Shown here: one piece after another, positions 1-17,300 of the stretch
Position numbering within the stretch: position 1 is the stretch's first letter
How the letters are laid out: every line of letters begins with the position of its first letter
Assembly: GCA_023137195.1 (NCBI GenBank)
Contig: JAGLPV010000004.1
Coordinates: 1-17,300, forward strand
Source: Candidatus Aenigmatarchaeota archaeon
GTDB taxonomy: Archaea > EX4484-52
Reading direction: 5' to 3'
Length of the DNA: 17,300 bases
Made by a program: the position numbers and the translations under genes
Notes under the pieces: generated by a model
What the model was told of the DNA's origin: nothing
Seen by the model: the letters and a program-made list of their open reading frames with translations, nothing else
The model's database searches: none

Positions 1-1
1 A

Positions 2-1003
2 GGAAGAAAACAAGATGAAGACTATGCTAAACTGGATTCAGACGGAATTATTTCTCCGGGTCAGCACGTTGACACAGAAGATATATTGGTAGCAAAATCA
101 TCGCCACTTAGATTTGTGGATACTGAAAAAGAAATACATATGGGTATCAGCAACATGCATGATAATTCAGTAAAAACTTCAAGAAATGAACCGGGCACAA
201 TAGAACAGGTTCTTATTACATCAACAGAAGAAGGAGAAGCTCTTGTAAAAGTAGGTGTGAGAGAACACAAAATACCCGAAATAGGAGACAAATTCGCAAC
301 CAGGCACGGGCAGAAAAGTGTCGTAGGTATGATTGTTCCTGAAGAAGATATGCCAACCACGGCAGACGGCAGGACACCAGACATTATATTTAATCCACAC
401 GCAATCCCATCACGTATGACTGTAGGTCAGATAATGGAAATTATTGCCGGCAAATACGGCGCATTGATTGGAGAAAAAATAGATGCAACTGTATTCGGAA
501 GCAAAAAAGAAAAAATAGTAAGCGGACTCGAAAAATTAGGATTCAATAATAACGGGAAAGAAACACTCTATGATGGAAGAACGGGTAAAAAAATAGAATC
601 TGAAATTCTCATGGGCGTCTGCTTTTACCAGCGACTTTACCAGTTGTCATCTCATAAATTATATTCAAGATCAAAAGGACCGGTCACTCTACTTACAAGA
701 CAACCAACAGAAGGAAGAAGTAAGGGCGGCGGTCTAAGACTGGGAGAAATGGAAAAAGACTGTATACTTGCACACGGAGCGGCAATCTCTCTACACGAGA
801 GATTCAGTTGCGACCACCAGAAAGTAAAAATATGTAATAAATGCGGAGTGATTGCAATAATGGACACTGAGAAAGGAAAATATCACTGCCCTATCTGCAT
901 GAAAAACGACATAGGTGAAATAAAAATACCGTCTGCTTTCAAATTATTGATAGATGAAATGATTTCAATGATGATATACCCTAAAATAATAATAAATGAT
1001 TAA
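2..1003 (+). CDS. rpoB: DNA-directed RNA polymerase subunit B (Rpo2), C-terminal part, 5'-truncated by the window edge
   Basis: The frame is open from position 2 (GRKQDEDYAKLDSDGIISPG...), so the track start at 86 is internal. Motifs: GDKFATRHGQK, EDMP..DG.TPDIIFNPHAIPSRMTVGQ, LTRQPTEGRSKGGGLRLGEME and a C-terminal CxxC...CxxC zinc ribbon. Confidence 0.97.
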   Translation, partial: GRKQDEDYAKLDSDGIISPGQHVDTEDILVAKSSPLRFVDTEKEIHMGISNMHDNSVKTSRNEPGTIEQVLITSTEEGEALVKVGVREHKIPEIGDKFATRHGQKSVVGMIVPEEDMPTTADGRTPDIIFNPHAIPSRMTVGQIMEIIAGKYGALIGEKIDATVFGSKKEKIVSGLEKLGFNNNGKETLYDGRTGKKIESEILMGVCFYQRLYQLSSHKLYSRSKGPVTLLTRQPTEGRSKGGGLRLGEMEKDCILAHGAAISLHERFSCDHQKVKICNKCGVIAIMDTEKGKYHCPICMKNDIGEIKIPSAFKLLIDEMISMMIYPKIIIND

Positions 1004-1015
1004 TCAGGTAATAAT

Positions 1016-4000
1016 ATGAGTAAAATAAAAAGAATTGATTTTGGTTTAATAGCTCCTTCGGTTGTAAGAAAACTTGCAGTCATAGAAATTACATCTCCGG
1101 ACGTATATGATACAGACGCACTTCCTGTAGAAGGAGGGATAATGGATTTGCGACTGGGTGTTGTAGATCCCGGCTCAAGATGCAAAACATGCTTTGGCAA
1201 GTTGGATACCTGCACAGGACACTTCGGATATATTACTCTTGCAAAACCCATAATAAATGTACTCTACATCAACTATATCAAAAAAATATTACAGGCAACA
1301 TGCCATAAATGCGGCGCATTGTTACTGGGCGAAAATGAAATCAAAAAAATGGAGGATGATGAAACTGAAAATTTCATAAGCATCAAATTAACAACTACAA
1401 AAAAATGCCCTAAATGCGATGAAGAGGTAGAAAAACTAAAACTCGAAAAACCACATACCTTTAAATACGGGAAAAAAATACTAAATCCTTTGGAAGTAAA
1501 AGAACACATGGATCGAATCAGTGACGAAGATTTAGAAAAAGTAGGATTTAAAGGAGGCAGACCCGAATGGATGGTTCTCACTCTTTTCTTAATACCACCC
1601 ATTTCTTCAAGACCCTCTATCATGCTTGAAAACGGGGACCGAAGTGAAGACGATCTTACTCACAAACTCGTGGACATCATAAGAATCAACGAGAGATTGA
1701 AAGAAAATGTAAATATTGAAACACCATCCTTTATTATTGATGACCTATGGGAACTCCTGCAATACCACGTAACAACTTATTTTAACAATGAACTAACAAA
1801 CATTCCTCCGGCAAGACACAAATCCGGAAGACTACTGAAGACATTATCTTCGCGTCTTAAAACAAAAGAAGGAAGATTCAGACTAAACCTTACAGGAAAA
1901 AGAGTAAATTATTCCTCTCGTGGTGTAATTTCACCGGATCCACAGATACATGTCAATGAAGTAGGCGTACCAATAAGTGTCGCCCAGGAATTGACTATCC
2001 CTGAAGTAGTAAATGAAAAGAACAAGGAATTTCTTTCCGGTCTTATAAAAAATACAGGCAATTATCCTACTGCTCAATATGTCGTCAGCGATGGATTAAG
2101 AAAAAAAGTAATGGAAAGCAACGCAGAATATATCTCAGATGAATTAAAAAATGGCGATATTGTAGAGAGGCAAATGATTGACGGAGATATTGTATTATTT
2201 AACAGGCAACCATCCCTTCACAGGATGTCCATAATGGCACACTATGCAAAAGTCATGCCGGGGCATACATTCAGACTAAATTTATGCGTATGTAAGCCAT
2301 ACAACGCTGACTTTGACGGTGATGAAATGAATCTTCACCTGATGCAGACCGCAGAAGCAAGAGCAGAAGCAAAAAAGCTTATGCTCGTGGAAGCAAACAT
2401 GCGTTCCCCTAAAGCCGGAGCCCCGGTTATGGGATGCGACCAGGACTACATCTCCGGAGCATATATGCTAACCAGAAATAACACAATTCTCACAAAAAAA
2501 GAAACAGCAAAAATATTAGCAGCAGCAGATATTTACATGGAGTTAGACAAAGAAAAATACACAGGTAAAGAACTATTCAGCTTTCTTATCCCGGACAACA
2601 TAGATATAACCTATGAAACAGACATCTGTTCAATCTGTGAATTAAACGAAAAATCAGACTGCAAACACGACTACAATGTCATCATAAAAAAAGGTAAATT
2701 ATTACAGGGTGTAATTGAAAGCAAGGGTCTGGCATCCTTTAAAGGAAGACTACTAAACCAGATAGATATGATGTGCGGACACAAAGCAGCTGTTGATTTT
2801 TTATATGATATTACAAGAGTCATTGTAGAATTTATGCTTCTTAAAGGATTTTCTATATCAATAGACGATGTCTCTATCTCAAAACAGGCAAAACTCAAAA
2901 TAAACAACGAACTAAACGCCATGGGAGAAAAAGCAGAGGAATACATAGATAGTTACCAAAAAGGAAAAATCAAGGGAAAATATGGGCTTAAACCAAAAGA
3001 ACTCCTTGAAGGAAAAGTCATAAAAGAAATAAGTGATACAACTTCAAAGACACAAAAAATCATAGAAGCAGATGCTGGAGAAAACGGAGCAACAATAATG
3101 GCAAGAACCGGAGCAAGAGGAAGCCTACAGAATCTTATATATATGAGTGCTTTCCTTGGTCAGGAACTGGTCCGGGGGAAAAGAATATTCCGTGGATATG
3201 AAGACAGAACTCTATCTTTCTTTGAAAAAAATGATTTAGGATTAACAGCTCATGGCTTTGACAGAAACTCACTAAGTGATGGAATATCCTACACAAACTT
3301 CTTCTTTGAAATTATGAAAGGAAGAGAAGGACTGATGGACTCTTCCCTAAAAACAAAAGTCAGTGGATACATGCAAAGGCGTCTTGTCAATGCACTTCAG
3401 GATTTTATTGTAGATAAAGACAAAAAAGTAGTTGGAGCAGACGGTGAAATTGTACAATTCCTTGCCGGCGAAGATGGAATAGACCCATCAAAAAGTAATT
3501 TTGGAAAACCTTTCGAAAACAGGAAAGATTCTGAATATGAAGCAGGCGAAGCAATAGGAATTGTATCATCACAGTCCATCTCAGAACCGGCAACACAGAC
3601 AACACTAAGATCATACCATGCTGAAGGTCGACTGACACTTACAACAACAAAAGGACTCCCAAGAATTCTGGAACTAATTGACGGAAGAAAAGAGCCGACA
3701 ACACCTGCCATGAACATCTATTTGACAAAAGAATTCGACAATGAAAAAGGAGCATACTTGATTGCATCAAAAATAAAGGAAATCAAGCTCATTGATGTAT
3801 TAAAAGAAGACACAATCAATGCTTTTGACTTAAACGTTGAAATAAAAATAGATAAAAAAATAGCAGACTCGTTCTCCATAAAAACACCGGATATCCTGGA
3901 AGCTATAAAAAAAGCAGACAAAACAATAATTTGCGTTGCAAAAGAGGATAAAATCATAGTGTCCTTCAAAAAAGAAAATAAAACAATACAAGACCTCCAT

Positions 4001-4519
4001 GAATTGAGAGTAAAATTAAGAGACTCTTATGTTGGCGGAATTAAATCCATAAAACAGGTAATTATTGAAGAAGAAGAAAAGACATGGATAATAAAAACAC
4101 TTGGATCCAACTTAAGAAAAGTCCTGAAAATAAAAGGAGTTGATCCCACAAGAACTATTTCAAACAATATTTTCGAAGTTGAAAGGGTTCTCGGAATAGA
4201 GGCAGCAAGACAGAGCATCATCAACGAAATCTGGTCAACTATGAAAGAACAGGGTGTGCAGACAAACATAAGGCACCTTCTCCTTGTAGCTGATTGTATG
4301 ACGGCAACAGGCACAATAAAATCAATTGGAAGAGCAGGAATATCTGGCGCAAAAAATTCTGTTTTGGCGCGTGCAAACTTTGAAGAAACTGTAAAGAACC
4401 TAACAAAAGCAAGTGTATGTGGAGAAGCAGAAAAGTTCGGAGGAATTGTTGAAAACCTAATTGTCGGCTCCGTTGTACCTGTGGGAACTGCTAAAGTCAA
4501 ATTAAAGATGAAAGAATAA
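1016..4519 (+). CDS. rpoA: DNA-directed RNA polymerase largest subunit, fused A'+A'' (Rpo1), 1167 aa
   Basis: Clamp Zn sites (CKTC..C..H, CHKC..CPKC), RSEDDLTHKL, GKRVN, FNRQPSLHRMS, catalytic NADFDGD (2303-2323) and bridge helix GREGL..SGYMQRRL. A''-type motifs follow in the same frame (GEAIG..QSISEP.TQ, GLPR, LGIEAAR, RHLLLVAD, LARANFEET). SD-like AGGT at 1006-1009. Confidence 0.97.
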   Translation: MSKIKRIDFGLIAPSVVRKLAVIEITSPDVYDTDALPVEGGIMDLRLGVVDPGSRCKTCFGKLDTCTGHFGYITLAKPIINVLYINYIKKILQATCHKCGALLLGENEIKKMEDDETENFISIKLTTTKKCPKCDEEVEKLKLEKPHTFKYGKKILNPLEVKEHMDRISDEDLEKVGFKGGRPEWMVLTLFLIPPISSRPSIMLENGDRSEDDLTHKLVDIIRINERLKENVNIETPSFIIDDLWELLQYHVTTYFNNELTNIPPARHKSGRLLKTLSSRLKTKEGRFRLNLTGKRVNYSSRGVISPDPQIHVNEVGVPISVAQELTIPEVVNEKNKEFLSGLIKNTGNYPTAQYVVSDGLRKKVMESNAEYISDELKNGDIVERQMIDGDIVLFNRQPSLHRMSIMAHYAKVMPGHTFRLNLCVCKPYNADFDGDEMNLHLMQTAEARAEAKKLMLVEANMRSPKAGAPVMGCDQDYISGAYMLTRNNTILTKKETAKILAAADIYMELDKEKYTGKELFSFLIPDNIDITYETDICSICELNEKSDCKHDYNVIIKKGKLLQGVIESKGLASFKGRLLNQIDMMCGHKAAVDFLYDITRVIVEFMLLKGFSISIDDVSISKQAKLKINNELNAMGEKAEEYIDSYQKGKIKGKYGLKPKELLEGKVIKEISDTTSKTQKIIEADAGENGATIMARTGARGSLQNLIYMSAFLGQELVRGKRIFRGYEDRTLSFFEKNDLGLTAHGFDRNSLSDGISYTNFFFEIMKGREGLMDSSLKTKVSGYMQRRLVNALQDFIVDKDKKVVGADGEIVQFLAGEDGIDPSKSNFGKPFENRKDSEYEAGEAIGIVSSQSISEPATQTTLRSYHAEGRLTLTTTKGLPRILELIDGRKEPTTPAMNIYLTKEFDNEKGAYLIASKIKEIKLIDVLKEDTINAFDLNVEIKIDKKIADSFSIKTPDILEAIKKADKTIICVAKEDKIIVSFKKENKTIQDLHELRVKLRDSYVGGIKSIKQVIIEEEEKTWIIKTLGSNLRKVLKIKGVDPTRTISNNIFEVERVLGIEAARQSIINEIWSTMKEQGVQTNIRHLLLVADCMTATGTIKSIGRAGISGAKNSVLARANFEETVKNLTKASVCGEAEKFGGIVENLIVGSVVPVGTAKVKLKMKE

Positions 4520-4584
4520 TTAATTTGACCATCAACCAAAATCTTCCTATATGTTCTGTGGAAATACAAGAAGAGAGATATTCT

Positions 4585-4592
4585 TTTTTAAA
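4585..4592 (+). promoter_or_regulatory. Putative TATA box for the DP1 gene
   Basis: TTTTTAAA ends about 20 nt before ATG 4613, the spacing expected for a leaderless archaeal transcript. Confidence 0.45.
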
Positions 4593-4612
4593 CTTGCATC
4601 TCATATCAAATA

Positions 4613-6103
4613 ATGACCAGGGATAAAATCTCAAATGCAAAAGAATTTCTATCTGCCCTCATCAGCAAAGGACTTCTAATTGAACCGGCAACTTTTGAGT
4701 CAATAAAAGAAATGTTCCAAAACAAAGCCAATATTGCCTGCCTTGTCGCAGAATCAATATGTAACGATTCATCAGACGAAATCAACTCTAATACAATAAA
4801 AGAAAAAATCAAATTTTTCGAGGACCAGGAAAAAACAAAACAAAAAGTCACAATAAAAAAAACAATCAAAAAAACAAGAAAAGACTACGATGCACAGGTA
4901 AAAATCAGGAAAATCAAAGAAAACACAGCTAAAAAAAATACAACTTTATTTTGCGACTACTTTCTAAGCAGGTATGAAAAAATAAAAAAAATCCTGGTGA
5001 GGCATCTTGATCTGACAAATCTCGTCTCTATCAACAACCTAAATTCCTCGAAAAGAAACGGGGATATCTCAATCATAGCCATAGTAAAAGACAAGATAGA
5101 AGCAAAAACAGGAACAATTCTGCTGGATGTAGAAGACAAGACCGGAGCTGTTCGCGTATTCGTAAAAGAAGCGGACTTGTGTCAAAACATAATCAATGAT
5201 GAAGTGATTGGCATACAGGGAAACCATTTCAGTGGCGGAATCATTGCAAAAAAAATTATTTTTCCGGAAATCCCTTTCCCACAGGAAGTAAACAAAATAG
5301 AAGAACCACTAAAAGCTGTTTTCATAAGCGACGTGCACCTGGGCAGTAAAGAATACTTAAAACTCGTCGAAGAAAAATTTCTCAAATGGATTAACAAAGA
5401 CAGCCAGACACAAGATGTAAAATACCTCTTTATTTCAGGCGACAACGTAGATGGAGTAGGCATCTACCCAAGCCAGAAAGAAGACCTGGAAATAAATGAT
5501 ATTTACGAACAATATGCTGAATTTGAAAGATTCATTGAAAAAATACCCGAAGAAATAGAAATCATGATTTGCCCGGGAAACCACGATGCAGTTATGCAGT
5601 TTGAACCGCAGTTTGCCCTGGATAAAGTCTATGTCCCAAATCTAGTGAACCGCTCAAATGTCCATCTCGTAAAAAACCCGGAATACATCTACCTCCACAA
5701 CAACGATGACAGCAATGGTCTGAAGGTTTTAATGTATCACGGCTATAGCTTCACAAGTATAATTGACGTAATCCCGGAATTAAGAAAACACGGTCTTTCC
5801 CACCCCGAATACGTCATGACAGAGGTCCTAAGAAAAAGGCATGTCGCTCCATTGTACGGAGCAAGCATCGTAGCACCTGCAACAGAAGATTACCTCGTAA
5901 TGGATGAAATCCCTGACATTTTCCAGACAGGTGATTTGCACAGCCATTGCCTCAAAAATTACAAAGGAACAACTCTTATTTCATCAAGCACATTCCAGGG
6001 ACAGACTAGTTTCATGGACAGGGTGGGTCACATAGCAAACCCGGGAAAAGTGTCTATGGTTGATTTACATACAAGAGAGTGTTTTATCAAGAATTTTATG
6101 TAA
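4613..6103 (+). CDS. polB: DNA polymerase D small subunit DP1 (OB fold + calcineurin-like 3'-5' exonuclease)
   Basis: OB region (LDVEDKTG..DEVIGI.G) and phosphoesterase motifs SDVHLGS, GDNVDGVGIYPSQ, PGNHDA..EPQ, YHG, RHVAPLYG, PDIFQTGDLH, STFQGQTSF. Confidence 0.95.
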   Translation: MTRDKISNAKEFLSALISKGLLIEPATFESIKEMFQNKANIACLVAESICNDSSDEINSNTIKEKIKFFEDQEKTKQKVTIKKTIKKTRKDYDAQVKIRKIKENTAKKNTTLFCDYFLSRYEKIKKILVRHLDLTNLVSINNLNSSKRNGDISIIAIVKDKIEAKTGTILLDVEDKTGAVRVFVKEADLCQNIINDEVIGIQGNHFSGGIIAKKIIFPEIPFPQEVNKIEEPLKAVFISDVHLGSKEYLKLVEEKFLKWINKDSQTQDVKYLFISGDNVDGVGIYPSQKEDLEINDIYEQYAEFERFIEKIPEEIEIMICPGNHDAVMQFEPQFALDKVYVPNLVNRSNVHLVKNPEYIYLHNNDDSNGLKVLMYHGYSFTSIIDVIPELRKHGLSHPEYVMTEVLRKRHVAPLYGASIVAPATEDYLVMDEIPDIFQTGDLHSHCLKNYKGTTLISSSTFQGQTSFMDRVGHIANPGKVSMVDLHTRECFIKNFM

Positions 6104-6126
6104 AATAATTTTCATAATAGACGATA

Positions 6127-6164
6127 GAAAAATTTATATAGATAATACCAATAAATAGTATTAT
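6127..6164 (+). promoter_or_regulatory. BRE/TATA promoter with a downstream palindromic operator candidate for the abiE operon
   Basis: GAAAAA-TTTATATA (6127-6140), then ATAATAC-N9-GTATTAT (6142-6164), which abuts ATG 6165. Confidence 0.6.
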
Positions 6165-6944
6165 ATGGAAAAAAATATATACTTATCAAAAAAAGAACAG
6201 GAAGTTTTCAATGTCTTAAGAGACCTAAAAAACCCTGTTATTGAACACGACCAGCTAAAAGATGTTTTCCAACATAATAAATATTTAAACAAAACAATCA
6301 GTAGTCTTATAAGAAAAAAATATTTTTTAAAAATAAAAAAAGGACTGTATTTGATACAAAAAGAGCCGTCAGATAAAATAAACATAGATGATATATATGC
6401 TATTGCACTGAGAATTAAAAAAGGATATTTTGCTTTTTCAACAGCCCTGCGATTGCATAATCTTATGGAATACGAACCATTTACTATCTACATTGCAACA
6501 AGCCATAAGCCGGAAGAAATCAAAATAAGCAATTACCTGATAAAAGCAGTTAACTACACCAAAATAGGCAATATAACAACCATCAATAAATATCCTGTTT
6601 CAACAAAAGAAAAGACCTTTTTTGACTGCTTCAATAAGCCACAATACTGCGGTGGCTTTTACCAGATAACTAATGCTCTCTACAGCACCAGAATAAACTG
6701 GAAAATCCTTTTAACTTATTTCAAAAAACATGCCTCAAATGTCCTATGCCAGAAAACAGGCTATATTCTGGAGCAGATGAAAGAAAAAACAAATTATGAA
6801 ATTCCCAATTATGTAATCAATTATTTGAAAACAAGAATAAAAAATAAGGTCTATCTAATCGCAGGACAAAAAGGAGGCAAATATAATAAAGAATGGAAAT
6901 TAACGGATAATGACCGAAATTTCTTAAAATGGTATTATGGCTGA
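6165..6944 (+). CDS. abiEi: AbiEi-family type IV antitoxin / transcriptional regulator
   Basis: N-terminal winged-HTH-like segment (ISSLIRKKYFLKIKKGLY), GYFAFSTALRLHNL, and STKEKTFFDC..KPQYCGG. It overlaps the downstream nucleotidyltransferase gene by 8 nt (ATGGCTGA). Confidence 0.85.
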   Translation: MEKNIYLSKKEQEVFNVLRDLKNPVIEHDQLKDVFQHNKYLNKTISSLIRKKYFLKIKKGLYLIQKEPSDKINIDDIYAIALRIKKGYFAFSTALRLHNLMEYEPFTIYIATSHKPEEIKISNYLIKAVNYTKIGNITTINKYPVSTKEKTFFDCFNKPQYCGGFYQITNALYSTRINWKILLTYFKKHASNVLCQKTGYILEQMKEKTNYEIPNYVINYLKTRIKNKVYLIAGQKGGKYNKEWKLTDNDRNFLKWYYG

Positions 6945-7740
6945 TTTAAAATATTTACGATATAAATCCCTGGAAACCGGCTTTGGCTTAAATTACATAT
7001 CTAAAGAAGAAAAACTGTCTTTACTTCTATACGATTTATCGACCCTCTTAACTGACAAATTCATAATAAAAGGCGGAACTGCCCTAAATCGCGCTTATCT
7101 AATAAATAAAGGACTCTCCAGATTTTCTGAAGACATAGACATAGATTATATTGCAGAAAAAAAATTTGATGAAAAAATAAAAGATACAGCCAAAATCATG
7201 GATAAAATCAAATCATTTGATGTCGCAAAATCAAGACTTATGAATAAAACGCTCCGGTACGATTGCTATTACATCAATGAATTAAACCATAAAGACAGGA
7301 TTCAGGTTGAGTTCTATTTAGCCCACGATAAAATTATCTGTCAGCAACAGCCAGGGAAAAAAACATTGAAATCCTCTTTTATAGAATCGCAACTTGCGTA
7401 CTTAAGAGTTTATTCCTTCGAGGATCTATTCGCAAGGAAAATAATTGCCTGTTTAAATAGGATGGAAGGAAAAGACATTTACGACTTGTTTTACTGTTTC
7501 GAAGTTAATTTCGACAAAAAGACATTAAAAAAAGCAATTGTCAAAATAGCAGAATTTTATGGATTGCCCGGCAATGCAAAAGAAATAATAATAAAACTAA
7601 TCCAAAAATTAAATTCTGTTGAAAACCAGTATTATATCGGAACTTCAACAAATCATTTTATCCCGCGAAATTTAAGACCAGACTGGAAAATAATAATTAT
7701 TTCATTAGCAGACAAGCTAAAGTTAAATTTATTATTGTAA
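6937..7740 (+). CDS. abiEii: AbiEii-family (DUF1814) nucleotidyltransferase toxin
   Basis: Signature KGGTAL...RFSEDIDI, then EDLFARKI.A..NR..GKDIYDL. Translationally coupled to the upstream antitoxin gene. Confidence 0.9.
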   Translation: MADLKYLRYKSLETGFGLNYISKEEKLSLLLYDLSTLLTDKFIIKGGTALNRAYLINKGLSRFSEDIDIDYIAEKKFDEKIKDTAKIMDKIKSFDVAKSRLMNKTLRYDCYYINELNHKDRIQVEFYLAHDKIICQQQPGKKTLKSSFIESQLAYLRVYSFEDLFARKIIACLNRMEGKDIYDLFYCFEVNFDKKTLKKAIVKIAEFYGLPGNAKEIIIKLIQKLNSVENQYYIGTSTNHFIPRNLRPDWKIIIISLADKLKLNLLL

Positions 7741-7776
7741 ATAAACCGTAACATTTCAATAGAAAGCTTATTTACA

Positions 7777-7810
7777 ACATGAAAATTTTTTCGTGTTTTT
7801 CGTCAAAAAA
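7777..7810. terminator. Possible terminator region between the convergent abiEii and rps15 genes
   Basis: Short imperfect hairpin ACATGAAA/TTTCGTGT (7777-7796) followed by a T-run, with an A-run (T-run on the minus strand) at 7805-7811. Confidence 0.3.
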
Positions 7811-7840
7811 ATTTGCTTGTAATAAAAATATAAAACCAGT

Positions 7841-8293
7841 CTATTCAATCAATATCCCGACCTTGTCCTGCTTATATTTCCAGTCAGCAGGCAATACTTT
7901 TTTCCTCTTATAGTATTTTACCAGTCTCCTTATCTTAGATTCTGTTATTGCAAGACCTCTTTTTGCATATTTATCGTGCTTGTTTGCAATAATATGCTTT
8001 TTAATCAAAACAACTTTTTTAAGCAAAGTATACATATCTTCAGGCAAATCGCCCTCAAGTTTATTTTCTTTCAAAATCTTGCTTATTTTTTTGCCGCAAA
8101 TATCCCTTACGCATGGAATTCCATGAACATCACGGAGAACAAGACCTATTTTAGCACTAGCATTTCCTTCTTTTTTTAATTTAATGATTATTCGCTCAAC
8201 AGAACTTTTCTTTTCATCAACCCATTCTGCCTTTTTTATATTTGTCCGTTTGCTGCCTGCAACTCCTCTTTTCCTTGAATACATCCGTGCCAT
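7841..8293 (-). CDS. rps15: 30S ribosomal protein uS15 (archaeal S15P/S13e type)
   Basis: MARMYSRKRG.AGSKR, KIGLVLRD.HGIP, LPEDMY.L.KK, DK.AKRGL..TESKIRRLVKYYKR..VLPADWKY. Confidence 0.97.
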   Translation of the reverse strand: MARMYSRKRGVAGSKRTNIKKAEWVDEKKSSVERIIIKLKKEGNASAKIGLVLRDVHGIPCVRDICGKKISKILKENKLEGDLPEDMYTLLKKVVLIKKHIIANKHDKYAKRGLAITESKIRRLVKYYKRKKVLPADWKYKQDKVGILIE

Positions 8294-8333
8294 ATCTTGT
8301 TTATCGTGTCTTAGGTATTATAATAGGATTAGT

Positions 8334-8373
8334 TTTATAAATATATTCTAAAATCAAACGACCAATTTATATA
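8334..8373. promoter_or_regulatory. Divergent promoter region for rps15 and corA
   Basis: Palindromic TTTATAAA at 8334-8341 could serve rps15 on the minus strand. TTTATATA at 8366-8373 lies about 20 nt before ATG 8394. Confidence 0.45.
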
Positions 8374-8393
8374 TGTTTACTTACAATAATATT

Positions 8394-9368
8394 ATGTTTG
8401 ACATATTTCTAATCCAGTTAGAAAATAACAAAAAAAATACTGTCGAGAAAAAAACATTTGAACAAATAATCCTGTCAAACAAAAAATCACAATACAACAA
8501 AACATTCTACTGGATCAACTGCGTCAATTCAACAGAGGAAGAATTAACTCAACTCTCACGCCTCACCGGGATAAAAACAGAACATTTCCAGGATGTCCTG
8601 CTTGACACAGAAAGATCCACAATAACCAAGGGAAAATGGCTTTTTATCAGCTATCGCGCAATAAACAAGGATTTAACGAACACCACCCCCCTAGGCATTT
8701 TTTCATACAAAAACTTATTAATAACCATTGAAAAAGAGCCGATAAAACCAATAAACAAATACAAGTATCTCCTGGCTGAAAGAAAAAGGACAGCCGCCTT
8801 TGCAGAAGGCAAAATCTCTTTTATATACCATCTATTTGACAATATTAATGACGGATTCAGGGAAAAAATAATCAGCGAACTAAATAAAACCAAATCAATG
8901 GAAGAAAACAGTGCTACGTTGTCCTCTACAAAAAAAATAGAAAACATATATACCTCTATTGTAAATCACATTTACCTCCAGAATGCCCTTTCTTCAAATT
9001 TAGAGGTTCTAACATCCATTGTAAAAGGCAAACTGCTTGAATTCCACACATTCAGGGATGAATTTGTAGAAATCTATGAAGATGTAAAAGAACTGCTCTA
9101 CATGGAAAAAATGCAAAAAGACGTAACAAACACCCTCTTCAATCTCCACTCCTCTTTTGCAACATATGAACTAAATGAAACAATGAAAAAAATCACAGGA
9201 TGGGGCTTCATCATCATGCTTCCGACACTTATTGCAAGTATTTACGGCATGAATTTCCGGACCATCCCATTCTCCCAGGGTCCCTATGACTTTACTATTA
9301 TGTGCGCAGGAATGTTCCTCCTGATGGCGGCAATATTCCTGTACTTAAGAAAAATCAAATGGTTATAA
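8394..9368 (+). CDS. corA: CorA-family Mg2+/divalent cation transporter
   Basis: C-terminal LNETMKKIT...LPTLIASIYGMNF (GMN signature), a second TM helix and a basic KWL tail. The ORF can start at 8373, but ATG 8394 fits the TATA spacing better. Confidence 0.9.
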   Translation: MFDIFLIQLENNKKNTVEKKTFEQIILSNKKSQYNKTFYWINCVNSTEEELTQLSRLTGIKTEHFQDVLLDTERSTITKGKWLFISYRAINKDLTNTTPLGIFSYKNLLITIEKEPIKPINKYKYLLAERKRTAAFAEGKISFIYHLFDNINDGFREKIISELNKTKSMEENSATLSSTKKIENIYTSIVNHIYLQNALSSNLEVLTSIVKGKLLEFHTFRDEFVEIYEDVKELLYMEKMQKDVTNTLFNLHSSFATYELNETMKKITGWGFIIMLPTLIASIYGMNFRTIPFSQGPYDFTIMCAGMFLLMAAIFLYLRKIKWL

Positions 9369-9369
9369 A

Positions 9370-10155
9370 ATGAGGAAAGCAAAAAGCAAACTTCTCGCCC
9401 TACTAATATCACTCCTTCTTATCAGTTCCGGCTTTTTCATCTATTCTACCTATCTTTGTGACCCGACAATTGATACCCCTCCAATAAATCTACTATTTGC
9501 AAAAGACAACATCACAATAGTTAAAGATATTATCCAAAGATACAACCGGGATCACACCTACAGTAAAAAAGACCTTTTTGTATGTAGTGACATGGCAACA
9601 GATGTATGGAACATGATAAAATCAAAAGGCTTTGATGCAAAAATAAAAATAGGAAACATAGACAATGAAACAACAAACAAAAAATTAAATTTCACCCAAT
9701 ACAACCATGCCTGGGTAATGGCAGAAATAGACAATGAATGGTATGCCCTTGAAACAACAGCCGGATTTATTGCCGAAGAAAACAAACACCCCCTCTACTA
9801 CAGGAAAACAATTGAATTCAACAATGCCCTGGAGTTTAAGGACTACCTCGACTCCATAAAACAATACAACACCCTAATAATCGTCAACAACAACGTCTCA
9901 TACCTATGTAACGCACTCTACACAAACTACACAATCCAATACGACCAGCACAATGCACTAATAGATACCTGGAATAAAAAATACTCCGGAACCCCTTCGT
10001 CAACAGAATCTGATTTATTCAGCAAAAGAATAGAAGACAAAAAAACAACATTAGATGAAAAGGAAAATACATACAATGGCTGTATTGTAGCAGTAAAAGA
10101 AATTCAAAAACTAACAACTACAACCTATAAAAAAATTGAAAGTAAAAATAAATAA
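9370..10155 (+). CDS. Membrane-anchored/secreted transglutaminase-like (papain-fold) protein with a C-terminal helical region
   Basis: Basic N-terminus plus hydrophobic helix (LLALLISLLLISSGFFIY). FVCSDMA (C72), NHAWV (H113) and WYALETT (E128) match the C..HAW..W..D/E pattern of transglutaminase-like domains. Confidence 0.7.
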   Translation: MRKAKSKLLALLISLLLISSGFFIYSTYLCDPTIDTPPINLLFAKDNITIVKDIIQRYNRDHTYSKKDLFVCSDMATDVWNMIKSKGFDAKIKIGNIDNETTNKKLNFTQYNHAWVMAEIDNEWYALETTAGFIAEENKHPLYYRKTIEFNNALEFKDYLDSIKQYNTLIIVNNNVSYLCNALYTNYTIQYDQHNALIDTWNKKYSGTPSSTESDLFSKRIEDKKTTLDEKENTYNGCIVAVKEIQKLTTTTYKKIESKNK

Positions 10156-10160
10156 AATTC

Positions 10161-10433
10161 TTAAGATATCACTTTCTTCAAGCTCTCTACTACTCCTTCA
10201 ACAACATCTTTGTCTACGGGAAGAGATAATGTTTTTCCTTTTCTGAATCTCTTTTGACCTTCCATTGTGTATCCTCTTGAAAGAGAGATGAACTCATTCT
10301 CACCATCGCTTGTTATTGCTTTTTTTCTTGCTATTTCTATGAAGTCTCCTTTGTCCCCGAAAGTAACTTCCTGGGCTTTTATTACTTCAAATCTTACTTC
10401 GTCTCGTCTGTTTTCATTTTGTGCTTGTTCCAT
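10161..10433 (-). CDS. Small hypothetical protein, probable PC4/whirly-like single-stranded nucleic acid-binding fold
   Basis: SD AGGTG upstream. The beta-strand pattern FIEIARKK..NEFISLSRGY..KRFRKGKTLSLP is followed by one C-terminal helix, as in the PC4 fold. The fold call is by eye. Confidence 0.55.
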   Translation of the reverse strand: MEQAQNENRRDEVRFEVIKAQEVTFGDKGDFIEIARKKAITSDGENEFISLSRGYTMEGQKRFRKGKTLSLPVDKDVVEGVVESLKKVIS

Positions 10434-10454
10434 TTTTACACCTTTTATTGTTTT

Positions 10455-10658
10455 TTATTTTATTATAGAATGCATGAACTTATTTTTCTTCGCTTTTTCA
10501 AGAGTCCACGCATCGCCTATAAGCATATCCGGAATATTGTCGCCCAAAACAGGATAAGCCAGACTACTGCTTTTACATAATAAAAACATGTCTTTATTCT
10601 CTAATCCACTAAGACATTTGGGACAACGCAATACATCTAATAGTTTTTTGTTTATCAT
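10455..10658 (-). CDS. trm112: Trm112-family methyltransferase activator
   Basis: LLDVLRCPKC...L..LLCKSS..AYPV..NIPDML..DA is the Trm112 pattern. The fourth Zn-ligand Cys is replaced by Ser. Confidence 0.85.
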   Translation of the reverse strand: MINKKLLDVLRCPKCLSGLENKDMFLLCKSSSLAYPVLGDNIPDMLIGDAWTLEKAKKNKFMHSIIK

Positions 10659-10664
10659 ATAAAA

Positions 10665-11213
10665 TTAAGAATTTATTTCTCTTTTAAGAGTCTCCAGTTC
10701 CTGGCGTAAATCTCCCAGTTCATCAGAGAAAGAAAGATCCTCTGTATCTTCTCCAGCAGAAATATCTTCCATATATTCGTAATCAGTACCTGTCAAAGTA
10801 TGTCCTTCAACAGTCATCCTTTCCTCAATATCATTAATCTTGACAGACAACTTGTTCAATTCATCTTCAAGACGAATGATTGCTTTTGTCCTAATTTTTT
10901 CTGCCCTTGAAAGAAGCGCTATAGTTGCCGCTATTGCCTTGATATCTCTCTTACCGTCAATCAAATCATTTGAAATCGACAGATGACCATCTATTTTTAC
11001 AAAAGTATGAGTATCCTTTTTTCCCCCTCCTGTCATTTTCCTGGTCTCTTCAATGCCTGCCTCAGGCATCCTCTCTCTTTTTACAGGAGTCAGCGGAGGG
11101 TATTTGTGCTCCCTTACTGTCGGATAATTATTCTTTACTTCATTTTCTTTTTCCTTATCATCACTTGCGACAAGATTTTTCAGCATATTTATATCTTCTT
11201 CATCCATTGACAT
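10665..11213 (-). CDS. Hypothetical protein with a central coiled coil and acidic low-complexity flanks
   Basis: 182-aa ORF filling the gap, 6 nt upstream of trm112. Heptad-like segments RLEDELNKLSVKINDIEERM and ELGDLRQELETLKREIN. Confidence 0.7.
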   Translation of the reverse strand: MSMDEEDINMLKNLVASDDKEKENEVKNNYPTVREHKYPPLTPVKRERMPEAGIEETRKMTGGGKKDTHTFVKIDGHLSISNDLIDGKRDIKAIAATIALLSRAEKIRTKAIIRLEDELNKLSVKINDIEERMTVEGHTLTGTDYEYMEDISAGEDTEDLSFSDELGDLRQELETLKREINS

Positions 11214-11262
11214 AATATTATTTAATAACCAAATTATTTAAATGTTTCTAAATTACATAACT

Positions 11263-11505
11263 ATGGCAAAAAAAATTATTGTATACAGCACAAATGCATG
11301 TCCTTACTGCACTTACGCAAAAGACTATCTAAAGGAAAAAAAACAGGATTTTGAAGCAATTGACGTCTCTGCCGACAAGGAAAAAGCACAGGAAATGATA
11401 GACAAATCCGGTCAGATGGGCGTTCCTGTAATAGACATAGACGGCAATATCATCGTCGGTTTTGACAAGGATAAAATAAATCAATATCTGGAATCTGACG
11501 AATAA
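11263..11505 (+). CDS. Glutaredoxin / NrdH-redoxin (YruB-like)
   Basis: VYSTNACPYC redox motif, SGQMGVPVIDIDG.IIVGFD. ATG 11263 is preferred to 11242 because the latter overlaps the TATA-like box. Confidence 0.92.
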   Translation: MAKKIIVYSTNACPYCTYAKDYLKEKKQDFEAIDVSADKEKAQEMIDKSGQMGVPVIDIDGNIIVGFDKDKINQYLESDE

Positions 11506-11660
11506 AAGCCACCAGACAAAAACAACCCTCCTTACATCCGAAAACTGCATTTATGTTCTCAAATTACTCTCTTTTGGTTGCACAGCTACATTAGGTCAAA
11601 AGAGTCTTTGACTCCAAAAACTGTTTTAAAGATTAATTCTATATATTTAAAGAGTAAATT

Positions 11661-12026
11661 ATGAAAATTGACGCTGTTGTATCAACAGAAGATGCAAAAG
11701 AAATATACGACTATCTAATTGCCGAAGCAGGACATTCTAAAAAAGAACGTAGAATATTGAATAGTGTCGACGAAAAAATCAAATTCATAAAACGAAAATT
11801 TAAATATGAAAACAAGCCTTATGGAGATTCTATAGCAAAAAACTTAATTCCTAAAAAATACATAAAAGCATACAAAATATCAAATTTATACAGGGCAGAA
11901 CTGCCTCATGCACATAGAATGATGTATTCTATAAAAACAAACGAAAAAAAGGAAAGAATACTTATTATCATCTCCATCCTAGATCATAAATCCTATGACG
12001 TTATTTTTGGTTATTATAAAAAATAA
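11661..12026 (+). CDS. RelE/ParE-superfamily-like basic protein (putative ribonuclease toxin)
   Basis: 121 aa and lysine-rich. The pattern PYGD.I...IPK.Y...NLYRAELP..HRMMYSI...IIISILDHKSYD.IFGY resembles the RelE C-terminal sheet (R..Y....i..i..H..Y). Confidence 0.6.
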   Translation: MKIDAVVSTEDAKEIYDYLIAEAGHSKKERRILNSVDEKIKFIKRKFKYENKPYGDSIAKNLIPKKYIKAYKISNLYRAELPHAHRMMYSIKTNEKKERILIIISILDHKSYDVIFGYYKK

Positions 12027-12057
12027 TGTTAAATCATATCTCTCTTTTGAAAATCAT

Positions 12058-12849
12058 TTATAAGTAATATTTTTTAAACAAAACAGCATCTCCCAACGGG
12101 TCTGGTGCCTCGCAAATAAGCGTCAAATCACAATCTTTCTCTTTTAACACCTCTGCCAACAGTTTGTAGTCCGGTTGACTTGATTCTATCGGCAGATGCT
12201 TCTTTTCATTTCCGTCTTTATACAAAATACCACTATAATGACAATGCATTCTATCAAAACCATATTTCCCTGACAATTCAATAATCTCTGCAAAATCCTC
12301 CTTTGTCCTCAAACAACCATCACCTCGTGCATGGATGTGAGCAAAATCAACAACAGGTGTCGTCCCTTTAACCAAAGAACACAATTTTAAAACCTCTTCC
12401 AAATCCCCGAACTGGCTTTGCTTTCCCATGACCTCCACGCCAAAAAGAGTCTTTGACTTTGTCCTGAACAAAATTTCTTCTATTTCTCTTTTAACATTCT
12501 CAAAAGTCTCTTGCTTTGATTTTTGCGAATAATAAGCCACATGCACCACACATACGGTAGCACCCATACAATCGCAGATTTCAAGACACTTCAGAAGAAT
12601 TGCCTTGCTTTTCTCAATTACAGCAGGATTTTGCGAATTAAGATTAATAAAATAAGGCGCATGCACAGAAACAGAAATATCATATTTTTTTGCCTCTACA
12701 GAAAATTCCATTGCTTGTTTGCCATCCATATAAATTGAACGCACAAACTCTATCTCTATCGCACCAAGACCCTGCTCTGCTAAGAATTTCGGCGCATCGT
12801 TGGTAGATTTGCACCCATAAGGGATTCCTGCGGTTCCTATTTTTAACAT
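12058..12849 (-). CDS. nfo: Endonuclease IV (AP endonuclease family 2, TIM barrel)
   Basis: Metal-ligand motifs SVHAPYFINLNS, VVH, GVEVMGK.SQFG.LEE, VDFAHIHAR, HCHYSGI, EKKHLP, ICEAP, typical of archaeal Nfo. Confidence 0.9.
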   Translation of the reverse strand: MLKIGTAGIPYGCKSTNDAPKFLAEQGLGAIEIEFVRSIYMDGKQAMEFSVEAKKYDISVSVHAPYFINLNSQNPAVIEKSKAILLKCLEICDCMGATVCVVHVAYYSQKSKQETFENVKREIEEILFRTKSKTLFGVEVMGKQSQFGDLEEVLKLCSLVKGTTPVVDFAHIHARGDGCLRTKEDFAEIIELSGKYGFDRMHCHYSGILYKDGNEKKHLPIESSQPDYKLLAEVLKEKDCDLTLICEAPDPLGDAVLFKKYYL

Positions 12850-12879
12850 ACACTAAAAAGAAAAGAAAATATTTAATGA

Positions 12880-12911
12880 TTAAAAGAAAAAATTAAGAAA
12901 AAGAAAAAGAA
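12880..12911 (-). terminator. T-tract terminator candidate after dnaK
   Basis: The minus strand reads TTCTTTTTCTTTTTCTTAATTTTTTCTTTT immediately after the dnaK stop, consistent with archaeal oligo-U termination. Confidence 0.55.
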
Positions 12912-14840
12912 TCACTTCTTCTCCTTCTTCTCATCTTCCTTAACTTCCCCGTCAACAACTTTCTCTTCTCCTCCTTTCTTGTCTCCGGACTGCTCAGACG
13001 TCTTTGCCTGTTGTTCTGCTTGTGCCTTCTGCTGTGCCTGCTGGTACATCTTCATTGTCACTTCCTGAACAGCAGTGGAAAGCTCTTCTTTCTTTGCCTT
13101 TATATCATCTGCATTATTGTCTGCTATAGCTTTCTTCAGTGCCTCTTTCTTCTCTTCAATCTCTTTTTTCTTGTCATCTGTCATGATGTCTTTCGGCGCT
13201 TCCTTGATTGTCTTTTCAACAGTATTCACAAGCATCTCTGCCTCGTTTTTTTCCATTATCTCATCGGATTTCTTTTTATCCTCTTCCTCGTGAACTTTTG
13301 CATCATCAACCATCTTTTTAATCTCATCATCTGAAAGACCGCTTGTCTTCTTGATAGTAATACTCTGCTCTTTCCCGGTACCTAAATCTTTCGCACTAAC
13401 CTGTAAAATACCGTTCGAGTCAATGTCAAACTTTACCTCAATCTGTGGTATTCCTCTTTGTGATGGAGGTATCCCGTCAAGAATAAATCTTCCAAGACTT
13501 GTATTGTCTGCTGCCATTTTCCTCTCTCCCTGGAGTACATTAATCTCCACACTCGGCTGGTTGTCCGCAGCAGTAGAAAATATCTGTGTCTTCTTTGAAG
13601 GAATCGTAGTATTTCTCTCAATCAATGGAGTCGCGATACTCCCCAAGGTCTCAATACTCAATGTAAGAGGAGTGACGTCCAGAAGAAGAACATCCTTTAC
13701 ATCTCCGCCAAGTATACCTCCCTGGATTGCCGCACCAAGTGCCACAGCCTCATCAGGATTGATGTTTTTTGACGGTTCTTTTTCAAATATATCTTTTGCA
13801 ACTTTCACAACAGCAGGAACTCTTGTCGAACCTCCCACCAGAAGAACCTTGTCAATATCTGAAGGCTTTAATTTTGCATCATCAAGAGCTTTATGGCATG
13901 GCTTTCTTGCCCTATCAAGTAAATCATCAATCAATTCCTCGAATTTTGCTCTTGTCAAAGTCATATCAATATGCTTTGGACCACTGGCATCTGCTGTAAT
14001 AAACGGAAGGTTTATTGATGTCTGGACAGTTGTGGAAAGCTCTATCTTTGCCTTTTCAGCCGCGTCCTTCACTCTCTGTATAACAGAAGCATCTTTTGAA
14101 ATATCCATACCATTCTGCTTCTTAAATTCATCAAAAATATAATCCATTATTTTCTGGTCAAAATCATCTCCACCAAGATGATTATCTCCGGCAGTAGATT
14201 TTACTTCAAAAACCCCTTCACCCAATTCTAATACCGTAACATCAAATGTTCCTCCACCAAAATCAAACACAAGAACAGTTTTGTTGTCTGTCTTATCAAT
14301 CCCGTACGCAAGAGCAGATGCCGTAGGCTCATTAATTATCCTCTTCACCTCAAGACCTGCAATCTTTCCTGCATCCTTAGTAGCATTTCTCTGTGCATCA
14401 TCAAAATATGCCGGCACAGTAATTACCGCCTCGGTAACCTTAGTTCCAAGATAACTCTCTGCATCTTCCTTCATCTTCTGCAAAATCATTGCGGATATCT
14501 CCTGTGGACTGTATTCTTTTCCTCCTGCTTCAAACGCACAATCCCCGTTCTTCGCAGCCTTAACTTTAAACGGCACACTTTTTATCTCCTTCTGTACAAG
14601 AGAATCATTAAATTTCCTCCCAATATACCTCTTGGTAGAATAAATAGTATTCTCCGGGTTTGTAATTGCCTGCCTTTTTGCCAATACCCCAACAAGACGC
14701 TCTCCTGTCTTTGTAAATCCAACCATAGAAGGTGTTGTTCTTGTACCTTCTTTATTTGGAATAATAACTGCTTTTCCTCCCTCGATAACCGAAACAGCAC
14801 TAAATGTTGTTCCTAAATCAATTCCTATTATTTTTCCCAT
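12912..14840 (-). CDS. dnaK: Molecular chaperone DnaK (Hsp70)
   Basis: [62 protein letters not shown] 14840 is preceded by SD AGGTGA; the track's GTG start at 14849 lies inside that SD. Confidence 0.98.
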
Positions 14841-14863
14841 ATTAATCACCTATTTAATCACTC

Positions 14864-14917
14864 ATTCACATACTATATGTGAATAGATATCTAATTTATA
14901 CACATTAATTATATAAA
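14864..14917 (-). promoter_or_regulatory. dnaK promoter: TATA box plus a 21-bp palindrome
   Basis: Minus-strand TTTATATA at 14917-14910. Perfect inverted repeat ATTCACATA-CTA-TATGTGAAT at 14864-14884. Confidence 0.6.
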
Positions 14918-14966
14918 TGTATTGATTCAACTAAAAAAATTCCATTCATTGAAAGCTTTTCTTACA

Positions 14967-15128
14967 CCCACAAATAATCTCGTGAAAATCTGTGTAATCT
15001 GTGGCTCAAATCCACAAGATTCTTGCGATTAACACAAGATTAAGAAACAAAAAAAATCTCGTGAAAATCTGTGTTAATCTCGTGGATTAAACCAGTTCCT
15101 GTGAGTTCCGTGAGTTCTGTGGATTAAA
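14967..15128. repeat. Composite intergenic repeat: triplets of 9-11 nt GTG-ending units in direct and inverted orientation
   Basis: Exact 20-bp direct repeat AATCTCGTGAAAATCTGTGT at 14976-14995 and 15055-15074. Inverted block AATCCACAAGATT..GATTAACACAAGATT at 15009-15041. Variant triplet AGTTCCTGTG-AGTTCCGTG-AGTTCTGTG-GATTAAA at 15094-15128. Confidence 0.85.
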
Positions 15129-15134
15129 ATAGAA

Positions 15135-15148
15135 GAAAACTATATAAC
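15135..15148 (+). promoter_or_regulatory. BRE/TATA candidate for the DUF58 gene
   Basis: GAAAAC-TATATAAC ends 20 nt before ATG 15169. Confidence 0.5.
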
Positions 15149-15168
15149 TTATTTATCCCTATAATTTA

Positions 15169-16065
15169 ATGAAACCCGACCCTGCCTTAGTCCCCAGCAA
15201 ACAATTCCTGATTCTTGAAGCTCAAAAAAAAGTCCAGCAATTGACCGAAGTATTCCGATTCATCCTGAAGTTCAAAAGAATATCAAGCAGCGGGATGGAA
15301 TTTTATGGACTAAGAAAATACTCAGAAAGCGACGACGCATCAAAAATAGACTGGAAAACAAGCGTCAGGATGGGAACCCTATACGTAAAACAATACGAAG
15401 AAGAACTTGACCTCGGAACCTTTTTCATCGTCGATGCCTCGGATTCCATGATGTTTGGAACAAAAAATATGCTTAAATCTAATTACGCAGGAATCGTAAC
15501 CGCCACCCTTGCCTTTGCCGGAACAGAATCAAGAACTGCCGTTGGTCTGTCCATCTTCAACGACAAGCAGCTTGTACTCCCTATGGAAAAGGGCGCCCTC
15601 CAGTATTATAAGATGGTTGATGCCCTCTCGAACCCAAATAATTACTTCGGACCATGCCGCATGGCAAAAGCAATAAATAATGCATTCGCCTCTTTATCTG
15701 ATAGGACTCTTCTTATTATCGTTTCTGACTTCATTAATATAGAAGGAAATTGGATTAGTGCAATAAAACAGGCAAGCACAAAATTTGAAGCAGTCATAGG
15801 TATTATGGTAAGAGACCCTATTGACAAAAAACTCCCGAAAGGAATAGGAACTATGAGAGTAAGCGACATTTTTTCATCACAGGTAACAGAAGTAAACGCC
15901 TCAAAAATAGCAGACAAATACGAAGAAGAAGTCAGGAAGCAGGAAGAGCACATAGCAAATGAATTCAAGAATCTCGGGGCTGGTTTCATAAATGTTGTTA
16001 CAACCGAGGATTACATACCTCCTTTGATGAAGTTCTTTAATCTATGGGCCTCAAGAAGAACATAA
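15169..16065 (+). CDS. DUF58 domain protein with vWA-like MIDAS motif
   Basis: GMEFYGLRKY...DDASKIDWK.S.R...LYVKQYEEE, IVDASDSMMFG (DxSxS), IIVSDF, VRDP. Confidence 0.92.
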   Translation: MKPDPALVPSKQFLILEAQKKVQQLTEVFRFILKFKRISSSGMEFYGLRKYSESDDASKIDWKTSVRMGTLYVKQYEEELDLGTFFIVDASDSMMFGTKNMLKSNYAGIVTATLAFAGTESRTAVGLSIFNDKQLVLPMEKGALQYYKMVDALSNPNNYFGPCRMAKAINNAFASLSDRTLLIIVSDFINIEGNWISAIKQASTKFEAVIGIMVRDPIDKKLPKGIGTMRVSDIFSSQVTEVNASKIADKYEEEVRKQEEHIANEFKNLGAGFINVVTTEDYIPPLMKFFNLWASRRT

Positions 16066-16077
16066 ACAAGGAAAATT

Positions 16078-17244
16078 ATGATAATTGGCATAGGAAAAGA
16101 AATAAAAAAAGATGAAAGTCGTGTTGGTTTAACGCCAAAAAAAGTCAAAATACTAATCGAAAATAATCATACCGTGCTCGTAGAAAAAGATGCCGGGATA
16201 TTATCCTCTTTCTCAAACGAGGATTATATAAATGTCGGCGCTCGTATTGTTGAAAAACCAGAACTTTATTCTAAAGCAGAGCTGATTATAAAAGTCAAGA
16301 ACCTTTTTCCCGAAGAAGTTAACCTGCTAAGTGAAAATCAGATTATCTTTACTTATCTCCCTTTAGACGAAAACGCAACACCTCAATTTTCAAAGAATCT
16401 CACTAAAACCAAAGTCAATATAATTGCCTATGAATGGGTCTGCGATAAAGGAGTTTACGTGCTTCTAAAACCAATGAGTGAGTTAACCGGTTTAATCTCT
16501 GCTCAACGCTCATTGGAAATACTAACTGGAAAAAAAGGAATTATTGGAGGAGGTTATATTACTCCTATAAAAGCACCGCAAATCATAGTAATTGGAGTAG
16601 GAATAATTGGTGCAAATGCAATTAATGTTTATTTAAGAAATAACTGCAAAATAAAAATCTTTGATAAACATCCTCAAACAGTTGAAAAGAGATTGACCAA
16701 TTACATACCAGAAGAAATAATAAACTACCATAAAAACAATATACAAATTCTTCAATCCAGTGAAGCCAACTGGCATGAAACTCAATCAGATTTGAAAAAA
16801 CATTTACTCAATACAGATATTCTTATAAACTGCGCTGTAAGAAGACCAACCATGCCAAAAGAAAACTGCAACTACTTGATTACTAAAACAATGATAAATT
16901 TAATGCCAAAAAATGGAGTAGTAATAGATGCCACTGCACGCAACAAAGATATTATTGAAACAGCAGTCTCCTCTCCAAAATTACACCATATTTACAAAAA
17001 AGAAGACCAGTGGCATTATAATTGCAATCATATTCCTGCTTTAGTGCCCATTACAGCTACAAAAATGCTGACTGAAGCAACATTTCCTTATATTCTCCAG
17101 ACAGCAAACAAAGGTTTCATCAAAGCAGTAAAAGAAAACAAAGCATTATTGGCAGGGGTTGTGTGTGCTAAAGGAAAAATGGTGCATAAATATACCTGTG
17201 ATAAAAAGAAATTGAAGTACACCAATATTAAAGAAATGCTCTAA
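16078..17244 (+). CDS. Alanine dehydrogenase/PNT-fold NAD(P)-dependent oxidoreductase with an atypical active site
   Basis: IGIGKEIK.DESRVGLTP, VLVEKDAG..S.FSNEDY..VGA.I, AELIIKVK, IAYE.V, LLKPMSE.TG, Rossmann GVGIIG, P.TAT.MLT.AT.PY. The canonical catalytic His and Asp are not conserved (see findings). Confidence 0.85.
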   Translation: MIIGIGKEIKKDESRVGLTPKKVKILIENNHTVLVEKDAGILSSFSNEDYINVGARIVEKPELYSKAELIIKVKNLFPEEVNLLSENQIIFTYLPLDENATPQFSKNLTKTKVNIIAYEWVCDKGVYVLLKPMSELTGLISAQRSLEILTGKKGIIGGGYITPIKAPQIIVIGVGIIGANAINVYLRNNCKIKIFDKHPQTVEKRLTNYIPEEIINYHKNNIQILQSSEANWHETQSDLKKHLLNTDILINCAVRRPTMPKENCNYLITKTMINLMPKNGVVIDATARNKDIIETAVSSPKLHHIYKKEDQWHYNCNHIPALVPITATKMLTEATFPYILQTANKGFIKAVKENKALLAGVVCAKGKMVHKYTCDKKKLKYTNIKEML

Positions 17245-17300
17245 TTCGTAAGTTAATTTTTTAAAAAATTGAGAGCAATTTTCCAATTGATTCTAATTCA

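Follow-up and report, generated by a model that had tools for sequence, protein, structure and literature searches.

Can an RNA polymerase that lacks the histidine which, in bacteria, holds the first nucleotide of the transcript be the only RNA polymerase of its organism, and if so, how did the residue come to be lost? The question is raised by the start of a 17,300-nucleotide stretch of archaeal DNA (hereafter, the window), where a preliminary description had noted glutamine in place of the residue equivalent to E. coli β His1237 and had taken it to mean either altered initiation chemistry or the relaxed constraint of a paralogous polymerase.

According to PMC3994528, when initiating nucleotides are bound in a bacterial open complex, the γ-phosphate of the first NTP is bonded by β Gln688 and β His1237 (i.e., His1237 is one of two side chains holding the triphosphate of the transcript's first nucleotide) and the α-phosphate by β Lys1065 and β Lys1073, and during elongation the RNA −1 nucleotide occupies the space of the initiating NTP. 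Because the bacterial residue contacts the γ-phosphate, an effect of a His-to-Gln replacement on initiation chemistry is, by analogy, reasonable to infer. In the openly searchable literature, no paper on natural loss of the β His1237 equivalent was found; Kashlev 1990 and Mustaev 1991 are reportedly the older mutagenesis papers.

The rpoB' gene and its copy number

The first gene of the window lies in a reading frame (frame 2, forward strand) that is open from base 2, ends at the stop codon 1001-1003, and runs off the 5' end (Table 1). Its product matches Rpb2_6 (PF00562, E = 1.6e-85) and then Rpb2_7 (PF04560, E = 1.1e-22), i.e., Rpb2 domain 6 (hybrid binding) followed by Rpb2 domain 7, both above the curated cut-offs. 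The GEME motif is present (LGEMEKD), as is a C-terminal four-cysteine zinc ribbon (CNKC...CPIC in the translation) that aligns with the cysteine pairs of relatives. This is an ordinary archaeal rpoB' orthologue, the histidine column not being a criterion by which curators assign membership. The named proteins closest to it are labelled Nanohalarchaeota, Aenigmarchaeota/Aenigmatarchaeota or DPANN, and its host is a small-genome DPANN archaeon.

Table 1. Positions of the genes, motifs and codons discussed in the text (window coordinates unless stated otherwise; E. coli equivalents by BLASTP)
Feature	Position	Strand	Remarks
rpoB' 5' part	end of contig G000:C14 of the same assembly		profile match
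rpoB' 3' part, C-terminal half of archaeal RNAP subunit B	2..1003	+	333 codons + stop
GDKFATRHGQKSV motif of rpoB'	284..322	+	translation
Lys97	290-292	+	β Lys1065
Lys105	314-316	+	β Lys1073
Ser106 of RHGQKS	317-319	+	AGT; β Gly1074; Gly in relatives
FYQRLYQLSSHKLYSR motif of rpoB'	623..670	+	translation
Gln214	641-643	+	CAG; β His1237
His218	653-655	+	CAT; β Asp1241
Lys219	656-658	+	AAA; β Lys1242
Tyr221	662-664	+	TAT; β His1244
LRLGEMEKD motif of rpoB'	734..760	+	translation
rpoA, A' + A'' fused in one frame	1016..4519	+	1167 codons; all five Rpb1 domains
AbiEii-type nucleotidyltransferase toxin gene and preceding ORF	6165-7740	+	267 aa, Pfam E = 2.6e-25
DnaK/Hsp70	12912-14849	-	found in 28 of 41 related genomes

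The E. coli register was taken from a BLASTP alignment against K-12 RpoB translated from NC_000913, and it agrees with that of phmmer against Thermococcus kodakarensis RpoB (4qiw_B), which sets Gln214 opposite His999. The sixteen codons of the second motif (from TTT to AGA) thus encode FYQRLYQLSSHKLYSR, with glutamine at the β His1237 equivalent as first described, and the changes of RHGQKG to RHGQKS and of LRFGEMERD to LRLGEMEKD are likewise encoded as claimed. Both lysines that correspond to the α-phosphate contacts are retained, and so is, elsewhere in the organism's polymerase, the equivalent of Gln688. An AlphaFold2 model of B' alone, built from a 38-sequence alignment, was poor, with a mean pLDDT of 59.9 and residues 447-533 below 50, and its motif region is too uncertain to be used.

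If the variant came from an additional polymerase, a paralogue or one in decay, on which constraint had relaxed, as had been suggested, the many conserved positions that depart from the textbook consensus would be accounted for, and the assembly (1.42 Mb in 57 contigs), being 85% complete, leaves room for a missing copy. Rpb2_6 indeed matches at two places in this assembly, at the start of the present contig (profile positions 129-373) and at the very end of contig C14 (profile positions 2-119). These are the two parts of one rpoB' gene cut by a contig break: P0281, a 596-aa protein encoded on a 104-kb contig from a separate assembly, agrees with the C14 fragment at 256 of 256 residues and with that of the window at 332 of 332, and it spans the break, where about eight codons are missing between the contig ends (window 1-10; G000:C14:50822); the two ends therefore do not overlap by three bases. 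In P0281 the missing codons lie between ...EDEIG and GRKQ..., and the flanks EDEIG and EDIIG are alike. Rpb2_3 (PF04565, the B'' half) matches once, just upstream on C14, and Rpb1_2 (PF00623) once, in the rpoA of the window; none of these three Pfam profiles revealed a further large-subunit gene in the assembly, which covers 85% of the genome. A single rpoB'', a single rpoB' and a single rpoA leave little of the paralogous polymerase, and the gene order B''-B'-A is canonical and set amid housekeeping genes. The rpoA frame, which encodes the partner subunit in the same enzyme, begins 13 bases after the B' stop and has an intact catalytic NADFDGDEMN motif, present in all 30 rows compared.

The other genes of the window encode the PolD small subunit, ribosomal protein S15, CorA, glutaredoxin, DnaK, alanine dehydrogenase and an AbiEii-type toxin. 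The toxin gene and a 259-aa ORF before it, which overlaps it by 8 bases and gave no Pfam match, sit between the genes for the PolD small subunit and S15, and from their arrangement the two look like a type IV toxin-antitoxin pair. DnaK was not found in the nine genomes searched of families f2, f3 and f5, a patchy distribution that suggests gain or loss within the order. Polymerase architecture varies in the order as well: A' and A'' are fused here and in some members of f6 (1205-1220 aa) and split elsewhere, B is unsplit in family f3 (1092-1106 aa), and B' and A' share one frame of 1426-1453 aa in several relatives (e.g., G007/L018, P0177, P0194).

Rarity and inheritance of the substitutions

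The frequency of each change was read from four comparison sets, which overlap and are not independent. The order set comes from the GTDB order of the window, where 38 of 41 genomes gave 39 matching places, of which 30 loci were read (two from the genus of the window and 28 others); the cluster set is the best 120 of 7505 matches among 90%-identity clusters; the representative set is the best 150 of 14,517 matches among representatives of 50%-identity clusters; and the genome set is the best 80 of at least 595 stretches in GTDB species genomes from many archaeal phyla.

At the first histidine, the 28 order loci outside the genus all have His and both genus loci have Gln. His occupies this position in 118 of the best 120 clusters (the remaining two, both from the genus, having Gln), in 141 of the best 150 representatives (otherwise Y 4, and one each of R, F, Q, W and a gap) and in 78 of the best 80 genome loci (the other two, labelled Woesearchaeota and Parvarchaeota, having Tyr). 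The replacement by Gln is therefore rare and, among the order loci and the nearest clusters, genus-specific, and the motif is not, as it might have been, common across DPANN. The near-universality ascribed to the histidine is thereby borne out, although it is not absolute: eight of the best 150 representatives and two of the best 80 genome loci are without it.

The glycine of RHGQKG behaves similarly. Gly is found in all 28 order loci outside the genus and Ser in both genus loci, and the counts are 118 Gly and 2 Ser in the best 120 clusters, 146 Gly, 3 Ser and 1 His in the best 150 representatives, and 78 Gly and 2 Ser in the best 80 genome loci; the change to Ser is rare. The second histidine, replaced by Tyr in both genus loci, is His in the 28 others of the order, and its tallies are H 117, Y 2 and Q 1 (best 120 clusters), H 134, Q 11, Y 2, N 1, F 1 and one gap (best 150 representatives), and H 55, Y 15, Q 8 and F 2 (best 80 genome loci), where the Tyr rows are mostly Methanobacteriales-labelled loci with DKVYAR. 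Tyr is normal in that group, and the change of the second histidine is ordinary rather than the anomaly it was first held to be.

Nor do the remaining departures set the gene apart. At the Asp1241 equivalent the best 80 genome loci have N 45, D 24, S 6, H 2, G 2 and L 1, and His stands there in 22 of the 28 order loci; LRL, which had been singled out against LRF, is the majority state of the nearest clusters (78 of the best 120). Changes of this Asp to His or Asn, of LRF to LRL, and of Arg to Lys in LRLGEMEKD are typical of the lineage. Of the consensus from which the preliminary description started, then, the first histidine is nearly invariant as stated, and neither the Asp (24 of 80) nor the second His (55 of 80) is. 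It had further been proposed that the displaced histidine of SSHK might replace the lost contact. The comparison does not support this: the same His is present in those 22 order loci, and in 39 of the 120 nearest clusters, together with the first histidine.

An error of sequencing or assembly at codon 214 might be suspected of a gene that sits at a contig end. The 16-residue motif is, however, identical in all four genus sequences (the window, P0281, P0153 and G003/L005), and also in P0154, so that the sister genomes do share the Gln; RHGQKS is likewise carried by the window, P0281, P0153 and G003/L005. P0153 is identical to the window at 318 of 332 residues over the compared C-terminal part, and L005, which is close to P0154 (~88%), at 291 of 333. 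Between the window and G003, a sister species-level genome, synonymous differences affect nine of the 16 motif codons and non-synonymous ones none, and amid the many synonymous differences the key codons (CAG, AGT, CAT, TAT) are the same. With the same Gln, Ser and Tyr also present in P0153 and, from another assembly, in P0281, an artefact is very improbable.

The same comparison bears on the constraint under which the gene now evolves. For the window and G003, pN is 0.069, pS is 0.64 and ω is ~0.05, a rough value since dS is near saturation. An intact B' frame is seen in the window, in P0281, P0153 and P0154 (these three full-length at 596 aa) and, without interruption, at locus L005 of G003. 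Relaxed constraint, taken as a description of the present state, is at odds with a dN/dS of ~0.05 within the genus and with motif differences that are synonymous only. Together with the single-gene matches and canonical gene order described above, and with the fact that most of the 'odd' residues are common to the whole order, these results contradict the paralogous or decaying polymerase, which we consider very improbable.

A long branch and a changed i site

To place the substitutions in the divergence of the lineage, we defined a private change of a family as a column invariant in all other families of the order and different in that family, the family of the window being f1. Private changes number 11 in RpoB' of f1 (of 172 otherwise-invariant columns; 0-7 in other families), 31 in RpoA (of 334; 0-9), 10 in aEF-2 (of 243; 0-6) and none in the PolD small subunit, DP1 (of 71; 0-5). 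Pooled, the polymerase subunits have 42 of 506 and the two controls (aEF-2 and DP1) 10 of 314, a ~2.6-fold difference (Fisher p = 0.003); when RpoB' is set by itself against aEF-2, the difference does not reach significance (p = 0.36). DnaK, which is patchy and was found in only 28 of the 41 genomes, was dropped as a rate control.

Mean identity to the other families gives a similar picture: 55.5% for RpoB' of f1 (others, 60-63%), 54.3% for RpoA (58-61%), 61.5% for aEF-2 (62.5-65.5%) and 48.1% for DP1 (47-53%). In a FastTree of B' (a single gene, with outgroups), f1 is nested within the order and groups with f2 as its sister (support 0.96). Its stem measures 0.51 substitutions per site and its tips lie 0.78 from the order ancestor, from which the other families are 0.37-0.58 away. 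The entire lineage is therefore long-branched, with its RNA polymerase at the upper end of the divergence; an acceleration of the polymerase alone is less likely, the aEF-2 of f1 also being the most divergent in the order. Because f1-private changes are found in RpoA, RpoB' and aEF-2 alike, the loss of the histidine is one of many changes on the stem branch.

Some f1-private changes in RpoA lie in conserved motifs near the active centre (P0002 residues 287-309 and 463-470; window ~1874-1942 and 2402-2425): NFSARTV has become NYSSRGV (Ala301Ser), and SPRFGGP has become SPKAGAP (Arg466Lys, Phe467Ala/Ser, Gly469Ala/Ser).

The explanation that we favour, and consider probable, is that the change from His to Gln was tolerated, became fixed while the stem lineage was evolving fast along a long branch, and is now held in place by purifying selection. 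A single base separates each key codon from its common counterpart (CAY to CAR, GGT to AGT, CAT to TAT), and H→Q and G→S would both have been fixed as single-base substitutions on this stem. Strong purifying selection has since kept the Gln/Ser state in a working enzyme that appears to be the organism's only RNA polymerase. That the site has changed in other lineages, to residues as different as Tyr, Arg, Phe and Trp, speaks for tolerance. The amide of Gln could still hydrogen-bond a phosphate, as the neighbouring β Gln688 does, but could not carry a positive charge, so a modest loss of affinity for the triphosphate of the initiating NTP would be expected, i.e., mildly weaker or altered binding of its 5' triphosphate or, in elongation, of the RNA −1 phosphate; catalysis should be unaffected. 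In an otherwise ordinary orthologue, the effect of the variant is likely to be small.

The ~2.6-fold enrichment in the polymerase, and the position of H→Q and G→S at or next to NTP-touching residues, fit directed remodelling as well as they fit drift, and these observations count against mere tolerance. If the i site had been remodelled adaptively, the two substitutions, along with the active-centre changes in RpoA, would have been selected, possibly for a different initiating substrate (through NTP affinity, or NAD+-type initiators) or for escape from an inhibitor of the i/i+1 site. No inhibitor of archaeal RNA polymerase is known to act at this site, which counts against such an origin. In bacterial RNA polymerase the i-site inhibitor GE23077 is contacted by both β His1237 and β Lys1073 and, according to PMC3994528, ten of the eleven residues that contact it (β His1237 among the eleven) are invariant from bacteria to humans, the varying one being left unspecified; NAD+ as an initiator contacts β D516 and β H1237 (PMC5737558). 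Both substitutions are located at the i site, the genus keeps the new state without exception, and wherever Gln was found (in the genus and in P0088) it is accompanied by Ser, a coincidence that hints, from sequence comparison, at coupling between the two. However, this pairing comes from two lineages, and Ser is also found with His (P0063, P0127, L141, L142); RpoB' taken by itself is not significantly enriched in private changes; and because the aEF-2 of f1 is also the most divergent in the order, much of the signal reflects the lineage-wide long branch. Weighing these points, we regard adaptive remodelling of the i site as unlikely. The bolder proposition that the genus has rebuilt its i-site pocket (Gln at the γ-phosphate contact, Ser beside the α-phosphate lysine, and the private changes in the active-centre motifs of RpoA) so as to change the molecule that starts its transcripts, or to shield the enzyme from an i-site inhibitor of a host, competitor or virus, we hold to be doubtful; if true, it would mean, e.g., that NAD+-type caps are used differently, or that the NTP threshold is raised in keeping with a supply of nucleotides that depends on a host.

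If, as we think probable, the substitution was tolerated, a lineage whose entire transcription depends on a Gln variant, itself under strong purifying selection, amounts to a natural experiment in which the histidine is dispensable in vivo. The combination of Gln and Ser would offer a ready sequence context for testing the role of the histidine in initiating-NTP affinity, abortive initiation and non-canonical capping, and 'invariant' active-centre residues should not be taken as absolute in DPANN archaea.

Comparison with known polymerases

The genome of the window has the gene order B''-B'-A of canonical archaeal RNA polymerase subunit B (Rpo2), and the best match of its B' fragment among solved structures is T. 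kodakarensis RpoB (PDB 4qiw chain B; E = 3.2e-101, residues 6-332). The two share Rpb2_6 and Rpb2_7, the lysines of GDK...RHGQK, GEME and the C-terminal four-cysteine zinc ribbon. T. kodakarensis RpoB has YYQRLHHMVADKMHARS and RHGQKG, whereas its His999, His1006, Asp1003 and Gly890 are Gln, Tyr, His and Ser, respectively, in the window.

Within the order, the RpoB' proteins of families f2-f8 (28 loci) are 55-59% identical to that of the window and have several of its traits, i.e., SHK for xDK (in 22 of 28), the fork-loop NRGDRLNYGSRM(I/V)(V/L)Q and the trigger-loop SISEPATQTTLR; unlike the window, all 28 have kept the first His, the second His and RHGQKG. The oddities of the trigger loop and fork loop are thus common to the whole order. 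Throughout it (L002 1103-1868, at the end of G000:C14, and L005-L033), the near-universal fork-loop/D-loop motif NQSPRNTYQSAMGKQA is replaced by NRGDRLNYGSRM(I/V)(V/L)Q(A/S), in which the basic residue before the Gln (the position of β R687, beside the i-site Gln688) is lost and an Arg stands three residues earlier; neighbouring DPANN clusters have GAKMxGQ at this motif.

Methanobacteriales, a group that includes cultivated methanogens, provide a parallel for the second histidine: their RpoB' (at loci labelled Methanobrevibacter, Methanobacterium and Methanosphaera, themselves marked as MAGs or uncultured) has Tyr there (DKVYAR), like the window, and on this ground Tyr is compatible with normal function; unlike the window, they keep the first His (HHM) and the Gly of RHGQKG. 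For the first histidine, parallels come from DPANN archaea in which it is Tyr: L145 (Woesearchaeota), L153 (Parvarchaeota) and the P0109 cluster (Nanoarchaeota/Aenigmarchaeota). These are not close to the window (45-48% identity), have Tyr rather than Gln, and retain RHGQKG and HAR. The alignments point to independent loss of the β His1237 equivalent elsewhere in small-genome DPANN, with at least two other His-to-Tyr replacements in the sequences surveyed. The only other Gln found here, in the best 150 representatives, is that of P0088, a 1171-aa Rpb2-like metagenomic protein that is closest to eukaryotic Pol II Rpb2 (E = 6e-173) and that, like the window, has RHGQKS, but keeps the second histidine.

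Follow-up and report, generated by a model that had tools for sequence, protein, structure and literature searches.

A fused rpoA gene in the RNA polymerase operon of a DPANN archaeon

The locus and its genes

The window, a 17,300-nucleotide stretch of archaeal DNA whose closest named relatives carry the label Aenigmatarchaeota (DPANN), opens with genes for the large subunits of RNA polymerase (RNAP; Table 1). The first of these is the 3' part of rpoB', which matches Pfam Rpb2_6 (profile positions 129–373 of 373, E 1.6e-85) and Rpb2_7. A sequence-only reading of this DNA had described both large subunits as intact open reading frames; this does not hold for RpoB, of which the window carries only the end of B', in a frame still open where the contig begins. 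Contig C14 of the source genome, G000, ends with the remaining 5' part (G000:C14:50056-50820), preceded by rpoH and a separate rpoB''. About 8 codons of rpoB' are missing between C14 and the window, and the two parts are spaced by 24 nt in 18 of the 18 relatives showing both. A contig of 3,637 bases from run X1 overlaps positions 1–123 of the window and extends further upstream. The rpoB'' frame (495 codons) ends at C14:50051 and rpoB' opens at 50050 in a different frame; these frame positions, along with Rpb2_6 and Rpb2_7 in the window, indicate that B'' and B' probably constitute a two-gene Rpb2 set. As the end of C14 continues into the window, rpoA occupies its place in an rpoH-rpoB-rpoA operon, and the order rpoH-rpoB''-rpoB'-rpoA matches that of 20 out of 20 relatives compared, within the reach of their contigs.

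The second gene, rpoA, joins A' and A'' in a single open frame, as the sequence-only reading had reported. It contains the Pfam Rpb1 domains 1–5 in order (PF04997, PF00623, PF04983, PF05000 and PF04998), all above cut-off, and its top solved relatives are both from Thermococcus kodakarensis: 4qiw_A for the A' part (E 1.2e-236, query residues 4–833) and 4qiw_C for the A'' part (E 1.2e-74, query residues 841–1165). The catalytic and zinc motifs are all retained, again in agreement with the earlier description: besides the catalytic loop, we located the zinc motifs CxxC...CxGH (aa 56–69) and CxxC...CxxC (aa 96–99 and 131–134). The catalytic loop is followed by HLMQ (aa 441–444), where most archaea have HVPQ. 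The variant strings quoted in the sequence-only reading also exist, namely RLKTKEGRFRLNLTGKR (aa 280–296), the bridge helix and the trigger loop. The coverage spike at positions 2157–2464 is conserved sequence from other organisms.

Table 1. Features of the RNA polymerase locus, in window coordinates
Feature	Position (nt)	Strand	Remarks
3' part of rpoB'	2..1003	+	last 333 codons plus stop; truncated by contig start
rpoB' RHGQKS	302-319	+	
rpoB' KLYSRS	656-673	+	
rpoB' C-terminal CxxC...CxxC zinc ribbon	833-898	+	
Fused rpoA (A'+A'', Rpo1)	1016..4519	+	1167 codons plus stop, one open frame
Catalytic NADFDGD	2303..2323	+	aa 430-436
Bridge-helix core MKGREGLMDSSLKTKVSGY	3314..3370	+	aa 767-785; variant common to order
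A'/A'' fusion junction	3467..3559	+	aa 818-848
Trigger-loop start TQTTLRSYHAEGR	3593..3631	+	aa 860-872; variant common to order
PolD small subunit (DP1)	4613..6103	+	Pfam DNA_pol_E_B + Metallophos

The genes usually found after rpoA were rightly described as absent: in this genus the PolD small subunit gene stands in place of rpl30e-nusA-rps12-rps7. The same gene follows rpoA in G003 (75% identity) and is absent from the loci of the other 19 relatives; downstream of rpoA, G005 encodes L7Ae/L30e, NusA-KH, S12 and S7. The neighbouring housekeeping genes, for S15, DnaK and an AP-endonuclease-2-family protein, are all present.

Fusion of A' and A''

Measured between the same landmarks, the junction spans 59 residues, against 89–100 in split relatives, and is therefore shorter by some 30–40 residues. 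Three species of the genus have the fused gene (G000, G003 and G001), with a frame of 1172 codons open between stops in G003. Given that the genome is a metagenome bin of 57 contigs and that the operon is interrupted where a contig ends, we considered whether the fusion might be a sequencing error, or the contig a stray from another organism in the bin. This is exceedingly improbable. This fused and shortened junction recurs in G003 and G001, which are other species (82–83% protein identity). Across the junction, no indel is listed for contigs of runs X1, X2 and X3; those of X2 and X3, two runs of the study to which the possible source run belongs, show 0 differences there. With a GC content of 0.357, the contig is in line with the genome as a whole (0.353), and RpoA distances within the genus (0.166–0.177) are in the range of those of EF2 (0.133) and uL2 (0.187–0.209). 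The fusion is genuine and not an artefact.

The gene architecture of the large subunits varies across the order. A second A'-A'' fusion, differently built, occurs elsewhere in it; RpoB is split in most members but is encoded by one gene of 1098 codons in G005 and G012; and in one case B' and A' share a single frame. Judged by open-frame length, five further genomes (G031, G022, G019, G040 and G013) had appeared to carry a fused rpoA, but in each a single in-frame stop separates A' from A'', and we therefore counted them as split. Neither the grouping in the RNAP tree nor the junction length supports common descent with the unsplit RpoA of Thaumarchaeota and Bathyarchaeota. Since the fused form is nested in an order in which other families have split genes, it represents a separate, secondary fusion.

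We propose that, on the branch of this genus, a deletion fused A' to A''; it would have taken out the tail of A' with its stop codon, the intervening spacer and the greater part of the N-terminal addition of A''. On the same branch, rpl30e-nusA-rps12-rps7 would have parted from the RNAP operon. A fused rpoA in Aenigmatarchaeota is not mentioned among the titles and abstract openings searched, and the supplement of PMC5484517 on the split region may cover more DPANN lineages; in PMC11237513, on fusion and fission of protein families in Archaea, RNA polymerase terms do not occur.

Copy number and divergence of the RNA polymerase

The sequence-only reading had left two possibilities: that a fast-evolving symbiotic lineage has this as its sole RNAP, or that it is an additional, specialised enzyme. 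In G000, Pfam Rpb1_2 has one match and Rpb2_6 has two complementary halves (profile positions 2–119 at the end of C14 and 129–373 at the start of C34). A tblastn search with all five rpoA and rpoB pieces returned no further match in G000 better than E 1.1. No second RNAP set was present in the G000 assembly, which is 84.8% complete, or in 40 relatives, among them all 10 with a completeness of at least 90%. Matches to rpoA and rpoB were obtained in 40 of 41 genomes (including G000), and all of them represent A' plus A'' or fragmented contigs; apparent second copies of A' in G014 and G039 proved to be overlapping contig ends with 94% and 97% identical DNA, respectively. G000 has one gene each for Rpo7, TFS and TFB. 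RpoD was not found in it with PF01000, PF01193 or the protein of G003 as queries but is present in G001–G003, and we therefore read its absence as incompleteness of the assembly.

These results favour the first possibility. That the locus encodes an extra paralogue specialised in the manner of Pol IV/V, with the housekeeping enzyme encoded elsewhere, could appeal to the incomplete assembly and to an RNAP somewhat more diverged than other core genes, but we regard it as very unlikely: the operon is canonical, its position and phylogeny are orthologous to those of the relatives' only RNAP, and neither G000 nor any of the 40 relatives yielded a second copy. The dN/dS comparison among relatives that had been proposed as a check also speaks against it, as rpoA gave a value of 0.080 between G000 and G003 (dS 1.25, near saturation), indicating strong purifying selection. 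A tempting reading of an archaeon with two RNA polymerases is thereby removed.

The claim that substitutions cluster in the bridge helix and trigger loop was not borne out. Both elements are near-identical in nine of the nine relatives from the order that were shown, and most of the switch-2 differences listed in the sequence-only reading occur across the whole order. Helices of the MD(S/K)SL(K/H)T type are found in five Aenigmatarchaeota- or Aenigmarchaeota-labelled records, one Nanohalarchaeota-labelled record and several unlabelled ones, and H-x-M-Q recurs in two Micrarchaeota-labelled records. Since the bridge-helix, trigger-loop and most switch-2 variants are order-wide and shared with other Aenigmatarchaeota-labelled records, they are lineage traits. 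At order-conserved sites, the genus has no changes of its own in the bridge helix (0 of 28) or at the trigger-loop start (0 of 15), and its changes are otherwise distributed over all Rpb1 domains (5–15%). Bridge-helix and trigger-loop strings that textbooks treat as invariant thus vary in DPANN lineages as inherited traits. A remodelled active centre is accordingly an overstatement, since the elements named are lineage-wide; what stands is a moderate, RNAP-specific excess of change on the genus branch.

This excess was evident at order-conserved sites, with changes at 89 of 861 in RNAP versus 52 of 867 in six other proteins (Fisher p 0.0011), and in branch lengths, for which EF2, uL2, S12, S7, SecY and DP2 served as comparison proteins. 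On a fixed topology without support values, the f1 stem measured 0.697 substitutions per site for RpoA and RpoB versus 0.491 for the comparison proteins; this ratio of 1.42 is the largest of any branch, the others ranging from 0.40 to 1.15. Expressed relative to the length of the rest of the tree, the stem was 0.174 ± 0.008 for RNAP versus 0.097 ± 0.005 (30 site bootstraps each, non-overlapping). Ratios on the terminal branches after the stem (1.04 and 0.83) indicate a return to normal rates. Divergence matching that of the whole genome, which would have made the locus unremarkable, therefore applies only in part: the lineage is fast, and its RNAP stem is 1.42 times as long as that of the comparison proteins.

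Some of the replacements fall at near-universal residues. RpoB has RHGQKS in place of RHGQKG, the final G of which is present in 89 of 89 compared sequences, and the His motif is altered as reported, with KLYSRS replacing the histidine of HARS that 82 of 89 retain; Y311S replaces a tyrosine present in 89 of 89. On the genus branch the large subunits gained about 1.4–1.8 times more replacements than other core proteins, including a few at near-universal sites of the putative initiating-nucleotide pocket of RpoB. Judging by their motifs, Y221 and K105 of the RpoB piece in the window would correspond to His1237 and Lys1065 of the Escherichia coli beta subunit. PMC3994528 describes these two E. 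coli residues as being in contact with the first initiating NTP, at its gamma- and alpha-phosphates.

The rate excess and the replacements at near-universal residues make a functional shift possible, and we entertained the idea that the RNAP of the genus was adaptively remodelled and did not merely drift, with initiation or nucleotide handling altered. The changes concerned would be, in the i-site pocket of RpoB, G to S behind the conserved lysine and H to Y in HARS; in RpoA, P to M behind the catalytic loop; and, at the fusion, the loss of the N-terminal addition of Rpo1C. A host-dependent symbiont living on scavenged nucleotides would be a plausible setting. The excess on the stem is specific to RNAP, the replaced sites are conserved in 82–89 of 89 compared archaeal sequences, and normal rates after the stem together with the low dN/dS (0.08) would fit a past episode followed by constraint. 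We nevertheless consider it unlikely. RpoA has 14 changes at sites with a conservation of at least 90%, of which about half are conservative (R/K, V/I, L/M, D/E and I/L), and the changes are even across domains with none in the bridge helix or trigger loop. Deviation measured at conserved Rpo1 sites places G000 only 15th of 92, behind several other DPANN- and Bathyarchaeia-labelled records (up to 11.5%), and among the 36 labelled records displayed, 10 have another residue instead of the HVPQ proline. If adaptive remodelling did take place, the enzyme would differ in how it initiates or in its affinity for nucleotides, in a way that suits a cell dependent on a host. The replacements at near-universal RpoB residues are natural variants, useful for asking how essential those residues are.

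We conclude, with a probability of about 0.87, that the locus is the sole RNAP operon, of ordinary function, of an uncultured DPANN archaeon with a small genome, and that it is interrupted by an assembly gap, has A' and A'' fused and drifted in sequence somewhat faster than the remainder of the genome. Its conserved motifs and the strong purifying selection suggest that the enzyme functions normally as the cellular transcriptase, and the extra changes probably reflect drift or mild compensatory change, not a new activity. Better supported than adaptive remodelling is the conclusion that the large-subunit RNAP genes are unusually labile in this order, with at least two independent A'-A'' fusions.

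Comparison with known systems

Plant Pol IV and Pol V are paralogues with specialised roles whose bridge helix and trigger loop have diverged. The RNAP described here resembles them in that conserved active-centre strings depart from the textbook consensus, and in nothing more: no paralogue was found, and the differences are inherited in the lineage's only RNAP. Methanogens and haloarchaea have a split RpoB (B''/B'), and the arrangement at this locus is similar, with B'' followed by an overlapping or abutting B' downstream of rpoH; unlike in those groups, the order contains both split and fused states.

The fused protein has its domains in the order seen in the split Rpo1N/Rpo1C of T. kodakarensis (4QIW) and Sulfolobus/Saccharolobus (2PMZ and 2WAQ), and shares with these the catalytic loop, the zinc sites, the bridge helix and the trigger loop. 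It differs in being one polypeptide, and its match to A'' begins only at chain residue 58. Rpo1C is described as having an archaea-specific N-terminal addition (PMC11515920). Since the match starts at residue 58 and the junction is about 30–40 residues shorter, most of this addition appears to be lacking.

The bridge-helix and trigger-loop motifs are 60 residues apart here, in contrast to 124–127 in Bathyarchaeota-, Nitrososphaeria- and Thermoproteota-labelled records, and 59–60 in one Altiarchaeota- and one Micrarchaeota-labelled record; these spacings cover the rows matched by the trigger-loop pattern, which missed many rows. Single-frame rpoA was seen in 57 of the 80 named loci kept, a sample that favours long single matches. 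Unsplit 'A-type' RpoA, a single rpoA gene as here, is described from Thaumarchaeota, Korarchaeota and Bathyarchaeota, with a secondary fusion in Pacearchaeota (Da Cunha et al. 2017, PMC5484517; PMC4084955), and Da Cunha et al. present RpoA splits and fusions as rare events in an argument for the archaeal root. At least two fusions by different routes in one order, with several genomes one stop codon away, weaken this phylogenetic marker, and split versus fused status serves poorly as a 'rare genomic change' on which to root the Archaea. The fused rpoA of this genus is a fresh case of a known type of gene fusion.

A single RNA polymerase locus across two contigs

The source genome (1.42 Mb in 57 contigs, 84.8% complete and 0.72% contaminated) contains one match to the Rpb1_2 profile, and its only matches to Rpb2_6 are two complementary halves, at the end of contig C14 and at the start of the window, which makes up contig C34 in full. 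Searches with tblastn using rpoH, B'', both parts of B' and A detected nothing further in this genome below an E value of 1.1, and it has one Rpo7, one TFS and one TFB gene. Across the source genome and 40 relatives, matches were found in 40 of 41, the exception being G002 (71% complete), and all of the matches correspond to A', A'' or contig fragments of these. Apparent second copies of A' in two relatives (G014 and G039) were rejected, the overlaps being contig ends with DNA identities of 94% and 97%. RpoD (Rpo3) was absent from searches of the source genome with PF01000, PF01193 and the G003 protein, but is present in the other three genomes of the genus (G001–G003), which illustrates what 15% incompleteness can hide; the missing gene probably lies in that unassembled part. 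We conclude that the locus, put forward by a sequence-only reading as a candidate divergent or second archaeal enzyme, is the only RNA polymerase of a fast-evolving DPANN lineage, as seen in a genome 84.8% complete, and we infer that it serves ordinary transcription.

Coordinates of the RNA polymerase genes and of other genes discussed
Feature	Location	Strand	Remarks
rpoH	C14:48223-48555
rpoB''	C14, frame end 50051		495 codons
rpoB', first 255 codons	C14 end		frame differing from rpoB''; runs off contig
rpoB' 3' part, startless frame	window 2-1003	+	333 residues; Pfam Rpb2_6 distal part only (profile 129-373 of 373) plus Rpb2_7
Fused rpoA	window 1016-4519	+	1167 residues; Rpb1 domains 1 to 5 in order
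PolD small subunit	window 4613-6103		downstream of rpoA
ORF, 259 codons	window 6165-6944		overlaps AbiEii-family gene
AbiEii-family nucleotidyltransferase	window 6937-7740		Pfam E 2.6e-25
uL2	C15:12029-12739
rps12-rps7	C1:88423-89458
PolD large subunit (DP2)	C20:10588 onward		1665-codon open frame

The statement that both large subunits are intact open reading frames does not hold for the window, where RpoB is represented only by distal B' and its start is on C14; the remaining part of Rpb2_6 (profile 2-119) forms the extreme end of that contig. The interval between the two B' parts is exactly 24 nt in all 18 relatives showing both, so that about 8 codons are missing in the assembly gap. A 3,637-base contig from sequencing run X1 overlaps window 1-123 and extends upstream. 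In the organism rpoB' itself is probably intact, judging from the 598-codon open B' frame of G003. Elsewhere in the order, RpoB is a single 1,098-codon gene in family f3 (L108 in G012, L111 in G005), and the B''/B' split is seen in all other examined families.

Cold-seep metagenome runs contain DNA near-identical to the window. In each of the four runs, contig depth over 2157-2464, the NADFDGD region, rises 5–12 fold and loose ends are numerous; we rejected this spike as a feature of the source genome, as it represents conserved rpoA of other organisms in the metagenomes.

Divergence of the polymerase relative to other genes

The closest named records in a species-representative collection (51–54% identity) are labelled Aenigmatarchaeota, Nanohalarchaeota and, in one case, only 'archaeon'. 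A rooted tree of RpoA and RpoB recovers the order as monophyletic, with the family of the source genus (f1) as its first branch and, as sister of the order, a set of further records that includes three labelled Aenigm(at)archaeota.

The RNA polymerase has diverged moderately more than the genome at large. Uncorrected distances from the source genome to other families, divided by those among these families, give ratios of 1.17 for RpoA, 1.30 for B'', 1.11 and 1.26 for the B' parts and 1.18 for RpoH, and of 1.08, 1.09, 1.16 and 1.09 for EF2, uL2, S12 and S7, respectively. We then compared branch lengths under LG+G4+F on one fixed topology of 19 genomes, obtained by a fast search that gave no support values, using just six comparators (EF2, uL2, S12, S7, SecY and the first 760 residues of DP2); alignments were anchored on the source genome, which drops insertions, and rows below 70% coverage were excluded, so that these 19 remained among the taxa having any marker. 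The branch between f1 and all other taxa measures 0.697 for RpoA and RpoB versus 0.491 for the comparators, a ratio of 1.42 that no other branch reaches (0.40 to 1.15 elsewhere). Relative to the rest of the tree, the stem amounts to 0.174 ± 0.008 for the polymerase versus 0.097 ± 0.005 for the comparators (30 site bootstraps each, no overlap). Values for single markers range widely (RpoA 0.146, B'' 0.254 and B' C part 0.213; EF2 0.106, DP2 0.080 and uL2 0.133, with S12 at 0.197 and S7 at 0.184 from fewer taxa), so RpoA by itself comes close to some comparators. At sites conserved across 90% or more of the other families in the order, genus-specific changes number 89 of 861 in the polymerase versus 52 of 867 in the comparators (Fisher p 0.0011).

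Tips of f1 lie 0.72 from the root of the order and those of other families 0.42–0.64. The excess has disappeared within the genus, where terminal-branch ratios are 1.04 and 0.83 and rpoA has a dN/dS of 0.080 at a dS of 1.25, near saturation. The acceleration of the RNA polymerase is moderate and now past.

Active-centre motifs and conserved sites

The active-centre strings quoted as divergent are present, and most of them are not peculiar to the source genome. All nine order relatives compared carry the bridge helix MKGREG(L/I)MDSSLKT(K/R)(V/I)SGY, the trigger-loop start TQ(T/I)TLR(S/A)YH and S or T at position 283 of the switch-2 string. Beyond the order, MDKSL(K/H)T-type helices occur in Aenigmatarchaeota-labelled records and yet other variants in Micrarchaeota-labelled ones; of the 36 labelled records shown, 10 have another residue in place of the HVPQ proline, among them two Micrarchaeota-labelled ones with H-I-M-Q. 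At order-conserved sites the genus shows no change in the bridge helix (0/28) or the trigger-loop start (0/15), two of 26 around switch 2 and one of 25 around the catalytic loop (P443M). Its 46 RpoA changes are distributed over all Pfam domains, at 5–15% each.

Against 89 RpoA sequences (9 order relatives and 80 named loci, query-anchored from tblastn), the source genome deviates at 14 of 241 sites with at least 90% conservation; roughly half of these changes are conservative, and the genome ranks 15th of 92 in deviation (median 2.1%, maximum 11.5% in a Micrarchaeota-labelled record). The corresponding RpoB counts are 9/82 for B'', 1/45 for the B' N part and 8/94 for the B' C part. Among the RpoB replacements are three that G003 has as well: G to S in RHGQKG (G in 89/89 others), H to Y in HARS (H in 82/89) and Y311S (Y in 89/89). 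By motif alignment, residues of the RHGQKG and HARS motifs would be the putative equivalents of E. coli β Lys1065 and His1237, respectively. In E. coli, these two residues make contact with phosphate groups of the first initiating NTP (PMC3994528). That the initiation properties have shifted is a possible but unsupported reading.

Rearrangement and gene fusion

The usual genes downstream of rpoA are, as had been noticed, absent. In G005, rpoA'' is followed by four frames encoding L7Ae/L30e, a NusA-type KH protein, S12 and S7, and most other families have equal-sized frames there, as judged by size only. In the source genome and G003 the PolD small subunit takes that place, with rps12-rps7 of the source genome on contig C1; this difference is a genus-level rearrangement. 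Ribosomal and RNA polymerase gene clusters of the source genome are scattered, with rps12-rps7 detached from the RNA polymerase operon and uL2 solitary, without its usual ribosomal-protein neighbours. The DP2 frame exceeds those of most relatives (about 1,145–1,175 codons; 1,632 in G010), and its length suggests a possible inserted element such as an intein. After the PolD small subunit, the 259-codon frame, which had no Pfam match, overlaps the AbiEii-family gene by 8 nt, the layout of 6165-7740 being that of a putative AbiE-type toxin-antitoxin pair; the G003 counterpart of the first frame (75% identity) is broken into two short frames. Further downstream in the window are S15, CorA, glutaredoxin, an AP-endonuclease-2-family gene, DnaK, a DUF58 protein and an alanine-dehydrogenase/PNT-family gene.

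The source genome and G003 have 59 residues between the motif preceding GEDG and the start of the trigger loop; relatives with split genes have 89–100 and G007 has 136. The shorter span indicates that the fusion deleted the tail of A', its stop, the spacer and about 30 residues at the head of A''; accordingly, the match to Thermococcus kodakarensis A'' begins only at its residue 58. In PMC11515920 the A'' head is described as an N-terminal addition to Rpo1C specific to archaea. Contigs from runs X1, X2 and X3 span the junction, with no indel listed.

In another genus of the order, g6, two genomes (G027 and G037) have a fusion made by another route, keeping everything and adding a linker (99 residues); four other g6 genomes have split rpoA. 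In five relatives (G031, G022, G019, G040 and G013; L098-L102), A' and A'' are in-frame and separated by a single TAA or TAG, 1–10 codons ahead of the A'' ATG, and would be one point mutation, or read-through, away from a fused protein. Among 80 named loci, a sample biased toward long single matches, A lies in one frame in 57, is interrupted by in-frame stops in 12 and is split by another frame or a spacer in 11.

In one genome only, G007 (L103; G007:C89, reoriented locus 2695-6972), rpoB' and rpoA' share a 1,426-codon frame with no stop between, either a B'-A' fusion or a sequencing error; this joining resembles the β-β' fusion known in some bacteria. Earlier work records an unsplit RpoA from Thaumarchaeota, Korarchaeota and Bathyarchaeota, and a fusion of secondary origin from Pacearchaeota (PMC5484517, PMC4084955). 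The gene fusion of the genus is a further independent case of this known kind.

Follow-up and report, generated by a model that had tools for sequence, protein, structure and literature searches.

Few parts of the active centre of multisubunit RNA polymerases tolerate replacement as poorly as two elements of the trigger loop, the Met 'linchpin' and the Ala-Gly linker. Almost every substitution of either element is lethal in yeast, and most of the lethal ones are unsuppressible, according to the available sections of two studies of Pol II mutants (Qiu et al. 2016, PMC5127505; Duan et al. 2025, PMC12391331). For lethal changes of A1087 and G1088, suppression is described as mostly impossible (PMC12391331). 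The same sections indicate that variants of the M1079 pocket, whose walls are I837, L841, V1352, V1355 and I1356 (PMC5127505), mostly raise activity through a destabilised open loop, that variants of F1086, V1089 and V1094 mostly lower it, and that the funnel-helix change G730D gives a slow enzyme (PMC5127505; PMC12391331). Trigger loops are also reported there to be widely incompatible outside their own enzyme (PMC12391331).

On the archaeal side, canonical loops are found in the A'' chains of Thermococcus kodakarensis (4qiw), Saccharolobus/Sulfolobus (2y0s, 2waq, 2pmz) and Pyrococcus (8cro). These loops are equal in length and register to the one described here, with the Q, L, R, H, GLPR and E positions in common, and the identity over the A'' part amounts to about 45–50%. 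Compared with them, the present loop shows Gly replaced by Ser (in SIGEP), Met by Thr, Thr by Ser, Phe by Tyr, Tyr/Phe by Ala, Ala by Glu, Val/Ile by Arg, Val by Thr and Leu by Lys. The gene organisation differs as well: archaeal Rpo1 is mostly encoded by separate A' (Rpo1N) and A'' (Rpo1C) genes, whereas the gene considered here is fused.

The rpo1 gene and its context

The window, i.e. the whole stretch of 17,300 nucleotides that was analysed, corresponds to contig C34 of a Candidatus Aenigmatarchaeota genome of 1.42 Mb in 57 contigs, with an estimated completeness of 84.8%. Two of its genes are needed here:

2..1003 (+): C-terminal part of RpoB (Rpb2 domains 6-7, from Pfam), 12 nt upstream of rpo1
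1016..4519 (+): fused Rpo1, A' and A'' in a single ORF of 1167 aa (ORF list; Pfam Rpb1 domains 1-5)

The rpo1 ORF is intact and matches PF04997, PF00623, PF04983, PF05000 and PF04998 in this order, all above their cut-offs (E values from 1e-80 to 2e-18). Its translation contains YNADFDGDEMNLH, the catalytic Asp triad motif of Rpo1/Rpb1 (NADFDGD). The position of rpoB directly upstream is that of archaeal rpo1 loci, and a gene for the PolD small subunit lies downstream (Pfam). The one-ORF form of 1167 aa is common to the window and two congeners. Among 29 other loci, A' and A'' are split in 24, two independent fusions are seen, and B' is fused to A' in one.

A profile search of the genome (1.42 Mb, 84.8% complete) returned a single Rpb1_5 match, which is the Rpo1 of the window, so a second Rpo1 paralogue is rejected. 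For genome annotation, the gene is the organism's ordinary rpo1, and it would encode the one functional catalytic subunit of this DPANN archaeon's RNA polymerase. The ORF list also holds an antisense ORF, 3397-3717 (-), located within coding sequence that is strongly conserved.

Register and residues of the trigger loop

The features of the loop are the following:

3566..3673 (+): trigger loop S851-E886, equivalent to yeast Rpb1 1068-1103 (translation, gap-free alignments)
3599..3601 (+): T862, which occupies the Met 'linchpin' position (yeast M1079; offset +217)
3617..3619 (+): H868, retained as the catalytic His of the loop (yeast H1085; translation, yeast alignment)
3620..3631 (+): linker A869-E870-G871-R872, replacing the canonical Y/F-A-G-V (yeast F1086-V1089; alignments)

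Translation of 3566-3680 (+) gives SSQSISEPATQTTLRSYHAEGRLTLTTTKGLPRILELI, in frame within ORF 1016-4519, the S851 codon being at 3566 and the H868 codon at 3617-3619; the initial annotation had located both the peptide and the histidine at these positions, and translation confirms them. ORF residues 841-1165 were aligned by phmmer with the A'' chains 4qiw_C, 2y0s_C, 2waq_C and 2pmz_C (E about 1e-75), with the loop free of gaps. The loop can thus be aligned to 4qiw chain C (E 6e-76), and the bridge helix to 4qiw chain A (E 4e-54). A 48-residue piece (ORF 845-892) used as query placed residues 845-889 on residues 1062-1106 of yeast Rpb1 (1i3q_A), 45 residues on 45, which sets the trigger-loop offset from window to yeast at +217. 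The correspondences are then S856 with G1073, A859 with A1076, T862 with M1079, Y867 with F1084, H868 with H1085, A869 with F1086, E870 with A1087, G871 with G1088, R872 with V1089, G880 with G1097 and E886 with E1103. The yeast equivalents first proposed for the changed residues (G1073, M1079, F1084 and A1087) are confirmed by this match. Elsewhere in the protein, ORF 1060-1099 corresponds to yeast 1340-1379 (offset +280), while the offsets of the bridge helix (+51) and of the funnel helix (+50, approximate) were taken from the ends of the aligned stretches.

Of the residues contacting the NTP, the equivalents of yeast 1078, 1081, 1082 and 1085 are all retained (Q861, L864, R865 and H868), as is the C-terminal hinge G..P R..E, with G880, P882 and E886 for yeast G1097, P1099 and E1103. 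The canonical Met of the 1079 site is absent, its place being taken by T862, and the canonical Ala-Gly linker (1087-1088) is replaced by E870-G871. The loop had been called non-canonical but with its key Q, L, R and His in place, and both statements are borne out, the first by in-register substitutions relative to the solved A'' chains and to representative clusters. The archaeal consensus then quoted also agrees with the majority residues of 148 aligned clusters among the best 150 of 10,095 matches.

That the unusual loop could be an artefact, arising from a wrong register, an assembly or sequencing error or a decaying paralogue, has a probability close to nil. The gap-free alignments to the solved A'' chains and to yeast Rpb1 rule out a wrong register, and the register check suggested for the initial annotation came out without a gap across the loop. 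The gene is an undamaged ORF of 1167 aa, present in one copy. The same residues are moreover present in 39 further genomes and in at least 71 protein clusters from several public sources. All tests of this explanation came out against it, and it is excluded.

Distribution of the variant loop

The phylum was sampled by 42 species-level genomes, belonging to one order, eight families and 13 genera. An A'' match was obtained in 41 of the 42, the exception being G002 (71% complete), and G034 yielded only a C-terminal fragment. The loop could be read in 40 genomes (the window, 29 loci and 10 extracted regions). In all 40, position 856 (G1073 site) is Ser or Ala and position 867 (F1084 site) is Tyr; position 862 (M1079 site) is Thr in 35 and Ile in five. 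The linker 869-872 is more diverse, with the following forms among the 40 genomes:

AEGR: 12
SEGR: 8
RAAG: 7
AAGR: 6
REGK: 4
RESS, RDAT and RVSG: 1 each

Glu occupies the A1087 site in 25 of the 40, and six genomes retain the canonical Ala-Gly pair. Across the eight families, between which Rpo1 identity is about 50–59%, the N-terminal half of the loop shows almost no variation. The variant is thus not one genome's oddity but the fixed, selected form of a whole small DPANN phylum.

The gene being conserved, chance is not at issue; the question is how rare the residues are, and cluster counts answer it. A search of 1.84 billion cluster representatives matched 10,095 proteins, and 148 of the best 150 could be aligned to the loop. 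Within these best 150, the Met site holds Met in 100 of 143 clusters and Thr in two, and 26 further rows have an intein after the Met, for which BLAST shows the intein's Asn. Both Thr rows belong to the phylum, one being the window's own cluster and the other a cluster representing the rest of it. In the same best 150, the A1087 site is Ala in 132 of 144 clusters and Glu in one, the G1088 site is Gly in 141 of 144, the G1073 site is Gly in 115 and Ser in 20 of 141, and the F1084 site is Phe in 117 and Tyr in 20 of 144. Taken singly, the Gly-to-Ser and Phe-to-Tyr changes are fairly common, whereas Met-to-Thr and Ala-to-Glu are uncommon outside the phylum. On whether the variant might be frequent among archaeal sequences, the answer is therefore double: it is rare among archaea at large but universal within its clade.

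A word-based search gave a closer view of the relatives, through the best 120 of 3471 clusters with E <= 1e-20, the loop being readable in 119. In these, the Met site is Thr in 63, Ile in eight, Met in 46 and Leu in two. All 48 Met/Leu clusters retain the Ala-Gly pair, compared with 15 of the 71 Thr/Ile clusters, and the 63 T-type clusters among these best 120 display 18 linker forms. The source names attached to the Thr/Ile clusters are inconsistent (Aenigmarchaeota, Nanohaloarchaeota, DPANN group), and a same-genus record, L101, is titled Nanohalarchaeota.

No description of this variant was found in the literature covered on DPANN trigger loops and Aenigmarchaeota Rpo1, to which the supplementary loop lists of the yeast studies (116 archaeal loops tested in yeast, alignments of 426 or 542 sequences) do not belong. 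The available part of PMC7289017 holds no description of this variant loop. PMC13257274, in its available part, deals with small subunits only, and the words 'trigger' and 'bridge helix' are absent from it. The loop thus appears as a clade-fixed variant of a known element, new as far as this literature shows.

Selection and single origin

In a comparison of 48 loop codons, the window differs from its congener G003 by 19 synonymous and no non-synonymous codon changes, and from G001 by 16 synonymous and five non-synonymous ones. The variant loop is under purifying selection. The initial annotation had supposed that the enzyme is still catalytically active, and this is probably right, since a sole Rpo1 copy under purifying selection would have to work.

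The origin of the variant was followed on query-anchored Rpo1 rows from 110 loci, five of which (L063, L065, L108, L080 and L104) were dropped beforehand because their loop was frame-shifted, intein-split or misaligned. The others comprise 33 rows of the T type, 31 of them distinct, 27 of the Met type, most of which are titled Aenigmatarchaeota, three rows without the loop His, and 42 canonical rows from Thermococcus, Methanobrevibacter, Bathyarchaeia, Asgard and others. The three His-less rows indicate a related lineage in which the loop His has been lost; it is present in 33 of 33 T-type rows. A FastTree phylogeny (LG+gamma, midpoint-rooted) was built from the 98 rows with at least 700 aligned residues, after masking columns 650-720, 749-809 and 845-892, which cover the funnel, the bridge helix and the trigger loop. 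In this masked tree, all 33 T-type rows form one clade (support 1.0), which is nested together with Met-type and His-less rows in a larger one (support 1.0); the support for the closest sister of the T-type clade is only 0.12.

The Met-type relatives labelled Aenigmatarchaeota (27 loci; 46 clusters) have in common with the T-type clade Ser at the G1073 site, Ala at the A1076 site and Tyr at the F1084 site, the canonical residue being found at the G1073 and F1084 sites in none of the 27 Met-type rows. Both groups also share E717, M774, S777 and the loss of H765, G768, G680 and A683. The Met-type relatives keep Met (93%), the Thr and Val of yeast T1083 and V1094, and the Ala-Gly pair (48 of 48 clusters), whereas the T-type clade has changed all of these. 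The T-type clade alone, compared with the Met-type relatives, further shows Q709 replaced by Tyr or Phe, L1081 by Val and V1083 by Thr. The position of the T-type clade among Met-type rows means that the Thr variant has a single origin, in a Met-type ancestor in which S856, A859 and Y867 were already present.

The serious rival to a constrained, functional loop is relaxed constraint, by which small-genome, host-dependent DPANN archaea would tolerate a sloppier loop, the Met and Ala-Gly changes being neutral or slightly deleterious drift. The diversity of the linker, with eight forms in 40 genomes and 18 in the 63 T-type clusters (best 120 of 3471), can indeed be read as loosened constraint, the more so as this linker is near-invariant elsewhere (Ala in 132 and Gly in 141 of 144 clusters among the best 150 of 10,095), and the related lineage without the loop His points the same way. 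However, each family has its own linker form (for example RAAG in seven genomes, SEGR in eight), the N-terminal half of the loop has hardly varied across eight families that retain about 50–59% Rpo1 identity, the codon differences from G003 in the loop are 19 to 0 in favour of synonymous ones, and the changes cluster near the loop instead of being evenly spread. On balance, relaxed constraint is judged unlikely.

Changes in the surroundings of the loop

Outside the loop itself, the changed segments are:

3038..3064 (+): C-terminal end of funnel helix alpha-21, T675-I683 (alignment; yeast offset +50 approximate)
3104..3175 (+): F-loop-like segment T697-R720, TGARGS...GQE (group consensus and counts)
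3299..3403 (+): bridge helix from F762 to D796, roughly yeast 813-847 (aligned with 4qiw_A, 36ro_A and 8cro_A)
4256..4264 (+): V1081-Q1082-T1083, about yeast 1361-1363 (offset +280)

The distribution of the changes was assessed on 417 positions with a conservation of 90% or more among the 42 canonical archaeal rows, a loss being scored when the canonical residue is present in at most 10% of the T-type rows. The T-type clade has lost the canonical residue at 39 of these 417 positions. The segments alpha-21, bridge helix and trigger loop, delimited as in the yeast papers (alpha-21 as Rpb1 700-750, bridge helix as 800-860), hold 22 of the 39 lost positions against 58 of the 378 others; the odds ratio of 7.1 (one-sided Fisher p 4.5e-8) is descriptive because the rows are kin, and two of the 22 positions, 856 and 862, also served to define the T-type group. 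When the loop columns are left out, 12 of 29 lost positions against 37 of 351 fall in the segments, with an odds ratio of 6.0 and p 5.6e-5, again on rows that are kin. The losses are thus concentrated near the loop system.

In the bridge helix, the changes (canonical residues in brackets) are E765 (H), K768 (G), M774 (V), S776 (T), S777 (A), K779 (R) and V/I782 (Q). In the funnel helix, sites 675 and 676 are changed, and two otherwise invariant residues are gone, a Gly (about yeast G730) having given way to Q680 and an Ala to I683. In the F-loop-like segment, Tyr or Phe at 709 and E717 each replace a canonical Gln. The C-terminal region shows V1081 (L) and T1083 (V), both fixed in the T-type clade only, N1121 (A), and Y1107 (H), a site at which the genus of the window has Ala. 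The T-type-specific changes are those at 862, 866, 877, 709, 1081, 1083 and, largely, 879. Most of the bridge-helix and funnel changes are common to the Met-type relatives; as these keep the Ala-Gly pair, such changes are not specific answers to the change of linker.

The bridge-helix pocket that receives the Met had been described as also altered, and this holds in part. The bridge helix is indeed altered, at the equivalents of H816, G819, V825, T827, A828 and K830, in its N-terminal half. Its contribution to the Met pocket is not, because M786 and L790, the equivalents of I837 and L841, match the canonical archaeal residues, and a specific change in this wall is rejected. Over all five wall positions (I837, L841, V1352, V1355 and I1356, i.e. 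M786, L790, I1072, T1075 and M1076), nothing distinct from canonical archaea was found, so nothing visibly compensates the Met-to-Thr change there.

The funnel helix borders the secondary channel, and its changes, together with the new charged residues E765, K768, E717 and R872, could be taken as a sign of directional adaptation, i.e. resistance to a factor acting in the secondary channel or on the trigger loop, resistance to a small molecule, or a response to low nucleotide supply from the host. This explanation is highly improbable: no candidate factor is present among the neighbours in the window, and the cleavage factor TFS, which enters via the secondary channel, is present in 39 of the 42 phylum genomes. 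A tie to loss of TFS is ruled out on the same count, PF01096 being detected in 39 of 42 and the three genomes lacking it being 74–85% complete.

Within the phylum, a single pattern of covariation was observed: R869 goes with Thr-Phe at 708-709, and Ala or Ser at 869 with Ala/Thr/Ile-Tyr. The R869/F709 state is present in two separate clades. This hints at a coupling of the aromatic residue at 709 with the linker type, a lead resting on two events.

How the loop may be controlled

The preferred reading, with a probability of roughly three in four, is that of an active enzyme in which the control of loop opening and closing has been rebuilt by co-evolution, possibly with a shifted set-point of speed or fidelity. 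The residues that touch the NTP and those of the hinge are kept (the equivalents of Q1078, L1081, H1085, G1097, P1099 and E1103), and the replaced ones would be those that set the balance between the open, inactive and the closed, active loop in yeast Pol II. The Met 'linchpin', predicted to sit in the hydrophobic pocket of the open state, has become Thr. The Ala-Gly linker, tightly packed in the closed state by analogy with yeast, has become Glu-Gly, or another sequence in the sister families, and its neighbours, the equivalents of F1086 and V1089, have become Ala and Arg. The surfaces on which the loop is expected to pack, namely the N-terminal half of the bridge helix, the end of alpha-21 and the F-loop-like segment, have changed in the same lineage. 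An epistatic, co-evolved rebuild of the loop-closing control could thus have left a functional enzyme.

The initial annotation had already proposed compensatory changes of trigger loop and bridge helix. We infer such a mutual physical compensation, as well as any kinetic effect, from the sequences. The compensation rests on the co-occurrence of the changes in one clade, essentially one event, the kin not being independent.

An unlikely but more specific scheme is a different latch, in which the closed loop would be held by a basic linker residue paired with the new acidic residues E765 or E717, the aromatic residue 709 tracking the linker. The linkers of the phylum invariably carry such a basic residue, R/K872 or, in the families without it, R869. 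If such a latch were true, this would be a natural enzyme joining the 'fast' and the 'slow/lethal' yeast classes, with a shifted set-point of speed or fidelity, and a ready system for the rebuilding of the most constrained part of a multisubunit polymerase.

Comparison with known polymerases

Returning to the co-evolved control of the loop as the preferred reading, the sites concerned are the same as those of the yeast Pol II mutants, as far as the available sections of both studies go (PMC5127505; PMC12391331): the M1079 pocket, F1086 and V1089, the A1087-G1088 linker, V1094 and G730 of the funnel helix. By analogy, the loop of the window would bring together, in an altered surround, a single 'fast'-class change and several 'slow/lethal' ones, which fits a co-evolved rebuild. 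The strong dependence on enzyme context reported in the same sections means that yeast effects are not transferable to the window (PMC5127505; PMC12391331), nor can the sign of the net kinetic effect be deduced.

Yeast Pol I offers a precedent. As described in the available sections of PMC5127505, its loop tip has diverged (V1089H, A1090G, S1091A) and its funnel helix is differently placed and less constraining. Judging from the differences from Pol II listed there, Pol I would have kept the Met and the Ala-Gly pair.

A phylum with Thr for Met and eight linkers represents a natural series of solutions to a constraint defined in yeast. The co-changed residues of the bridge helix, the funnel helix and the F-loop-like segment being already listed, the epistasis is testable in recombinant archaeal polymerases. 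The main difference from the yeast mutants, in the sections available, lies in how the changes occur: in yeast they are single and engineered, and mostly sick or lethal, whereas in the window's clade they are natural, combined and fixed.

Fusion and splitting of Rpo1

The window's genus carries a compact fused Rpo1 (A'+A'', 1167-1168 aa; window 1016-4519), in which the usual N-terminus of A'' is shortened by about 40-60 residues. The genomes G027, G037 and G041, all from one other genus, encode a full-length in-frame A'+A'' fusion of 1209-1220 aa, which is independent of the one in the window's genus. Of 29 other loci that were compared, 24 have A' and A'' as separate genes. The fusion observation is based on window 1016-4519, on Rpo1 loci L003, L004, L018 and L019, and on genome G041.

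A different joining was observed at L124 (G007:C89), where a single 1426-aa ORF (3529-7809) contains Rpb2 domains 4-7 followed by Rpb1 domains 1-5N, i.e., the C-terminal half of RpoB (B') and A'. It is flanked by a separate 499-aa B'' gene upstream and by A'' downstream. This B'-A' ORF is known from one genome and might still reflect an assembly error.

Trigger loops lacking the catalytic His, and inteins

Ser or Thr occupies the site of the catalytic His (yeast H1085) in the trigger loops of three Rpo1 loci (L048, L082 and L098) and of two A'' cluster representatives (P0016 and P0101), with the motif ...TQMTMRSY[S/T]... These three genomes contain only a single Rpb1_5 locus apiece, and two of the three loci form a clade (support 1.0) within the Aenigmatarchaeota-like group of the Rpo1 tree. 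These His-less loops may be more surprising than the variant trigger loop itself.

Among the matches listed (best 150 of 10,095), many A'' representatives of 560-1020 aa bear an intein directly behind the trigger-loop Met (yeast M1079), for example P0012, P0014, P0020 and P0028. The insertion pattern is ...TQM|S/C ... HN|T...

Gene neighbourhood

4613-6103: PolD small-subunit gene, DP1-like (from DNA_pol_E_B and Metallophos)
6165-6944: 259-aa ORF, without Pfam match
6937-7740: AbiEii-type nucleotidyltransferase toxin domain
12912-14849 (-): Hsp70/DnaK, full-length (E 9e-258)

The toxin domain (from 6937) overlaps the end of the 259-aa ORF (6944); together the two (6165-7740) may form a type IV toxin-antitoxin pair. 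The full-length Hsp70/DnaK is encoded in a small DPANN genome, and the genes nearby include those for a DUF58 protein and for a protein of the alanine dehydrogenase/PNT type. The PolD gene lies directly after rpo1, the usual neighbours of which are ribosomal-protein and nusA genes.

Follow-up and report, generated by a model that had tools for sequence, protein, structure and literature searches.

A phylum-wide bridge-helix and trigger-loop variant in the fused largest RNA polymerase subunit of an Aenigmatarchaeota archaeon

The canonical N-terminal hinge of the RNA polymerase (RNAP) bridge helix (BH-HN) consists of two consecutive glycines that follow the hinge methionine, the first of which has been reported as all but invariant, both among archaeal polymerases and in Pol II. 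In the Methanocaldococcus jannaschii enzyme, any non-glycine residue at this first position (G809) is described as severely reducing activity (Weinzierl, 2010, PMC2988716), and substitutions at D816, Q817, V819, R820, A822 and Q823 as changing activity and often raising it (PMC2988716; Tan et al., 2008, PMC2776397). Some active-centre elements are also described as acting together, with the F-loop, the bridge helix's N-terminus and the Link domain moving as one body (PMC3270539). The closest precedent for the locus presented here is the diverged active centre of the Nanoarchaeum equitans RNAP and of its Woese- and Pacearchaeota relatives (Nottebaum and Weinzierl, 2021, PMC8204694). The N. equitans polymerase is reported to be active in vitro despite radical active-site substitutions; fused A'-A'' genes are described for some relatives of this type, and two pacearchaeal cases have been published (PMC8204694).

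The stretch of DNA analysed here (hereafter the window) comprises 17,300 nucleotides from an assembly of a Candidatus Aenigmatarchaeota archaeon (GCA_023137195.1, contig JAGLPV010000004.1). At 1016..4519 (+) it contains one open frame whose 1,167-residue translation carries the Rpb1 domains 1 to 5 in order (Pfam PF04997, PF00623, PF04983, PF05000 and PF04998; residues 2-1116), all far above their cut-offs (Table 1). Domain order, metal-A triad, bridge helix and trigger-loop histidine are all present, identifying the protein as an archaeal/eukaryotic-type Rpo1/Rpb1. Its zinc-binding cysteines are present as well, its bridge helix aligns with the solved chains without a gap, and the catalytic histidine of the trigger loop, His868, is retained in 40/40 genomes of the phylum. 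The adjacent Rpo2 gene overruns the start of the contig; the missing 5' portion was located on another contig of the same genome, at its end (G000:C14:50455-50814). The fused gene is the only Rpo1 found in this genome (one match; genome 84.8% complete) and, judging from its sequence, probably encodes the sole, functional largest RNAP subunit of this DPANN archaeon.

Table 1. Features of the Rpo2-Rpo1 locus, in window positions, with residue numbers of the encoded protein.
Feature	Position	Strand	Basis or remark
Rpo2 (B') gene, 3' part	2..1003	+	Pfam matches to Rpb2 domain 6 (profile 129-373) and domain 7
Fused Rpo1 (A'+A'') gene	1016..4519	+	Open reading frame, Rpb1 domains 1-5, alignment to solved chains
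Metal-A aspartate motif, residues 430-439	2303..2332	+	Canonical; invariant in homologue alignment
Funnel Gly715-Gln716-Glu717 (second Gln replaced by Glu)	3158..3166	+	Counts in the phylum versus non-DPANN genomes
Residues 731-736, Phe735 for the usual His	3206..3223	+	His in 109/116 nearest clusters
F-loop cap, residues 745-761	3248..3298	+	Genus-specific Asp749, Asn751, Leu753, Tyr759, Asn761
Bridge helix, residues 762-797	3299..3406	+	Phylum-wide variant form
N-terminal hinge (BH-HN), residues 767-769	3314..3322	+	Lys768 for the first hinge Gly, Gly769 kept
A'/A'' fusion junction, about residues 827-840	3494..3535	+	Roughly 33-45 residues shorter than in split relatives; coordinates by arithmetic
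Trigger loop, residues 856-888	3581..3679	+	Variant: Thr862, Tyr867, Ala869, Glu870, Arg872

A preliminary description of this locus quoted a peptide from positions 3100-3403 as a remodelled F-loop and bridge helix, and proposed a co-evolved change in elongation dynamics or in the binding of the cleavage factor TFS or of an inhibitor. The peptide is real: it occurs exactly as quoted, as residues 696-796 of Rpo1, and its three pieces (residues 706-721, nt 3131-3178; residues 731-736, nt 3206-3223; residues 745-790, nt 3248-3385) all fall inside that interval. The consensus with which it was compared is also sound, as residue-by-residue alignment to the five best solved archaeal Rpo1N chains finds His, Gly-Gly, Asp-Thr-Ala-Val and Gln-Gln where the window protein has Glu765, Lys768-Gly769, Asp-Ser-Ser-Leu and Gln-Glu717. 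The changes from DTAV to DSSL and from GQQ to GQE are visible in this alignment, and the change from HAMGG to EIMKG, borne out both by the solved chains and by counts in the phylum versus non-DPANN genomes, remodels the bridge helix and removes the first hinge glycine. In place of mjA' G809 and G810 the window protein thus has Lys768 and Gly769, a mapping to mjA' M808-G810 that rests on the residue names in PMC2988716 rather than on the M. jannaschii sequence. Seven of the eight bridge-helix differences that are fixed in the phylum are present in the window (positions 765, 768, 774, 776, 777, 778 and 779), most of them visible against the solved split-Rpo1N chains too.

Outside the helix, the changes differ in how widely they are shared. 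Position 717 is Glu in 37/37 other genomes of the phylum versus Gln in 44/45 non-DPANN genomes; the 116 nearest protein clusters are evenly divided, with Glu in 57 and Gln in another 57. The described change from PHF to SFF is present, but the His-to-Phe735 replacement is not unique to the clade of this gene: genus g7 also has Phe, and genus g3 has Gln. In the F-loop cap, the usual residues are Val/Ile at 749 (116/116 nearest clusters), Pro at 759 (107/116) and Glu at 761 (103/116), and the other 37 genomes of the phylum retain the usual residues of this cap.

The survey of the window's GTDB phylum covered 42 genomes in 13 genera, in 40 of which the region was found. Lys768, Glu765, the Ser-Ser-Leu turn and Glu717 occur in 40/40 of these and in 0/73 readable named genomes outside the phylum. 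In a named comparison set of 80 archaeal genomes, 77 are readable at the position of G809 and have Gly (51), Thr (10), Asn (8), Ala (4) or Lys (4), the four Lys genomes coinciding with members of the window's phylum; non-DPANN genomes have Gly in 40/44. Among the matches listed from 50%-identity representatives, the Lys variant occurs in 2 of 150, the group collapsing into very few clusters at this level. Many other long and short proteins among these representatives have Ala, Ser, Thr or Asn at the first-glycine position. The bridge-helix variant is therefore a conserved trademark of the whole phylum and not a peculiarity of one gene. Of the co-evolved remodelling first proposed, the set of changes holds and its attribution to this gene or organism does not; the variants, whose wide occurrence in archaea the preliminary description would have taken as a refutation, are indeed widespread, but only inside one phylum.

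The trigger loop and the Rpo2 Link domain carry variants of their own. In all 40 genomes, Glu765 and Lys768 go with a trigger loop in which 862 is Thr or Ile and 867 is Tyr, the kind of covariation for which the preliminary description proposed a test, although the members of the phylum share one ancestor and this co-occurrence represents one evolutionary event, not 40 independent ones. Counted in 37 genomes of the phylum versus 45 non-DPANN genomes, the trigger-loop tip (869-872) is at least 88% invariant in the latter and both altered and variable in the former. At position 870, the 37 other genomes of the phylum have Glu (22), Ala (13) and Val or Asp (2); an obligatory Lys768-Glu870 pairing was accordingly rejected, as Lys768 is invariant throughout while 870 is Ala in those 13. 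In the Rpo2 Link domain, 8 to 10 of 16 positions differ from the solved archaeal Rpo2 chains, depending on the chain, and the variant recurs in 30/30 loci of the phylum read by tblastn extraction. The trigger-loop tip and the Link domain thus appear to have changed together with the bridge helix.

We consider it likely that these changes fall into two layers. The older, phylum-wide layer would be an alternative form of the active centre's moving parts that has become fixed, comprising H806E, G809K, V815M, Q/T817S, A818S, V819L and R820K in the bridge helix (M. jannaschii numbering), Gln-to-Glu717 in the funnel, Met-to-Thr/Ile862, Phe-to-Tyr867, an aromatic residue lost at 869, Glu in most cases at 870 and Arg/Lys at 872 in the trigger loop, and the variant Rpo2 Link domain. 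Since the bridge helix, funnel, trigger loop and Link domain pack round one another, they are likely to have changed as one physically compensated set, in which a helix without its first hinge glycine would still support catalysis, probably with altered dynamics of the hinge and of trigger-loop closing, and possibly with altered elongation kinetics. By analogy with the yeast literature, Lys768, Glu717, the trigger-loop tip and the Link domain would touch one another. As regards the trigger-loop tip, F1086 and V1089 are described as lying near the funnel helix (PMC5127505). The younger, genus-specific layer would be made up of four to six F-loop-cap replacements, together with the A'/A'' fusion and the short deletion at its joint.

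A more specific, and rather unlikely, version of the older layer is that the pocket of the closed trigger loop, between funnel and bridge helix, has been rebuilt from a tight steric fit of small residues to an electrostatic fit. Lys768 in the hinge, Glu717 in the funnel and Glu870/Arg872 at the tip would then pair on loop closure, with a Link-domain lysine relocated, which would agree with the observation that near-immutable positions of the trigger-loop tip have become variable here. If this were true, the phylum would hold a full natural set of suppressors for a hinge-glycine mutation by which the model enzyme is crippled, and transplanting that set would put the two-hinge model of nucleotide addition to a direct test.

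The phylum-wide changes are clustered. In 45 archaeal genomes named as non-DPANN, 312 positions (residues 247-1161) show at least 90% conservation, and the window's phylum has fixed a different residue at 17 of them; with sites treated as independent, these 17 are concentrated in the region of the preliminary description (10/59 versus 7/253 elsewhere; Fisher p=0.0002) and in the 36-residue bridge helix (8/26 versus 9/286 elsewhere; p=1e-5). The departure of the bridge-helix region exceeds the background divergence. Comparison with two congeners over 105 codons gives 35 synonymous against 8 and 14 non-synonymous differences, and because the bridge-helix codons account for 10 synonymous and 0 non-synonymous differences between congeners, the helix is under purifying selection.

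These figures also bear on a possible, if less favoured, explanation, namely compensated drift devoid of functional meaning, whereby a slightly harmful hinge change was fixed once in a fast-evolving symbiont lineage of small population size and then patched by its neighbours. DPANN lineages appear to have lost the first hinge glycine in at least four ways, to Lys, Asn, Thr or Ala, and the several forms of this loss suggest a site that is less constrained in DPANN-labelled lineages. Scattered replacements are also visible across the protein, where the genus has replaced 25/275 conserved residues, and the N. equitans RNAP, which carries other radical changes, is reported to have a specific activity and temperature and pH optima comparable to those of the M. 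jannaschii enzyme (PMC8204694). However, the phylum-wide replacements are strongly concentrated in a single helix instead of being evenly spread, and they have since remained frozen across 13 genera under purifying selection. The fluoride requirement described for the N. equitans RNAP (PMC8204694) further indicates that divergent active sites are not necessarily silent. Drift would also be compatible with altered kinetics.

Remodelling peculiar to this gene or organism, i.e., a recent co-evolved change in elongation dynamics, is improbable, and for the bridge helix it is largely refuted by the phylum survey, in which the named bridge-helix, funnel and trigger-loop changes recur in 40/40 genomes. 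The genus has 0/19 changes of its own at conserved bridge-helix positions, and over the whole region of the preliminary description its rate is average (4/47 versus 21/228 elsewhere; p=1.0), its replacements of conserved residues being scattered through the protein. What argues for such a reading is the F-loop cap, where the genus-specific Asp749, Asn751, Tyr759 and Asn761 amount to 4/12 conserved positions versus 21/263 elsewhere (p=0.016, for a segment chosen after seeing the data), together with a fusion whose shortened junction is confined, within the phylum, to this genus. The genus-specific part thus appears to be limited to these F-loop changes and the compact gene fusion.

It is very doubtful that the secondary channel was adapted to another cleavage factor or became resistant to an inhibitor that binds there. 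The changed residues would line a known ligand pocket, because their Pol II equivalents, yeast G819 and H816 together with trigger-loop residues 1081-1088, are listed among the alpha-amanitin contacts (PMC11333700, citing a docking study). However, a TFIIS-type zinc ribbon (TFS) was found in 39/42 genomes of the phylum, and the 107-residue TFS of the window genome shows the usual zinc ribbon, with the Asp-Glu pair of its catalytic hairpin retained; a second TFS-like paralogue was not seen in this genome (one match). On these grounds, loss of TFS was discarded as the driver; the altered binding of TFS or of an inhibitor that was first proposed finds no support, and TFS looks canonical. The funnel Gln-Gln pair is also listed among the alpha-amanitin contacts. 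We know of no natural archaeal inhibitor of this pocket. Finally, a pseudogene, assembly error or contamination has next to no probability: the assembly is fragmented (57 contigs, 85% complete) and cuts the adjacent rpoB at a contig end, but the frame is open over 1,167 codons with five Rpb1 domains, metal-A motif and zinc-binding cysteines, the same fused gene recurs at 83-92% identity both in the genome of a congener and among independent database entries, and codon differences between congeners are mostly, and strongly so, synonymous.

Canonically, the archaeal subunit is split into separate A' and A'' genes. Here, solved A' chains match residues 3-834 and A'' chains residues 836-1166 of one protein. 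Compared with the split Rpo1N/Rpo1C (PDB 4qiw, 8cro, 2pmz, 2waq and 7ok0), domain order and catalytic motifs are the same (the A' part matches with E-values of 1e-236 to 4e-220, the A'' part with about 1e-74 to 1e-72), whereas A' lacks its last ~13-20 residues and A'' its first ~50-60. From the end of the bridge helix to the trigger loop, the gene measures 213 nt in the window's genus (g1), as opposed to mostly 312-353 nt in the split relatives read as far as the trigger loop. In genus g2, 4/8 genomes have a fused gene with a full-length linker (333-339 nt for the same stretch), and split forms occur in the same genus. The A'-A'' fusion therefore seems to have arisen at least twice within the phylum, with a deletion in g1 and without one in g2. 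A B'-A' fusion, possibly an assembly artefact, was seen in genome G018. Elsewhere, the 80 named genomes include single-chain A'+A'' genes at two loci labelled Bathyarchaeia and one labelled Altiarchaeota, and many database proteins of ~1150-1260 residues are also of this form.

Relative to the known systems, the window polymerase shares with the N. equitans type its DPANN affiliation and radical substitutions, themselves conserved, in the bridge helix, the trigger loop and fork loop 3 (PMC8204694). The Val/Ile-to-Arg change listed there for fork loop 3 recurs in B'' of the window genome, with Arg where the solved Rpo2 chains have Val. The N. equitans type has likewise lost the first hinge glycine, but to Thr (the 10 Thr genomes of the 77 named ones, most of them labelled Woesearchaeota or Nanoarchaeia), whereas the window has Lys. 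Its hallmark Pro, two residues after the R820 equivalent (PMC8204694), is absent from the window protein, which has Lys781 there; Pro was found at this position in 0/121 aligned sequences, and the Pro form was seen in Thr-type genomes. The trigger-loop tip is changed in the window and near-canonical in Thr-type genomes. The Gln described in place of a metal-B acidic residue (PMC8204694) has no counterpart in the B' fragment of the window genome, which keeps a Glu-Asp pair aligned to that of the solved chains. A further trait described for the N. equitans type is an additional proline close to the trigger loop's edge (neA'' P47; PMC8204694). A literature search outside the subscription journals found no description of the Lys variant; the only relevant paper was PMC8204694, in whose text, the sequences of its figure 1 aside, no mention of it was found.

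Set beside the M. jannaschii mutants, the natural changes fall on mapped functional residues (PMC2988716; PMC2776397), and the lost glycine is the very G809 that is reported to be intolerant of replacement (PMC2988716). Unlike in those single mutants, Lys at this position is fixed throughout a phylum and accompanied by about a dozen other changes, a natural experiment in re-balancing the catalytic cycle that also offers annotators a clean phylum marker. This is not a new mechanism and does not imply altered enzyme behaviour; to N. equitans, the single case published so far, the variant adds a second solution that differs chemically.

The window has a G+C content of about 36% and is an archaeal information-processing locus (see the table). 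Its Rpo1 contains Rpb1 domains 1-5 as identified by Pfam; residues 3-834 align with solved archaeal A' chains and residues 836-1166 with solved A'' chains, and because both align to one protein, it is a fused A'+A'' subunit. A second Rpo1 was not found in the window's own genome (57 contigs, 84.8% complete). By the names that related database proteins and loci carry, the organism belongs to the DPANN archaea. RpoB consists of separate B'' and B' subunits in this genome; contig C14 ends with the 5' part of the gene, and B' is broken between C14 and the window's contig. Between the PolD small-subunit and S15 genes, an ORF of 259 aa overlaps the downstream AbiEii nucleotidyltransferase toxin gene by 8 nt; this ORF has no Pfam match and may encode the AbiEii antitoxin.

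Coordinates of genes in the window, in the window's own genome (G000) and in one relative (G018)
Feature	Sequence	Coordinates	Strand	Remark
RpoB split into B'' + B'	L033 (end of G000:C14)	3..1100 and 1102..1866		continued in window 2..1003
rpoB' 3' part	window	2..1003		Rpb2, start of window
Rpo1 gene	window	1016..4519		1167 codons
PolD small subunit gene	window	4613..6103
259-aa ORF + AbiEii pair	window	6165..7740	+
AbiEii toxin gene	window	6937..7740	+
S15 (ribosomal protein), CorA, glutaredoxin, AP endonuclease, DnaK, DUF58, alanine dehydrogenase genes	window
Frame joining Rpo2 B' to Rpo1 A'	L162 (G018:C89)	530..4810		1426 aa

The peptide on which the preliminary description based a remodelled F-loop and bridge helix occurs verbatim in the window's Rpo1 (residues 706-721, 731-736 and 745-790; nt 3131-3385), and residue-by-residue alignment with five solved archaeal Rpo1N chains bears out the consensus to which it had been compared. 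Relative to these chains, Glu717 replaces the second funnel Gln, Phe735 and Glu765 each replace a His, Lys768 replaces the first of two glycines, and Ser776-Ser777-Leu778 replaces Thr-Ala-Val. Methanocaldococcus jannaschii numbers are the window's residue numbers plus 41, as derived from residue names in PMC2988716 and PMC2776397, and the yeast Rpb1 offset of +51 comes from alignment to solved chains; in the trigger loop, an offset of +217 was placed by motif register.

The distribution of these variants was assessed in three samples. When the best 120 protein hits were aligned with the window protein and the five sequences of its clade were set aside, 116 clusters were left, with Lys768 in 46, Glu765 in 52, Glu717 in 57, Ser777 in 56 and Leu778 in 63, a sample that is biased because the hits come in order of similarity to the query. 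An unbiased search of every genome of the window's phylum (42 genomes, 8 families, 13 genera) found the region in 40, all of which were examined: Glu765 and Lys768 are present in 40/40, as are trigger-loop Thr/Ile for Met at 862 and Tyr for Phe at 867, and the Ser-Ser-Leu turn is found in all except genus g12, which has Val-Ala-Leu. Finally, the bridge helix was readable in 77 of 80 named archaeal genomes, three loci ending before it. Of these 77, 51 have Gly at the first hinge position, 10 have Thr, 8 Asn, 4 Ala and 4 Lys. Those with Lys match members of the window's phylum, so that Lys is a phylum marker among the readable named genomes; the possibility that the variants are widespread in archaea therefore holds throughout the phylum (40/40 genomes) but not for Lys outside it (0/73). 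The first hinge glycine is missing in 26/77 named genomes, mostly DPANN-labelled, and those with Thr carry the proline reported for Nanoarchaeum equitans by Nottebaum and Weinzierl.

The changes are concentrated along the protein. Groups were set by taxonomy, independently of the feature, as 37 genomes from other genera of the phylum and 45 named non-DPANN genomes, the latter left from the 80 named loci after exclusion of 31 with DPANN-like or uninformative labels and the four phylum members. Between residues 247 and 1161, the non-DPANN set shows conservation of 90% or more at 312 positions, and the phylum has fixed a different residue at 17 of them; the bridge helix (36 residues) holds eight (8/26 vs 9/286, p=1e-5), the others being two at the funnel end, two in the trigger loop when counted strictly, Gln680 before the funnel end and four near the C-terminus. 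By looser counts, the trigger-loop tip (869-872), which is invariant to at least 88% in the non-DPANN set, is altered and variable in the phylum: in the 37 genomes, no aromatic residue occurs at position 869, 22 have Glu and 13 Ala at 870, 27 have Gly, 8 Ala and 2 Ser at 871, and 27 carry Arg or Lys at 872. Since kin share ancestry, these changes count as one stem-lineage event, and the clustering test bears solely on their distribution along the protein.

Comparison of the window with two congeners over residues 696-800 gave 35 synonymous codon differences against 8 and 14 non-synonymous ones, and in the bridge helix both comparisons gave 10 against 0. This dominance of synonymous differences indicates that the gene is functional and the variant helix strongly constrained. 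According to PMC2988716, G809 and G810 are conserved almost without exception in archaeal polymerases and Pol II, and activity drops severely when either is replaced by any other residue. Substitutions at D816, Q817, V819, Q823 and S824, as well as some of those at R820 and A822, are reported to raise activity, probably via trigger-loop contacts (PMC2776397). F1086 and V1089 are placed near the funnel helix and M1079 in a hydrophobic pocket holding the loop open (PMC5127505), and a review names G819, G820, E822 and trigger-loop residues 1081-1088 among the contacts of one ligand, alpha-amanitin (PMC11333700). As the phylum's changes fall at residues named in this literature, they lie around one pocket according to it, where they may compensate one another physically. 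The preliminary observation is confirmed, and its interpretation as co-evolved change in elongation dynamics or in TFS/inhibitor binding is supported in part. Altered TFS binding finds no backing: a TFIIS-type zinc ribbon is present in 39/42 phylum genomes, the window's genome encodes one TFS of 107 aa whose catalytic hairpin has its acidic pair, and nothing suggests an altered cleavage factor.

A genus-specific layer is superimposed on the phylum changes. The window's clade (five sequences) replaces 25/275 positions conserved among the 116 nearest clusters, scattered over the protein, with none at the 19 conserved bridge-helix positions. The F-loop cap has four (735, 749, 751 and 761; 4/12 vs 21/263, p=0.016, for a post hoc window), Phe735 being common to genus g7, and the rate over the whole region of the preliminary description is average (4/47 vs 21/228). 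Outside this region, near-invariant sites are replaced in the genus at residues 269, 443, 347 and 352 (about nt 1820-2345), including Arg-to-Lys269, where 116/116 nearest clusters have Arg, and Pro-to-Met443, shortly after the metal-A motif, where 113/116 have Pro.

The arrangement of subunit genes varies to an unusual degree across the phylum, as the relatives' loci L005-L031 show. In the fused Rpo1 of the window's genus, 213 nt separate the end of the bridge helix from the trigger loop, against 312-353 nt in most split relatives read to the trigger loop. Genus g2 has a second fusion, with a full-length linker of 333-339 nt, in four of eight genomes, and a split Rpo1 in the other four. A' and A'' share a reading frame in G009 (genus g3) and genus g4 and are kept apart by a single stop codon, so that fusion can arise easily. 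An RpoB match within a 1098-aa open frame suggests that RpoB is unsplit in genus g13. Additionally, the G018 frame combines Rpb2 domains 4-7 with the N-terminal part of Rpb1 domains 1-5, A'' following as a separate ORF; it would be a candidate archaeal B'-A' fusion, from one metagenome-assembled genome. Contigs C26 and C42 of another relative, G012, both encode the bridge-helix region, which may reflect a duplicated contig end or a strain mixture.

The Rpo2 partner is also diverged. Weinzierl describes the Link domain as the element that, via the F-loop, connects the bridge-helix N-terminus with the NTP site (PMC3270539). In the window's genome, 8 to 10 of its 16 positions are unlike those of solved archaeal Rpo2, the count varying with the chain; a lysine is lost, a new arginine appears three residues earlier and the invariant arginine is kept, a variant shared by 30/30 phylum loci. 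Fork loop 3 departs from the solved chains at five positions, and the metal-B acidic pair is canonical.

A literature search for papers on bridge-helix variation in DPANN groups found none apart from PMC8204694, the text of which describes the N. equitans polymerase as diverged yet active and notes fused A'-A'' genes. By that text, the nearest known case is N. equitans with its Woese- and Pacearchaeota relatives. The common ground is a diverged active centre and one fork-loop change, the Val-to-Arg substitution in fork loop 3 listed there for N. equitans. However, neither the hallmark proline nor the metal-B change given there for N. equitans occurs in the window's genome, which has a different substitution set. 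The window's bridge helix is thus a variation on the same theme as the known N. equitans case, with other substitutions.
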